Positions 1-64,000 of a stretch of DNA of 64,000 bases are shown one piece after another (the first letter of the stretch is position 1; each line of letters starts with the position of its first letter). Source of the DNA: an uncultured virus (IMG/VR IMGVR_UViG_3300013123_000002) (taxonomy: Duplodnaviria > Heunggongvirae > Uroviricota > Caudoviricetes); IMG/VR virus record IMGVR_UViG_3300013123_000002, one strand, 5' to 3'. The notes below the pieces were generated by a model, which ran no database searches, had not been told where the DNA came from, and saw only the letters and a list, made by a program, of their open reading frames with translations. The translations under genes and the position numbers were made by a program.

Positions 1-3000
1 AGAAGTACCTGACGATCCAGAGCTTCCAGAAGTACCAGAAGTTCCTGAGGAACCTGAAGTACCTGACGATCCAGAGCTTCCAGAAGTACCAGAAGTTCCT
101 GAGGAACCTGAAGTACCTGACGAACCGGATGAACCAGATTTTCCAGAAGAACCGGAACTGCCGGATGACCCCGAAGTACCTGAACTGCCGGAGGAACCGG
201 CCTGGCCAGAGGTTCCAGAGGAACCACTTGAACCACTAGTACCGGAGGAACCGGACGAGCCTGACGTTCCAGAAGAACCGGATGATCCAGCCTGGCCTGA
301 AGTTCCGGAAGAACCTGAAGAACCTGAAGTTCCGGAAGAACCTGAGGAACCTGATTTGCCGGATGAACCTGAACTGCCGGATGAACCTGAAGTGCCGGAC
401 GATCCGCTTGAGCCTGCTGTACCGGAAGAACCGCTTGAACCGCTAGTGCCAGACGAACCGGAAGATCCATCTTTTCCTGATGTTCCAGAGGAACCGCTGG
501 ATCCTGATTTGCCAGATGAACCTGACGAACCTGATGAACCTGAAGAACCAGAGGTACCGCTAGAACCACTTGATCCTGATGTACCGCTTGATCCGCTTGA
601 TCCAGAATTACCTGAAGAACCTGAGGAGCCGCTAGTTCCTGACGAACCGCTTGATCCGCTCGTTCCAGACGAACCGGAAGATCCATCTTTTCCTGATGTT
701 CCGGAAGATCCTGACGATCCGCTTGTTCCGGATGAACCTGAAGAGCCAGAATTACCTGACGAGCCTGAGGAACCTGATGAACCGGCTGTGCCGGACGAGC
801 CAGAGGAACCTGATGTTCCAGATGATCCGCTGGAACCGGATGCTCCACTTGATCCTGAAGAGCCGGACGAACCTGAAGTTCCGGACGAACCTGAAGAACC
901 TGAAGTTCCAGAAGAGCCAGACGATCCTGATTTACCCGAAGAACCTGAGCTGCCAGAGGATCCTGACGTTCCTGAAGAACCGGAAGTTCCACTTGAACCG
1001 GAAGAACCAGCTGCTCCACTTGATCCAGAAGAACCTGAGGTACCTGAACTACCAGATGTTCCGCTTGAACCTGAGGTGCCAGACGATCCTGAGCTACCTG
1101 ATGTTCCTGATGAGCCGCTTGAACCTGAAGTACCCGATGAGCCGCTTGAACCTGAAGTACCCGATGAGCCGCTTGAGCCTGAAGTACCCGATGAGCCGCT
1201 TGAACCTGAAGTACCCGATGAGCCGCTTGAACCTGAAGTACCCGATGAGCCGCTTGAACCTGAAGTACCCGATGAGCCAGATGATCCACTGGAGCCAGAC
1301 GATCCGCTGGAACCGGAAGTTCCACTGGATCCACTGGATCCTGCGGCACCTGAAGAACCTGAAGAACCAGATGTTCCGCTTGAACCGGAAGAACCTGATG
1401 TGCCTGAAGTTCCATCTACTCCGGATAAACCAGAAGTGCCGGATGTTCCAGACGAACCTGTTGCTCCAGAAGAACCGCTAGATCCGCTGGATCCAGACGT
1501 ACCAGAAGAACCTGAAGTTCCTGAGGAACCTGAAGAACCTGCTTTGCCAGACGATCCGCTTGAACCTGATGACCCGCTTGAACCTGAACTACCTGAAGTA
1601 CCGGAAGAACCGGATGATCCTGATGTACCGGAAGAACCTGAGGAACCTGATTTGCCAGAAGAACCTGAACTGCCGGACGATCCGCTTGAACCTGAAGAAC
1701 CTGATGTGCCTGAAGAGCCAGAAGAACCGCTTACTCCTGAAGAACCAGACGATCCACTGGAACCAGAAGAGCCGGATGATCCAGCTGAACCTGATGTACC
1801 AGAAGATCCACTAGAGCCTGAAGAACCTGATGTGCCTGAAGAACCAGACGATCCACTGGAACCAGAAGAGCCTGAAGAACCTGATGTGCCTGAAGAACCA
1901 GAAGATCCACTGGAACCAGAAGAGCCTGAAGAACCTGATGTTCCGCTTGAGCCTGAAGAACCTGATGTGCCTGAAGAACCACTTGCACCTGATGATCCTG
2001 AACTACCTGAAGAGCCTGATGTTCCAGAAGAGCCTGAAGAACCTGATGTACCGGACGATCCAGAAGAACCACTTGCACCTGATGATCCTGAGCTACCTGA
2101 AGAACCTGATGTTCCGGAAGAGCCTGAAGAACCTGATGTACCGGACGATCCAGAAGAACCACTTGCACCTGATGATCCTGAGCTACCGGAAGAACCTGAT
2201 GTTCCGGAAGAGCCGCTTGAACCTGAGGAACCTGAAGTACCGGAAGAACCGCTTGACCCTGATGTTCCAGAGGAACCTGTTGTTCCACTTGAACCTGAGG
2301 AACCTGAAGAACCTGATGTTCCGGAAGAGCCGCTTGAACCTGAGGAACCTGAAGTACCGGAAGAACCGCTTGACCCTGATGTTCCACTTGAACCTGAAGA
2401 ACCTGATGTTCCTGATGAACCTGCTGTTCCACTTGAACCTGAGCTACCTGAAGTACCAGATGAACCCGCTGAACCTGAAGAACCTGATGTTCCGCTTGAA
2501 CCAGATGAGCCAGCTGCTCCACTTGATCCAGAAGAACCAGATGATCCTGAACTACCTGATGAACCAGACGATCCACTGGAACCGGAAGTGCCAGACGAGC
2601 CAGATGATCCGCTTGAACCAGAAGAACCGCTTGATCCTGATGTTCCTGACGATCCACTGGAACCGGCAGTACCTGACGAACCTGAAGAGCCGGCCGTTCC
2701 GCTAGAGCCTGAAGAACCTGAAGTTCCAGACGATCCGCTTGAACCTGATGTTCCGCTTGAGCCAGAAGAACCACTAGAGCCACTGGTTCCTGAAGAGCCG
2801 GAAGACCCAGCTGCTCCGCTTGATCCAGAGGAACCTGACGAACCTGATGTTCCGCTTGAACCGGATGATCCTGACGAGCCAGAAGATCCGCTTGAACCTG
2901 ATGTACCTGAAGAACCAGAAGAACCAGAAGAACCTGAGCTGCCAGAAGCGCCAGATGAACCAGATGATCCACTTGAACCAGAAGTTCCGCTTGAACCTGA

Positions 3001-5487
3001 TGAGCCAGCTGCTCCACTTGATCCAGAAGAACCTGAGGTTCCACTAGAACCTGATGATCCTGATGTTCCGCTTGATCCAGAAGAACCTGAGGTACCTGAT
3101 GAACCAGCTGAGCCGGAAGAACCTGAGGTTCCGCTAGAACCTGATGATCCTGAGGTTCCGCTAGAACCGGCTGATCCTGATGTTCCGCTTGATCCAGAAG
3201 AACCTGATGTGCCGGATGACCCAGCAGAGCCAGAAGAACCACTTGAGCCGGCTTTACCGGACGAGCCTGAAGAACCTGAAGTTCCAGAAGAACCAGATGA
3301 ACCTGAAGAACCTGAACTACCGGAAGATCCGCTTGAACCAGAAGAACCTGAAGTTCCAGAAGAACCTGAGGTTCCGGATGATCCTGAACTACCTGAAGAT
3401 CCGCTTGAACCAGAAGAGCCTGAGGTTCCGGATGAACCAGCAGAACCGGACGATCCACTTGAGCCTGAAGAACCTGAAGTGCCCGAAGACCCAGATGATC
3501 CTGCTTCACCTGACGTGCCGGAAGATCCCGATGAACCTGATGTACCGGAAGAGCCCGATGTTCCACTTGAACCTGAAGAACCTGATGTTCCTGATGAACC
3601 AGAAGAACCTGATGTTCCGCTTGATCCACTTGATCCCGAAGAACCAGACGTGCCGGAAGAACCTGATGTACCAGAAGATCCGCTTGATCCGCTTGATCCT
3701 GAATTACCGGATGACCCTGATGAACCACTTGAACCTGACGTACCTGATGAACCTGAACTTCCAGAGGTTCCAGAAGAACCGCTAGAACCAGATGTTCCGC
3801 TTGAACCAGCGCTTCCTGAAGAACCGGAAGTACCTGATGAACCTGAACTTCCAGATGTTCCAGAAGAACCTGATGATCCGCTTGAACCAGACGAACCTGA
3901 GCTACCTGACGTGCCGGATGACCCAGCAGAGCCAGAAGATCCACTTGATCCTGAACTACCGGACGATCCGCTTGAGCCCGATGAACCTGATGTACCGCTT
4001 GAGCCTGATGTACCGTTGGTTCCTGAAGAACCCGATGTGCCGCTTGAGCCTGATGAACCTGATGTTCCTGATGAACCTGATGTACCGGACGAGCCCGATG
4101 ATCCGCTTGAACCTGAAGAACCTGATGATCCGCTTGATCCGCTTGAACCAGAAGAACCAGAACTACCTGAAGTTCCTGAACTACCTGAGGAACCTGATGT
4201 GCCGCTTGATCCGCTTGAACCAGATGAACCAGAACTACCTGATGTGCCAGAAGATCCGCTTGAACCAGAAGAACCTGAAGTTCCAGAAGAACCAGATGAG
4301 CCAGAAGAACCAGAACTACCTGATGTGCCGCTTGATCCGCTTGAACCAGATGAACCAGAACTACCTGATGTGCCAGAAGAACCTGAAGAACCGGATGAGC
4401 CAGAAGAACCTGAAGAACCTGATGTGCCAGAGGAACCTGAAGAACCGGATGAGCCAGAAGAACCTGAAGAGCCTGATGTGCCAGAGGAACCTGAAGAACC
4501 TGATGTGCCAGATTCTCCTGAAGTACCAGAAGAACCAGATGAGCCAGAAGAACCAGAACTACCTGATGTGCCGCTTGAACCTGATGAACCTGAACTACCT
4601 GATGTGCCAGAAGAACCACTTGAACCTGAGCTGCCAGATTCTCCTGAAGTACCAGAAGAACCAGATGAACCTGAATTTCCTGAAGTTCCTGAACTACCAG
4701 AAGAACCAGAAGAACCAGATGAACCTGAATTTCCTGAAGTTCCTGAAGAACCGGAAGATCCGCTAGTTCCTGACGAACCTGATTCTCCAGACGAACCGGA
4801 CGATCCACTAGTTCCAGATGAACCAGAAGAACCGCTTGACCCAGCTTCTCCTGAAGTACCCGATGACCCTGAAGAACCTGTTTCGCCTGAGGTGCCAGAT
4901 GATCCGGACGAACCGGAAGAACCTGATGATCCAGAAGAACCACTTGATCCTGATTCTCCAGAAGTTCCAGAAGAACCACTTGATCCTGATTCGCCGGAGG
5001 TACCTGAACTTCCGGATTCTCCAGAAGTTCCAGATGAACCAGAAGATCCGCTTGAACCACTAGAACCTGAGGTACCGGAAGAACCGGATGAGCCGGCAGA
5101 TCCACTAGAACCTGACGAACCTGACGAACCACTGGAACCTGAGTCGCCAGAAGTTCCAGACGAACCCGAACTACCAGATTCACCTGATGTACCAGAAGAA
5201 CCGGAACTGCCAGATTCTCCAGAAGTGCCGGATGAACCTGATGAACCAGAAGTACCGCTCGAACCAGAAGAACCTGATTCTCCGGAGGTACCAGAAGATC
5301 CACTGGATCCTGATGAACCTGACGTGCCAGAGGATCCACTAGAGCCAGAAGAGCCGGCTTCGCCTGAGGAACCAGAAGAACCTGACGTACCACTTGAACC
5401 AGAAGAACCTGATTCGCCTGACGTACCGCTTGAACCAGAAGATCCAGAAGTTCCTGATGAACCGGCTGTACCAGAAGAACCGGAACC
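1..5487 (-). repeat. About 610 consecutive 9-nt Gly-X-Y units (mostly GSS/GTS) forming the coding repeat
   Basis: 9-nt periodic 'cc' on the + strand (Pro every third residue in the antisense ORF equals Gly every third on the minus strand), with degenerate synonymous codons. Confidence 0.95.
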
Positions 5488-5766
5488 TCCTCCGCTGTTG
5501 AATATTGACCAGTCTGAAATTAAAGTAGTTGGTGTGCCGGGTTCGTTTATTAAGTTGTAATATGTTCCGCTAGTGCCACTTATTCCTACACCAACGACCA
5601 TGCCCAATCTTCTTCTGTCAGGAGGAATGGCTAACATTTCAGCTTCGCTAGAAACGTTTCGCAAACCTTCTCGACCGTATATAGGATCAGTTACTGCATA
5701 AACATCAGTAGTATCGGTTGGAGTGATTATACCAGTAACTTTAACTGAGCCTGTAATTTCCGACAT
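1..5766 (-). CDS. Giant Gly-X-Y (GSS/GTS) collagen-like or polyglycine repeat protein, putative virion fibre; partial (runs off the left edge, >1922 aa)
   Basis: Translated by hand from ATG at 5766: MSEITGSVKVTGIITPTDTTDVYAVTDPIYGREGLRNVSSEAEMLAIPPDRRRLGMVV..., a ~90-aa N-domain followed by GSSGTAGSSGTSGSSGSSGTSGESG... with Gly every third residue down to position 1 and no stop. Co-oriented with, and 17 nt downstream of, the 5784..6686 gene. Confidence 0.9.
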   Translation of the reverse strand, partial: MSEITGSVKVTGIITPTDTTDVYAVTDPIYGREGLRNVSSEAEMLAIPPDRRRLGMVVGVGISGTSGTYYNLINEPGTPTTLISDWSIFNSGGGSGSSGTAGSSGTSGSSGSSGTSGESGSSGSSGTSGSSGSSGEAGSSGSSGSSGTSGSSGSSGSSGTSGESGSSGSSGTSGSSGSSGTSGESGSSGSSGTSGESGSSGSSGTSGDSGSSGSSGSSGSSGSAGSSGSSGTSGSSGSSGSSGSSGTSGESGSSGTSGESGSSGSSGTSGESGSSGSSGSSGSSGSSGSSGTSGETGSSGSSGTSGEAGSSGSSGSSGTSGSSGSSGESGSSGTSGSSGSSGTSGNSGSSGSSGSSGSSGTSGNSGSSGSSGTSGESGSSGSSGSSGTSGSSGSSGSSGTSGSSGSSGSSGSSGTSGESGTSGSSGSSGTSGSSGSSGSSGSSGSSGTSGSSGSSGSSGSSGSSGTSGSSGSSGSSGSSGTSGSSGSSGSSGSSGTSGSSGSSGSSGTSGSSGSSGSSGSSGTSGSSGSSGTSGSSGSSGSSGSSGSSGSSGSSGSSGSSGTSGSSGTSGSSGSSGTSGSSGTNGTSGSSGTSGSSGSSGSSGSSGSSGSSGSAGSSGTSGSSGSSGSSGSSGSSGTSGSSGSSGTSGSSGSAGSSGTSGSSGSSGTSGSSGSSGTSGSSGSSGSSGNSGSSGSSGSSGTSGSSGTSGSSGSSGSSGTSGSSGSSGTSGSSGSSGTSGSSGTSGSSGSSGTSGEAGSSGSSGTSGSSGSSGSSGSAGSSGTSGSSGSSGSSGSSGSSGTSGSSGTSGSSGSSGSSGSSGSSGSSGSSGTSGSSGSSGKAGSSGSSGSAGSSGTSGSSGSSGTSGSAGSSGTSGSSGSSGTSGSSGSAGSSGTSGSSGSSGTSGSSGSSGTSGSSGSSGAAGSSGSSGTSGSSGSSGSSGASGSSGSSGSSGSSGTSGSSGSSGSSGSSGSSGTSGSSGSSGSSGAAGSSGSSGTSGSSGSSGSSGTSGSSGSSGTSGSSGSSGTAGSSGSSGTAGSSGSSGTSGSSGSSGSSGSSGSSGTSGSSGSSGSSGSSGSSGSSGSSGAAGSSGSSGTSGSSGSAGSSGTSGSSGSSGTAGSSGTSGSSGSSGTSGSSGSSGTSGSSGSSGSSGTSGSSGSSGSSGTTGSSGTSGSSGSSGTSGSSGSSGSSGTSGSSGSSGSSGASGSSGSSGTSGSSGSSGTSGSSGSSGSSGASGSSGSSGTSGSSGSSGTSGSSGSSGSSGASGSSGTSGSSGSSGTSGSSGSSGSSGSSGSSGTSGSSGSSGSSGSSGSSGTSGSSGSSGSSGTSGSAGSSGSSGSSGSSGSSGVSGSSGSSGTSGSSGSSGSSGSSGSSGKSGSSGSSGTSGSSGSSGTSGSSGSSGSSGSSGSSGKAGSSGSSGTSGSSGTSGSSGSSGSSGATGSSGTSGTSGLSGVDGTSGTSGSSGSSGTSGSSGSSGAAGSSGSSGTSGSSGSSGSSGSSGSSGTSGSSGSSGTSGSSGSSGTSGSSGSSGTSGSSGSSGTSGSSGSSGTSGSSGSSGTSGSSGSSGTSGSSGTSGSSGTSGSSGSSGAAGSSGSSGTSGSSGTSGSSGSSGSSGKSGSSGSSGTSGSSGSSGTSGSSGSSGSSGASGSSGSSGTSGSSGSSGTAGSSGSSGSSGNSGSSGSSGTSGSSGSSGTSGKDGSSGSSGTSGSSGSSGTSGSSGSSGNSGSSGSSGTSGSSGSSGTSGSSGSSGSSGSSGKSGSSGSSGTSGKDGSSGSSGTSGSSGSSGTAGSSGSSGTSGSSGSSGSSGKSGSSGSSGTSGSSGSSGTSGQAGSSGSSGTSGSSGSSGTSGSSGSSGTSGQAGSSGSSGTSGSSGSSGSSGKSGSSGSSGTSGSSGTSGTSGSSGSSGTSGSSGTSGTSGSSGSSGTS
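1111..1272. repeat. Near-perfect 27-nt tandem repeat x6 inside the Gly-X-Y gene
   Basis: tgagccgcttgaacctgaagtacccga starts at 1111, 1138, 1165, 1192, 1219 and 1246. Confidence 0.9.
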
Positions 5767-5783
5767 TTATTATCTCTATTCTT

Positions 5784-6686
5784 TTACGATACTGTCATTG
5801 AAACAACGCCAACTATCGGATTTTTTGATCTGAACACGTTATACGTTTCTGTTTCTCCGTATGCATTGGTTATCGAAACCGTAGTGTAAGTTATGCTTCC
5901 GCCACCATCATTGTAGCCATCTGCTGAATCAGCTAGTGCAAACGGCAATCCGTTGTAAGTTATTGAAGCAGGTACACCGTATTCGTTAGGAATCGCTAAG
6001 TACTTATAGTCATTCGCGGCAAACGTATACGTTCCAACTCTTGACGATTTTATCGGATTGTTTAGTAGTGCTTCTACGAAAGCTTCGTTTGGCAACGCAG
6101 TTGATGAACTTGTTCCCCAAAAGACTCTCCAATACCACGATTTACTTTCAGTATCTATGTACGATCCGCCGTTAGTATTTAGCCCCTTTATCTGCCAAGT
6201 ATAAGAACCAGTAGAAGTTCTAACTACTGGACTTCCGTAAGTGTACGGAACTGCGATGCCGTCAGCCGGCTGACCGCTCAGTATGACGACAGATCCACCG
6301 GTCACGTCAGTGACGGTTATTGAGTTCGGCGAAACGTTAGGGTCGTTGGATGAGTTCCAAGTAAACGCTAAAGTAGCAGGCAGAGTTTCTCCAACTTCTA
6401 GAGAGCTAGATCCTGAGATAGAAAATGATGTAAAAGCTGGTACTTGGTATGGATAGAGGAGCATGGTCCACATCTGATCCATAGAAGCATTGTTAAAGGT
6501 AGAACCAGCAGTTATTCCACCCAATGTAGTTGGGACAGGGTCGGTATTCGAATACGTGACGATCCCACCGACATTATCGCTCCAATAAACGTTTCCATCG
6601 ACATCAATGACCAAAAATCGAGTTTTGGTATTGTCCTTAGTAACATTTGAAAGATCTACTTGCTTGATCTGTAGCTTATGAGACAT
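5784..6686 (-). CDS. Putative virion structural protein, beta-rich Ig-like (300 aa)
   Basis: Long ORF with Ser/Thr/Gly-rich beta-strand character, a late promoter motif upstream, and directly upstream of the giant repeat gene. Confidence 0.6.
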   Translation of the reverse strand: MSHKLQIKQVDLSNVTKDNTKTRFLVIDVDGNVYWSDNVGGIVTYSNTDPVPTTLGGITAGSTFNNASMDQMWTMLLYPYQVPAFTSFSISGSSSLEVGETLPATLAFTWNSSNDPNVSPNSITVTDVTGGSVVILSGQPADGIAVPYTYGSPVVRTSTGSYTWQIKGLNTNGGSYIDTESKSWYWRVFWGTSSSTALPNEAFVEALLNNPIKSSRVGTYTFAANDYKYLAIPNEYGVPASITYNGLPFALADSADGYNDGGGSITYTTVSITNAYGETETYNVFRSKNPIVGVVSMTVS

Positions 6687-6715
6687 TTAGGCCTAACTTC
6701 ATTTTTTGCTAAAGT

Positions 6716-6723
6716 TATTTATC
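6716..6723 (-). promoter_or_regulatory. Late promoter (GATAAATA)
   Basis: T4-late-like TATAAATA variant about 30 nt upstream of ATG 6686; the motif recurs before structural genes. Confidence 0.7.
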
Positions 6724-6744
6724 AGCCCAAACCAAGTAAACAGA

Positions 6745-7701
6745 TTACATACGGCGTTCTTTTGCGTACAGAATGGCTTCTACGTACTTGTAGGAAGCAG
6801 TATTTTTATCGAGGTTGGAAAAATCAGCGGTAAATGGATCTTTGTTGATAAAATCCCCTTTGTAAAATAGCTTACCGCCCTCGCTGGACGTGACTCCAGC
6901 ATTGTGCATTATCTTGCACTTTTCGTAATCTGGTATGGGAGAAGTTCCCCAGCTAAAATCGAGTTCCTTGGATATTCTCGGTTGAGCTCCGATCTTTAAG
7001 CCGTTCCACAGAACGGCCCACATGTCAGCACACCATTTTTGGATAGGATTGTACGATTTCAACTGCTCTGCTGTCAGAAACGATCGTTCCATGGTTTCAG
7101 CGTTGTTCATGTGCTTGTACAGAGCCAGTGCATCTTCCTTAACGCTTTTCCAGTAAGAAGAGGTAAGACACTTCATCAGGTGCTGAGCTCCGCCAGAATT
7201 TTTCTGATTCTGTTCAACTAATTCTGGAGATACCTTTGCGATCTGACACATTTCCTTGAAAAGTGTTTCCGACTTGGATTTTATGTACTCGGCTCCAATG
7301 TATGACACAGTATCACTCAAGTACCAGTATAAATCATCGTGCATCGAATCGAAATCAGGAAGCTCTCTAAAGATGATGTCGGAATCGTGGTAAAATACGA
7401 CTTCTCCTCTTAGGTTTGGAAACTTGGAAAAATGCTGTTCGAGTATGTCGGGTCTCAGGATCGGAATGTAGCCAAAATTATCCTTTACCGTTCTATCGTA
7501 CCAGAAAAACCTAACGCACGGGTATTTTTGAGCTAAACTTAGAAGGTCAGGAGATGGATTTCCAAAAATAGCCCAAATCACTTCTATCCAGTTAGGATTT
7601 ATTCCAACTTTCATGAAATTATGAATCATTACCTCAACTTGCCAGTGAAAATACGGCACATCCGGTTGAGCAGATATGAATACGACTTTTTTGGTTAACA
7701 T
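6745..7701 (-). CDS. GT-A glycosyltransferase resembling plant peptidyl-serine O-galactosyltransferase (SGT1/GT96) and HPAT (GT95)
   Basis: DxD motif YHDSDIIFR. Motifs YFHWQ, YIPILRP, SGG and WCADMW occur in the order of recalled SGT1 motifs YFDWQ, YPAINKP, LDADMIIR, VGG and WISEMY. Confidence 0.7.
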   Translation of the reverse strand: MLTKKVVFISAQPDVPYFHWQVEVMIHNFMKVGINPNWIEVIWAIFGNPSPDLLSLAQKYPCVRFFWYDRTVKDNFGYIPILRPDILEQHFSKFPNLRGEVVFYHDSDIIFRELPDFDSMHDDLYWYLSDTVSYIGAEYIKSKSETLFKEMCQIAKVSPELVEQNQKNSGGAQHLMKCLTSSYWKSVKEDALALYKHMNNAETMERSFLTAEQLKSYNPIQKWCADMWAVLWNGLKIGAQPRISKELDFSWGTSPIPDYEKCKIMHNAGVTSSEGGKLFYKGDFINKDPFTADFSNLDKNTASYKYVEAILYAKERRM

Positions 7702-7710
7702 CTCTGACTA

Positions 7711-7737
7711 ATTATACTCTAAAAGCTTTAGCAGTTT
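7711..7737 (-). promoter_or_regulatory. Pre-late-type promoter AAAC-N17-TATAAT for the glycosyltransferase
   Basis: Minus strand aaac-tgctaaagcttttagag-tataat ending 9 nt before the ATG at 7701. Confidence 0.7.
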
Positions 7738-7740
7738 AGG

Positions 7741-9705
7741 TTAGAGGTAAACAGTAACTGTGTGAATTACGGCACCGCCTATGCTAAATTCGTAAGTTCC
7801 TGAAATGGTGGTTATTCCTGCGTCCACGTAAGCTTGCAATGTTCGGTTGAAAACCCAATTTAGCGTTTTCTGAGAGCCTGATATTGCGGTCAAATCGTAC
7901 TCGTTAAGGCTAGGATCTGTGTACTTAACGTCAAACGGGCCAGCCGGAGAACCGAAGAAGGTTACTTGAACTGGCGAATCTACTAAGTAACTTATGTACG
8001 TAGTAGTTGTGGTCGTTGTCGTTGGTTGAGTAGTAGTTGTGGTCGTCGGAGCTGAAGTGGTGGTGGTCGTAGTAGTCGGAGTAACGGTTGTGGTAGTCGT
8101 GGTCGTTGGCACGATAGTCGTGGTAGTCGTGGTAACATCTCCGATAGCAGACAAAGGTATCTCAACTTCGTATTCACAACTAACACCGTAACTAAATGTG
8201 TAAACTCCAATCACAGTAGGAACTTCTGCAAATTCCGCGGCTGAAAGATCGAACGTCCATGGTAAGGTAATGTCTTCGCCCAACAACCCAGTCAGATCGT
8301 GAATTCCTCCAAGCTGATCGATGAACGTAACTGAGTGTGGACCCTCTGGAGTCCCGTAGAACGAAGCTTGAGTAGGGTTCTGCCCATACGGTATTGAGAA
8401 GCTTATCGCGTGAGGAGGACACACTGCCGTAGTTGTGGTCGTAGTGGTGGTAGGAGGTACGGTAGTCACAGGAACTCCCTGGACCACGTAAAATAGGCTG
8501 AACTCTGGGACGTCTGCATAGATCCAACGATTTGCGTAATCTGGAGCGTATGGTCCGGCCGTAACTGTGCTATCCACTAAGACTCCGCTGACCTCTTTAA
8601 ATATTTTTACTAAGTTGAACTCATCCTCAGTTATCGAACCAGGCAAGGTAAACTTTACGATCGCACCGGTTTCGTAAACGAAATTGTGATCTGTTATTGA
8701 GTACGAGTATATGCTATTTTCAAGAAGGTACCCAGAAGGAAGAACGTAACCTGAACTAGACGTTGGGTTTGGAATTCGACAGATCGTGATCGGCCCAATA
8801 TCGCTAGCGGTACCGACGACCGAAATTCCAAAAATGTAAAATTCTAAAGGATCTACTGTCGTTACTTCAGTTGAACACACGTACCCGTTCTGTGAGCAGA
8901 ATGGGTCTGCGCTGAAATAGTGGAGAGTCACCGTGTCAATGTTGTTCAAGGTGTACCCTGCGATAGTTGTGTTAAAGAAAAGTTGGTCAGTCGCGTCAAC
9001 GTCTCTTAGAGCAGAGGCAGTAACACCGCTGTCCTTACTAAAGTAAGCTGGGAGAAGCTTGTGACCGTCTCCCACCAGAGTCTGCAATCCGTTTATGAAG
9101 AGCAGCATGTTGCTGGAGTGAAGAGGCGCAGGGATCAAAAATATTCCTTGTGAGATAGGCGCAGTTCCTGATGGAATAACGTCTGCCACTGCGTGCATTA
9201 TTACTTCTTGCATGCACGGTTGAACTCCGCTAGTTCCACCGGTGCCGGCCAAAAGAGTCCAGCCGGTTGAGTTTAGCCAAACGTACACTCCTTCTACCTT
9301 TCCGTCCTGTGCCTCGATGTACACCATCTCCCCAGGAATTCCGGTCGTTGGGAGCAACCCGTAAACTCGTAATCTCAATCGTAGAGTGTCAGTAACGTCC
9401 TCAGCTATGAAATTCTTAGCTGTAACCGAACCGTTAGGGTACATCTGAGCAACTACTGGGTATTCCCAGTCTATCTGCTCAGCTCCGTAAACTTTTAAGC
9501 CGTGGCGAACCGTTACCCAATTAGCATCCACGTTGCTTATGTCAACTGTTACTTCCGAATCGTTCTGCTCGTAATTTACTGAAGATAGAAATTCCTTTAT
9601 CGCAGAAGTAAGAGTTCGAAAGTTAAAGTTCGAGATCTCAACGATCGACGTAGTGCTGGTGTTGCTTAACGGTTTTACCGAAGTGAGTTTTACCTCTACT
9701 GACAT
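7741..9705 (-). CDS. Putative virion protein with mucin-like poly-Thr linkers and a duplicated C-terminal domain (654 aa)
   Basis: Thr tracts at 8428-8451 and 7999-8133, each followed by a similar ~65-aa module. Confidence 0.6.
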   Translation of the reverse strand: MSVEVKLTSVKPLSNTSTTSIVEISNFNFRTLTSAIKEFLSSVNYEQNDSEVTVDISNVDANWVTVRHGLKVYGAEQIDWEYPVVAQMYPNGSVTAKNFIAEDVTDTLRLRLRVYGLLPTTGIPGEMVYIEAQDGKVEGVYVWLNSTGWTLLAGTGGTSGVQPCMQEVIMHAVADVIPSGTAPISQGIFLIPAPLHSSNMLLFINGLQTLVGDGHKLLPAYFSKDSGVTASALRDVDATDQLFFNTTIAGYTLNNIDTVTLHYFSADPFCSQNGYVCSTEVTTVDPLEFYIFGISVVGTASDIGPITICRIPNPTSSSGYVLPSGYLLENSIYSYSITDHNFVYETGAIVKFTLPGSITEDEFNLVKIFKEVSGVLVDSTVTAGPYAPDYANRWIYADVPEFSLFYVVQGVPVTTVPPTTTTTTTTAVCPPHAISFSIPYGQNPTQASFYGTPEGPHSVTFIDQLGGIHDLTGLLGEDITLPWTFDLSAAEFAEVPTVIGVYTFSYGVSCEYEVEIPLSAIGDVTTTTTTIVPTTTTTTTVTPTTTTTTTSAPTTTTTTQPTTTTTTTTYISYLVDSPVQVTFFGSPAGPFDVKYTDPSLNEYDLTAISGSQKTLNWVFNRTLQAYVDAGITTISGTYEFSIGGAVIHTVTVYL

Positions 9706-9714
9706 TTTAGTCTC

Positions 9715-11064
9715 TTATTTTTCCGATTCTCCGACCACCGTTAAGTTTTCGATGAATTCTGTTTTGGAGTCGACTTTCGAGTCCAAACCTACTGTTCCTG
9801 AACGTACTATGCACTCTTTTAGTTCTGCGTAAATTGGGTGTTCAGGTTTACTCTTGATGAAGGTGAGTTCGACCTTGTTCTCTCCACCTCTGTGAAAAGA
9901 GCATTCCTTCAGGTAAGAGTAACGAATGTCGTTCTTGTCCAAAAAGACCGAATCGAGGATTCTCGACGATCTAATCTTGCACTCATAAAGCTTACATTTT
10001 GAGATCTCTCCCTCAACAAAGCAGTTGACAAGGTCTAAATTTGAAATGGAAAAGCATTCCTTCAAATTGGCATCTCTAACTTGGACCCGCTTTTCAACGG
10101 TGTCGTAATTGATCAGGCCAGATTCTAAGTTTCCAGTAGTTATCAGGTCGAACAGAGCTTCCTTCAAGTTCGAATAATTCGACTCAACTATCCTAGGGTC
10201 ATCCCTTAAGTCAATCATTAGGTGAATGTTAGGAAAAGAACGAACGAAATTCTCGTACGTTTTTACCGACAGAACGATGTCCTTGCGATTTTTCATGAAA
10301 TCGCTGATCTTTCTTCTCTCGTTTACCGTGTAGGCATTGTTGTTAAGTAAAGTTTCGTAAAGGCTCTCGGCCATGTAGTTAATCAACTCTACCGCTTCCT
10401 TCTTTTTCTTCTCGTAATCCTTTCCTCCTGCGTACCTAACTTCCAAGTAATTGTTTGGAAGCTTGGTAAAGTTCAAACCGAAGTACTTTGAGTATGGTAA
10501 GTTAAAATCCATAGGACTTGCTGGGTTAGCGTACTCTATGCTAGTCTCGGCGATGAACTTATTCTTCGGGTAAATGTTAAGGACAGAGTTCTTATAGATC
10601 TTCTGAATCCTTGATTTTGCAGATGGCCACAAGTCGAATATCTTTCCCTCATCCAAGTTCAAGATGTACTTGAAAACGTTCAAATTTTGAAGCTTTTCCT
10701 TTAAGTCCAGCTCATTTTCCTTGAACGATATGTTGATGTGAAGCCCAGTACGCTCGTTCGTGAACCCGTTCTCGTTGATGAAGTTAAAAACTTTCAGCAT
10801 CACGTGAATTGCTTCGTTGTACGGCATCACGCCGGTTATGAGTTCGTTGGTCTTCATCCCTCCTGAATAGTCTGGTTCCAACTTAAATGTGTTCGGGAGA
10901 ACCGGTGTCTTTCCGTGGTATCGATTGGTCCAATTTACGGTCTTTCCTAGAACTTTTGCCAATTTTTCTGAAAGTTCCTTTCTTGAAAGAGGGGAAAAGA
11001 ACTCGAATTCGAATCCCAGATCAACGTTATCGAACAGTTTCTTCTTGTTTATGTCCTTGTACAC
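9715..11064 (-). CDS. Putative amidoligase (COOH-NH2 ligase type 2 / Amidoligase_2-like) with a C-terminal beta-solenoid-like region
   Basis: Motifs GFEFEF, EPDYS..NELIT, TGLHINIS, KYFGLNF and YLEVR; the C-terminus has ~5-residue periodicity (ISKCK LYECK IRSSR ILDSV). Confidence 0.75.
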   Translation of the reverse strand: MYKDINKKKLFDNVDLGFEFEFFSPLSRKELSEKLAKVLGKTVNWTNRYHGKTPVLPNTFKLEPDYSGGMKTNELITGVMPYNEAIHVMLKVFNFINENGFTNERTGLHINISFKENELDLKEKLQNLNVFKYILNLDEGKIFDLWPSAKSRIQKIYKNSVLNIYPKNKFIAETSIEYANPASPMDFNLPYSKYFGLNFTKLPNNYLEVRYAGGKDYEKKKKEAVELINYMAESLYETLLNNNAYTVNERRKISDFMKNRKDIVLSVKTYENFVRSFPNIHLMIDLRDDPRIVESNYSNLKEALFDLITTGNLESGLINYDTVEKRVQVRDANLKECFSISNLDLVNCFVEGEISKCKLYECKIRSSRILDSVFLDKNDIRYSYLKECSFHRGGENKVELTFIKSKPEHPIYAELKECIVRSGTVGLDSKVDSKTEFIENLTVVGESEK

Positions 11065-11065
11065 T

Positions 11066-11389
11066 TTACTGGTTGGTATTATTTTTCTCGTAAAGGTTCT
11101 TCACGATGTTGGTGAAACTTGCAACGTACTGTATGGCTAAAAGAATCATGAACGGTAGGTCTACCCACCAACTCCAGTACACCTCTCCGGTAGAAACCGA
11201 TTGAAACATTTTGTACGAACCCCAAGCTAAGAAGAATGGAAACATTATCCTAGCTGCCTTTACTCGTGAACCGTAAAACTTTTTTATCCTGACAAAGGGC
11301 CACTTAAGGCTGAAAGTCGGGAGTTTTACTGAACTGTTTCTAACTCCAACGTAATTATCGTAGAGCCATTTTAATATCTTGTCTTTCAT
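11066..11389 (-). CDS. Small basic membrane protein (two hydrophobic/aromatic segments)
   Basis: 107-aa ORF with IMFPFFLAWG and WWVDLPFMILLAIQYV segments; late promoter immediately upstream. Confidence 0.55.
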   Translation of the reverse strand: MKDKILKWLYDNYVGVRNSSVKLPTFSLKWPFVRIKKFYGSRVKAARIMFPFFLAWGSYKMFQSVSTGEVYWSWWVDLPFMILLAIQYVASFTNIVKNLYEKNNTNQ

Positions 11390-11395
11390 ACAGGT

Positions 11396-11403
11396 TATTT
11401 ATT
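11396..11403 (-). promoter_or_regulatory. Late promoter (AATAAATA)
   Basis: Motif just upstream of ATG 11389. Confidence 0.6.
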
Positions 11404-11410
11404 TCAAAGT

Positions 11411-13504
11411 TTACCGGTTTATAGCTACAAACGGAGCGTTCAATCTCGGCCGTGCATTGTCGATTATCGAAATGGTCGATTCGTCTCGCAGGAACAGCTG
11501 GCTTATCACGAACTCGTGATCCTCATCCTGAACCATCGTGCTGAACAGCCTGACATTAGCAACTGAATAGTTTGCGCTTGGCAAACAGTAATTCGCGGTC
11601 GTTTCGTACTCAAACTGCCCGATTTTGCGGTAATCGTTAAACAACCTGGTCACTCCGTCGAAATTTTTAACGTTCGCTGGATCCTGCCTTAAAGAGTACA
11701 CCGAAACTTGAAGTTGGCCGTACTGAGCTGAGAACGGAACGATCAGAGCGTACCACTTTCCGTACTCTACTGGACCTACTGAAAATTCGTACGGATTAAT
11801 ATCGTTAATGACTATTCTGATAGTTAAGTTGGGCACTTGAGAAACCTCAGAGATGGTCCCAGTGATGCGGATACCTTTCTTTAAATAATCATCATACCCC
11901 TGAAAGAAGACGATGTCTTGTGTCACGGCATTAAACCTGACTAACGAGCAATAAGTTGTGCTAGGTGTTTCAACGGTTGAAGCAGCTTTCTTGTAGATGA
12001 CAGCATTTTCCTTTATTACAAATTCCGCTTCGCTGGCAGTTGTCTGAATGTTCTTTCTCTCGGTTGATTTTAGACCTAAGTTTTGATAACCTTCCACAAC
12101 TACGTACTTTCCGAACGCTGAGTAAGAATCCTTAGGCCCGTTCATCTTGATCTTCACAGCAGAACTTCCAGCCTTTGTGTTAGAATCGCCAGTTGAAATT
12201 TCTCTAGCTCTCCATGCTCCAAATATATCACTATCTTCGTAAGCATAGATTTCGATCGAACTTGATGGGCTGGCCGGAGTAACGTCCTGCGTTTTCTTTT
12301 CGTTTGGGCTTCCGAAAGTTTCCATCTTGTATTTCACTATCCTTGGCGCGACCGAATTCATGTCATAGTAGTACTCTATTAGCGGAGAGTAGTTATAGGT
12401 CAGCCCTAAAAGCTTTACTTTTAGATCCTGGTGCATGTTTCTTCGAGTTTCATCCTGGTGCGTGGAGATCGTCTTTGTCTGCTGCGGATCCAGAGCATCT
12501 AGCATCTGCGAAGCAGCTTCGTTTCCCATGAGCTGGTCGGTCGACACGATGAGGTTGTCCAAGAACTGACGGTCCTCGGCTTTCATGTACATGTCAATGT
12601 TTGGGTGGAACTTAGTGAGCTGAATCTTCCAATACATAGGTTCCATCATGAACCCTCGGTAAAGGTACGATCCTTGGATCTCGTACATTCTGTTCAGGAG
12701 AGGAAAGTATAAGTAATCTCTCTTCCTAGGTTGAGCGTTTCTTCCGAACATCTGCTGAAAGTACACGTTATCGATGTGTATCTCGAACGGAACGTCAAAA
12801 TCGACTCCAAACTCTTGAAAGATCGGTTTGTTATCCGGAAATTTGTTTTCTGGAACCATCACCTTTATGCACCGGCGGTTTGTCGTTTTGAAAAGGGTCC
12901 ATTCCTTGAACACGAAGTCAGCTGAATCCCTATCTGGTTCAGTTTTGAAGTAAACTACATCGTGACCGTAAATCTTGTTGGTCTGTAAGCTAAGTTCCTT
13001 AGCTATCTGGATAGCTGTAAAAGCTTCGTATGGTTTGAATAGAGCTTGGTTTTCCGCAACGATCATCGGACACTTTTCATCAGAACACTGGACTGGCGGG
13101 TTGTAATCCTCACCTTGGTTCTGCGCAGTAGCCAGAAAGATCTTCACCCATTCAACTTTCAAAGGTTCCGTGAGTTGGTCGTAAGTTCCATCATCGTACT
13201 CGAACTTTATCTCAAAGAAAATGCTTTCTTCGTTGAATTCTAACGAATACAGTTCTGATAGGTCAGCTGGGCTGAAAGAGTACCATAGAGACCAGTTTGC
13301 TCGGTCGGTTGAGTACCTAAATTTTCTGATGATGTTTGCCTCAACCGCACTTCCTAGGTCCAATTCTTCCTTGTAACCATTGGGCTGAATCACTCTAAGA
13401 GCTTTTTTGACAGGCTCTCCTGTTGTAAAAATTCGGTAATTCTTGCTGTACCCAACTGAATTTTTTGCTGGGTCTGGCGTGATCTTGTAAGTGACTCTCT
13501 GCAT
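11411..13504 (-). CDS. Neck/head-closure protein (T4 gp14-like central domain) with extra N- and C-terminal beta domains
   Basis: YGHDVVYF...FGVDF...PRKRDYLYFPLLNRMYEI resembles the gp14 pattern P..GDLIYFP..N.LFEI; the C-terminal region looks LamG/ConA-like. Confidence 0.6.
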   Translation of the reverse strand: MQRVTYKITPDPAKNSVGYSKNYRIFTTGEPVKKALRVIQPNGYKEELDLGSAVEANIIRKFRYSTDRANWSLWYSFSPADLSELYSLEFNEESIFFEIKFEYDDGTYDQLTEPLKVEWVKIFLATAQNQGEDYNPPVQCSDEKCPMIVAENQALFKPYEAFTAIQIAKELSLQTNKIYGHDVVYFKTEPDRDSADFVFKEWTLFKTTNRRCIKVMVPENKFPDNKPIFQEFGVDFDVPFEIHIDNVYFQQMFGRNAQPRKRDYLYFPLLNRMYEIQGSYLYRGFMMEPMYWKIQLTKFHPNIDMYMKAEDRQFLDNLIVSTDQLMGNEAASQMLDALDPQQTKTISTHQDETRRNMHQDLKVKLLGLTYNYSPLIEYYYDMNSVAPRIVKYKMETFGSPNEKKTQDVTPASPSSSIEIYAYEDSDIFGAWRAREISTGDSNTKAGSSAVKIKMNGPKDSYSAFGKYVVVEGYQNLGLKSTERKNIQTTASEAEFVIKENAVIYKKAASTVETPSTTYCSLVRFNAVTQDIVFFQGYDDYLKKGIRITGTISEVSQVPNLTIRIVINDINPYEFSVGPVEYGKWYALIVPFSAQYGQLQVSVYSLRQDPANVKNFDGVTRLFNDYRKIGQFEYETTANYCLPSANYSVANVRLFSTMVQDEDHEFVISQLFLRDESTISIIDNARPRLNAPFVAINR

Positions 13505-13521
13505 TGAACCTACTTTTTTGT

Positions 13522-13529
13522 TATTTATA
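13522..13529 (-). promoter_or_regulatory. Late promoter (TATAAATA, exact T4 consensus)
   Basis: Exact match 17 nt upstream of ATG 13504. Confidence 0.75.
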
Positions 13530-13559
13530 GTAGGCTCGGTCGAATAAGGTAATCAAACC

Positions 13560-16502
13560 TTAGTACTTTCTGCGCAAGCTGATCTGGTCGATTTCCATCC
13601 AAACGGTCGGTCCAGTGTTCTTATCATCATCCATGTAGAACGATAGGAATATGAACGGCGTTCCGTTTCCGTTGAACGTTAACGTTCCGGACGTTGCTAT
13701 GCCGCCGGTGTTAGCCGGAAGCGTTCCAACCGTTTCGTACGTACCTGCTGAGAACGTGTGCTTGTTTATGATCAGCTGGTGAGACGACCTGTACTTCAAA
13801 GTAAGCTCGTAATTGTACGAAGTTGCCGGCAGAGAAATGTTGTTAGAACCGATTCCGATTGCACCGCCTCTACCTACTTGACGAACCGCTTTCTGAACAA
13901 ACTTGTTGAAACCTGAAGAGAGTCCATTGATTATGGAATAAGTCTGGTAGAGAGTAGAAGCTGCTTGCCAATAGTCTCCTAAACCGTACGGAGCGTTATC
14001 GTCGTTCCAGTCAGTTGAGAATGGATCGTTAGGCGAATCCGAGTTGACCAACAATTCTGGACCGTATGCTGGAGCGGCCGTTGTGCTAGTCGTGGTAGTC
14101 GTTGCTGGACTAGTAGTAGTGGTCGTTGTAGTAGGTGTTCCAGTAGTCGTTGTCGTAGTCGTCGGAGTCGAGGTTGTGCTAGTTGTTGTCGTGGTAGGAC
14201 CAGCTGTAGTAGTGGTCGTTGTCACGCCAACCGGGTGAGCATCGTTGGCTGTCTGGTGGTCAGTTATGTAAGTTCCACTAACTGTAATTTCTGTTGTGTT
14301 TCCGTTAATTGGATCAGTTGGGTGAACGTAATTCAAAAAATCGTAAACTGATAAGTTTGACTCAATTGCGCATACACCAGGAGTTGAATAACTGTTACGG
14401 TGACCGTACAGAGCTAGTTCAGGTTTCGTTATCGTATCTGTGTAAGTCTTGAATTTTGCGTACGGTGTTCCTGCGCCAATTGGCATCCAATCGTAAGTTG
14501 TGTCTACTATATTTCCGCCTTCTCTCCACGAGTAAAACATTGAAAACTGTCTCAATCCAAAGCCTGTGCTTATCGATGGAGATATTGAAACGTTGAACTT
14601 AGCATTTTCCGAAACGCTAGATACTGGCCAGTGATCGAATATTCCCAAATCTCTTATCGAAATTTGGTGGATTTCGTTTCCGGTTGCATGCTGCATGCCT
14701 ATCCATTCATTGTTCACATCAGACAGAACTCCTATAGTTTCTCCGCTAATGTGCGGTAATTCGTAATACGGCGGAGATTTTCTTCCTGCAGTTTCGACGA
14801 TCGTCCAATTGCTAATCTTAAATTTAATGGTGAACGATACGATCTTTCCGACTTTAACGAACACGCCTGTTTTTTCGGAAATAGTAGGTTGGGTAACTCC
14901 TCCAGTTATGACATTTGCTGCAGGAGTTGGCATGGTTCCAAAGTAGACGTCAGGAGTGAACGTTCCTTCCTGGTATTCGTCTAAAGTGTTCAGGTCTGCG
15001 CTGTTAACGGTAGGTAATGCTCCAGTTGAAACTGGAAAAGGAACTGCACTACTCAACCGCGAACCTTTGATCTTTAAAGCAACGTTCGAATCGCTTGATC
15101 CGATCTTTACCTCCTTTGCTGTATCGCTTGCGTAAATTCCAACGTCGGAATCTGATAGGCCTTTAATACCCTGAGGATTAAGTTCAACTTGTGTTGACGT
15201 TCCTCTTGATAGAATAGCTAACTCATCGAACAGGAAGGTCGTAATTTTGGATTCTGCTCTAAATCCGAACTTGTTTGAAGAATATGGATCAAAACCTAAA
15301 GCTACCTTGTAAGTATCAGTTGGCTCTACTTTCTTGAAGTGTAAACCGTCGATCGCGAGAGCGGTCGTTCCAACTGCTGCTGAACTTCCTTCTAGTGTGC
15401 TGCTAGATAGGGCTAGGTGAAGAACCGAGTTTGAATCTTTAGCAGCGGCAGCTTTCTTATTTATAGTCCATTCGAATTTTGAGTTAAGCGCAGGTTCAGT
15501 TTCATCGTCAAGCGAACTTAGAACGAAATCTGTGAGAATTACGCTTTCGCCAGGAAGATCTGCTGCGTTCAGCCTGTACTTTCTAACTCTTAAGTTCTGG
15601 TACGTTGGGCTTACCACGTACTTTGCATCTGAGTCTGTCGTGTGCAATGCTTCCGCAATATCATCAACCGATCCTAGTTCCAATTGGTGGCGGTAACCGG
15701 TGCTCGAAACGAATTGATCTGGGTGTGTAGCTGCGTTAACCTTATCGTAGAATGAGTACAGAGAGAGTAGAGCTGTGTACGGGAACGCTTCGTTCAGCAA
15801 CGAAACATCTGATCCTAATCTATCGTCTGTTACCTTTACTAAGTAACCGTTTGAGTCAGGTGAACCGTTCGATATTATCTTCTTGGCAGTTGCAGTATCG
15901 AAGTTGAAGATTAGCCCCTGCGAATTCTGAACAGACGCCGTGTTTAATTTCCAGTTAGGTGGGTACGTTTCCCAGTAATCTCCAGGTTTTGAAAGGTACG
16001 AAACTGTTATTCGGTCAATGCCTTCAGAACTGTTGATAGGAATGATTATTCTAGCCGGTGGCGTCTGCGTGTTTACACCAACTCTCCACGGAAACAGTTC
16101 TCCGCCGCTTTCGTTGAGAGCTTCTCTGAAAACTTCGCTGAAATCCGTTATTACTGTCCATACGGTACCTTCGGATTCTTTCTTGTATATTCCATTGTAT
16201 GAAGCTGGCCCAATTTCAACCTTGCCTACGTAGTAATCACCGATTTTTGAATCAGTAGGAGAAGAAGTAGTTAGATCGATAAAGGTCGTTCCTGCTTCTG
16301 ACCAAATTATGGTACCGTCAGCACCGGTGTACCCTCTAGGTCCTCTTGGACCTGGACCACCAGCGTCGCCCTTATCGCCCTTATCGCCTTTATCTCCAAC
16401 ACCAAGGGCTATCAGCTGATTGAAGTTAAAATTTAGCTTATTGGCCAAATCCGCTTGGTTATCAGCTGAGAATATCTCTTTTAGGTTGATGTTGACCGCC
16501 AT
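13560..16502 (-). CDS. Tail-fibre-like protein with a short collagen segment, poly-Thr stalk and C-terminal carbohydrate-binding-like domain (980 aa)
   Basis: GDKGDKGDKGDAGGPGPRGPRG collagen; NTLDEYQEGTFTP fibre motif; Thr tract at 14079-14222; beta-sandwich-like C-terminus. Confidence 0.65.
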   Translation of the reverse strand: MAVNINLKEIFSADNQADLANKLNFNFNQLIALGVGDKGDKGDKGDAGGPGPRGPRGYTGADGTIIWSEAGTTFIDLTTSSPTDSKIGDYYVGKVEIGPASYNGIYKKESEGTVWTVITDFSEVFREALNESGGELFPWRVGVNTQTPPARIIIPINSSEGIDRITVSYLSKPGDYWETYPPNWKLNTASVQNSQGLIFNFDTATAKKIISNGSPDSNGYLVKVTDDRLGSDVSLLNEAFPYTALLSLYSFYDKVNAATHPDQFVSSTGYRHQLELGSVDDIAEALHTTDSDAKYVVSPTYQNLRVRKYRLNAADLPGESVILTDFVLSSLDDETEPALNSKFEWTINKKAAAAKDSNSVLHLALSSSTLEGSSAAVGTTALAIDGLHFKKVEPTDTYKVALGFDPYSSNKFGFRAESKITTFLFDELAILSRGTSTQVELNPQGIKGLSDSDVGIYASDTAKEVKIGSSDSNVALKIKGSRLSSAVPFPVSTGALPTVNSADLNTLDEYQEGTFTPDVYFGTMPTPAANVITGGVTQPTISEKTGVFVKVGKIVSFTIKFKISNWTIVETAGRKSPPYYELPHISGETIGVLSDVNNEWIGMQHATGNEIHQISIRDLGIFDHWPVSSVSENAKFNVSISPSISTGFGLRQFSMFYSWREGGNIVDTTYDWMPIGAGTPYAKFKTYTDTITKPELALYGHRNSYSTPGVCAIESNLSVYDFLNYVHPTDPINGNTTEITVSGTYITDHQTANDAHPVGVTTTTTTAGPTTTTTSTTSTPTTTTTTTGTPTTTTTTTSPATTTTTSTTAAPAYGPELLVNSDSPNDPFSTDWNDDNAPYGLGDYWQAASTLYQTYSIINGLSSGFNKFVQKAVRQVGRGGAIGIGSNNISLPATSYNYELTLKYRSSHQLIINKHTFSAGTYETVGTLPANTGGIATSGTLTFNGNGTPFIFLSFYMDDDKNTGPTVWMEIDQISLRRKY

Positions 16503-19500
16503 TAAATGTACTTAATTTTTAGCTTTGGTACCAAGCTGACTCCGGCACTTGCTTTTTTGAGCATAGAACCTACTACGATACCTGAATTAGAGTTATTTAT
16601 TTTAACCGTTTTGACTTCAACGTAACCGGCGTCGTCTAATTGGTCGTACGGTACGATGGCTATCGATATTGAATTATTGGCTATTGTCCTATCCTCTTTT
16701 TCGTAGAAATCTATATTATCCAATGAATAGAGTTTCAATAAGTTAGTCTTGCAGTACTGGTAAAGGTACTCGTCGAACGTTAGGTTTCCTAGAGAAACTT
16801 GATCCTCTGTTATCGGCTGGCCGAATTCGTCGGTAAAGAATTTTTTGAATTCTTCTCTCAGTTTCGTGCTTCCGTCCAATCCGTTTTCGGATAGAGCTTT
16901 TGCTACTGCTTGAGAAAAGTTGATCTTGAACCGTACTTCGTTCGTGTACACTGAGTATGCTAAGTCAACTAATTGGCCGTTTGCAGTTAAGTTCAAAAAG
17001 TCTGAATCTGGAATGTCGAATTGATCGTTTGTTAGCTCAACCGAATTGAAAGCTTCCACAACAAAACTCAACGGAACGTTGAGAAGTTTTGAAACGAAAG
17101 AATAGTCCTCAGTCACTCTTCTTGATCCAGGTATTTTTTCTCTAGCGCTCTTAGTTGTGTACGCATAGTGATAGTTGAAATCCCAACTACTGGATAAAAT
17201 GTCATAGGAATCAAAATCGACTGGCGATTCGTAGATCATAGGGTACAGGGGTTCGAACTTTTGAGAATTTTCAAAGTCCAATATGTTAAAGTCCGCGTAT
17301 TTTACGAACGAGAACTCCTGAATCTTAAAGAAATCGCTTATTTCTGGGTTTAGAAATACGTTTGCTCCGGAAAAATACATGTCTTCGAGATCAACGTTCT
17401 GTTTGAATCCTGAAACTGTTCTGTAAATTACGTCGTACTCACCGGAATAGCGGTTGATGTCGTAAGCGGTTGACGGTTCCTCTTCGTGAGTGAACCCACC
17501 GGTTAAAGATTTGCTGTCAGTTACAACAGACTCAGGTTTTGCAGCAACGATGGTCGTCTTTTGTATCTTGTCAGGATCCTCAACTCGAATAGAGATCTTC
17601 CTAGTCGGTAGAAGCTGTCCGTTCTGGTAACTTTCCCAAGAAACTAGTGATGAATTTCTTTCCAAAAGAAGTTTAAAGTTAGAGAACGATAAACTTTCAA
17701 ATAGGTTTGCAAAGTAATCCTTTCCGCCGAACAGTTGGAACTGTTGAGTATCGTTGAGCCAGTAGTTTGAACTTCCGGTCGGGAAGGTTAATGGGCTAAG
17801 AACGAAGTATGGTCCTGAGGAATTGGCATCGACCCTTACTTTTAGAACTATCGTGCTTTTACCGGCAGGTCTGTCCAGAGTCAGCAAGTTATCCGCTACT
17901 CGTAACAGAGCATGAGTAGTTCTGCTAGGGTTTCCTAAGTCCAGTTCTGTCTGAAAACTATCATCGGCAAAGGTCACGTCGGTGTTCAACAGAAAAGATA
18001 TTTCTCCCTGCTTGTCGATGAACATTAACGGGGAGAATGCCGGCATCGGCGGTTCGATAGGAGGAGATACTTCAGGTAAGTCCTTTAACGGATTAGTCAG
18101 AGTATCATGAGACCCGCTGATCGGATTTATGAAATCCTCAAGCTTAAAATCTGCTACTGGAAAACCGCCCAGCGCTTTTGCATCCAGAAAATAGTTAGTA
18201 GAAGTAGCAACCGATCCGGAACTGCTCAAATCTAATCCTAACCCGAGTTTTACTGCTGAGTAAGCGTTCTTCGTTGCATTGTACTTTTTATCCTTCACCG
18301 AATACAGGAAATTGTAAGTTAGATTAGAAACTCCATTTTCGTTAAAAGACACACGGTAATCTCCAAAGACTGATAAAAATCCTGGAAGAACCTTACTAAC
18401 TGATAGGTGGCCTGACGGCATCAACAAGCTTACGCTCAGATAGCTTCCCGCTTGGTCCTCAATTATTCTAAATTGTGCGGCTTCTGTTTCAAGGTAACCG
18501 ATCTTCGGCTTACTGATTTTTAAGTACTGTGTTATTCCGATGGGCGCAGCTAAGTTAATCGCACCGCTTTGAAAATTTCCCTGTGCTGCTTGACTAAATA
18601 AATCAGTCTGTTCAAACGAAACTACGTATTGCTTCGTATTGTCTGTTCCCTTTCTTATCAGCCAGGTTTCGTTAGCTTTTGGAATTCCGCCGTAGACCCA
18701 AGCATTATCAACCGTTCGTTCAACTCGACCTAGTTTAAACGAATCGTTTGAAAAGCTAGGATAATTTGACGAAATGATAGAGTCGAAAACTTCGTCTCCT
18801 ATCACTGAATTTTCCGTCGTGTACGTGTAATCGACCAAGTAGTTGGTAGCGAAAGGATCCTTTATGATTCCGTCTGCATCCATGAACGTAATTAGCTGGT
18901 CTATTCTCTTGTCAGGGAATTTGTATATCCACGGTTCGCTTGTGCTAGTGATTATGTCTGGCAATAGTTGAGAGTTAACGTTTGCTACTGAACCAATCGG
19001 CATTTCGATGAGAATTACTATCGATTTTGCATCAACGTTTTCAATCACTCGGTACTTTATTAGATCCTGTGATTCGAAGATTCGTTCTTTGATAGGTTTC
19101 AGTAGAATGCTAAAGTTGTAATCCTCGAATCGTTTGGTTGACACGAGAGTGCTTCCATCTTCCGCCAATTCAGAAAATGTGAATTTTGCGCCGTTGAAAA
19201 CGGTTGAAAATTGGTTTGAAAATTGATCGCGGTAAAGTTTAGAATACCTAAACTGTGGGCGGTCTATTTCTCTGTCATTTAGTTTTGGAATGTAAGTAAA
19301 GTACCGTTCAAAGTAAGTAGAATCGGCTATCATTTCTAACGCAGAAAATGGCTGATCGAAGTAAAAGAAATTTTTCTTCATCAAATCCTCCGCTTGTGTG
19401 TAGTTGAAATCAGATTCGATGTAGAACCATTCGTGAGTTAACTTTTCTGGAGTAGGGTAAGTTTCGTTGTGCGACGGCCCAAAGTTATCCTTTCCGAACA

Positions 19501-22282
19501 TGATGTCGGAATTCAAACGGTAAGGATTTCCCCTAGCATCTGTCGAATCAATGATCCCCCATTTGGAAACGTACGGAATGACCCGGCCGTCTGTTGCAAA
19601 TTCCTTGTCAAAATTTTCCAAGTAAACGTGATACTCACTCTTAAGGTTGTTCGTCTTGTACTTTTCTCTGTATTCATACGTTGGGGCTTTAGGGTCCGGT
19701 GCACTGTGATCAGCTCCGAACGAGAAAAAGCCTTTAAATGTGGTCATGTTATCCGATTCATCCTTTATTGGGATATCGTGTCTTTGAATTAGTGCCTGAT
19801 TTTCAGGAAGCTTTTTCGACTGAACTAGAACCGCATCTCCGCTAACTACTTCGTACGATTGTAGTTTTTCAACGTTCTGCCAAACCGTTGGGTCAGGGTC
19901 AGCGGTTGAGTATTCCTGATTGTTTATTTTTACCTTTCCGTTTCCAACCACCTCGTACGCGTACTTAGTGAAATCCAAAAGTTCAGTTTCCTTAGGAACG
20001 TAATAGTTCTGGTAGAAGTCTATTTCTGGAATTTTAGTGTACTGGGAAGAGTAAGTGTAAAAGTCCATGTCCTTTATCTCGAAAAGTGATAGAACACCTA
20101 TTACCGGTTTGAATATTTTACGAATTTCTAGACGATCGTACACAACGTCGATCGGTTCGTTGTCCTTCAACATCAGCGCTGCATTTTGTAAGAACTTTAA
20201 CACAGCTTCTTCCGTTAAGGAATCGACTTCATCGATTGACACCGCTGAATTGCAAACTCTAAGGATCTTTGACCAATCCTTTTCTGTCTTTACAACAATA
20301 TCGTCCAAGATAGGCATCAGCCTAGCTACGTTTCCGATAGGGATGACTGCTTGCTTTGTGTTTAGAAAACCGCCATCTGCGAATACTACTTCGTTCGTGT
20401 GAACTCCGTTTACTTTGACTCTCTGACTAAAGTCCCCTATTGCTTTTATTGCTAGCTGTTTGTAATTATTGCCAGCAGTCATCACTTGAGCAAAGAAAGT
20501 CTTTTCAAAACTCTTACCTGTGATGAAGGAATGATTCAAATTCGTTAGAACTTCAACGACGGTTGACGCTAGCTTGTTTAAGTCAGTGTACCGATTTCCG
20601 TTTATGTTCGCGTTATCCAAATTTATGAATATCCTCGAACCTACAGCTTCCTGTGAATAAGAGATGTCGTCCCAGATCCAATTGGTACCATCAACCGACG
20701 ATTTGTACTGCACGCCTATCACCTCTGGTGTGTTTGGGGTGAATACTGTCGGTACTGTGTTAGGATTAGTTGAGTTAAAGAGCACAGTTTCTGAGGTAGG
20801 GTACGAAATTACGTAATCTTCATCATTTGGAAACACCAGATCGTAAGCAAAATCACCATTGTCATTGTGAACGAAAACCAAGTCATCGTACTTTCCGTAA
20901 TCGTCACGGTTGTCGTACGTTGAGCCATTTGCATGATACACTCTTAGCGTATCTAGGTGCTGTAAGTCTTCTGTGAACTCTATGGCAACTGTAGATCTTG
21001 TGTTTAGCGATGAACTCTTAGCCGTTTCCTGAGAAAGTAATTCTCCTGGACCAAAGAGCAGACCAATGTCCACTCGGCTATCGGTTACCGTGAATTTTAT
21101 GCGATTATTCGCCTGTTCCATCGATTGAACCTTTGGAAACACCAGCGAATTGTCTTTTATCTTGAGGTACGGGAAGAACATGCTGTTCTCTCCGGTCATT
21201 GCTCTGTCGAACGCTGTTAAATCTGCTTCAACTCCAATTCCGCGAAGAACTACTCCGTTTGAGTTAGTAATATTCACCGAAACTTCGTCTTCCTCCCTAA
21301 ACCTAAATGGCAGTTGATTATCGTTATCCTCTTCGTTTTCGTACATGCTTTCAAGGTCAGTCCTAAATGCTGTTAGATCTATTAAGTTGCAGTAAAAGCC
21401 GATGTACCGGTTAAATGTGTAAGGATCAGAGTCGTCATCATCAAATAGAAATTCCAAGTTTATTATTCGCGGGTACACGATGTTGTTTCTTTCAAAACCT
21501 TCAGTTATGTACTTTTCTAATTTAATCTGAGGTATTGATTTTCTCAAAGTTGATGACAGTAACTCTGGAATTTCAACGTATGTGCCAGCTCCAATGGAAG
21601 ATCCACGGTAAACCGAGTAACGATCATCCTTGAAGTTTACGTACAGAGGGTTTCTTGGGTACATAGGATTTTTCAAAATGTTCCGTATGTACGTTCCAAC
21701 TTTGCTAGTTTCAGTCAAGCAGATGTTCTTTACTACGCTTGCATTTCTAAATAGATCAAGAGCGAACTGAGTTCTGGTGAAATTGGGGTCAGCAATTTTC
21801 TGTTTCCACTCGCCTACTGTGTAATTGGAAGCAGCTGGAATCTTTAAGATCACAAAACACTCTGGGATGACTGTGTCCAAGTAAAGAGGAGCAAAGTAAC
21901 TGAATTTTTCGTGATAATTTTTGGAAGAAAGGTACTTTGCGCCGCTCGAGTAAAGATCAAAATCGAATTGATCCTTTAACTCTTTTGCCACCGTGCCTAC
22001 TGTGATAGTTGAACCTACTGCGAACGATATCTGAGTAGGAGTTTTTCCGCCATCGTAGAATTTGAAGACGTTTACCTCATGACTTGAATTTTCGTCTATT
22101 GCAAAATTCTTGTACTTACTCTGAGCAAGCTCAGGAGTTGCGTCTATTGAATTGAACCATAGGTTGCCGTCAGAGTCAACGGTCAGCTTGAGGTTTGAAG
22201 TCAGCTTTGGGTTGGTCCGTAAAACGCCGAAACTAACTCCTTTGTCCGTTAGTTTGGTGTATGCAGGAGTCAGGTTGTGCAA
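16502..22282 (-). CDS. Large putative virion (baseplate/tail) protein, 1926 aa, TTG start
   Basis: Uninterrupted ORF in the late module; its stop overlaps the ATG of the next gene. Function not recognisable. Confidence 0.6.
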   Translation of the reverse strand: MHNLTPAYTKLTDKGVSFGVLRTNPKLTSNLKLTVDSDGNLWFNSIDATPELAQSKYKNFAIDENSSHEVNVFKFYDGGKTPTQISFAVGSTITVGTVAKELKDQFDFDLYSSGAKYLSSKNYHEKFSYFAPLYLDTVIPECFVILKIPAASNYTVGEWKQKIADPNFTRTQFALDLFRNASVVKNICLTETSKVGTYIRNILKNPMYPRNPLYVNFKDDRYSVYRGSSIGAGTYVEIPELLSSTLRKSIPQIKLEKYITEGFERNNIVYPRIINLEFLFDDDDSDPYTFNRYIGFYCNLIDLTAFRTDLESMYENEEDNDNQLPFRFREEDEVSVNITNSNGVVLRGIGVEADLTAFDRAMTGENSMFFPYLKIKDNSLVFPKVQSMEQANNRIKFTVTDSRVDIGLLFGPGELLSQETAKSSSLNTRSTVAIEFTEDLQHLDTLRVYHANGSTYDNRDDYGKYDDLVFVHNDNGDFAYDLVFPNDEDYVISYPTSETVLFNSTNPNTVPTVFTPNTPEVIGVQYKSSVDGTNWIWDDISYSQEAVGSRIFINLDNANINGNRYTDLNKLASTVVEVLTNLNHSFITGKSFEKTFFAQVMTAGNNYKQLAIKAIGDFSQRVKVNGVHTNEVVFADGGFLNTKQAVIPIGNVARLMPILDDIVVKTEKDWSKILRVCNSAVSIDEVDSLTEEAVLKFLQNAALMLKDNEPIDVVYDRLEIRKIFKPVIGVLSLFEIKDMDFYTYSSQYTKIPEIDFYQNYYVPKETELLDFTKYAYEVVGNGKVKINNQEYSTADPDPTVWQNVEKLQSYEVVSGDAVLVQSKKLPENQALIQRHDIPIKDESDNMTTFKGFFSFGADHSAPDPKAPTYEYREKYKTNNLKSEYHVYLENFDKEFATDGRVIPYVSKWGIIDSTDARGNPYRLNSDIMFGKDNFGPSHNETYPTPEKLTHEWFYIESDFNYTQAEDLMKKNFFYFDQPFSALEMIADSTYFERYFTYIPKLNDREIDRPQFRYSKLYRDQFSNQFSTVFNGAKFTFSELAEDGSTLVSTKRFEDYNFSILLKPIKERIFESQDLIKYRVIENVDAKSIVILIEMPIGSVANVNSQLLPDIITSTSEPWIYKFPDKRIDQLITFMDADGIIKDPFATNYLVDYTYTTENSVIGDEVFDSIISSNYPSFSNDSFKLGRVERTVDNAWVYGGIPKANETWLIRKGTDNTKQYVVSFEQTDLFSQAAQGNFQSGAINLAAPIGITQYLKISKPKIGYLETEAAQFRIIEDQAGSYLSVSLLMPSGHLSVSKVLPGFLSVFGDYRVSFNENGVSNLTYNFLYSVKDKKYNATKNAYSAVKLGLGLDLSSSGSVATSTNYFLDAKALGGFPVADFKLEDFINPISGSHDTLTNPLKDLPEVSPPIEPPMPAFSPLMFIDKQGEISFLLNTDVTFADDSFQTELDLGNPSRTTHALLRVADNLLTLDRPAGKSTIVLKVRVDANSSGPYFVLSPLTFPTGSSNYWLNDTQQFQLFGGKDYFANLFESLSFSNFKLLLERNSSLVSWESYQNGQLLPTRKISIRVEDPDKIQKTTIVAAKPESVVTDSKSLTGGFTHEEEPSTAYDINRYSGEYDVIYRTVSGFKQNVDLEDMYFSGANVFLNPEISDFFKIQEFSFVKYADFNILDFENSQKFEPLYPMIYESPVDFDSYDILSSSWDFNYHYAYTTKSAREKIPGSRRVTEDYSFVSKLLNVPLSFVVEAFNSVELTNDQFDIPDSDFLNLTANGQLVDLAYSVYTNEVRFKINFSQAVAKALSENGLDGSTKLREEFKKFFTDEFGQPITEDQVSLGNLTFDEYLYQYCKTNLLKLYSLDNIDFYEKEDRTIANNSISIAIVPYDQLDDAGYVEVKTVKINNSNSGIVVGSMLKKASAGVSLVPKLKIKYI

Positions 22283-22297
22283 AGTTCACCGATTATT

Positions 22298-25200
22298 TTA
22301 GTCAGTCAGAGCGATCTGACTCATAGTTGCCGACTTAGTTATCGTGCTGGTCGGTGTGATGACTGACGTTTCTTTTTCGTACTGTGAGCTTACCACAACG
22401 TCGAACGAGAATGTATCGTCTTTCAACTTTATGTCAAATCCTATCTGTTTAGTATATTTAACATTCCTTAAACCGGCTGTCACATTTGCGCGGTAACCAC
22501 CGACGTACGTGAGGTAGTCTGAACACCTGTACTGGAACGTTAACGGAATCTTTAGAGCATTTGCTTCTCCGAATTCAACAGTTCTCTTTGACTGAGTTGG
22601 GCTGTACGCTGTAACCGCTACACTTTCGTGTGAAGTCGGTGAAAGGTACAGGTACGCTCCGCACGTGTATTTTCCTATTAAGTACTGATCGTTCGACGTA
22701 AATCCCTGTTTTAGTGGGTAATTGTACTCGTACGGGCTTGCTCCTGAAACGGTTGGCCTCTTGTATGCGGATTGAACAAAATTCTTTGCTCCAAATGGAT
22801 CGGTCGATTCTTCCTCAGACGTTTCAACGTGAATTGCTTGGCTGAACGGTAGTGTCGTTTGAGTATCGGTTATGCTAGGCCTGTATATCGAACCCCAAGC
22901 ATTGTTGTACTTTCCACCAGGTTTTATGTCTGGATGATCGACTGAGATGCAGAATTCTGATAGAAGACCTCCTCCTACCGGAACACCTGAGCTTAGAGAA
23001 CCGTTCCAAACGCCGGAATTAGTTGACATTGAATACGAAACGTTCTTCACCTTTATGCTGAGAGAAGAAAGTGTCGGATCGTATGGCAGGTAATGACCAG
23101 CTGTGTACGGAACTTTAGTGTTAGTTCCGCTAAGCTCTAGTCCTTGGTAATTGTAGGTGTTAATGTCAAAGCTCGAAGAATAAGCACTCGCTGCCTCGTT
23201 GATCTTTCCACCTACTTCATCTCCAGCCACTAGTTCTTCGCTCAAGTTTAGAGACATTGCTCTACGGTACAGAACTTGGCCCTTTACCTGAGACGATTGG
23301 TAACCATCCATTTGTTTCAAACCGGCTGGCGTACCTGAAGTAGACGTGTTTATGGTCAACGGACACAGATCGTAACGTAAATTCGTGTGGTACCCATCGT
23401 CATCGAACAGAACAGGATTGGACGGAGTAGCTGCTTGACCAGTTGCACCGTTTAACGAAGCTATAAGCTGCAACGGGGTTTGCGAAGTATTTTCCAGTTG
23501 AATTAAGTACTGGTTGGTTATGATCTTTCCGTGATCGTACGTTGTGATGTTTCCGCTTACCTTCTTGATCTGATCTTTGTAGTAACCGGAGAATATTTGA
23601 ATAGTCTGACCGTTGTTAACTGTTATAGCATTTCCTTCTTGGTCGATGAGACTGACTTTCAACTGACCGGCACCGCTAGCCATTGATGCTTGGATCGAAC
23701 TGAGAGTATCACTTATCTGCTTTACTTTTGTGTAAAGGTCCACGATGCTGCCATCCGTTGCAAAGAACCCACTGGCAACGTCTTCTGCTTTGTGAGCAAA
23801 GTACTTATCCCTGCTAGTAAATGCTGTTGACAAGTGAATGTCAAGGCCCTTTGCATCCAAATCGCTCTGGAAATTGATCTTTGCTTCCTCAGCGAAAGCC
23901 TGCTGTGAGATAACCGAAATATCCTCTATCGTCTGCATGCTTGCCGGAAATTCAACTAGCACGCTGTTAGACCAATCAGATTCGACCGGATTGTCAGGCC
24001 AACCTGCTTCTGAGAGAGTTTTAACTCGAATTTCTATGACTTCTCCCTTATTGATAGGAATTTCAACCTGGTTGCAATTAACGACGTTTGGGTCAGCTAC
24101 GTTTTCATCTTCCCACTCGTAAAATCCAGTGGAAGCATTGTATTTCTTAACTCTGGCTTTTCCTAGAGATTCTTTCCATGGAGAGAATGCGCCAGTTATC
24201 TTGTTTCCCTTTGCATCAGTGAATGTTATCTGTTCAGCAGTTTCGCTTGTTCCGGTTTTGCTTAAAACTCGGTAAGCTATCTTAAACTGAGCAGCATTCT
24301 GCATTCCATAAGTAGTTTCCTTAGGTTCAGGAATGTGCCACATTCCTTTGATGTGATAGGTTGGTGCTTTTATCAGAATAGGCGCTCCCTTTACGGCAGT
24401 GGTAACTGATGAGATCTTGCTAGCCTGGGCCGTGCTCAAAGTTTGTCGAGTATCGGTTAGCGTTTTTAAGTCCTTATTAAGTTTTAGTTGCTGAGCATCT
24501 GTAAGAGCTGCATTTGTGTTTAGTTGAGCTCTCTTGTCACTCAACTGCTTATCGATTTCGCTAATCTGCGACTTGGTTGCCTCAATCGAAGCAATGTTCT
24601 GCTTTACTGCTTGAATATCGTTAGCTGACTGAATGTGAGCATCAACCTGAACGACTCTAAAGTGTTCAGCTGATAACACAGCGGCATTTGGAGTTTCTCC
24701 AAGCGATTTTGGAACCTTCTTTTCCTTTGAGTAATTGAGGAACATCAAGCTAAAATCAGCAACGTACTGATTGTAAAAATCAGCTAATGCCATAGTAGAC
24801 CCAGTGTTAAGCGTGATGGTTAGTTCGTTAGTGAACAGACCAAACCCTTGTGAGTAATTCTGGGTTGTGACTTTCAGCCTGGAGCTCATAGGTCTTAAGA
24901 ATATTACCTGACGTTCGTTGTAACCAACGTTTACTGGGACAGTCTTGGTGATTTCAAGCTGGGGTTTTATCTGAAGTTTTGCTGCGCCCGCAGTAAGTTC
25001 GCCCAAACCGAACATGCGGTTAAGAACAACGCTTCTCTGTTTGGTGTCAACCGCTGTAACCTCATATTCGGAGTTGTCCGGTGTGATAAGAACGTCACCT
25101 ACTACCAGAGTTCTCTGAACTACACTAGTCGGTGAAGTCGTAGCTTTTTCCATGTAACGCAAAGTATTCAGAACGTACTTGCTAACCGTCACAGTTTGAG

Positions 25201-25909
25201 TTTCATCAAGAACTACCTTTGCTTCAGCATCACTGAGTATGCTGAGTATGTCAAACGTTCCAGAAACTTTGTTCTGTGAAGGTGGTACCGCTGATTCGTT
25301 AGTGTCTTCGAAGTAAGAAATACCTCTAGCACTCAGATCGTTTATCAGAGTGGTGTAATTTATGTCGTTTCTTCCCTTGTAAGTAGAATCGAAGTAATTT
25401 AGATCTGCTTGAACCACAGATGTTACAATAACGCGACCTACTTCGAATCGGTCAATGTCATTAGATACGGCTATTGTATCGACAGGAATGTCCACGTACA
25501 GAAGAGGGTTTAAGAATGATTCGAAGAACCAATTTGCTTTGTAATTGAAAGTTGTCGGAGCTTGAACTGTCTTGCTGGAAACTGCATCCATCGTGTTAAC
25601 TACGGTGGACACGTCCTGCAATTCGAACGATTTTACGTTTCCGTTCTCGTCTATCACACCAACTCTATTGGCATTGCCGGTTAGAAGAGAATTAAACTTA
25701 GCATCCAAAGAATTAACCTTGTTCGATAAGTAAGCAAACGAAGGAACAACAAAAGCCTTGCTGGTTCCATCCTGCAATTTTTGGTTGACTGTTACTGAGT
25801 CGGAACTGGTGCTCAACATCATGGAGAGTTTAGTCAAAAACTCTTGCAGGTTGTAGATGTCTACACCAAGTTCGGCTAGGTAATCTGATAGCGAGTTCTT
25901 ATCGGCCAT
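22298..25909 (-). CDS. Putative virion structural protein with a coiled coil and an FN3-like segment (1203 aa)
   Basis: Heptad-rich central region and an FN3-like ending IEIRVKTLSEAGWPDNPVESDWS; operon context. Confidence 0.55.
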   Translation of the reverse strand: MADKNSLSDYLAELGVDIYNLQEFLTKLSMMLSTSSDSVTVNQKLQDGTSKAFVVPSFAYLSNKVNSLDAKFNSLLTGNANRVGVIDENGNVKSFELQDVSTVVNTMDAVSSKTVQAPTTFNYKANWFFESFLNPLLYVDIPVDTIAVSNDIDRFEVGRVIVTSVVQADLNYFDSTYKGRNDINYTTLINDLSARGISYFEDTNESAVPPSQNKVSGTFDILSILSDAEAKVVLDETQTVTVSKYVLNTLRYMEKATTSPTSVVQRTLVVGDVLITPDNSEYEVTAVDTKQRSVVLNRMFGLGELTAGAAKLQIKPQLEITKTVPVNVGYNERQVIFLRPMSSRLKVTTQNYSQGFGLFTNELTITLNTGSTMALADFYNQYVADFSLMFLNYSKEKKVPKSLGETPNAAVLSAEHFRVVQVDAHIQSANDIQAVKQNIASIEATKSQISEIDKQLSDKRAQLNTNAALTDAQQLKLNKDLKTLTDTRQTLSTAQASKISSVTTAVKGAPILIKAPTYHIKGMWHIPEPKETTYGMQNAAQFKIAYRVLSKTGTSETAEQITFTDAKGNKITGAFSPWKESLGKARVKKYNASTGFYEWEDENVADPNVVNCNQVEIPINKGEVIEIRVKTLSEAGWPDNPVESDWSNSVLVEFPASMQTIEDISVISQQAFAEEAKINFQSDLDAKGLDIHLSTAFTSRDKYFAHKAEDVASGFFATDGSIVDLYTKVKQISDTLSSIQASMASGAGQLKVSLIDQEGNAITVNNGQTIQIFSGYYKDQIKKVSGNITTYDHGKIITNQYLIQLENTSQTPLQLIASLNGATGQAATPSNPVLFDDDGYHTNLRYDLCPLTINTSTSGTPAGLKQMDGYQSSQVKGQVLYRRAMSLNLSEELVAGDEVGGKINEAASAYSSSFDINTYNYQGLELSGTNTKVPYTAGHYLPYDPTLSSLSIKVKNVSYSMSTNSGVWNGSLSSGVPVGGGLLSEFCISVDHPDIKPGGKYNNAWGSIYRPSITDTQTTLPFSQAIHVETSEEESTDPFGAKNFVQSAYKRPTVSGASPYEYNYPLKQGFTSNDQYLIGKYTCGAYLYLSPTSHESVAVTAYSPTQSKRTVEFGEANALKIPLTFQYRCSDYLTYVGGYRANVTAGLRNVKYTKQIGFDIKLKDDTFSFDVVVSSQYEKETSVITPTSTITKSATMSQIALTD

Positions 25910-25914
25910 GTCAA

Positions 25915-28122
25915 TTATCTTATTATTTTATCCACCTGGAATACCAAGTTTACGTGATCGGTGCAAGTCACTTCCACAATTGGCCGTCCTGTCCTTCCAT
26001 AATTGTCCGGAAAATCAGCGGACGTTAGAGTCGTTATGATCCTTCCGTACGGTTCAGCTTGGTTAGTCATGTTGCTAGCATCGGTCTTTACGTAAATGAC
26101 GAAATCGTCTGGAATTATCTGCGTGTCTATCACCAGCTTGAACACTTGTCCAGTTTTCCACTTAGTGACAGAATCGTTGATTCGTATCTCTAAATCTGAA
26201 GAAAGAGTCCAAGGAGATGGGTTCAAATTATTATTTGATATCGGTTTGTAGTGTTTTACGTAAGTGTTAGACACGCCCAAATCAAGAGAACAGACGTTTG
26301 CTACCGTTACGGCTGGGCTAGCCAAGTTTAACTGAGCAGACGATGAATACATCTGAGAATTATTCGTGATGGTCATCTGCCCGTTTACTGCTTTGTCCAG
26401 AGAAATTCCGTACCCGTTCTTAAACGGTGCTAAATCGTACGACATTAGGATGGAAGTTCGATTGTTGTAGAGATCGTCTAGCTGCTGGTTTAAGCTGTCT
26501 ATTAGAAGCATGATTGCATCGGTTTCGCTGAACGCTTCCGATGCAGCGGCAACCGTCGTTTCTAGTATTTCAACTCTCTTAGTGAGAGCGTCCAATCCCG
26601 AAGTGCTGATCATAGCTTGTTTAGCTGCATTCAGGTCATCGCTGAGCTGTTCGAGTTCAGCTATCTTATCGTTGTACGTGGTCTGCAAACTTCTCAGCTG
26701 GGTTAAAACGTCAAGGAATAGATCTAGGCCAAATGTTGAGTAATCGTTTATTGATTTTTCAACAGCAACGTCTTCGATTGAAGTATCGAATTTGATGTTT
26801 ATCTTGTGAGCAAATGCATTACCGTTGGTCCTATCGATAGCGTTAGGCTTTTCTTTTAGGATCATTGGTATCTCGTACTCGATGCCGGATTGCTCTACCT
26901 TGTTTAGGAAGTAAATTCCGTAAAGGTTTGTAACACTAGTAGGTTCGTTATTATCTTCTAACGGAACTGGATCGTACACGTCGTAGTACACTAAGATCGC
27001 GTTGAATTCGAAATCGTAGTTGTACACGGAGTCAGCTAGTTGAGCTAAACTCTTTATCGTTGGATCATCCGCAGCTACCGTGTAATGAGATAGGTCGAAA
27101 TCGATTACCATACCGTCGTGAGTAGACCTTAGGTATTCAACTGTTCTAGTGTTTCCGCCGCCGTCAGTGTACGTCTTGTAAATCTTTTGGACCTTTGGAG
27201 TGGACGAAGGAACCCCGTACGGTGTTCCAAAGTACGCTGCTTGGTCCGTGTGATACATGTTGTTCGTAGAATTAGCTCCCCACCAATAACTTGGGCTGAT
27301 AAGGTTCCAATCGATTACTGTGTTTAACGTGTCAGTTGATTTTTGCGTGCTTAAACCTGAATCTAGGTCAAAAAACGCGTACAAATTCATTCCGGCGTAC
27401 GGGTGAGTATCGTCGTGATGACGTCCGTTCAAAAATTCAACGTCCAGCGGATCACCGGGAGCATTGAGTATCAACATTCCTGGGTTGTAGTTCTCGTCGG
27501 GTACTGAATTGAACAGAACGGTCGGCGAAGTTCCAACGTTCGTTGGAACGTTGATGTAAAGTTCGCTGTACGAATTATCCTGGTGTCTAACTGAGTTGAC
27601 AACATCAATGTCGCCGATGTACTTAACTACTCGGTTGTAAGTAGAAGAACTAGCATCGTACCAATCTTCTGCCCACCTTTTTTCTCCGACCGGTAGAGTG
27701 TTTATCACTTCTGTCGTGTTTGCTGCTCTCCAACGAATTGCGCTGAGTTCCTTCAACCACTTCCAGAAAACTCTTTCTGCAACGTTGAGTTTCTTTTCTC
27801 TCATGTAAGTTTCCTGAGATATGAGAAGACTTTCAAAATTCAGAGCGTAATTTTGAAAGCTTAGCGCCAAGTTGATGTTCTGGTTGGCACTTAATCCGTC
27901 TAGGATAGGAGTTTCTCCGACTGCCAGAAATTGAGTTCGGTTATCGGTGACGAGCGTCGATGGAATTCCTATTTCAGGAATGCGTAACAAGGCAAACTTG
28001 GAAAACCTGAACTTGTTCGTGTTATTGTTGAACGTTAAGTTTAGGTCCTCAAGCCCGCTCTGAAACGTGTAAAATATTCCCTTAGACGTTTGTATCGGTT
28101 TTATCAAAGGAGCAACTGCCAT
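25915..28122 (-). CDS. Putative virion structural protein with a coiled coil (735 aa)
   Basis: Long ORF in the late operon with the coiled coil LTQLRSLQTTYNDKIAELEQL. Confidence 0.55.
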   Translation of the reverse strand: MAVAPLIKPIQTSKGIFYTFQSGLEDLNLTFNNNTNKFRFSKFALLRIPEIGIPSTLVTDNRTQFLAVGETPILDGLSANQNINLALSFQNYALNFESLLISQETYMREKKLNVAERVFWKWLKELSAIRWRAANTTEVINTLPVGEKRWAEDWYDASSSTYNRVVKYIGDIDVVNSVRHQDNSYSELYINVPTNVGTSPTVLFNSVPDENYNPGMLILNAPGDPLDVEFLNGRHHDDTHPYAGMNLYAFFDLDSGLSTQKSTDTLNTVIDWNLISPSYWWGANSTNNMYHTDQAAYFGTPYGVPSSTPKVQKIYKTYTDGGGNTRTVEYLRSTHDGMVIDFDLSHYTVAADDPTIKSLAQLADSVYNYDFEFNAILVYYDVYDPVPLEDNNEPTSVTNLYGIYFLNKVEQSGIEYEIPMILKEKPNAIDRTNGNAFAHKINIKFDTSIEDVAVEKSINDYSTFGLDLFLDVLTQLRSLQTTYNDKIAELEQLSDDLNAAKQAMISTSGLDALTKRVEILETTVAAASEAFSETDAIMLLIDSLNQQLDDLYNNRTSILMSYDLAPFKNGYGISLDKAVNGQMTITNNSQMYSSSAQLNLASPAVTVANVCSLDLGVSNTYVKHYKPISNNNLNPSPWTLSSDLEIRINDSVTKWKTGQVFKLVIDTQIIPDDFVIYVKTDASNMTNQAEPYGRIITTLTSADFPDNYGRTGRPIVEVTCTDHVNLVFQVDKIIR

Positions 28123-28133
28123 CCGTTGTTAGA

Positions 28134-29246
28134 TTAATTTATGATCACAGTGTTGTGACTGTTAGTTATTGTGTAATTTGCATAGTCCGCGTACTGCTCA
28201 GTCTTAGTAAAGCTGAAAGATGAATCTTTCGGCGCGATCTGCGCATTTGCTACGCTGTTTTGGTTTCCGAACCTAACAAAGTAGGCACTTCCTGTTCCAG
28301 CAGCAGCGACTGCTGCTACGTCTGTTGTCGGGATCGTTCCCCAAACCGAGCTGTTTATGTGGCCTCTCTTGTACGTGCTAAGGTTAGAGTTAGCACCGCA
28401 AATAACGTTTATACCGTTTGAAAGACCTGAATTTGAGATAGCAGGAAGGAGAGAGTAATCTACTTCTGTCATATCGTACAAGTACACTCTGTTAAGAATA
28501 ACGGTAAACGTTTGCCCAACTGCTGGCCTATCGCTAGTCGATTCGTGAAGAAGCAGCCAGATGGAATTTCCGTAGTTGGTGTAACCGCTCGGGAAGATTA
28601 GGTCCACGTATATGAACTGCGGGTCTGTCTTCGATAGGGTCAGTTTTGAGTAGGTGTAGCTGAGATCTCCAGCAGCGGTTAAGGTTACCTGCTTTGGAGA
28701 AAAAGCTCCTCCGACATTTGAGTAACTCTGCGTGATAGCTTGCTTTGGAATTTCAACCTCTCCGTACAACCTCGACTTGATCGGGGTTGTAGAATCTCCG
28801 ACGTAAAGACCTCTATCTGCTGCTCCACCTGTCGTTGGGTAAGTTATTGGCAGGTTTCCAGCGGTAGTGCCAATGACTATCGTCGGTACGGCTATTTTTG
28901 ATCCAGCAGCAGTTGCATTGAACGCTTTGGTCATTGTAAAATTATCGGCCAAAAGAGTAGAAACTCCGGCTGCTTGGGTTAAACTAGCGATCGTAGCTGC
29001 GCCTGGCGTGGTGCCAGCTTTAAAAACGACGCTGTTGGAAACGACCAAGTCCTGAGTGAACACTTTGTTGACCGGTGTGTCAACCCCGATGTACTTGTTA
29101 ATGAGGTCGATCTCCAGGTCGTTTATCAGACTCTCAATTGAACTTTTGAACAGGGTGTTGTTCGCGTTAATTATGAGCCTCATGTCTGACACAAAGGTCG
29201 TCTCCAAGATCGGAGTTATCGCTAGTGTAGTTTCGCTAAAAGCCAT
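28134..29246 (-). CDS. Putative virion structural/fibre protein (370 aa)
   Basis: Ala/Thr/Gly-rich beta character; late promoter upstream. Confidence 0.55.
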   Translation of the reverse strand: MAFSETTLAITPILETTFVSDMRLIINANNTLFKSSIESLINDLEIDLINKYIGVDTPVNKVFTQDLVVSNSVVFKAGTTPGAATIASLTQAAGVSTLLADNFTMTKAFNATAAGSKIAVPTIVIGTTAGNLPITYPTTGGAADRGLYVGDSTTPIKSRLYGEVEIPKQAITQSYSNVGGAFSPKQVTLTAAGDLSYTYSKLTLSKTDPQFIYVDLIFPSGYTNYGNSIWLLLHESTSDRPAVGQTFTVILNRVYLYDMTEVDYSLLPAISNSGLSNGINVICGANSNLSTYKRGHINSSVWGTIPTTDVAAVAAAGTGSAYFVRFGNQNSVANAQIAPKDSSFSFTKTEQYADYANYTITNSHNTVIIN

Positions 29247-29266
29247 TTTGGTTGTTCTTTTTTGGT

Positions 29267-29274
29267 TATTTATT
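29267..29274 (-). promoter_or_regulatory. Late promoter (AATAAATA)
   Basis: Motif 20 nt upstream of ATG 29246. Confidence 0.65.
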
Positions 29275-29282
29275 CCGATTTT

Positions 29283-32200
29283 TTATCGGCGTGTCATTTC
29301 GAATTTTCTGTCGTTCAACTGCTTTTCCACGTACTTAGAATAGTCGTCAATTGTCATTGACGAGACTGCATCTATCTCTGCGGTAACCTCGTAAACGTTT
29401 CCTCGAGTGTCCATCGTTTTTGCAACGATCTTGTACCTTCCAGCTGAATCGAACCTCCATATAAAGTACGAGGTTGTCTTAACTTTAGCAACTTCAACCG
29501 AATCTTTCGTTAGGGTCCATTCGGTCTCGATGTTAGACGGTAAGTTGGATATTATTATGAACACTGGATGGTGCAAAGGCACTATCATAGTGTTGTAAGT
29601 AGCTCTAACGTTAGTTGTGCTTAGCGAATTTTGATCAAATTCTGACGGCAGAAATCCTGTCTGTTCTCCTAGATCGTTATCGTAAACTACGAAACCGCCA
29701 TCAATCCAATACCTTATGTCGGATGCCGTTGCTGCTTTGTGATCACTTAACGAGATCAATGTATCTGCGAATGGACAGTTTAGGAAAAGAAGGTCTTCAT
29801 CTATCTGAACATTTGCTTGTAACAGAGTGGATTGAACCGAAACTAGAGTAGTCGCGTCGAACACGTACTCTGGTTTTTCGAAAGTGTATACTGATTTGAC
29901 GACAGCTAGGTCGAAAGAATCGAAGTTGTCGACCGCGTTTATCAGATCGACGTCTATCTCTACTTGGTAGTCTGATAGAGTCACTACGAAACCTTCCGCG
30001 TACCCGCCGCTCGAATTTCTTATTCTTACTCTATCTCCCAACTGAAGAGTTGTGTTGGAGTAGATAGTAGGAAACATCCAACTTGATGGGCTAGGCCACA
30101 GGAGTCCGGATGGGTTTGGCCACAGTGGGTCGAGCTCGTCAGGCCAGCTAGACGGACCTCCCCATATTGGACCTGAAGGTCCAGGGTACCAACCAGATGG
30201 GCCAACCCATATCAAACCGTCATCGTCGATCCAGTACGGGCCGCCTGATGGGTAATCGTAAAACGGACCTGACGGACCGTAGTACCATGGGCCAGACGGT
30301 CCTACCCAGAAAGGTCCGGATGGCCCGACCATTGCCGCTTGAAACAGCGTGCATATTCCCAATTTTATAGTCTTGTCGGATATGTCTAAATCTATCGAAC
30401 TTGGCAAGTAAGGCAGAGCATCAAAAACGCCAGAAAGAGTGTACTCAAACTTTAGTATGGAATGGTTCTTCTTGTCCTGGAACTTTGACGTGGCTTTTAC
30501 GCGATTTCCTACTACTTGGTAACGGTACTCCTTCCAACCAGGAAGATTGGCTGTTTCCATGTAAGTGACAAAATCTTGCGGAGTTGAGATGAGCATGAAG
30601 AATTCTACTTCGGAAAATCCACCGAACTGGATCCTGGTTAGGTAGGAAGCCGGCGTGTCCATGTAAAGATTATCAAAATCTATGTAGAAACCGTCCATTA
30701 AGTCGCCAACGTATCCCATTTCTGAAAAAGTGACGTACTTCAAATCGCGGATCGCGGCGGTCGAGTAGTCGGATAGTGTCGGTTGTCCGTTTGCTGAACC
30801 TGTTCCCCACCGGTTCTTTGCCGGTTGAGCTGAATTTTCGTAAGTTTCGTAACCTGCCAAAGGATTGTATATCTGAACCTCTGTTTGAGGGCTTCCGACT
30901 CCGTATTTTTGCGAGTAAGTGTACCAATCTAAGTAGTGAGAAGTGACGTCAGATATTGGAGCATTGTCCCCGTTTAAGTTTATCACAGCTGCGTACGGAA
31001 AGTAAAGTGGGCTGTTTCCTAGATCCTCAACCGTTACGTTGCTCAAGTTCTTAAAATCGTACTTTGATTTATCCTGAATTTTGACGAACGCTTCGAGAAC
31101 TGGTTCTTCTCCCATGACGGTTATCTTCCTACTTTCTGTAGAAGTTCCACCGTGCATGTCGTGAACTTTTAAAGTTATCGTGTACTCGCCGGAATACGGT
31201 AACATGTGAGGTATCTTATGAACGTTTGCAACCTTATCCCTCCACTCAAAGTAGTAATTCTGAGGACCTTCAATGATCCATTCAATCTCGTAAGCGTTCT
31301 TGTACCTCAAGAAACCAACTGTGTAGTGAGAATCGACCAAGTTAACTGTCCACCCAGTGCTGGTAGCACTTCCAACAGCAGTATCAACACTAACCTTTAT
31401 AGTAGTAGGTGGGTAACCTATCGGAGCAATTTCCGTAACCGTTCCTATCATGTACAGGGATTGGTTTATCGAAACTGTGATCTTTACTCTTGATCCAACA
31501 TTGAATGATTGAATCGTCGCACACGAAAAATACTTTGTGCCGGTAGTTATAGTGTTTAAGGTTGACGAAGTGGTAGCTTCGCTAAGTATGAAGTCTTCAA
31601 ATGTTATTCCATCCAACTGCTTGATCATCAAGTCAGTTATGTAAGCTTCCAGAATTATAGGACACCCGATCTTTAAAAGAGTGTCATCTCCTGGTTCCAA
31701 CGGATTAGTCTCGCCAATGTGGTAGAACTCGTAGTTCGTTAAACTTTCGTAGTACCCATCTACCGCATCGATAAGGTAATCTATCTGATCGCTAGCGTAC
31801 TTCTGTTCGTCCTGGTAAGGTTCTATCTGTCCGAGGTTAAAAGTTACTATTGGAAACTCAGAGGTTCCGTCAAGCTTAGGGTAAAGCGGACGTAAGTCTC
31901 TGATCTTCAACTGAGTTGAAGAAGTGTTAGGCGAAAGTAAGTGTATTGAGTAATCATCGTTTATATCGGTTGATTCGATAAAGGTTGTGTCTGTCCAATT
32001 TCGCAAGTTAAACTTTGAAAAATATATGAACTCTCCGATTATATCCTTTATGACAACGTTTACTGGAAGAATTTCTTGCTTTAATTTTCGTCCGACTCCG
32101 TGCAGCTTGAAGAATATTTCCTCGACCGTGAAATTTGTAGTGGACTCCACCTCTGGCAATCCGTCCTCATCGAACGTATCGCTGGGAACGGTAAACGCGT

Positions 32201-33104
32201 AGGTGAGAGCTAAAAATTCGGTCTTCTTAAACTTTCCGCCATTCTTTATCTGACCGTTGAGATCAACAAAATTCACTTGAGCTGCATCTCCGACAGTCAT
32301 TAGGTCAGTAACGTCCACCATCGCGTAATTCTGGTAGTACAACGAATTTGGGTCGACGTCCTGCCAGTATTCTTTTACTCTAAGAACGTCACGGTAGCCC
32401 AAAAGGTTGATGAGGTTCACTAGACCCTTGTAGGTTCCAACGTAAGGATAGACTTGATCTATCGTAACAAGCATGCTCTTTCTAGCAGCGTTTATCTGAG
32501 ACCAGTCAGGGAGACCTTCTTTTAGGTCATATTCCTTTAGGAGCAAAGCGTCCTCACGGTTAAATTTTATTCCGAAGTTTTCCAACCATACTCTGTAACG
32601 TTCATCCTCGTCCTCTCCTTCCCCATAGAAGGTCAACTCCAACACTTTGGTCGAAGTAGATCCTACCACGTAATAGATTTCCATGACCCTAGTGTACGAC
32701 CTCTCCTCGCTTGGAGTGAAGGCCACGTTCACTTGCATTGGGTAAGTTAAGTCAAGAGTTCCAACCTGACCAAAATCGCTGTGATTTATAGTGATGGAAT
32801 CCTGCTTGTGAATGTACGGCGGATCATCTGAATGAACACCCTCTCTTTGAACAGTGAATAGGAACAGGTTTAGCTTAGCGTCCTGATTTACCCATTTTAT
32901 TTCGAACCACGATCCGACTTCCATAGTTGGGTACTTGTAAACACCTGGAGCTGTGTTCTCTAGGATGAATACGTTCGACACGTCGAACAGGGCTAATGAC
33001 ACTGGCAAAAAATAGTCAGCGCCTTCCCAATATCCACCTGCGTTCAAGGAAAGGTTGTACGATTCACCGTTCTTATCGAAAAAAACTAGGTTGTTGACGT
33101 TCAT
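29283..33104 (-). CDS. Putative baseplate wedge-like protein with PKD/Ig-like domains and a GPSG-aromatic repeat (1273 aa)
   Basis: YVGTYKGLVNLINLLGY recalls baseplate wedge motifs; PKD-like SGEYTITLKVHD; low-complexity GPSG repeat at 30078-30332. Confidence 0.45.
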   Translation of the reverse strand: MNVNNLVFFDKNGESYNLSLNAGGYWEGADYFLPVSLALFDVSNVFILENTAPGVYKYPTMEVGSWFEIKWVNQDAKLNLFLFTVQREGVHSDDPPYIHKQDSITINHSDFGQVGTLDLTYPMQVNVAFTPSEERSYTRVMEIYYVVGSTSTKVLELTFYGEGEDEDERYRVWLENFGIKFNREDALLLKEYDLKEGLPDWSQINAARKSMLVTIDQVYPYVGTYKGLVNLINLLGYRDVLRVKEYWQDVDPNSLYYQNYAMVDVTDLMTVGDAAQVNFVDLNGQIKNGGKFKKTEFLALTYAFTVPSDTFDEDGLPEVESTTNFTVEEIFFKLHGVGRKLKQEILPVNVVIKDIIGEFIYFSKFNLRNWTDTTFIESTDINDDYSIHLLSPNTSSTQLKIRDLRPLYPKLDGTSEFPIVTFNLGQIEPYQDEQKYASDQIDYLIDAVDGYYESLTNYEFYHIGETNPLEPGDDTLLKIGCPIILEAYITDLMIKQLDGITFEDFILSEATTSSTLNTITTGTKYFSCATIQSFNVGSRVKITVSINQSLYMIGTVTEIAPIGYPPTTIKVSVDTAVGSATSTGWTVNLVDSHYTVGFLRYKNAYEIEWIIEGPQNYYFEWRDKVANVHKIPHMLPYSGEYTITLKVHDMHGGTSTESRKITVMGEEPVLEAFVKIQDKSKYDFKNLSNVTVEDLGNSPLYFPYAAVINLNGDNAPISDVTSHYLDWYTYSQKYGVGSPQTEVQIYNPLAGYETYENSAQPAKNRWGTGSANGQPTLSDYSTAAIRDLKYVTFSEMGYVGDLMDGFYIDFDNLYMDTPASYLTRIQFGGFSEVEFFMLISTPQDFVTYMETANLPGWKEYRYQVVGNRVKATSKFQDKKNHSILKFEYTLSGVFDALPYLPSSIDLDISDKTIKLGICTLFQAAMVGPSGPFWVGPSGPWYYGPSGPFYDYPSGGPYWIDDDGLIWVGPSGWYPGPSGPIWGGPSSWPDELDPLWPNPSGLLWPSPSSWMFPTIYSNTTLQLGDRVRIRNSSGGYAEGFVVTLSDYQVEIDVDLINAVDNFDSFDLAVVKSVYTFEKPEYVFDATTLVSVQSTLLQANVQIDEDLLFLNCPFADTLISLSDHKAATASDIRYWIDGGFVVYDNDLGEQTGFLPSEFDQNSLSTTNVRATYNTMIVPLHHPVFIIISNLPSNIETEWTLTKDSVEVAKVKTTSYFIWRFDSAGRYKIVAKTMDTRGNVYEVTAEIDAVSSMTIDDYSKYVEKQLNDRKFEMTRR

Positions 33105-33126
33105 GCGGCTAGCGGCACCTTTCGAT

Positions 33127-33134
33127 TATTTATC
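33127..33134 (-). promoter_or_regulatory. Late promoter (GATAAATA)
   Basis: Motif 22 nt upstream of ATG 33104. Confidence 0.7.
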
Positions 33135-33150
33135 ATGCAAATCACAGGTG

Positions 33151-33570
33151 TTAGATCGAAAAGATCTCGCTCTCGCCCGTGAAGTTCAACGACACGAATT
33201 CTATCTTTTCGCCCTTCCCGATGTGCTTGTGTATCTTCTTGTACTCCTTGGCGTACCCATTCTTTACTATCTGCGTGAAGTAAGCGAACGCGTTGTTGGA
33301 TTTTTCCTCGTTAAAATTCTGCCAATACCTCAGCAGATCAAGTATAGCTGACTGAATGCAGTCTTCCTTGTCCAACGGGTTTGTGAAGGTCAATTTTTGG
33401 ATAGCCCTATTGGCTAGAAGGATGAAGTAATCTATTGCCTTAGGAGAAAGTTCTCCAGGTTTGTGCTGGTAACCAGTTTCCTCGTTAAGCAACCCGTACT
33501 TGCATCGTATTATCTCGTTTGTGAATTCCCTGTTGTTTATGTAGAATTTGTTAGCCTTTGCTTTCGACAT
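33151..33570 (-). CDS. gp55: Late-transcription sigma factor, T4 gp55-like
   Basis: FYINNREF, EDCIQSA, NFNEEKSNNAFAYFTQI motifs typical of gp55. Confidence 0.85.
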   Translation of the reverse strand: MSKAKANKFYINNREFTNEIIRCKYGLLNEETGYQHKPGELSPKAIDYFILLANRAIQKLTFTNPLDKEDCIQSAILDLLRYWQNFNEEKSNNAFAYFTQIVKNGYAKEYKKIHKHIGKGEKIEFVSLNFTGESEIFSI

Positions 33571-34240
33571 TTTCAGCTGGTTCTTTTAGAAGTTCATGAA
33601 CCTTAAGTACGGCTAAGTACGAATCGATCAAGTCCATGAACGGAGACTGCACTACAGTCCCTTTGACGATAGTTTCATGATGCTTATTTATCGCACTTAA
33701 CAGTTGGCTGGATGCTGCTAGGGAGGGATTTTCAACGAATGCACGGTAAACATCGTACTTTCCCGCGTTGCCCTTCGCTCCGATAGCGTTCTTCAGCTCT
33801 CCAGGTGAGAAAATAAACACCTTCTCTTCGTGCCCAGCTAAAACTCTGTCCAAAATCGCCTTTCTCATCATGCCGGTTGATTGGCAGATGTCTAGCAAAG
33901 CGTTACCCTTTGCTCCGTAAGATATTCCTTCGATGGCTACGATTACTCTTGGGTCTCCTGCGATTTCTTCGTTTATTTCTGATGCTAACACGTCCACCAA
34001 GTGGGAATAATTCGCCAGCTTGGATCGTTCTATTGCTGAATAGTTTTCTTTTGGCTTTTGCCGAGGGGTCAAGTACACGAAATGCAGGTTTCGGTACTCT
34101 AATTCGATGTCTTCTAAAAATTTACGGTACGATTTGGAGATTGAGGTATTGACACACGCTATCCACTTGAAACTCTTAAAGTCTCTAGAGATGCATACAG
34201 CTGGGAACTGAATCGAAAAATCTATGCCAATAACGATCAA
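33551..34240 (-). CDS. RuvC-like Holliday junction resolvase / RNase H-fold nuclease (TTG start)
   Basis: IGIDFS, AIEGISYG, PGELK..GKGNAGK-type segment and DLIDSY follow the RuvC catalytic pattern. Confidence 0.8.
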   Translation of the reverse strand: MIVIGIDFSIQFPAVCISRDFKSFKWIACVNTSISKSYRKFLEDIELEYRNLHFVYLTPRQKPKENYSAIERSKLANYSHLVDVLASEINEEIAGDPRVIVAIEGISYGAKGNALLDICQSTGMMRKAILDRVLAGHEEKVFIFSPGELKNAIGAKGNAGKYDVYRAFVENPSLAASSQLLSAINKHHETIVKGTVVQSPFMDLIDSYLAVLKVHELLKEPAENVESKG

Positions 34241-34264
34241 TTTTCATGGTAGTGATTTGTCGGT

Positions 34265-34291
34265 ATTCTACACGATTTTTTCACTCGGTTT
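34265..34291 (-). promoter_or_regulatory. Pre-late promoter AAAC-N17-TAGAAT driving ruvC-like and gp55
   Basis: Minus strand aaac-cgagtgaaaaaatcgtg-tagaat. Confidence 0.65.
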
Positions 34292-34293
34292 TG

Positions 34294-34320
34294 AAACCTT
34301 TTGCAGGTGCCTTATAGAAT
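34294..34320 (+). promoter_or_regulatory. Pre-late promoter AAAC-N17-TAGAAT (back-to-back with the minus-strand one)
   Basis: aaac-cttttgcaggtgcctta-tagaat. Confidence 0.6.
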
Positions 34321-34433
34321 AGGGGTGTTGGGTGGGTGTAGATAAAAGAATAAGTCTCTTAGTCTACTTATACTCAATAAGATAATAAATCTGATTCCTA
34401 AGATCTTATTTACCACGGGCGGGCCCGAACCTG

Positions 34434-34461
34434 AAACCAAGTTCACTTTCTGAAGTATAAG
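34434..34461 (+). promoter_or_regulatory. Pre-late promoter AAAC-N18-TATAAG
   Basis: Motif upstream of ATG 34479; the spacer is one base longer than in the other copies. Confidence 0.55.
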
Positions 34462-34478
34462 AAACAAAAATCACAACT

Positions 34479-35225
34479 ATGTTCAGCAGATCTGAAATAG
34501 AAAAATTCCTATTTTTCGACGTAGAAACAGCAGGCAGTGTAGCTTCTGCCAACGAACTATCCGAAAGGATGACTAACCTCTGGTCCCGCAGGTGCGAGTA
34601 CCTGAGATCAATAGATAAACACCCAGAAAACGCGGCGATGTCAGACGATCAGCTTTGGTTAGAAAAGGCTGGCCTTCAGGCAGAGTTCGGAAAGATCGTG
34701 TGCATTTCTTTTGGAAAGGTGAAGTTTCAGGACGATCCTGACCTTCCACCGATCGTTCAGATAGTTTCCTATTCAGGAGATGACGAAAAAGCTATCCTTG
34801 TTCAAGCGACTAAGGTGTTCAACGGAATGTATAAGAACAAAGTCGTGCCGTTCGGTCACAACATCAAACGGTTCGACATTCCGTACATCTGCAAGAGAGC
34901 TTTCATTCACGGAATGGAACCGCCTGTGCCTCTTCAGGTTTGGGATAAGAAACCGTGGGAGATCGACGTTAAGGATTCTTCCGAACTGTGGAGCTTCGGC
35001 GCATGGCAGGAAGGGTTTACTTCGTTGAACCTTCTGTCAGCAGTGTTCGACCTTCCTTCTCCGAAGGACGAGATGGCAGGCGATCAAGTTCACTCAGAGT
35101 ATTACGCAGGCAACATCGGAGACATCCAAAAGTACTGCAACAAGGACGTTATCGCTCTAGTTCGCATAGTTTTTGCTCTTAGCAAGCTAAACCAGTTCGA
35201 AGAGTCAGATATAATTTACAAGTAA
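34479..35225 (+). CDS. Stand-alone DEDD 3'-5' exonuclease (PolB-exo-like, Bacteroidota-type)
   Basis: ExoI FDVET, ExoII GHNIKRFD, ExoIII YCNKD, plus AEFGKIVCIS and KKPWE. Confidence 0.85.
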   Translation: MFSRSEIEKFLFFDVETAGSVASANELSERMTNLWSRRCEYLRSIDKHPENAAMSDDQLWLEKAGLQAEFGKIVCISFGKVKFQDDPDLPPIVQIVSYSGDDEKAILVQATKVFNGMYKNKVVPFGHNIKRFDIPYICKRAFIHGMEPPVPLQVWDKKPWEIDVKDSSELWSFGAWQEGFTSLNLLSAVFDLPSPKDEMAGDQVHSEYYAGNIGDIQKYCNKDVIALVRIVFALSKLNQFEESDIIYK

Positions 35226-35245
35226 GTGAACCATTCACGCTCTAA

Positions 35246-36871
<1,626 letters not shown>

Positions 36872-36887
36872 GTCAACAGCCATCGAC

Positions 36888-36930
36888 AAGTAGTGCCTGG
36901 GCGAGCAACCGTTCCAGGCACTTGCTTTTT
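36888..36930 (+). terminator. Rho-independent terminator after groEL
   Basis: agtgcctgg/ccaggcact stem followed by a T run. Confidence 0.75.
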
Positions 36931-36969
36931 AGGGGCGATCGATAGATAAAATAAACGATATTTTGCTGG

Positions 36970-39900
36970 ATGGAACTTTCTGACTACAAGAGCCTGATAG
37001 ATGCGGTAAGGTGTGGGTCAGCTCCGAGCTTGGGATTCACAGACGAAGAGTTCGACCGAGTAAAAGCTTGCATAGACCAGGTTAAACCGATCGAAACGAT
37101 CGACGTCTCGTCAGACCTTAGCATAGATACCTCTCAGATGGATTGTCTTCCGTCTGCTATTTTGGAACTTCAAAAGATGCTAGAGGACCAGCAAGGAAAG
37201 CTGCTTGACGGAATGAAGCAAGGGATCCTACGAGCAAAGGTTCAGGAGCTTAGAGACAACTTAGACACGGTCAAAATTTACTACGAAGCTAGACACAGGT
37301 TCCTGGGAGAAGTCATCGACACTTTAGTAAAAGAAGGCATAGCAAAAGCTAACCAAAAGATACAATCCATAGAAGCGCTTCCTACCTCTGACGCAGAAAC
37401 GGCTAACCTCATTCAATCTACAACTACTCAGATAACTGGTCAGCTGATCGCGTACTTTTCCAACCAAGCGACTCAATTCGTTCCTAGCAGAGCAGCAACG
37501 TTTGCTCTTCGGCTCATCGGGTTGAACGGAGTAACAGTAAAACTGCCTGACCCAGAAACCAACCAGTTGGTAGAAACTACCGTTCAGATATTCGACAGTC
37601 CGTTTCTCACAAAGGATTTATTTGGAGTCAAGAGAATTTTTAGCTTAGTTAACCAGGATGCTTACGATCCCAACAAATCAAGCAATCCGCCAAAGGAAAT
37701 ATCAGATTACGATAGTCTGCCAGGCTTTTTGTACAACGGAAATTCACCTGACATTTACCCAGGCTTGTACAGAAAGATGGCTAAACCATTATCCTACCTT
37801 TTCACATTGGAGGAACGCGGGTTGACTGTGGACGAAAGCTTAATAGATCCTCAGCTAAAGGAAATAAAGGACGCTCCGACCACGGTAAGTGAAGGAGAGA
37901 CAACCTATTACATTCAAAACCAAGCGACGTACGAAGCTTTTTACGATAGCTTGAAAGATGAGTACCCTAAGCGAGTAAAGAAGGAAAAGGAAGAAGTTTA
38001 TCCTAACATCATTCAGTCAAGCAGTCAGGCTATCCAATCTTTAGCCATACGGGAAGCAGCTGACGTCTTTAGAAAATCTCCAAACATGGGGAGCACCGTC
38101 ATACTGACTTTTTATGCCAATGCTAGGTCTGAGGTGGAACAGCTCATATCAGATTGCGATGATCAGCTAAAAAAGCTAGACACTCTCATCAAGGAAAATG
38201 TCATGGATGAGGAAGCTACTAAAAAGAAGATCCTTGGCATACCGTGTTTCACAAAAGCAGGAACAATAGTTCCAGAATCAGATCCAGGTTGTGAAGAAGA
38301 CACTAAGAAAAAACTAGGAACTGACCCGCTGTACCTTAGAACGCTTGGAGAGATAAACTTCGGTTTACCTGACATAGGTTCACAGTGTTACTGGAAGGAA
38401 TTTGCAAAGGCTCTGAACAAAATTTGCCTCTTACCATTTCCGGATCTAAGCGGACCTCCACCTGCAAATTTGGGATTTAGGTACTGGCCAGTTAACTGCG
38501 TTATTCCGGCAGGGCCAGCGTTGGTTCTTTTAACCATACCACCTATCTGGAAACCTCTGTTTGTAATACCAACAGCAGTTGGCACTCTGATCTGTTTCCT
38601 AACGATGCCTATCGCTCCAATAGGCATCCCTCTGCCGTCAATCTATTTGTTTTACTTTGCGCCGGACGGTACGAAGTACTTGCCGTTAGCGGTAAACATT
38701 CCTTTGCTTTGGAGCAACACTAAGAACTTAGTGTTCGGGTACGAATTGGACACATCTTCGAACTCTCAAAACCCATTGGGTCTGAACCCTAGTAATTCTT
38801 ACAAAGGTTACCCAATAAAGGGTGCATTCACTCAGCCGTTAGCGATATCTGCCGCATCTTCCAAAGCGACTCGACTCGCGAAACTAGCGATCGACATAGC
38901 GAGCGGAAAACAACCGACCGTCACCAACATAAACGGTGAACAACTTCCGTTCGACATGAGTAGCGAAGATTACTCAAAGTATTACTTAAGCGAGACGGAG
39001 ATGATGAAAAACATCGTGGATGCAGATCCGTCAAAAGAATTCGACCGACAGTTAGATCGACTTAAAGCCACGTTGAATAAGCAGCTTGATAAGTTAGGCA
39101 ACATGCAAACTGAGTCGGTGAACAATCTTCGCGAGGAACAGAGAAACGCTAGGTCGGAAGCCCTTACCGAAGCAGAAACGGAAAAGAACCTAGCCAAGAA
39201 GAGAAAAGATAAGAAAGCAGCTAGGGCACTGAACACCATAACGATACAGCAGAAGATAAATTCAACAGTCGATGATTTTAACAAGCACATTGATAACATA
39301 AAATTCGGAACGATACGTTTTCCGAAGGATTCAACGAAGAACAATCCTGGAATACCCGAAGCTATCACAGCTGTGATCGACCTGATAACTATGGCATCCT
39401 TAGGTGACTTTAAAGTTGAGGAAAGTGCTAAGAGTTTAAACGCCCAGATGAAAAAAGCTGTTGCCAAGATAAACATGAACGAGGCAGTAACCAAACAGTC
39501 GTTTAACTTGGAATTGCAGGAAGATCTGGATGAGCTAAAGGATTCGCTGAACAACATGGTTCAGGAAACGATAAAGTACTTAAAGGGCGACCCGGTAAAC
39601 TTCGATCTTTCTCAAGCGAAGGACGATGATGAAGCAAAGGAAATGATGATAGCTAACCGTAACCTTCAGGAATTAGCTAGAGACGCTTTAGCTTTTACAG
39701 CGGTTGCTCTTCTAAACCCGCCGAAGATAACCTTGTTCAATTTTTCAAAGAAGTGTTGCGAAATTTCGTCGCAGCCAGTTTTTTCTGGCGTTCCGCCTGA
39801 AGTAGCAATGGCATTCGCAGTTCTTTCTGCTCTGATGCAAGCAATCATTGATGGGTTGACGGTTGACAGCATAATTGGATTTTTAGGAATATCTGGAAAG

Positions 39901-41133
39901 CAAGTAGCATCATCTTTTTTGACGACATTGTTCGACAGTCTTATTTCCGTGATACCAAACGTTTCGTTGCCTGACCCAGCTAACCTTCTTCTTTTGATCC
40001 AAGCTTTCTTGGTTCCGATTCTCTCTTTAATCTCAATTCCGAAGGCTTTCAATCCTTTGCAACCGCCGTCAATCTCGATAACTATTCCGCTAGACCCAAT
40101 TCTAAAACCTCTTTTGAAAGCTCTTATCGCTGCTCTAATAACTGCAACCTTTTCTCTTATAGATGAGGCAGCCGATGCTTACCGAAAAGCTAAGGAAGAG
40201 GCAGGCGGATCTACTGATTCAATGGTTCCACTAGCCGATCCTCCGACCGTCCCGGTGAAGGACCAACGAGGTGTGTTTGGCGTGTCAGAGGCTGATAAGG
40301 AATCCGCCAAACAAGTATTTTCAGCTTCGTGTGGGTTCGGTACTACTGTTTCCGTCACAGTTGACGAAACAAACACGCCAGTTGGACAAAGGTACGTGTT
40401 CACCGATCCAACTACCGGTGAAAGATCATCAACTGATTCGCCGGTTTTCAAAGTTTCACTAAGCTTGTCAGACGGCACGATCGTAAACTTAGCAGCATTT
40501 CCTCTTCTTGCTCTTGACCTTTACGGCTACTTCCACCTCATAACGGGCGCAGACATAATCGAATTCATTAGAACTCTCATGAATTCAGTTTTTGACATGA
40601 TAGTTGCTCCGTTAAAAGCGGTAGTAGACCTTCTATCTAAACTTTCGCTATCTCTAAACAGTTACAGTTTCAACATAATAGAAGCTGCTTTACCTTTAAT
40701 AACGATATTGAAACTGGCGAAAATTGCGATAGACGCAGCCATTCCAAATTCGGTAAAATTGAAAATAATAAGCCCAGACGCGTTCAACCTCATTCAGCTG
40801 ACCATTATACCTGCTTTAGAAGCTATCGAACCTGTTCTGAAACAGATAGCATGGATCGGCGTTCTAGCTTTGTGCGCATTAGGCAATCCGATAACGAATT
40901 ACATAACGGTTGCCGGCGCAAGGTTGATCCACCCGATCATGAACATGGACGATCTTCCACCTTGGGAAAGGTTGACTCACAAAAATCCGCTATTTGCGAT
41001 TTTCTTGGACGAGATAGCTTGGAGAGGTTCGATCTATGCAACCGGTTCTCTTATATTTCAAACGAAAACACCAGCGGTCTTGCCGTACTCTCCTACTTTT
41101 CCGATAAATCACATTACTCCTCACATGATGTAA
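36970..41133 (+). CDS. Large hypothetical protein with coiled coils and Pro-rich hydrophobic segments (1387 aa)
   Basis: Uninterrupted ORF alternating charged helical and hydrophobic P/I/L-rich stretches. Confidence 0.6.
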   Translation: MELSDYKSLIDAVRCGSAPSLGFTDEEFDRVKACIDQVKPIETIDVSSDLSIDTSQMDCLPSAILELQKMLEDQQGKLLDGMKQGILRAKVQELRDNLDTVKIYYEARHRFLGEVIDTLVKEGIAKANQKIQSIEALPTSDAETANLIQSTTTQITGQLIAYFSNQATQFVPSRAATFALRLIGLNGVTVKLPDPETNQLVETTVQIFDSPFLTKDLFGVKRIFSLVNQDAYDPNKSSNPPKEISDYDSLPGFLYNGNSPDIYPGLYRKMAKPLSYLFTLEERGLTVDESLIDPQLKEIKDAPTTVSEGETTYYIQNQATYEAFYDSLKDEYPKRVKKEKEEVYPNIIQSSSQAIQSLAIREAADVFRKSPNMGSTVILTFYANARSEVEQLISDCDDQLKKLDTLIKENVMDEEATKKKILGIPCFTKAGTIVPESDPGCEEDTKKKLGTDPLYLRTLGEINFGLPDIGSQCYWKEFAKALNKICLLPFPDLSGPPPANLGFRYWPVNCVIPAGPALVLLTIPPIWKPLFVIPTAVGTLICFLTMPIAPIGIPLPSIYLFYFAPDGTKYLPLAVNIPLLWSNTKNLVFGYELDTSSNSQNPLGLNPSNSYKGYPIKGAFTQPLAISAASSKATRLAKLAIDIASGKQPTVTNINGEQLPFDMSSEDYSKYYLSETEMMKNIVDADPSKEFDRQLDRLKATLNKQLDKLGNMQTESVNNLREEQRNARSEALTEAETEKNLAKKRKDKKAARALNTITIQQKINSTVDDFNKHIDNIKFGTIRFPKDSTKNNPGIPEAITAVIDLITMASLGDFKVEESAKSLNAQMKKAVAKINMNEAVTKQSFNLELQEDLDELKDSLNNMVQETIKYLKGDPVNFDLSQAKDDDEAKEMMIANRNLQELARDALAFTAVALLNPPKITLFNFSKKCCEISSQPVFSGVPPEVAMAFAVLSALMQAIIDGLTVDSIIGFLGISGKQVASSFLTTLFDSLISVIPNVSLPDPANLLLLIQAFLVPILSLISIPKAFNPLQPPSISITIPLDPILKPLLKALIAALITATFSLIDEAADAYRKAKEEAGGSTDSMVPLADPPTVPVKDQRGVFGVSEADKESAKQVFSASCGFGTTVSVTVDETNTPVGQRYVFTDPTTGERSSTDSPVFKVSLSLSDGTIVNLAAFPLLALDLYGYFHLITGADIIEFIRTLMNSVFDMIVAPLKAVVDLLSKLSLSLNSYSFNIIEAALPLITILKLAKIAIDAAIPNSVKLKIISPDAFNLIQLTIIPALEAIEPVLKQIAWIGVLALCALGNPITNYITVAGARLIHPIMNMDDLPPWERLTHKNPLFAIFLDEIAWRGSIYATGSLIFQTKTPAVLPYSPTFPINHITPHMM

Positions 41134-41151
41134 AAAAAGTGAGGTTGACAA

Positions 41152-41178
41152 AAACCATGAGTGTGTTCTCCGTATAAT
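41152..41178 (+). promoter_or_regulatory. Pre-late promoter AAAC-N17-TATAAT
   Basis: aaac-catgagtgtgttctccg-tataat; places the start of the S1-like gene at ATG 41209. Confidence 0.7.
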
Positions 41179-41208
41179 AAGAAAGAGTTATCCTTTAATA
41201 ACGCAAAC

Positions 41209-42390
41209 ATGAGCTTAAAATTAGTTGACATCACCGTTCCTGGATCGGACGTTCTTACCCAGCCGACTACAAAATTCAACGAAACCCTAAACCTTATCAG
41301 CGGAGACAGCAAAGCTCGAGTTAAGATCTTTTGCAAGGAGCCGTATGCTCAGGAACTATACGATCTCTACGTGAACAATTGCGTCACCAACGAGATAGGG
41401 TCGAAGGACTTTTCTGAAGGTCAGATGTGTGTGGTCGTTGCAAAAACGATCGATTTTACTAATAAAATGATTCAGACCGAGGAAAAGTACTCAAAGACCA
41501 GCGTGGTCGTTCCTTTCAGGGAATACTCTGAGGATCCTGAGATACTTTTGAATGACGAGTCTTCTCGCGAATTCAGAGTGATCATCACCAAAACAAACTC
41601 CGGTGATTATTACGGTTCGGAGAAACAGACAGCTACTCTGACCCACCGCGAACACCTAAACGATTTCATGAAGGGCGACAAATGGTTCATCGTGAAGATC
41701 GTTAGCCTTGTGAAGGGTGGTTACCTTGCTCTCTACAAAGGAAACATCAAGTGCTTCCTTCCGGGTTCTCACGCGGCTGCTAACGTGATAAAAGATTTTG
41801 ACGAGTACCTGAACAAGGAAATTCCTGTCATGATCGAAAATTACGATGCCGCGAACGATCTGTACATTGTTTCGTATAAAAAGTACGTTAAGTACACGCT
41901 GCCTCAGAGAATTCACGAACTTGAATTTGGCAAGAAGTACACAGGCGTGATGACCAACGATCCGTACGCTTTTGGCATCTTCGTAGAAATCAACGGTTAC
42001 TTTACTGGACTTCTACACCAGACGGAATTCGCAGATTACGAAAAGTTCTGCTCTACCTTAACCGGCCCTGAAATTGACGTGTATGTAAAGGACATAGTCA
42101 TCAAGAAAGGCGAGCCACGAATAATTCTCACAGACACTCTAAGCAAAGTTGATGAGGACAAGCTTGCATGGCAGGATTTCAAAACCAGGATCGAGGGCAA
42201 GACTCTAAGGTACGTTCTCGACAAGTCAGACTTTCACATTGAGGTCGACATGCCGGATGAGGATTCAACTTTCAGGACAGACGTAAGTCACCTTAAAGGT
42301 AAGATCCGAATACCTAACACCGGAAACGTCACCATCACCAGGGTCGACACCATTCGCAAAAACTTGAAACTGGATTTCATTGACATCTAA
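41209..42390 (+). CDS. rpsA: Ribosomal protein bS1-like multi-S1-domain protein
   Basis: VKGGYLALYKGNIKCFLPGSH resembles bS1 domain 2 and AFGIFVEINGYFTGLLHQTEF resembles domain 3; shorter than a cellular 6-domain bS1. Confidence 0.75.
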   Translation: MSLKLVDITVPGSDVLTQPTTKFNETLNLISGDSKARVKIFCKEPYAQELYDLYVNNCVTNEIGSKDFSEGQMCVVVAKTIDFTNKMIQTEEKYSKTSVVVPFREYSEDPEILLNDESSREFRVIITKTNSGDYYGSEKQTATLTHREHLNDFMKGDKWFIVKIVSLVKGGYLALYKGNIKCFLPGSHAAANVIKDFDEYLNKEIPVMIENYDAANDLYIVSYKKYVKYTLPQRIHELEFGKKYTGVMTNDPYAFGIFVEINGYFTGLLHQTEFADYEKFCSTLTGPEIDVYVKDIVIKKGEPRIILTDTLSKVDEDKLAWQDFKTRIEGKTLRYVLDKSDFHIEVDMPDEDSTFRTDVSHLKGKIRIPNTGNVTITRVDTIRKNLKLDFIDI

Positions 42391-42408
42391 TATTCTGACT
42401 CATCCTTA

Positions 42409-42416
42409 GATAAATA
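42409..42416 (+). promoter_or_regulatory. Late promoter (GATAAATA) upstream of a non-coding/structured segment
   Basis: Exact motif with no long ORF before the next terminator. Confidence 0.6.
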
Positions 42417-42419
42417 ATC

Positions 42420-42578
42420 TAAAGGTATGAGTCATTCAGACAAACCCAGTTTGTTGACGAACTAGCTAGTCAATTTTAGAACATTTTCAAGCTTAACTTT
42501 CGTCAAGAACCTAGCACTCATATCCGATTTTGAATACTTAGGCCTAAGACGGGAAGGAGAAATCCTTCCCGTTTTTTT
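42420..42578 (+). ncRNA. Candidate late structured small RNA (unassigned family)
   Basis: Lies between a late promoter and a terminator; nested stems tatgagt/actcata, acaaac/gtttgt and ttgacgaa/ttcgtcaa. Confidence 0.4.
42549..42578 (+). terminator. Rho-independent terminator
   Basis: acgggaagga-GAAA-tccttcccgt followed by a T run. Confidence 0.85.
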
Positions 42579-42586
42579 GATAAATA
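42579..42586 (+). promoter_or_regulatory. Late promoter (GATAAATA)
   Basis: Immediately after the terminator, 23 nt upstream of ATG 42610. Confidence 0.7.
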
Positions 42587-42609
42587 GTATCAGAAAAAGG
42601 CAGTTTACC

Positions 42610-43182
42610 ATGGACATTCTCAGCTTTGACGAATTTAGAAAATCCGTACTAATACTTGAACAGGACGAACTTGGTGCTGGGGCTCCTCCTCCACCTCCTT
42701 CTCCAGCGGTAGACACTCCTCCACCGCCACCGACGACTCCTCCTCCTCCACCTCCTGCAGATTTTGGTGCAGGATCTTCAACCTTACCACCTGATCCAAA
42801 CGCGCCAGTAGCAGCTCCTACTGAGCCAACCGGATTGCGCTTTGTTTTTATTCAGGACGCTCCTCAGAAAAAATGGCACGGTGAGTTCGATAAGGAAGGC
42901 GGAGTTAAGAGATTCACAGTTTACGAAGTATCTCAGGAAGAGCTGGAAAAGTGGTTAACCACTCACAAGGACGAAGAAAATGCTGAACTTGTGAAAGCTG
43001 CGCTAAACGGAAAGAGACCGATGCCGTCAAACGTTTACTCGGATTTCAAAAGAGAAGTGATGGACGGAACTCTCGGAACGGATAAGGGACCGATTGACGT
43101 TACTTTCGATTCAGAAAATGAATTTGACAATCCATCTACTGACGATCTGAGCGTTGTGTTCTTGAGATCATCGAAAAAATGA
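42610..43182 (+). CDS. Pro-rich hypothetical protein, possible capsid-internal protein
   Basis: ATG 42610 lies downstream of a late promoter; N-terminus MDILSFDEFRKSVLILEQ; poly-Pro linker. Confidence 0.6.
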   Translation: MDILSFDEFRKSVLILEQDELGAGAPPPPPSPAVDTPPPPPTTPPPPPPADFGAGSSTLPPDPNAPVAAPTEPTGLRFVFIQDAPQKKWHGEFDKEGGVKRFTVYEVSQEELEKWLTTHKDEENAELVKAALNGKRPMPSNVYSDFKREVMDGTLGTDKGPIDVTFDSENEFDNPSTDDLSVVFLRSSKK

Positions 43183-43910
43183 TAATGGATTTTTTGCGGT
43201 TCGTGTACGAGTCAAAATACGATTTCTTTTCGGAAGAAATCGCGAATACTTTGATGAAACTCATCACGTCCAAAAAAGCCGAAGCTTTCAAAGGCCGGAT
43301 CGCTAGGACTATTGAGTACGTCGATCCTGCGACATTTTCTCTGACAATAACAGTTGCTAGAAGCAAAACGTTCGAACCTAGCAAAAGTAAAATTTTCTAC
43401 AGCGTTCCTTGGGAAAAGCAAAACTTTAGTAAAAATGGTTTCGCTATCGACGCAAGATCCTACATATTTTACGAGGACCACGCGCCTGACCCAGAAATAG
43501 AAGTAAACATAGTCATCGACCCTTCCAAAGAACCAGAATCTCACAAACTTTTATACTTCCGTCTTTTGGATTGCGTTAGACACGAGCTTGAACACCTTCT
43601 TCAGAAAGGGCAGAACAAGCAACCGCACCATTCAGGTTCTGAAGTAGACAAAAATCGAAAGGAATCGGAATCCTCTTACAAGTATTTTCTTTTACCGGAT
43701 GAAATACCGGCGATGGTTTCAGGAATGAGACTGTCATCAGACAAGAAGGGCATACCGGCTGACGTTGAATTCGAAGCGTACCTTTCTCCAATCAAAGATT
43801 CCGGATTAATCACGGCCGAGGAAATGAAAGAGGTCATCGACTGGTGGGTAAAATTCACGATAAAACACTTTCCGGAAACAAAAATAAGCAAAAAGTATCG
43901 GATTCTTTAA
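43179..43910 (+). CDS. HExxH zincin-like metallopeptidase-domain protein
   Basis: VRHELEHLLQ with a downstream YFLLPDE(IPA) third-ligand-like motif. Confidence 0.55.
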   Translation: MIMDFLRFVYESKYDFFSEEIANTLMKLITSKKAEAFKGRIARTIEYVDPATFSLTITVARSKTFEPSKSKIFYSVPWEKQNFSKNGFAIDARSYIFYEDHAPDPEIEVNIVIDPSKEPESHKLLYFRLLDCVRHELEHLLQKGQNKQPHHSGSEVDKNRKESESSYKYFLLPDEIPAMVSGMRLSSDKKGIPADVEFEAYLSPIKDSGLITAEEMKEVIDWWVKFTIKHFPETKISKKYRIL

Positions 43911-43936
43911 AACCGATTTCTTTTCACAAATATAAT
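43910..43936 (+). promoter_or_regulatory. Pre-late promoter AAAC-N17-TATAAT
   Basis: aaac-cgatttcttttcacaaa-tataat upstream of ATG 43968. Confidence 0.7.
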
Positions 43937-43967
43937 AATTCAAATCCTTAAAATAAACAACAAGAAC

Positions 43968-44153
43968 ATGGCAAATTGGTTAGAACAAATCAAAACCGCG
44001 GTCAGCGAACTCGAAGTTGAGCACAACAAATTCTACAACAAGGGAAACAACTCAGCTGGTACCCGCGCCCGCAAGCTTCTGCAGGATATTAAACAGCTTT
44101 CCCAGGAAGGTCGTAACGACATCCAGAATGTGAAGGCTTCGGTTAAGCAGTAA
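43968..44153 (+). CDS. Histone H1-like (Hc1-family, Bacteroidota-type) small protein
   Basis: KFYNKGNNSAGTRARKLLQDIKQLSQEGR matches the Hc1-like KF..KGN.AAGTRARK motif. Confidence 0.8.
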   Translation: MANWLEQIKTAVSELEVEHNKFYNKGNNSAGTRARKLLQDIKQLSQEGRNDIQNVKASVKQ

Positions 44154-44184
44154 GCAGATCAAAGTACCTCCTTTCTTTAATCTG

Positions 44185-44218
44185 AATGGGCAGAAGTGAA
44201 AACTTTTGCCCATTTTTT
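44185..44218 (+). terminator. Rho-independent terminator
   Basis: aatgggcagaagt-GAAA-acttttgcccatt followed by a T run. Confidence 0.8.
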
Positions 44219-44221
44219 GTG

Positions 44222-44248
44222 AAACCTTTGCCGCCTTCTGTGTAAAAG
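44222..44248 (+). promoter_or_regulatory. Pre-late promoter AAAC-N17-TAAAAG
   Basis: Immediately after the terminator and upstream of the SSB gene. Confidence 0.6.
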
Positions 44249-44289
44249 AATAAGTAAAAATAACACCCCTAAAAAATCACATTTGAAAA

Positions 44290-45384
44290 ATGGAAGACCT
44301 TTTTAATCTTAATCCAGACGATTTTACCGGTAAATCAGGAGGCACTCGAAAAGTTGACGAAAACCTTTACAACCCAGGACCCGATCAAGGGCAGAACGGA
44401 GTTTACAAATCAATCATTCGTTTCATTCCTTGGGCACAAGACCCGGCAAAGAGCAAGTACAAAAAGTACTCAGCAAAACTTCAAAACCCGTTAACCAACG
44501 AGAAAATTTTCGTTGATTGTCCGTCCACAACCGGAGCACCATCAATCCTATGGTCGCTTGACTTAGAACTCAAGAACCTAAAGGAATCCGAACCTCAGAC
44601 CGTTGAGGAAATCAAAAAGTACTTTAACCGTTGCTACAACTACTTCTCTTGCATCTACATCAAGAGAGATCCGCAGTTCGAAAATCTCGAAGGAAAGATC
44701 AAAGTTTACTCTTTCGGTTACGGTATTGACAACCTCATCCAGCAGGAACTTCACCCGGAATCGGAGCTTGTCGTCGAGCAGTCGATCAACCCGTACTCTC
44801 TCACTGAGGGTAAGGATTTCGTTCTAGTCGTAAAGCGTAAGACCAAATCGTGGAGAGACTACACCTCCAGCAAGTTCATGAAAGAAGTCAGTCCGCTGAT
44901 CATCTCTCATGGCGGCAAGGAAATTCCAGTATCAGCGGATCCGAAGGTGATGAATTTCACCAAGAAGTTCCTTCTAGAAAATTCGCCTGACCTCAGCCAG
45001 TACTTCCTAAAGGAATGGACAGAAGAGGAATACGTGAAGATTGCAGAGTTCATCAAAGCGATCGTTCCGTACAAGCAGATCATCGATAACTTGGTAGCAG
45101 GCTTAAGGGATGAGAAGATGAAGAAACTCTTTACTTCAACTAAACCGGCTACGAAGCGCACTGCTCCAGCCGGCGAGGAACTTGAATTCACTCCAGCTCC
45201 AGCTCCTCAGTCTAAAAGTCAGTCTATATCAGTAGAACTTGACGAACCAGACGGTGGTCCGGAAGACATCAGCGAACCTGAACCGGAAGAAATGCCAGCT
45301 CCAACTGCACCACCTGCAACAACAGGAAAGGAAAAAGCCGGAGCGAAGAGTACCGACCTTGACGACCTTCTGGCCGACATGTAA
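44290..45384 (+). CDS. gp32: Single-stranded DNA-binding protein, T4 gp32-like
   Basis: IIRFIP, KVYSFG, PYSLTEGKDFVL, YTSSKF and the acidic tail DLDDLLADM. Confidence 0.85.
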   Translation: MEDLFNLNPDDFTGKSGGTRKVDENLYNPGPDQGQNGVYKSIIRFIPWAQDPAKSKYKKYSAKLQNPLTNEKIFVDCPSTTGAPSILWSLDLELKNLKESEPQTVEEIKKYFNRCYNYFSCIYIKRDPQFENLEGKIKVYSFGYGIDNLIQQELHPESELVVEQSINPYSLTEGKDFVLVVKRKTKSWRDYTSSKFMKEVSPLIISHGGKEIPVSADPKVMNFTKKFLLENSPDLSQYFLKEWTEEEYVKIAEFIKAIVPYKQIIDNLVAGLRDEKMKKLFTSTKPATKRTAPAGEELEFTPAPAPQSKSQSISVELDEPDGGPEDISEPEPEEMPAPTAPPATTGKEKAGAKSTDLDDLLADM

Positions 45385-45405
45385 AAATTAAACCACAGAC
45401 CTACC

Positions 45406-45753
45406 ATGGTAGAAAATCCTACCGCTGACGCTGCCTCCCCTAACAAGGAGGCAGCTGTTTCAGCTGAGAAAATTGATCAGACCAAGCCAATCGCTAGATT
45501 GCTTGGGTCTATTAGTTACGATAACGAAGAGGATTGGGAACTATTCCTAACAACGATGACTTCCCAGCAAGTCCTCATCGTTTTGATAGCTGCTGCTCGG
45601 TACGCTCAAGCTAAAGGTGCGTACAATTTAGAAGAGTCAGAACTAATATCGCGAGCTATAAAACGCTTGAAGGTTCACACTCAAGAAGCGATGCAAGCCG
45701 CTCAGAATAAAGAAGAATCACAGCAGTCACCACCTGAAGAAAAACAACCATGA
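45406..45753 (+). CDS. Hypothetical protein (115 aa)
   Basis: ORF in the operon; its stop overlaps the next ATG. Confidence 0.6.
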   Translation: MVENPTADAASPNKEAAVSAEKIDQTKPIARLLGSISYDNEEDWELFLTTMTSQQVLIVLIAAARYAQAKGAYNLEESELISRAIKRLKVHTQEAMQAAQNKEESQQSPPEEKQP

Positions 45754-46859
45754 ACATAGTAATCGACGGTAATGCATTTCTAAACGTAGCTACCAGCATT
45801 GTCAAGAATATTCTCGCAAACGACCGTTCGATCGGAGAGCGGTATTACGTCAACGATTTACTATCGGACGATAAGTTCATGCTAAAGCAGGCAAGCAAAG
45901 ATCAGTTCAAAAAATTCTCACTGAATTACCTAGGAAGCATCTTTGCTCCGTTCAAGGAAAACATCACGTCAGTATTCATAGTTTTCGACTCTAAGAGTTG
46001 GAGAAAACAGTTCATAAAGGATCACGTTGAGGAACACGGCGAGGGAGACTTTGCTTACAAGGGCACTCGCAAGTACGACGATAAGTCATACTTATTCTTC
46101 GATTACTTTCAGGACGAGCTCTTACCATTACTAGTTGAAGAGTACGGTGTAATCACCAGCCGAGTTCCTGGAGCAGAGGGAGATGATCTGATCGCGTACA
46201 TCTGTGAAAACGTCAACGAAGACATCTGCTTGTGGTCAGTTGATAAGGACCTTACTCAATTACTCGAAAGTGAAAAGAGAAAAGTCATTCTCCTGATGCC
46301 TAAGATGATGACCAAGTTCAAGAAAATTTACACAACGGAAACGTTTGAACCGATCGAAAGAAAGGACGTTGATTTGTTCAATTTCGACCTGGAAAGCGTT
46401 GATAATTCGGCAGTTGTGAACGTCCTGACAGACTTGATCACTAAAGATTACCAGCACCACCGAATCAACCCATCAGCTGATATTCTAATGAAGATTCTAG
46501 CTGGCGATAGTTCTGATAACATTCCTAGAGTTCACGAAAAGTTTACTCCTTCCAAAGTCGTTAAAGCTATGGACAAGATCAAGGAAACCGTTGAGTGGAA
46601 CGACGTAAAAAACTTAGTTGATTCAGGTGACCCAGCTTTCATGGATTTCTTGCATAAGGTAATATGTGACACTCTGAAGATAAGTGATCCTGGTGAATCT
46701 CAGACGATCCTGAACAACCTGAACCGAAACCGCAAGCTTATACGATTGAGCACAGCGGTCATGCCTAAGGAATTGGTGGAAGCGATGAAACGTTCGGTTA
46801 ACCTGGACAACAGAAAACGCTTCAACTACTTTAGGTTCAAAAAAAATTACAAGACCTAA
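45750..46859 (+). CDS. rnh: 5'-3' exonuclease / flap endonuclease, T4 RNase H-like
   Basis: VIDGN, FDSKSWRK, YKGTR, EGDDLIA, SVDKDLTQL, GDSSDNIP. Confidence 0.9.
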   Translation: MNIVIDGNAFLNVATSIVKNILANDRSIGERYYVNDLLSDDKFMLKQASKDQFKKFSLNYLGSIFAPFKENITSVFIVFDSKSWRKQFIKDHVEEHGEGDFAYKGTRKYDDKSYLFFDYFQDELLPLLVEEYGVITSRVPGAEGDDLIAYICENVNEDICLWSVDKDLTQLLESEKRKVILLMPKMMTKFKKIYTTETFEPIERKDVDLFNFDLESVDNSAVVNVLTDLITKDYQHHRINPSADILMKILAGDSSDNIPRVHEKFTPSKVVKAMDKIKETVEWNDVKNLVDSGDPAFMDFLHKVICDTLKISDPGESQTILNNLNRNRKLIRLSTAVMPKELVEAMKRSVNLDNRKRFNYFRFKKNYKT

Positions 46860-47182
46860 TGGAAAACGCAGTTGGATTTACCCCTCTATTCGAAAGAGTG
46901 ATGATAAAACCTGATGAGGTTGAAAAAAGAACCGAGACCGGCATCATCCTGCCAGTAGAATCAAGAAAGAGACCCAACACTGGGATAGTGGTCGAAGTGG
47001 GCCACCTCGTTTCCCAAAAGAACTGTCCGATAAAACCCGGAGACCACGTTCTTTACTTGAGGTACGCTGGTTTTGACGTTGAAGTCGACGGCCAGATCTA
47101 TCACCTGGTCATGGCAAACGATTTGGTTGGCATTATAGATAAGTCTATAAACAAATCGTTCGAACTCAAAGATTATGCATAA
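46859..47182 (+). CDS. groES: Co-chaperonin GroES
   Basis: PLFERVMIK, TETGIILP, GIVVEVG, KPGDHVLY..YAG. Confidence 0.92.
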   Translation: MENAVGFTPLFERVMIKPDEVEKRTETGIILPVESRKRPNTGIVVEVGHLVSQKNCPIKPGDHVLYLRYAGFDVEVDGQIYHLVMANDLVGIIDKSINKSFELKDYA

Positions 47183-47846
47183 CAAAGTTTTAAGGTTCAC
47201 GCAATTCATAGCCGAGCAAAAATCCCAATCTTCACCGGTTAGGATATTTTGCGACATGGACGGAGTTCTAACGGACTTCGATCGTGGTTTTAAGAGAATG
47301 AAGCTGAACCTGCACCATCACACGCCAGACGAGTACGAAAAGAAGCACGGTCGTCATTCTATATGGCAGATCGTAGACAAACGGAAGGAAAAGTTCTGGA
47401 AGAGATTACCTTGGACCGGAGACGGTCGCGAACTTTGGGATTACTTAGAAAGGTACAGCCCCTACATTCTGTCTGCTCCGAGCCGAAGCGAGTACTCTAA
47501 GGAAGGTAAGCTGATGTGGCTTAAATTGAACTTGGGCATAAACCAGAAAAAGGGTATTGAAACGCCAGAGGAACTGGAAGCTGAACCAGAAAAGAGGATC
47601 ATCTTTTCGAACAAGAAGGAACTCTTTGTCAAGACGGCGAACGACATACTCATAGACGACAAGAAGAGTAACATCGAAAAATGGACCGCTGCTGGCGGAA
47701 CCGGCATACTTCACGATGATTCGACAGATACTATTAGGTTATTGGAAGAAATCATTTCAAAGCTTCAGGGAGGGTTTGAAGAAGAACCTGACACAGAAGC
47801 GGACGAAACCCCACAGGAAGAAGAAACAGCCGATCAAGGCGCATAG
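47175..47846 (+). CDS. HAD-family 5'(3')-deoxyribonucleotidase-like protein
   Basis: CDMDGVLTDF, ILSAP, a conserved Lys and LIDD; N-terminal FTQFIAE extension and acidic tail. Confidence 0.8.
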   Translation: MHNKVLRFTQFIAEQKSQSSPVRIFCDMDGVLTDFDRGFKRMKLNLHHHTPDEYEKKHGRHSIWQIVDKRKEKFWKRLPWTGDGRELWDYLERYSPYILSAPSRSEYSKEGKLMWLKLNLGINQKKGIETPEELEAEPEKRIIFSNKKELFVKTANDILIDDKKSNIEKWTAAGGTGILHDDSTDTIRLLEEIISKLQGGFEEEPDTEADETPQEEETADQGA

Positions 47847-47898
47847 TTCTCGGACTTAAACCGAGTGGTGGAGTTGACCAAATCGGTCAGCCTAAAAC

Positions 47899-47931
47899 GA
47901 AAAAGGAGCTCAGCGAGCTCCTTTTTCTTTT
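47899..47931. terminator. Bidirectional rho-independent terminator between convergent genes
   Basis: gaaaaaggagctc-agc-gagctcctttttc. Confidence 0.85.
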
Positions 47932-47951
47932 CAACAAAACCAAATGTCGGG

Positions 47952-50900
47952 TTAGAAGGATGGGGTAAAACCTGTTGACTGTGATGAAAGCTGTCCTCCA
48001 ACCCGTGTGATAGTGATACGGTTGATGAACTTGTGGATTCCTCTTGGGAAGTCAACCAAGATGTCGACAACTCCTGCATTGTTCTCGAGAACTTCTGTCG
48101 TGTTGTTGCTATCGTCGAAGATAACGTCGAACCAGGAAATTCCGCGAGCGTCTTGTACAGCTGCCAAGTAATTCTTGATCATGGTCTTTACTCTCATTCT
48201 CGTCGTAACGTCGTTCCAATCGAACAGGAAGTTCAGGAGGATGCGTTCAACGTCTCTTTCGATTGTGATGAGAGCTTCCCTTACGTGAATGTTGTTCAGA
48301 GCCGATTTTACTCTTTGGTAACCAGTGTTGTTTGAGAACACCATGACTCCGAATCCCCTACGACGAACGATCAGGTTGAAACCTGCTGGTTCCAAATAAT
48401 CTCTATCGCTGTTTGTGAGATCGTATTCGAGTCCTGTTATTTCAGGATCGGTCAGGATGCCTCTCTTACCAGCTACGATAGAGAAGGTGTTTCCGCTGTT
48501 GTACTTCTTCATGAACGCGTTTGCCACGTACATTGCCGGAGGGATCGATTTGTTCTTTCCGTTTTCGAAAATAACGATGTTCGGCATGAAGTAAGCTGCG
48601 TAGGAAGATAGTGGGATTCCGTTCTTTTCACCAGTTGCAAAGGTGAACAAGTAATCCGGGTTAGAGCTCAGGTCGCCTCCAGTTGAAATGTACTCGGTCG
48701 ATACCAAGCGAGTCGTTAAATCGATGAAGCTTGGGTTGACTGACCTTTCGTACTGTGCGAAGGACGGAGAGTTTGCGATTACGAAGAGCTTTCCGTGATC
48801 AGCTGCTAGCTGAGCTAGTTGCTGTTTCGATCCTGGGTAGATCTGTCCTTCGAACGAGTCGATGAGGTACCTGAAGTCCAGGGTTTCGTTGTCAGCTAGG
48901 GTCGATGCTAAGTTGCTTCCGTCGAATAGGAAGTCCAGTATGTCGTTCTGACGATCAGCTGTACCGTTAGGGTACAAGTTGAGGTCGTTGAGGTTCATAG
49001 CCGGAACTTTCTGTCCTACTAAGCTTGTGATGTAATTCTTTATTCCCTTGTAAGCACGAACCGTAGTTCCGGTGAGCTTGATACCAAGGTTGTTAACGTC
49101 AGCCGGTGCTGATGTGGTTACTGTGTACTTCAGAACAGTTACAGTTACTCCAGAAGGACCGTATGGACTCTTGGTAACTTTCTGTGCTGATACAGAGTTG
49201 ATGCGAAGCATACGACCACGTTCGGTTCCTGCTACGATGTTTGCTTGGAGGTAACGACCGACCTTAAAGAAGTTGTCGATGTTTGCTCTCTTCGTTGCAT
49301 CGTACGGGAAGCCAACGGCTGCGTTTGAAGTTTCGTTTCTGCTAGGATTTCCGTACAGAGTAGGATCGATCTCGAAGACCAGCCTGTTCGGTGCGAAGTA
49401 CTGGTAGGAGATGAAGTAATCAGTGTCGGTCATGTCAAAGTCCATCCTGTAGAAATCTGAAGTCTGGTTGACTATCCATAGGTAATCGCGGCCAGCGTCA
49501 GTTATCGATTCTGCGTCTACCTGGTTTGTCCTAGTAACGTCAGTGAATGCTTGGAAAGTGATGTACTTAACAGCGCCCTGAGTTTTGATGAAACCGTCAG
49601 ATGCTATGTACAGAGTAGTTGGAGTAGGAGTTCCGTATTTCAGGTAATCACCGTTCTTTACGATACCCTTCATCCATGCTTTGTAGAGTTTGCTTGCTTC
49701 CGTTGCGATTATCTCGGTAGGAGTTTCAGCATTTATGTAGATCTGGCCGTCGATGTAAGTCGGTACGTAGGTCGTGAGTTTGAAGTAGAATGCGCAGTCA
49801 ATAGGTTTTCTGTAGCTGAGCGTGTCGATCATAGCTACTGGGTCAACTGCGGTTATACCGTCGTCAACCACGTAAGCTGCGTGAGTTCCGTTAGCGATGC
49901 TGAGTTCATCAACACCGTGACCGATTAGATCGATTCTTTGTTCTGCCATAGGTTCTGTATCTGAACCGCTGTCAAAAGTAGCGTTCGTTAGGTCGATCAT
50001 GTCGACTTTCTTGTAGTCGAGTGCTACGAATACTCCGGTTTCCGGAAACTTACGATTGAACACTGTGTCTATAGCTACGATGGTTCCTGTGAGGTCCCTG
50101 AACTCTGGGATGATGCATCCAACAGTCTTAGCGTACAGAGTAACTTCTTTCAGTGCGGTAAAATCGTTGATCTTTGAACTGATGATACCTGATGCGGTGA
50201 AGTATTGGCTGTAAACCGGGTCGCTCGATAGCTTCAAGTAATCGGTCCAGTCTCCTTCAACGACGATGACTTCGACGAAGTAGTCCTGAACGATGTCGTC
50301 CGGGTTCAAGAATTCTGGGATCTGAACTTTGTCACCAAGGAGGGCGTAGTATTCCTTGACGGTTATGTCGTATCCAGTAACGTCTGCTATTCTTACCCAA
50401 GCGGTAACATCTTTCCTTGAAAGATTTACTACCGTTAGGATCTTGTTTGCATCGCGATCGGCTGCTCCGTGCTGCGCTGGGTTGAGAATGTAGTCATCTC
50501 CCAGCTCAATGTTTTTCCACTTGTTAACCATGTCAACGTCTGCAAACCACAGTTTCTGTGTGTTGTAGAAATTGGACATGCTGCTCTTGTAGTTGGTATT
50601 GTCCCAAACCGCGTTGTTGGAAGCTGATTCAGAGTTGAAAGTAGCGAAGTAAGCTTCGTCGGTTGCGGAGACAGGAAGGACGTTTAAAGCGTAAACAGGT
50701 CCTTGCCTTAGAGCAACATCAATCGTCCTGTGGAAGTAGCTGCCGTTTTTCTCTAGCTTGGTGTCAAGCTCCCCGTATACGATCTGGCTGGTTCGAGTGC
50801 TGTCTACCAACACAACTGAGTTGATAGGGCCCTTTTTGCTAGAACCGATAACAAGCCGCCCGGTCGAGATCGGGAGAGCTAAGTTCTGGCTCTCATCTAT

Positions 50901-50957
50901 CTCTACTGTGTATACGCCACTTGACTTGAACCTGTTCAGATTTAATTTTTCTGCCAT
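47952..50957 (-). CDS. gp18: Contractile tail sheath protein, T4 gp18-like (1001 aa)
   Basis: SSGVYTVEIDES N-terminus; PPAMYVA, VAGKRG, DRDYLEPAGFN, SALNNIHVRE, FDWND C-terminal sheath motifs. Confidence 0.92.
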   Translation of the reverse strand: MAEKLNLNRFKSSGVYTVEIDESQNLALPISTGRLVIGSSKKGPINSVVLVDSTRTSQIVYGELDTKLEKNGSYFHRTIDVALRQGPVYALNVLPVSATDEAYFATFNSESASNNAVWDNTNYKSSMSNFYNTQKLWFADVDMVNKWKNIELGDDYILNPAQHGAADRDANKILTVVNLSRKDVTAWVRIADVTGYDITVKEYYALLGDKVQIPEFLNPDDIVQDYFVEVIVVEGDWTDYLKLSSDPVYSQYFTASGIISSKINDFTALKEVTLYAKTVGCIIPEFRDLTGTIVAIDTVFNRKFPETGVFVALDYKKVDMIDLTNATFDSGSDTEPMAEQRIDLIGHGVDELSIANGTHAAYVVDDGITAVDPVAMIDTLSYRKPIDCAFYFKLTTYVPTYIDGQIYINAETPTEIIATEASKLYKAWMKGIVKNGDYLKYGTPTPTTLYIASDGFIKTQGAVKYITFQAFTDVTRTNQVDAESITDAGRDYLWIVNQTSDFYRMDFDMTDTDYFISYQYFAPNRLVFEIDPTLYGNPSRNETSNAAVGFPYDATKRANIDNFFKVGRYLQANIVAGTERGRMLRINSVSAQKVTKSPYGPSGVTVTVLKYTVTTSAPADVNNLGIKLTGTTVRAYKGIKNYITSLVGQKVPAMNLNDLNLYPNGTADRQNDILDFLFDGSNLASTLADNETLDFRYLIDSFEGQIYPGSKQQLAQLAADHGKLFVIANSPSFAQYERSVNPSFIDLTTRLVSTEYISTGGDLSSNPDYLFTFATGEKNGIPLSSYAAYFMPNIVIFENGKNKSIPPAMYVANAFMKKYNSGNTFSIVAGKRGILTDPEITGLEYDLTNSDRDYLEPAGFNLIVRRRGFGVMVFSNNTGYQRVKSALNNIHVREALITIERDVERILLNFLFDWNDVTTRMRVKTMIKNYLAAVQDARGISWFDVIFDDSNNTTEVLENNAGVVDILVDFPRGIHKFINRITITRVGGQLSSQSTGFTPSF

Positions 50958-50982
50958 CGTGTGCTATCGTTATTTTTTAGGT

Positions 50983-50994
50983 TATTTATTTATC
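50983..50994 (-). promoter_or_regulatory. Late promoter (GATAAATAAATA, overlapping copies)
   Basis: Upstream of the sheath ATG at 50957. Confidence 0.7.
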
Positions 50995-51046
50995 ACCCTG
51001 TTCCCAAAATCGACTTTCTGGGAAAATGACAGGTCACAACTGAAGT

Positions 51047-51054
51047 TATTTATC
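51047..51054 (-). promoter_or_regulatory. Second late promoter (GATAAATA) upstream of the sheath gene
   Basis: Exact motif; a hairpin ttcccaaaa/ttctgggaa (51001-51024) lies between the two promoters. Confidence 0.6.
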
Positions 51055-51075
51055 AGATTCTTACCTACCAAACCT

Positions 51076-51102
51076 AAACCGTTTCGCTGTTCTCAATAAA
51101 AG
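51076..51102 (+). promoter_or_regulatory. Pre-late promoter AAAC-N17-TAAAAG
   Basis: Upstream of the dUTPase ATG at 51124. Confidence 0.6.
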
Positions 51103-51123
51103 ATGACATAAAAATGACTAATT

Positions 51124-51603
51124 ATGCAACCTAAACTGCGATTCATAAAGACTAAGGAGGTTAAAACACCTTCGTACGGAACTCTGGGTTCTGCTGGCAT
51201 TGATTTTTTCGTTCCAGAAGCTTTTCCTGAGCAACGGTTAAACCCAGGAGAGGATATTCTCATCCCTAGCGGAATAAAAGCTAGAGTACCGGATGGTTAC
51301 GCGTTAATCACGCACAACAAGAGCGGAATAGCTACCAAGAAGAGACTTCAAGTCGGAGCTTGTGTGGTGGACAGCGATTACCAGGGTGAGATTCACATTC
51401 ACGTTTACAACACAAAAGCTGACGGAGCGGTAGAAATTGCCCCAGGCATGAAACTGGTTCAATTTCTTTTAATTCCAGTAGCTCACGCTGACCTGGAAGA
51501 GTGCAACACGCTGGAAGAAGTGTTTCCGGTTCAATCGGAAAGAGGTGACGGCGGTTTTGGGTCAACCGACACTAAATCTGAAGCTATGGAAGCTACACGT
51601 TAA
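51124..51603 (+). CDS. dut: dUTPase (trimeric)
   Basis: SAGIDF, KSGIA, VVDSDYQGEI, RGDGGFGST. Confidence 0.95.
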   Translation: MQPKLRFIKTKEVKTPSYGTLGSAGIDFFVPEAFPEQRLNPGEDILIPSGIKARVPDGYALITHNKSGIATKKRLQVGACVVDSDYQGEIHIHVYNTKADGAVEIAPGMKLVQFLLIPVAHADLEECNTLEEVFPVQSERGDGGFGSTDTKSEAMEATR

Positions 51604-51619
51604 AAATTTTGGTAAGTTA

Positions 51620-51928
51620 ATGAAAAAGAAACGGTTAACTCGAGATGACATGCTGAACTGGTGGCTCAAAAAGTACCACAAGAAAACGGTTGAGCAAGTT
51701 ATTGCCGAACAACCAAAGGAAGTTCTTCAGAGCCCAGAGTGGTTCAAACTTTACCCGGTCACAAAAGCGCAGCACGATGAGTGGTACGCTTGGGCAATAT
51801 CCGCTCTTTCGAAGGAACGCGGACTTTCTGAAGAATCCGTACGAAAGCTGTTTGCTTTCGATTACTTGAACTGTTCGCCGTATTACGTAGAAGAAAATCA
51901 AGAAAATGATAGTAAGCACCGAATTTAA
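51620..51928 (+). CDS. Hypothetical protein (102 aa)
   Basis: ATG 51620 (MKKKRLTRDD...) fills the gap between dut and the polymerase gene. Confidence 0.6.
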   Translation: MKKKRLTRDDMLNWWLKKYHKKTVEQVIAEQPKEVLQSPEWFKLYPVTKAQHDEWYAWAISALSKERGLSEESVRKLFAFDYLNCSPYYVEENQENDSKHRI

Positions 51929-53312
51929 AGTCGATGAAGCCATGCTAGTCGTCTCCTACTACGATGAGACTGGCAAAGTTGCGTTTATACAGAAACCAAT
52001 ACCAGCAGTAGATCAGTTCAACTGGACGGTTACCGCAAACCCTACCGAATTTAGGAACTGGGACAATCGTTTTTTACGTAAATCTCCTAGCAAGTGGCTC
52101 AGCCGGTTCAGGCTGGAAGAACTCACTCAGTCGAGACTCACGCCGGACGAACTATCCCGTCTCTATTCGGATTACAGCCCAAGAAAGTATTTTCTCGACA
52201 TCGAGGTAAAGCTTGATTCTCAGGATTTTCCTGATCCAGCAAAAGCTCTCATGGAGGTCAACCTCATAACGTTCGTCGGAGAGAACAACATAGTTTACAC
52301 TCTTTCCACTATGGAAAACTTTGACGTTGAGACTCAGCAGAGACTCGTCGATGAAGTTAACCAATACTTTAAGGATGCAGGCATAGAAACCGATTTCACG
52401 CTAAAGTACCTATACTTCGAAAAGGAAGAGGACCTGATGCGAACGTTCTTTCACAAGTTATTACCGAAGATACCGTTCTTGACAGGTTGGAACGTGATCG
52501 GATTTGACTGGATCTACTTGATCAACCGAGCCGATCGATTAAAGATCGAGCCGATGAAGTACATGCCGTGCGAGAAGCTCATAGGAAAAGCAAAGATGCC
52601 GATCCACTTGGGACTCCTCGACTACATGGAAGTTTTCATGAACACCAAACCTTACAAAGTTGTCGAGAACTACAAATTGGAGTACATTGCTGAGCTCGTT
52701 CTTGGTGTCGGAAAGTTGAAACACGAGTACGGTTCGATGCTAGAAGCGCAGTCAGACACTTTCAACTTCGTGAAGTACAACATCATCGACACGTGCCTTG
52801 TCAAGCTGATGGACGATAAACTGCAGCTTCTTGAGGTAGCTTTTGCTATCTCAAAGTTTGCTAGAGTCGATGTTTCAAAGGTTTTCAGCGCGGTATTCAT
52901 CACCGAAACTCTCATGTGCAGGGAATTCTTAGGAAGAGGTAGATACATGTCCAACGACAAGAAGGATCTCGACGAGGAATCGACATACGACGGCGCATAC
53001 GTTATGAAGCCAGTTCCAGGTTTTTACAAGTACATCACCCTTCGAGACTTCAACTCCATGTACCCAAACCTAACCATTCAGTTCAACATGTCGCCGGATG
53101 CTTACATGGGACGAATTTCTAACCGGGACGCTGACGTGCCGAACGATGTCATCTTCACTATGAACGACACTTTATTTACGAACAAGTTCGACTCAGCTGC
53201 ACGAACCATTCTTACGAGGTTGTACAGCGGTCGTGTTGACACAAAGGACAAGATGAAAAAGTTGGAGGCTCAGTTAGAAAGTGAAAAGGCGGAAAAACAA
53301 AAGCTTAATTAA
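51906..53312 (+). CDS. Family B DNA polymerase, N-terminal half (exonuclease plus motif A) of a split gp43
   Basis: ExoI LDIE, ExoII GWNVIGFD, ExoIII YNIID and motif A DFNSMYPN; ends before motifs B and C. Confidence 0.88.
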   Translation: MIVSTEFKVDEAMLVVSYYDETGKVAFIQKPIPAVDQFNWTVTANPTEFRNWDNRFLRKSPSKWLSRFRLEELTQSRLTPDELSRLYSDYSPRKYFLDIEVKLDSQDFPDPAKALMEVNLITFVGENNIVYTLSTMENFDVETQQRLVDEVNQYFKDAGIETDFTLKYLYFEKEEDLMRTFFHKLLPKIPFLTGWNVIGFDWIYLINRADRLKIEPMKYMPCEKLIGKAKMPIHLGLLDYMEVFMNTKPYKVVENYKLEYIAELVLGVGKLKHEYGSMLEAQSDTFNFVKYNIIDTCLVKLMDDKLQLLEVAFAISKFARVDVSKVFSAVFITETLMCREFLGRGRYMSNDKKDLDEESTYDGAYVMKPVPGFYKYITLRDFNSMYPNLTIQFNMSPDAYMGRISNRDADVPNDVIFTMNDTLFTNKFDSAARTILTRLYSGRVDTKDKMKKLEAQLESEKAEKQKLN

Positions 53313-53328
53313 AAAAATCAGAAATTTC

Positions 53329-54042
53329 ATGGCAGGATTCGACATAGAGGAACTAATGTCCATAAAAAATGCTTACCAGGGACAGAGATTCCAGTGGATA
53401 AAACCGCCAGCATCTGAGAGACAGAAACTAGGAACGGTTGTGACGGTCATTGACGTCATACCAGGCCGGCGCATAAACACGGTAAACGGACCCGTCCAAA
53501 CTTACTTGGCGGTTCTGTCAGACCAGTCAAGGATAGAGTCAGAAGCTCTCACAAATAACCTTATGATGCTTCACGAGGACCAACCGCCGTTGACCAGAGA
53601 CGAGGTTCTATCAATTTACGTTGAACCGGAAGTAGACTTGGATGCTGTCAAAAAGGACCTTCCGGCTGACTTGCAATCTCTTTCTACCCTTCAACCTAGC
53701 CAGAAAAACCTTGGAGTTTCAGGACCGTCTGATGTCGGTTTTGCCACAGGAGTAAGCGGCAGTCCTGACCCGCCAGCGCAGCAGAGACAACAAATCCAAA
53801 TCGACACTAAGGGCCTGTTTGGAATGTTCTCGGTAGAAGAGACTGACGTCAACCTTAAGGTATCTGTCCAGCTTCCAGCAAAGAACCTTCTAAAGATGAT
53901 GTTTACTAATTCTCAGGACAAGGAGCAGTTCCTCGACCAGCTGTCCGCCCATATAAATAACAGCATAACGCTAGACGCTATCAAGGCTTCCGTGCGCACG
54001 TTCATGGGCCAGGACAAAAAGAAAAAGGAAGATGACCAATAA
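53329..54042 (+). CDS. Hypothetical protein
   Basis: ATG 53329 (MAGFDIEE...) preferred to the overlapping GTG at 53281. Confidence 0.6.
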   Translation: MAGFDIEELMSIKNAYQGQRFQWIKPPASERQKLGTVVTVIDVIPGRRINTVNGPVQTYLAVLSDQSRIESEALTNNLMMLHEDQPPLTRDEVLSIYVEPEVDLDAVKKDLPADLQSLSTLQPSQKNLGVSGPSDVGFATGVSGSPDPPAQQRQQIQIDTKGLFGMFSVEETDVNLKVSVQLPAKNLLKMMFTNSQDKEQFLDQLSAHINNSITLDAIKASVRTFMGQDKKKKEDDQ

Positions 54043-54634
54043 TTCAAACCCTCTGGAACCGGCAAAGATCGTTAAAACGATCACTCCGCTTGAAGGAGGA
54101 AAATTCGACCTGGTTTCTCTAAGCAGAAACACCGATAAGGATAACAGACTCGTGTCGAAATCCAACTTCATAGCTATCATTCCGTTCGAGAGAAACGAGG
54201 AAGACAAGATCTCTTACATCTACGGCGTCAAGTTTCAAAACCATGCTACTGACCGAGCGGACGTTTCCTTGCTGGTCGATACTTTGGATTCAGAAAGAGA
54301 TTCAACCGCTTACGATTCCGTCGGTCGAGCTCTTTTGGAAGAAGCAGGGTTGAACATCGACGAGATCGGCATTACTGAGGATGACCTTTTTTACTTGGGC
54401 CCGATGACGTTCAGCGAACCCATCAGCGCAAAGTTTAAGTGCTATGCTATCGACCTTACGAAAGTCGTACGACCAGACGAGCAGTTGGAATTTACGACTA
54501 CCCTAGCCAAATCCCCGTTCACCCGAGGTGAATCCGAAATCGTTAGATTAGGTTTCCATCAAGTCGTCAACGGCGATTACCCAGACGTCACGATTTTAGC
54601 CGGAGCTTTTCTCTTAGTTTCTTATTTTGCGTAA
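54032..54634 (+). CDS. Nudix-fold protein with a degenerate Nudix box
   Basis: TLDSERDSTAYDSVGRALLEEAGL versus GX5EX7REUXEEXGU. Confidence 0.55.
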   Translation: MTNNSNPLEPAKIVKTITPLEGGKFDLVSLSRNTDKDNRLVSKSNFIAIIPFERNEEDKISYIYGVKFQNHATDRADVSLLVDTLDSERDSTAYDSVGRALLEEAGLNIDEIGITEDDLFYLGPMTFSEPISAKFKCYAIDLTKVVRPDEQLEFTTTLAKSPFTRGESEIVRLGFHQVVNGDYPDVTILAGAFLLVSYFA

Positions 54635-54660
54635 AACTCGCGTGATCTTCGGTGTACAAT
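54634..54660 (+). promoter_or_regulatory. Pre-late promoter AAAC-N17-TACAAT
   Basis: Upstream of the recombinase ATG at 54689. Confidence 0.7.
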
Positions 54661-54688
54661 ACAGTATACCGAAAAATACGCATTACGC

Positions 54689-55885
54689 ATGGCAAAAACA
54701 CCATTTGAAGCGTTTGAGAAGTTCACCGATAACTTGGAAAAACGCGTAAAATCAATAGTCGAATTAAAGGGATTCGCGGATATCAGCGAGTTCATTCCTA
54801 CCGGAAATTACCTACTAAATGCACAGCTGTCCGGTTCAATCTTCGGAGGTTTTCCAAACACTCGAAGCATTGGAATAGCTGGCGATCCAGGAGCTGGAAA
54901 AACTTTCCTCTGCATGAATGCTGTTCGAGAGCTTCAGAAGATGGGTTACTACGTGTTTTACATTGACACCGAGGGAGCTATCGACTCAACCGACTTTCCG
55001 AAGTTTGGAGCTGATTTAGGAATGCTCAAATACTACAGGATGAAACTGATCAGCGACGTTAAGTTTTTCGTCGATGGTATGATAAAGACCAAGAAGGAAA
55101 GTTCAGACCTAAAGATCGCTCTGTTCGTCGATTCTGTAGGCATGTTAGACACAGACAAATCTATCGCTGACATCGAGAAAGGAAAGAACGCAGCAGATAT
55201 GGGTCTTCGGGCTAAGGAGCTCAGGGCTCTTTTCAAATCGTTCACCTTGGACCTTTCCAACTTAGCCATTCCCTTCATCTTCACTAACCACACTTACAGC
55301 GGGACCGATGCATACACCGGCAAATCCCCCAGCGGCGGAGGCGGTCCAGAATTCGCAGCTTCTATCATTCTCATGCTTAGCAAGGGAATACTACGAGACG
55401 ATGAAAAGACTGCAACCGGAATCATCGTTAGGTCGAAGACCAGAAAGAACCGTCTTGCTCGTCCGATTGAGATCGAATTTCACATCTCTCACCAGAAAGG
55501 TATGAACCCATTCGTTGGCTTGCAGGGTTACGTTGATTGGGTCGGCTGCGGAGTCGGCCGTGGAAAAAAATTGACCGAGAAGGAGTACCTAAAGTTAAAG
55601 CCGGACGAGCAGAAAGATTGTCATCCTTTTACAGTCGGAAACGACACATTCTACTTCAAGCCAGGACCAAAAGCTCAGAACTACATCATCAGTCACAACG
55701 GCGATGAAGTTCCAGTTAGACAGTTCTTTACCTCTCGTCTCTTTACACAGGACGTGCTTCACGCATTGGACGAGAACGTCATAAAGCCGAAGTTCAAATA
55801 CCCAGAAACAGTTGAGGGTTTGTCCGAACTGGAAGCAGAAGAATTAGCTGACTCGGAAGAGGAAGGACCGGGTGATGAACTTTAA
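54689..55885 (+). CDS. uvsX: RecA/UvsX recombinase
   Basis: IPTGNYLLN, Walker A GDPGAGKT, IDTEGA, VDSVG, FTNH. Confidence 0.92.
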   Translation: MAKTPFEAFEKFTDNLEKRVKSIVELKGFADISEFIPTGNYLLNAQLSGSIFGGFPNTRSIGIAGDPGAGKTFLCMNAVRELQKMGYYVFYIDTEGAIDSTDFPKFGADLGMLKYYRMKLISDVKFFVDGMIKTKKESSDLKIALFVDSVGMLDTDKSIADIEKGKNAADMGLRAKELRALFKSFTLDLSNLAIPFIFTNHTYSGTDAYTGKSPSGGGGPEFAASIILMLSKGILRDDEKTATGIIVRSKTRKNRLARPIEIEFHISHQKGMNPFVGLQGYVDWVGCGVGRGKKLTEKEYLKLKPDEQKDCHPFTVGNDTFYFKPGPKAQNYIISHNGDEVPVRQFFTSRLFTQDVLHALDENVIKPKFKYPETVEGLSELEAEELADSEEEGPGDEL

Positions 55886-56213
55886 GATTCAAGAAACTCT
55901 TCCCATAAAGTATTCTTTGGGATTGCACCAGAGCATGCCAAACTATCCAACGTCTCAGGATTTCATGTTCGACGTGATCTCGCACCTAGTTAGAGTTGCT
56001 GAGTCACGTGAAAAGGAATGGAATCCAGCTGATATAAAATTCTCAGTAAAGACTCTCAAGTACGTTTTTGGTGACAACACTAAATCCGAAGAATTCTTGG
56101 GACGTATAAAAGCCATACTGAAAGACCTCATAGATTCCGAGGCGCTCGAAAGAAGAGGCGAATACCTTTACATCAGCAAGTCGGAATTTTCACGGTACTA
56201 TTCAATAAGTTAA
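55872..56213 (+). CDS. Hypothetical protein (possible winged helix)
   Basis: ORF in the operon with a helix followed by a C-terminal beta-hairpin-like end. Confidence 0.55.
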   Translation: MMNFKIQETLPIKYSLGLHQSMPNYPTSQDFMFDVISHLVRVAESREKEWNPADIKFSVKTLKYVFGDNTKSEEFLGRIKAILKDLIDSEALERRGEYLYISKSEFSRYYSIS

Positions 56214-56223
56214 CCCAATTCAC

Positions 56224-57792
56224 ATGGTAATAGATTTTAAGGAAAATATCGAGCTGCTGGAGAAATTGATATTCAATTTCGTTCTGATGCCAGACGATAA
56301 TGAGGTAGTGATCAAACCAAAAAATAGTGAGTCGATCGACAAACGTGAAGTCATCGCTGCCGTGAAACCTCACTATTTTAACGATGATGTTCTTCAAAAA
56401 GTTTACAGGGAAGTCAAAAAGTTCTTCGTTGAATACCGAAAAGTCCCAACGAAGAACGAGATCAGAGAGTTGTCCAATTTAGCCAACCTTGACATTCCGG
56501 AAGATAAGTTCGAAAAGCTATTTGAAATCGACTTAAAATCGATGACTTACGATTTCTTAGTCAAGTATACCAAAGCTTTCGTTCTTTTGAAGAACCTCAA
56601 TGAGGTAACTATCGAGACTCTTTCCTACTTAAAAACGGCAGAGGTAAATCCAGATAACATCGAGCTCATCACCAACGAAGTTCGAACTAAGTTCAGCGAT
56701 AAACTCAACTTATCTTTTACTAGCGCAGATTCAGGGTTAAACTTTTTCAATGCTAATCACCACATTCAACTTTCAAAAGTCGGAACTCCAACAGGTTTTC
56801 CGTTTTTCAATAAGGTCTTAGATGGCGGATGGAACCCAAAAACGTTGGTCATATTCCAAGGTAGGCCGAAGGTCGGAAAATCGATGGTTCTTTCGAACAT
56901 CGGAGCCAGGGCTTTCTTAAGCGGAGTTGACGTTGGTATCGCTACGCTTGAACTCTCTGACCGAAAGTACATGAAGAGGTTAGGGTCCACTATCCTAAAC
57001 ATTCGCACTAAGGAGTACGATTCTTACTTGACCAAGGAAGATGCGGTCGGCATCGACGAACGAATAAATTCTTTAAGAGAAAAAGTGCCCAACTTAGGAC
57101 ACTTGGAAGTTAGAGAATTTGGCGCGGGTTCCGCCACCGCGATCGACATAGAAAATTACTTCTTACGGGTTCAGCAGAACACCGGCATCAAGTTCAAAGT
57201 CATAATCGTAGACTACCTGAACTTGATGAGACCTCTTCGAGATCAGGGAAACATGTACGGAAACGTAAAGACGATCAGCGAGGAACTCAGAGCAGTCGCC
57301 ATACGAAACGAATGGTGCATCATATCAGCTACTCAGATAAAACGAGAAGCAGTAGATGATCAGGACTTAGGAATGACTGATGTCGCTGAATCGTTCGGCC
57401 TAATTCACACGGTGGATTCATTGTTCGGTCTGATAAGAGGTCCGCTTGAAAGAAGAATGAAGATAAAGCTTATCGCAAACAGAGACGGCGGTTACAACGA
57501 GAGCTTCAAGATGTTCAGGTTGGATTACGAGTATTCCAAACTGATAGAAGAAACGGATCCAGCCTCCGAGTATTACTCAGACGATGACGATACTCAATCG
57601 CTGGAAGAACAGATGCGAAGCCAGTACCAAACTGCTCAGACTACTGACGTTCCGTCGTTGGGATTGAACCTAGACGATGATTTTCCGCAAATTCAACCCC
57701 AGGTAGCTGAGGATTTTCCGCAGCAACCTCCTCCTGAAAAACCAAGAGGGCCAAAAAAGTCTCATGATGACATACTGAATGAGATAAGCTAA
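56224..57792 (+). CDS. gp41: Replicative DnaB-like helicase, T4 gp41-like
   Basis: GRPKVGKS, TLEL, IVDYLNLM, SATQ, AESFG. Confidence 0.92.
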   Translation: MVIDFKENIELLEKLIFNFVLMPDDNEVVIKPKNSESIDKREVIAAVKPHYFNDDVLQKVYREVKKFFVEYRKVPTKNEIRELSNLANLDIPEDKFEKLFEIDLKSMTYDFLVKYTKAFVLLKNLNEVTIETLSYLKTAEVNPDNIELITNEVRTKFSDKLNLSFTSADSGLNFFNANHHIQLSKVGTPTGFPFFNKVLDGGWNPKTLVIFQGRPKVGKSMVLSNIGARAFLSGVDVGIATLELSDRKYMKRLGSTILNIRTKEYDSYLTKEDAVGIDERINSLREKVPNLGHLEVREFGAGSATAIDIENYFLRVQQNTGIKFKVIIVDYLNLMRPLRDQGNMYGNVKTISEELRAVAIRNEWCIISATQIKREAVDDQDLGMTDVAESFGLIHTVDSLFGLIRGPLERRMKIKLIANRDGGYNESFKMFRLDYEYSKLIEETDPASEYYSDDDDTQSLEEQMRSQYQTAQTTDVPSLGLNLDDDFPQIQPQVAEDFPQQPPPEKPRGPKKSHDDILNEIS

Positions 57793-57808
57793 AATAACTA
57801 ACTAAACT

Positions 57809-58483
57809 TTGAAAGACAATGAAGATACGATATTCGATGATGTAATCGAAGATCAGTCAGACGATCAAGTTGACGAACTTATGCCGTCTTCGGACCTTGT
57901 GGATTTTGGAGCGGACGACTTACCTGAAGAACCGGTGGATGAAGATCAGGAAGAATTGGAAAGACGCAGAGTTGCGTATGCCCAGCTCAAAAAGACCGAT
58001 AAGATCTTCAACAATTCCTACAACATGGGAGGGCAGCAGGCTGAGGAACACGAGGAAATGTCAAGCTCGCGAAGCGAGATCAAGATAGATCCAAGTTCTC
58101 CAGAATTCGTGATGTACGATCGGGACAAGCATTCCGATTATGTTGACGATAAGATAACACAAGTTGACATTCACAATTTCATATCAGAAGCCCCGGAAGT
58201 TCAGGAAATTCTCAGAAAAGAACCGGAGAGAAAAAAATACACCAAGACTGAGATAAACTTCCTCTTTGAGTTCATTAGAGCAGGAATAGGACCGGGATCA
58301 AAGCAGAGCGTCTTTGTCAATCCTATTTACATTTTTGATTCGATTGGGTCACTTACTGGAATAGAGACAAAGAAATTATTTGACATGTTAACTTACGAGA
58401 ACAAGGAAATTTTGCTCGTCGAGCTCGATAAGGATTACCATTTTCTCGACAAAGCATCAAAGGAATTTAGAATTTACGAGTAA
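57809..58483 (+). CDS. Acidic hypothetical protein (TTG start)
   Basis: ORF between the helicase and gp47; its stop overlaps the next ATG. Confidence 0.6.
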   Translation: MKDNEDTIFDDVIEDQSDDQVDELMPSSDLVDFGADDLPEEPVDEDQEELERRRVAYAQLKKTDKIFNNSYNMGGQQAEEHEEMSSSRSEIKIDPSSPEFVMYDRDKHSDYVDDKITQVDIHNFISEAPEVQEILRKEPERKKYTKTEINFLFEFIRAGIGPGSKQSVFVNPIYIFDSIGSLTGIETKKLFDMLTYENKEILLVELDKDYHFLDKASKEFRIYE

Positions 58484-59601
58484 TGAAGCTAACTAACATA
58501 AGATACGTTTACTTAATCGGTGACACTCACTTTGGGATACGCAACAACTCAATTGAGTGGTCTGAGATACAGAAAGACTTTTTCATGAATTTTTTTCTGA
58601 AGAAGATCGATGCTGATTTCGACGAGGCTAGGGACATCTTGGTTTTTGAAGGAGACGTATTTCACTACCGTGAAGCGGTAAACGTCAGAGTCCAGAACGA
58701 AGTTTTGGACCTATTTACTGTTCTAGCTAAAAAGTTCAAACGAGGGGTTTTCACAATAACCGGAAATCACGATACTTACTACAAAGACAAGAGCGAAGTT
58801 CATTCGTTAAGGTCAATCGGAAACTTAGCAGACAACATTCACGTTTTTGAAACGCCTGAGATCCTATCAATAAACAACCAGCACGATTTTTTGATGCTTC
58901 CGTGGGTGGACGATCCAGCCAAAGTGAAGAACATTTTAGTTGATCACCTTAAGTTCTGTCAGTACGTTGTGTGTCACACAGACATCGTCGGTTTCAAGTA
59001 CAACAAGTGGGTAACTATCGAAAAAGGATTAGAAAAAGAATCGTTTGCTGAGTACAAGCGAGTTTACAGCGGGCACATTCACATCAGGCAGGAAAAAGGA
59101 AATATCTTGTACACCGGTTCTCCTTACCAGATGGATAGAGGAGATATCGGAAACACTAGAGGTTTTTACAGGTTGCAAGTTGACACGCCGGAGATACAGG
59201 AACAATTCATACGAAATTCTAAGTCGCCGATCTTTTTAAAGTACGACATTTTCGACATTTTGGACATGCCAAAGTCCGCTATCGTGGAACAATTCTCTAA
59301 TAATTTTGTTGACGTGATGATAAACGTGAAGTTCGCAAACAAATTTCCGGTTCCTCGGTTCTTGGAAGAAATTGCTAATTCAACTCACCGAAGATTGGAA
59401 TTTTTCACGTACACCGATAAGGAAAGGGTCGAAAATACGGCAACCGCCGACGAGTTCGATCCAGACAAAGATTTTAACCTATTCGACATATTCAAAGCAT
59501 ACTTAAAGACCAAGGACTACCCGTTAGATTTTAAGAAAAAGATAGCTTCAAAGTTCGTTGAACTTCACAAAGAAGTGATGGAGGAACAGAACAATGCTTA
59601 A
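58483..59601 (+). CDS. gp47: Mre11/SbcD-like recombination nuclease, T4 gp47-like
   Basis: GDTHFG, GDVF, GNHD and SGHIH metallophosphoesterase motifs. Confidence 0.92.
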   Translation: MKLTNIRYVYLIGDTHFGIRNNSIEWSEIQKDFFMNFFLKKIDADFDEARDILVFEGDVFHYREAVNVRVQNEVLDLFTVLAKKFKRGVFTITGNHDTYYKDKSEVHSLRSIGNLADNIHVFETPEILSINNQHDFLMLPWVDDPAKVKNILVDHLKFCQYVVCHTDIVGFKYNKWVTIEKGLEKESFAEYKRVYSGHIHIRQEKGNILYTGSPYQMDRGDIGNTRGFYRLQVDTPEIQEQFIRNSKSPIFLKYDIFDILDMPKSAIVEQFSNNFVDVMINVKFANKFPVPRFLEEIANSTHRRLEFFTYTDKERVENTATADEFDPDKDFNLFDIFKAYLKTKDYPLDFKKKIASKFVELHKEVMEEQNNA

Positions 59602-60088
59602 CCCATACGTCAGCGATTACGTTTTTGTAAAGAACTTAGGCGGAGCGAATTACGTGGTCCTAGCTAGGACCGACATACCCATGGACGAGATCGTCGAAAT
59701 CTGCCCAGTTTCTATCCTAACTAAGAAAGAGGCAATCATTCTAGGAAAGGTAGTTCCATCGTTTCAGGAAAAGATTTTCACAGATTCCGCTGTTCTGAAA
59801 AAGGAATACGAGCTGCTAGCTGAGCTGAGCGAACTGGAACTAGAAAAACGATTGGACCGAGGCGAGATAACGCCTGACGAATTCAGGAGAATTCTCATGT
59901 CGAAGATGAATCCGACTGCTCTTCTAGAATCAAAGTCTCACGTAGTGATGTTGGGAAACGGAATGCTATACCGAACTAGCGAAATTCCAAACCTTATATG
60001 TGAGTATCATGAGGACAACAAAGTCTGCGTTTTCAAAACAGTTAGGTTCGTTTCTAGAGGGAACGAACTAACTTACTTTAAGCAATAA
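59594..60088 (+). CDS. SET-domain-like protein (degenerate)
   Basis: VLARTDIPMDEIVEICPV ... LGNGMLYRTSEIPN ... FKTVRFVSRGNELT follows the bacterial SET pattern, but NHS is RTS and the terminal Tyr of ELTxxY is missing. Confidence 0.6.
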   Translation: MLNPYVSDYVFVKNLGGANYVVLARTDIPMDEIVEICPVSILTKKEAIILGKVVPSFQEKIFTDSAVLKKEYELLAELSELELEKRLDRGEITPDEFRRILMSKMNPTALLESKSHVVMLGNGMLYRTSEIPNLICEYHEDNKVCVFKTVRFVSRGNELTYFKQ

Positions 60089-60090
60089 CT

Positions 60091-61761
60091 ATGAAGCTAC
60101 TCAACTTTTCATTTAAGAACCTTTGCTCGTACGGAAACAAGGTCCAAGCATTTTCCTTCTCTGAGGATCCACAGTTGATCCTAGTTGAAGGAAAGAACGG
60201 CGGCGGAAAATCCACCATCTCGGATGCTATCACATTTTCGCTCTACGGCAAATCTTCGATACGCAAGACCAAGGAACTGCCGAACCGTTTGAACAAGAAC
60301 GGTTACACTTTCGTAGACTTCATCACGGATAACGGTGATAGAATAGAGATAGAGAGAGGCCTGGAACCTAATTTCTCCAGGCTCGCTATCAACGGAGTAG
60401 AACACAACCTTCCTGACAAAAGAAGGATGGACGACTTTGTCGAAGAGGAACTCGTGAAGATTCCGTTCAACGTTTTTTCCAACACGATAAGTCTCTCGAT
60501 AAACGATTTTAAGAGTTTCGTTAAACTCAGTCCATCTGATAAACGACAGATCATCGATAAGATATTCGGGCTGGAAGTCGTTAATTACATGGCCAAGAAG
60601 AACAAGGAACAGCTGAAGACTTTAAAAGCTGCTCTGTTGACTCTTGATTCATCCATGGAAAGTAACAGAAAAACTCTTGAGAATTCCTTGACCCAACTGA
60701 ACACTATGAAGGAGGATCTTTCGGTTCAGAAAGAAGCTAGAAAGAAGGAAGTAACCGAACGAATCGAACAATTAGCAAAGGACAAGGACTTTTACAAAGA
60801 TAACTATAACAACATCACGAAAGAAGTTCAGACTTTGGAAAAAGCTGTGACTGAAGCTAGGGATGCTAGGACAGCTGCACAGATGAACATCTTGGATTGG
60901 GATAAGAAACTACAGCTCTACAAGAACAATAATAAGTGCCCTCACTGCTTGTCGGATCTCACTGATGCTAACCATTCCAAGATAAAGGATGACATAGTTG
61001 AGCAAAAATCTTCTCAAGAAAAGCAGATTCCAACCCTATCTGAAACTGTGAAGAAAGCCGAAACTGTTCTTTCAGAGAAAAAAGGAGAGCAGGAATTTGC
61101 AAAGAACCGGTTCTACCAGATAGATGCACTGTTAGCCCCGTTAAGAAAGGAACTTTCAGGTTTGAGCATGGAAGAGGATCTCGATACTGACGGCACTAGT
61201 TACCTTGCTGAGGTAGTTGAAACCATAAAGAAAGCTTTGGAAAAAGCAAGCATTGAACGAGATAAGTTGGTTGACCAGATAAAAGTTTCGGTCGAATCGG
61301 AAGATCTTCTTTCTGACAACGGAATGAAACGCATGCTGATGGCCGAGATACTTCCCGTCCTCAACAAGAAACTATTGAGGACCGCTAAGGTTTTGGATTT
61401 TCCGTTTGCTTTCGAGTTCGACATGAATTTCGAGCCAGTCATCACACAATTAGGAGTTCAGATCTCGCCGGACTCACTTTCTACTGGAGAGCAGAAAAAG
61501 ATGAACCTTATAGTCCTGTTAGGAATCATTGAGCTGATAAAGTTGAAGAACAACAGCATCAACCTTCTTTTCTTGGACGAGATATTTTCATCGCTAGATG
61601 TAGAATCGATATACCGGGTGGTTGACCTTCTCAAAACTTTTTCCAAAAAGTATAGGATGACAGTGTTCGTCATTTCGCATTCTCCTCTACCGGAGGAACT
61701 TTTCGATAGAAAATTGTCAGTTCAGAAGGTAGATCACTTCTCAGACATCAAATTTTCGTAA
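60091..61761 (+). CDS. gp46: Rad50/SbcC-like ATPase, T4 gp46-like
   Basis: GKNGGGKST, zinc hook CPHC, LSTGE signature, LFLDEIFSSLD, ISH. Confidence 0.93.
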   Translation: MKLLNFSFKNLCSYGNKVQAFSFSEDPQLILVEGKNGGGKSTISDAITFSLYGKSSIRKTKELPNRLNKNGYTFVDFITDNGDRIEIERGLEPNFSRLAINGVEHNLPDKRRMDDFVEEELVKIPFNVFSNTISLSINDFKSFVKLSPSDKRQIIDKIFGLEVVNYMAKKNKEQLKTLKAALLTLDSSMESNRKTLENSLTQLNTMKEDLSVQKEARKKEVTERIEQLAKDKDFYKDNYNNITKEVQTLEKAVTEARDARTAAQMNILDWDKKLQLYKNNNKCPHCLSDLTDANHSKIKDDIVEQKSSQEKQIPTLSETVKKAETVLSEKKGEQEFAKNRFYQIDALLAPLRKELSGLSMEEDLDTDGTSYLAEVVETIKKALEKASIERDKLVDQIKVSVESEDLLSDNGMKRMLMAEILPVLNKKLLRTAKVLDFPFAFEFDMNFEPVITQLGVQISPDSLSTGEQKKMNLIVLLGIIELIKLKNNSINLLFLDEIFSSLDVESIYRVVDLLKTFSKKYRMTVFVISHSPLPEELFDRKLSVQKVDHFSDIKFS

Positions 61762-61786
61762 ACTAATTCGCAGTAATTAATACAAT
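61760..61786 (+). promoter_or_regulatory. Pre-late promoter AAAC-N17-TACAAT
   Basis: aaac-taattcgcagtaattaa-tacaat. Confidence 0.7.
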
Positions 61787-61798
61787 ATAAAGTAAAGA

Positions 61799-62014
61799 AT
61801 CAAACGATATGGATATACTGTATTTGTTGGAGATCCGTTTGGCGGATATGCTCAAGTTAAATCAAATTTAAGCAAAGAAGATGCTGAAAATCTGTCTACT
61901 GAGATTTCCGCGGAATGCGATTATTTTACAACTACACAAATTCAGCCAGATGGTCATAATTGGATGGGAATAAAAAATCAAGAAAAAACAACTAATGAAA
62001 GTATTTCAAGCTAA
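61799..62014 (+). other. 71-codon reading frame starting with ATC (non-canonical start or pseudogene)
   Basis: IKRYGYTVFVGDPFGGYAQVKSNLSKEDAENL... with no stop until 62012; directly downstream of a promoter. Confidence 0.35.
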
Positions 62015-62879
62015 CACGTTTGCTGAATGTTACAGGGACTCTCTGCATCACGTCATGAACAATTGCCCGGAAAATAATGCCAGGGGTACGATAAGCAAGG
62101 AACAGCTTAACGTTGCTCTAGTAGTCGAAGACCCAAGGTCATGCTTGTACACAAACCCAGCGCGTAGCTCGCAGATGAAATACATTGCCGCTGAATTGGT
62201 ATGGTATTACCTGGGACGGAACGATGTAGCTTTCATTTCCAAGTGGGCAAAGTTTTGGGAACAGATCCAAAACGATGACGGTACAGCTAATTCAGCTTAC
62301 GGCAATCTCATCTTCAGGATGAAAAACCAGCACGGATTTTCGCAGTACCAATGGGCAATGCAATCCCTCATCAAGGATCCCTACACCAGGCAGGCTATCA
62401 TGCACTTTAACATGCCGATACACCAGTACTTTGGAAACAAGGATTTCGTTTGCACCATGAACGTTAACGTTCACATACGCGATAACAAGCTTCACTTGAA
62501 GTTGAACATCAGAAGCAATGACGCTGTTTGGGGAACGCCGACCGACGCTGCTTTCTTCTGTTCTCTTCAGATGCAAATGCTGAATCACTTGAGAACGGTT
62601 TACCCGGATCTTGAGCTTGGAACCTACACGCACGTTGCGGATTCGTACCACGTGTACGATCGTCACTACGAGCTTGTTAACAAAATGTTAGAAAACGATT
62701 TTGTGCCGGTGAAGATGCCGATGGTAAAAAATGACCTGATAAATATTGACGGAGAGCCGACTAACAATCTATTAACTCTGGCTAGCCACATCGAAACAGG
62801 CACACCTGAATTTTTAATCTTCCAGGACGAAGATGATATTTGCGAATGGATTTACAAAAACATCACAAAGACCAAGTAA
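61995..62879 (+). CDS. Thymidylate-synthase-family enzyme, T4 gp42 dCMP hydroxymethylase-like (predicted dCMP-specific)
   Basis: ANSAYG, TRQAI, DFVCT (catalytic Cys), RSND, GTPTD (Asp at the ThyA Asn177 position), SYHVYDRH. Confidence 0.85.
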   Translation: MKVFQANTFAECYRDSLHHVMNNCPENNARGTISKEQLNVALVVEDPRSCLYTNPARSSQMKYIAAELVWYYLGRNDVAFISKWAKFWEQIQNDDGTANSAYGNLIFRMKNQHGFSQYQWAMQSLIKDPYTRQAIMHFNMPIHQYFGNKDFVCTMNVNVHIRDNKLHLKLNIRSNDAVWGTPTDAAFFCSLQMQMLNHLRTVYPDLELGTYTHVADSYHVYDRHYELVNKMLENDFVPVKMPMVKNDLINIDGEPTNNLLTLASHIETGTPEFLIFQDEDDICEWIYKNITKTK

Positions 62880-62881
62880 CA

Positions 62882-63337
62882 ATGAACCCAGCAAAGCAAG
62901 ATCTAGTTGATCACGTTTACATGGAAATGGCCAAATCGTGGTCAAAACTGTCTTACGCGAAGCGTTTGAAAGTAGGAGCTCTCATAGTTAAGAACGGCTC
63001 CATCATATCCGATGGGTACAACGGTACTCCTTCCGGTTTTGAAAATGAGTGTGAGGAAGTGGTCAATGACGAAAATGGAAATTTTGTCGGCTACAGAACT
63101 AAGTGGTACGTTCTCCACGCTGAAGCTAACGCTATTCTCAAGGTTGCTAAATCAACCCAGAGTTGCGATGGTGGAACCCTGTACATCACTAGCTCACCGT
63201 GCGCTGAGTGTAGCAAGTTAATCCTGCAAGCTGGAATAAAACGTCTCGTTTACGAAGAAGAGTACCGAGACATAACAGGCCTCGAATTGCTAAAGAAAGC
63301 CGGAATTGAGATAAAGAAACTAAACCCAGCTGAATGA
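62882..63337 (+). CDS. dCMP deaminase
   Basis: KVGALIV, GYNGTPSG, HAEANAI, SPCAEC; ATG 62882. Confidence 0.93.
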   Translation: MNPAKQDLVDHVYMEMAKSWSKLSYAKRLKVGALIVKNGSIISDGYNGTPSGFENECEEVVNDENGNFVGYRTKWYVLHAEANAILKVAKSTQSCDGGTLYITSSPCAECSKLILQAGIKRLVYEEEYRDITGLELLKKAGIEIKKLNPAE

Positions 63338-63732
63338 TTGAAGATCCAGTAAGAGCTTTACAGGTAGTATTCGTGACTGACCAGAAACAGTTCAGTCAGG
63401 TCTTTCACAAGAAAGGTAAGTCCGACTACTTGCTGAACGTGAATAAGATCATGAGGGATAAGTTCTCTCACGAGATAGTTGTTCCGAATAAGATTCAAGC
63501 GTTTTTGATAAACTACGAGATTAAGAAGATCATCGATAAAGCGATAAACGTTAGGAACCGTAAGTACAAAAGAATCGTTTACATAAACTCAAACCTTACC
63601 ACAAACACGATACTGAACACCATTGATTTTCTGGCAGGAACTTACTCTGACGTTCAGTTCGACCCAGTCTTGGTCGATTTTGACGGGGAGCTTCGAGTTC
63701 CAAATCATGTAAAGATTCTCAAATCACAATAA
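63334..63732 (+). CDS. Hypothetical protein (possibly a degenerate P-loop kinase fold)
   Basis: 132-aa ORF coupled to the deaminase; no intact Walker A. Confidence 0.55.
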   Translation: MIEDPVRALQVVFVTDQKQFSQVFHKKGKSDYLLNVNKIMRDKFSHEIVVPNKIQAFLINYEIKKIIDKAINVRNRKYKRIVYINSNLTTNTILNTIDFLAGTYSDVQFDPVLVDFDGELRVPNHVKILKSQ

Positions 63733-63758
63733 AAAAGGGGCGGTTAAGCCCCTTTTTT
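63731..63758. terminator. Bidirectional rho-independent terminator
   Basis: aaaaaaggggc-ggttaa-gcccctttttt between convergent genes. Confidence 0.85.
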
Positions 63759-63784
63759 GTAAGTGTATAGTAAGTCTTCTGATG

Positions 63785-64000
63785 TTATGCTCCTTCTTCG
63801 GTAGATTCTTCACCTGTTTCCTCGCCGGTTTCCTCGCCGGTGTCTTCAGTTTCTTCTTCCTTGCAAATCTTTTCGAATGCAGCCGCTAGTAATTCGCCAG
63901 CTTCTTCTTTTTCGATTTCCATTTCGGTAACGATCTTGTCAAGTAATTCGTTTAGGTCGTCTCCGTATTCTTCCATGAGCTGTTCGAGTTGTTCTTCGTC
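63785..64000 (-). CDS. Acidic protein, C-terminal fragment (start lies beyond the window)
   Basis: The frame is open from 64000 (DEEQLEQLMEEYGDDL...) to TAA at 63785. Confidence 0.65.
   Translation of the reverse strand, partial: DEEQLEQLMEEYGDDLNELLDKIVTEMEIEKEEAGELLAAAFEKICKEEETEDTGEETGEETGEESTEEGA

Follow-up and report, generated by a model that had tools for sequence, protein, structure and literature searches.

Through the analysis of a 64,000-nt stretch of DNA from an uncultured virus (the window), which is the reversed end of the 131,445-nt record G000, a minus-strand gene has been identified that encodes a short head followed by an unbroken series of Gly-X-Y triplets, mostly Gly-[Ser/Thr]-Ser. 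The gene is real and easily mis-annotated. Its product is probably a virion fibre made of three chains, with a docking head, a collagen-type stalk free of proline and a C-terminal tip. The following features make up this locus:

1..5766, minus strand: fibre gene, at least 1961 aa, extending past the window edge to the contig end 119 nt further on, with the C-terminal domain missing.
1..5490, minus strand: Gly-[Ser/Thr]-Ser repeat, 610 unbroken triplets (623 to the contig end), no proline, 63% Ser+Thr.
5497..5766, minus strand: ~90-aa head module, unnamed in Pfam, a candidate trimerisation and docking "plug".
2..5560 (ORF 356-5560), plus strand: antisense Pro/Asp/Glu-rich open frame, a shadow of the repeat and no gene.

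The minus-strand frame starts with ATG 5766 and is free of stops to position 1 (1922 aa in the window). The contig continues for another 119 bases, across which the frame is also free of stops; this brings the protein to a minimum of 1961 aa and leaves its C-terminal end outside the record. Synonymous entropy amounts to 1.90 bits in this frame and to no more than 1.22 bits in the other five; the earlier note, made from the letters alone, had placed the true gene here, and the frame and entropy statistics bear this out. In 200 synonymous shuffles the plus-strand Pro/Asp/Glu frame contained a mean of 1.0 stop and was stop-free in 25%, hence its openness needs no gene; as a coding sequence it is ruled out by the frame entropy and the shuffles together. 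The proposed leftward search for a C-terminal domain gained 119 nt of open frame but did not reach such a domain, and an attempted extension past the contig end yielded no further sequence. The suspected antisense mis-calling of such genes recurs among deposited coding sequences: in the record of Microcystis phage Mel-JY01 (PP395634.1; host as in the record), a Gly-Thr/Ser-Ser gene occupies positions 2-3052 of the plus strand, and the antisense frames 1-651 and 739-2298 are listed as proteins.

The Gly-X-Y register begins at residue 93, after a head of 92 aa, and glycine occupies every third residue in 623 of 623 triplets, as in collagen-like proteins; the anticipated ~610 uninterrupted triplets after a ~90-aa head correspond exactly to the 610 inside the window. 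The X position is taken by Ser (427), Thr (150), Glu (14), Ala (11), Lys (9) and other residues (12), the Y position by Ser (589, 95%), Ala (27) and others (7), with GSS (418) and GTS (142) as the dominant triplets. Proline is absent from the repeat and occurs six times in the head, so that the tract is indeed proline-free and rich in Ser/Thr, as the earlier note had read it. The protein matches Pfam Collagen with 808 bits. The minor triplets follow the suggested gradient in part: GES lies at triplets 9-109, GAA at 276-498 and GKS/GKD/GQA at 427-595, but GNS and GEA are not confined to the N-terminal part (GNS at 199, 527 and 543). With the rise of 0.286-0.288 nm per residue given in the available text of PMC3368898, 623 triplets would form a triple helix of about 0.53-0.54 micrometre, in agreement with the predicted ~0.5 micrometre.

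Comparison with known systems, as described in the available portions of the sources cited, sets this composition apart. Viral collagens contain on average 22% Pro and 35% Asp/Glu in X and 38% Lys/Arg in Y (PMC3368898, Table 4), and the described viral and bacterial collagens, such as EPclA and Scl2, carry Pro in X and/or many charges, whereas the repeat analysed here has 0 Pro and 27 charged residues in 1869. EPclA from E. coli O157 prophages (PMC3368898) and the SPP1 gp12 capsid spike (PMC7602432) are alike in having a Gly-X-Y stalk between terminal domains, encoded by a phage structural gene. However, they use Pro and charge, while the window fibre has 0% Pro, 1.4% charged residues, Ser in 95% of Y positions and at least 623 unbroken triplets. 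The (Gly-Ala-Ser)n repeat of Bucl8 (PMC7682875) is likewise proline-free, with Ser in Y and a variable repeat number, but it comprises 6-38 triplets in a bacterial outer-membrane protein and has Ala in X instead of Ser/Thr; in CD at 25 C, its (Gly-Ala-Ser)19 construct produced a shallow peak of the triple-helix type, and the host-guest Tm was 33 C. The spore glycoproteins BclA/BclA1 (PMC8968730) are also hydroxyl-rich microbial collagens, reported as glycosylated, with the sugar proposed to aid hydration and stability. They differ in having Thr in Y, Pro or Ala in X and a location on the bacterial spore surface, and glycosylation of the phage protein is putative.

The same repeat is widespread among related phage sequences. 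A head, a repeat and a globular end are found complete in L048 (199 triplets), L059 (185), L063 (877) and L065 (904), and the longest unbroken runs in relatives reach 904, 877, 754, 735 and 727 triplets; the window fibre is therefore a long but not a record member of its class. The earlier view that phage collagens are usually rich in Pro or charge and far shorter thus stands for composition but not for length. In 69 distinct runs (13,689 triplets), X is Thr in 53% and Ser in 37%, Y is Ser in 72%, Asn in 14% and Asp in 8%, and Pro remains below 1%. Among 51 proteins with 17,217 triplets (near-identical copies included), the register shows eight short breaks, one of which is an in-register Gly replacement; the X, Y and third codon positions vary while the Gly register holds. 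In one relative, a single protein combines a run of 118 triplets of the Ser type with a second run of 95 triplets that contains Pro. G025, a syntenic relative, encodes a 2810-aa protein built on the same Gly-[Ser/Thr]-Ser repeat, and its C-terminus is a Peptidase_S74 chaperone domain (48 bits against a cut-off of 22), a hallmark of trimeric phage fibres. The repeat is a movable spacer of variable length in these phages. Other collagen-like types were also encountered: G005 carries proline-free Gly-Phe/Val/Tyr/Thr-Ser runs and no TibC-like enzyme (see below), and G042 and G044 carry conventional Thr-in-Y collagens. No description of the Gly-[Ser/Thr]-Ser class was found in the literature searched, which consisted mostly of openly available main texts. 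Phage collagen-like fibres as such are known; to these the present analysis adds statistics on the register, a putative joint made by two genes, the distinction between two candidate enzymes, and an example from a cultured phage.

The head module is found at the front of very diverse fibre-like proteins. The proposed search of this domain against phage proteins retrieved relatives in PHROG structural and tail families ("virion structural protein" for three of six members, tail families for two of six), as well as the annotated tail fibre of a cultured phage, which contains conventional collagen segments. Against solved virion proteins, the head of the window protein gave no significant match. 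Counting the window's own, the Gly-[Ser/Thr]-Ser repeat is present at only six of 80 head loci, and in none of the top 150 representatives. The gene directly upstream of the head is a recurrent partner:

5784..6686, minus strand: upstream partner gene, 300 aa.
5787..6134, minus strand: C-terminal ~115-aa domain of the upstream gene, a candidate "socket".

In 57 of 59 distinct relatives, the gene immediately preceding the head module has this ~115-aa domain at its end, and in all four new loci found through it the head gene comes next. The ~40-aa N-terminal head of the upstream protein is followed by 0, 25, 62, 484 or 727 triplets of the same repeat in different phages. The pairing suggests that the head and the upstream C-terminal domain form a putative socket-and-plug joint, the head docking on the domain.

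By its gene content, G000 (51% complete by the listed estimate) is a fragment of a T4-like large (jumbo) myophage, with matches to tail sheath, head closure, late sigma factor, gp32, UvsX, DnaB, an SbcCD-like pair and GroEL/GroES, and with a capsid-like protein of 32-38% identity to huge uncultured phages and Lak phages. The fibre gene is co-oriented with the neck/head-closure and tail-sheath genes and terminates a block of minus-strand genes that includes the head-closure match. Both this position among structural genes and the anchor-stalk-tip layout are those of a fibre; the tip is seen in complete relatives and is missing here.

Two enzymes are candidates for modifying the stalk. The first is encoded close to the fibre gene, together with two Thr-rich proteins:

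6745..7701, minus strand: GT-A glycosyltransferase, 318 aa, with a DxD motif and a GT8/GT24-like fold.
7741..9705, minus strand: 654-aa protein with six runs of at least five Thr, the likelier predicted substrate of the 318-aa enzyme.
13560..16502, minus strand: 980-aa protein in which five poly-Thr runs occur, along with a short collagen segment of the conventional type (10 triplets).

The 318-aa enzyme has both the GT-A fold and the DxD motif. It falls, at 0.97, into an Atlas cluster in which 10% of members carry PF23452 (HPAT), and 0 of 66 members match PF23452 in Pfam at E<=1; presumably it resembles plant SERGT1, a likeness only weakly echoed by the Atlas cluster and not by Pfam. Within 10 kb of this enzyme family, poly-Thr runs are found at 68 of 72 loci (25 of 27 groups at 80% identity) versus 28 of 78 controls, and the repeat at 32 of 72 loci (10 of 27 groups) versus 12 of 78 controls. 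In the five cultured phages examined, the family adjoins Thr-tailed proteins, capsid and major tail proteins among them. The enzyme thus tracks poly-Thr tracts better than the Gly-X-Ser repeat. Since enzyme and repeat also occur apart in both directions, the 654-aa and 980-aa proteins are its likelier substrates.

The second candidate is a TibC-like enzyme (TIGR04414). No match to this family is present in G000, a record 51% complete; in the nearest relative, the TibC-like gene lies ~10 kb downstream of the cluster, beyond where this contig ends, and in G025 it follows two genes after the last repeat gene. Matches over the family cut-off lie near repeat genes in 26 of 43 related records, and Mel-JY01 encodes a TibC-like domain with 320 bits. 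The phage TibC-like enzymes are fused to GT4 or methyltransferase domains. In raw counts that ignore kinship (about eight positive groups by our reading), over records picked by other queries, all 15 of the 15 repeat-bearing records with a completeness of at least 90% encode the enzyme. Sixteen of the 21 records of this completeness have the enzyme, and 14 of the 16 show the Gly-[ST]-[SND] DNA pattern; of the other two, G004 has the repeat by protein and G043 lacks it. The pattern is found in none of the five enzyme-less records, but the proline-free runs of G005 mentioned above do occur without the enzyme. Known substrates of the TibC/Aah glycosyltransferases are, in the available text of PMC3835316, autotransporter adhesins and not collagen repeats. 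In mycobacteriophages, phage-encoded glycosyltransferases decorate particle proteins (Freeman et al. 2023, as cited in the available part of PMC12619734), but there the glycans sit at the C-termini of capsid and tail-tube proteins and not along a collagen-like stalk. From the co-occurrence, the likeliest stabiliser of the stalk would be O-linked glycans on its Ser/Thr residues, added by a TibC-like enzyme of the phage whose gene is expected in the half of the genome that is not assembled here; we give this proposal an even chance.

Starting from the observed gene, strand, register, family, gene pairing and co-occurrence, the following mechanism may be proposed. In a T4-like jumbo phage, one of the late structural genes would encode a homotrimeric virion fibre, whose ~90-aa head would nucleate the trimer and dock on the C-terminal domain of the upstream product. 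The Gly-[Ser/Thr]-Ser tract would fold into a triple helix of the collagen type, a stalk of 0.53 micrometre or more that differs in length between phages, and the missing C-terminal domain, as in complete relatives, may contact the host or surfaces at the tip. With no proline and little charge, the stalk should be marginally stable. A triple helix is favoured over a polyglycine-II bundle or a loose linker because glycine is replaced in register only once in the 17,217 triplets; a constant glycine with freedom at X, Y and the wobble positions is what such a helix requires.

The same virion fibre could instead consist of three extended, heavily hydrated or glycosylated chains, a bottle-brush tether held only at its globular ends, a rather unlikely reading that draws on the lack of proline, the 1.4% of charged residues and the low confidence of the single-chain AF2 model, which is uninformative for the repeat. 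The variation in length from 0 to 904 triplets at domain boundaries is also as for a passive spacer, and 9-nt slippage alone could preserve the register. However, a loose linker should accept Gly-to-Ser changes, one transition away from common codons, and the single replacement contrasts with the variable X and Y positions; moreover, single proteins show a gradual passage from this repeat to conventional collagen triplets. That the product is no virion component, but a host-surface, released or intracellular protein with the repeat as hydrophilic filler, is improbable: the missing C-terminus and the unmatched head leave room for it, but the gene lies among structural genes, relatives are annotated as tail or structural proteins, and the G025 protein of the same repeat bears an S74 chaperone. 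A polyglycine-II (PPII) bundle was the alternative fold named in the earlier note; formed by a single chain and perhaps serving as a sheet that binds ice or surfaces, it is now disfavoured as very improbable. The strict three-residue period and small residues would suit it, and such bundles occur in phage fibres (PMC13243192, available part). However, the bundles of snow flea antifreeze, S16 gp38 and PE_PGRS proteins show Gly-Gly-X and loop interruptions, the pattern expected from the same source, whereas here X is Gly in one of 623 triplets and Y never, no turn-like break interrupts runs as long as 904 triplets, and AF2 built no bundle.

The objection of an assembly artefact was not upheld by the short-read data. 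Unique sequences make up 86% of the 31-mers of the tract, and exact internal repeats reach 89 nt at most. Over 11,452 nt a second record, L001, has exactly the same sequence, and it too breaks off inside the repeat, after 131 triplets, though possibly it is no independent sample. The stretch is contained in seven lake-water runs; contigs of four were compared and all four agree without differing letters or gaps, and the depth of unique pieces across the tract is about that of the unique flank. The exact triplet number is unproven, as the full repeat is not bridged by any single piece and the best of the runs is possibly the source. Although the contig ends inside the repeat and one GenBank record holds the antisense frame as a coding sequence, an artefact or a plus-strand gene can be set aside in view of the frame statistics and shuffles, the identical L001, the four agreeing runs, the conserved head in frame with the repeat and the complete relatives.

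Returning to the trimeric collagen-type fibre, a wider scenario is offered tentatively, as possible though doubtful: large freshwater phages may make half- to near-micrometre collagen-type fibres with Gly-[Ser/Thr]-Ser as the sole triplet type, in which dense O-glycosylation by the phage's own TibC-like enzyme takes over the stabilising role of proline/hydroxyproline, reach is tuned by gain or loss of triplets, and subunits are linked in end-to-end chains by the so far undescribed two-gene socket-and-plug joint. As Mel-JY01 is a cultured phage, the whole idea is testable on real particles, and its deposited antisense shadow indicates that genes of this kind are mis-called in practice. If the tract folds as a triple helix, it would be a collagen that does without both proline and charge and puts the rules of triple-helix stability to an extreme test, and possibly a bacterially made, sugar-tuned biomaterial. 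The pair of head and upstream domain may be a general joint for modular phage fibres, and a fibre of at least 0.5 micrometre would widen the capture radius of the phage in dilute lake water.

The window differs from the genome sequence of the source record (G000) at three single positions (27717, 33631 and 48210), all of which lie outside the collagen-like fibre gene (1..5766). In relatives L063 and L065, two assemblies of one phage with the complete gene, the repeat (9989 onward) comprises 877 triplets versus 904, with identical flanks; this reflects either an assembly difference or natural length variation. The C-terminal domain of their protein consists of 593 aa with many cysteine pairs, and has no Pfam match. 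Proline-free collagen-like runs, of the Gly-Phe/Val/Tyr/Thr-Ser type, have also been identified in the complete phage G005 (loci L217, L231 and L237), where serine accounts for 93% of the Y positions. The TibC-like glycosyltransferase gene is absent from G005, and its runs are either modified by a different enzyme or not modified at all.

A further repeat gene is carried by the cultured Microcystis phage Mel-JY01:

L240 1-3052 (PP395634.1), plus strand: Gly-Thr/Ser-Ser gene, frame open at the record start

Over this stretch, the record gives antisense shadows of the gene as CDS; in the real frame, annotation covers just the C-terminal 177 aa. A 771-aa open frame at the end of the record (187.7-190 kb) also lacks annotation.

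Other genes of the window phage include those for two chaperonins, one GroEL-like and one GroES-like (35261-36871 and 46859-47182, plus strand), as well as the following:

51906-54042, plus strand: family B DNA polymerase region, match confined to a 468-aa ORF
59594-60088, plus strand: SET-domain protein, between SbcD-like and SbcC-like genes
G000:C1:53102-58329 (L200), minus strand, outside the window: cluster of five genes adjoining the capsid region
6745-7701, minus strand: GT-A glycosyltransferase of an unnamed family, relatives L085-L169

The 253-aa ORF that overlaps and follows the 468-aa ORF gave no match; together they possibly represent a split polymerase. Judged from its sequence, another ORF, at G000:C1:16954-17361, also appears to be SET-like. 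Two of the five clustered genes have GT2-like matches, below the cut-off.

The GT-A family comprises 2573 relatives. In widely differing phages, whose hosts include Lactobacillus, Clostridium, Enterococcus and Chryseobacterium, its genes adjoin those for particle proteins with poly-Thr tails (window 6745-7701; L085-L169). The Thr tracts of virion proteins are a candidate substrate for O-glycosylation by the GT-A family.
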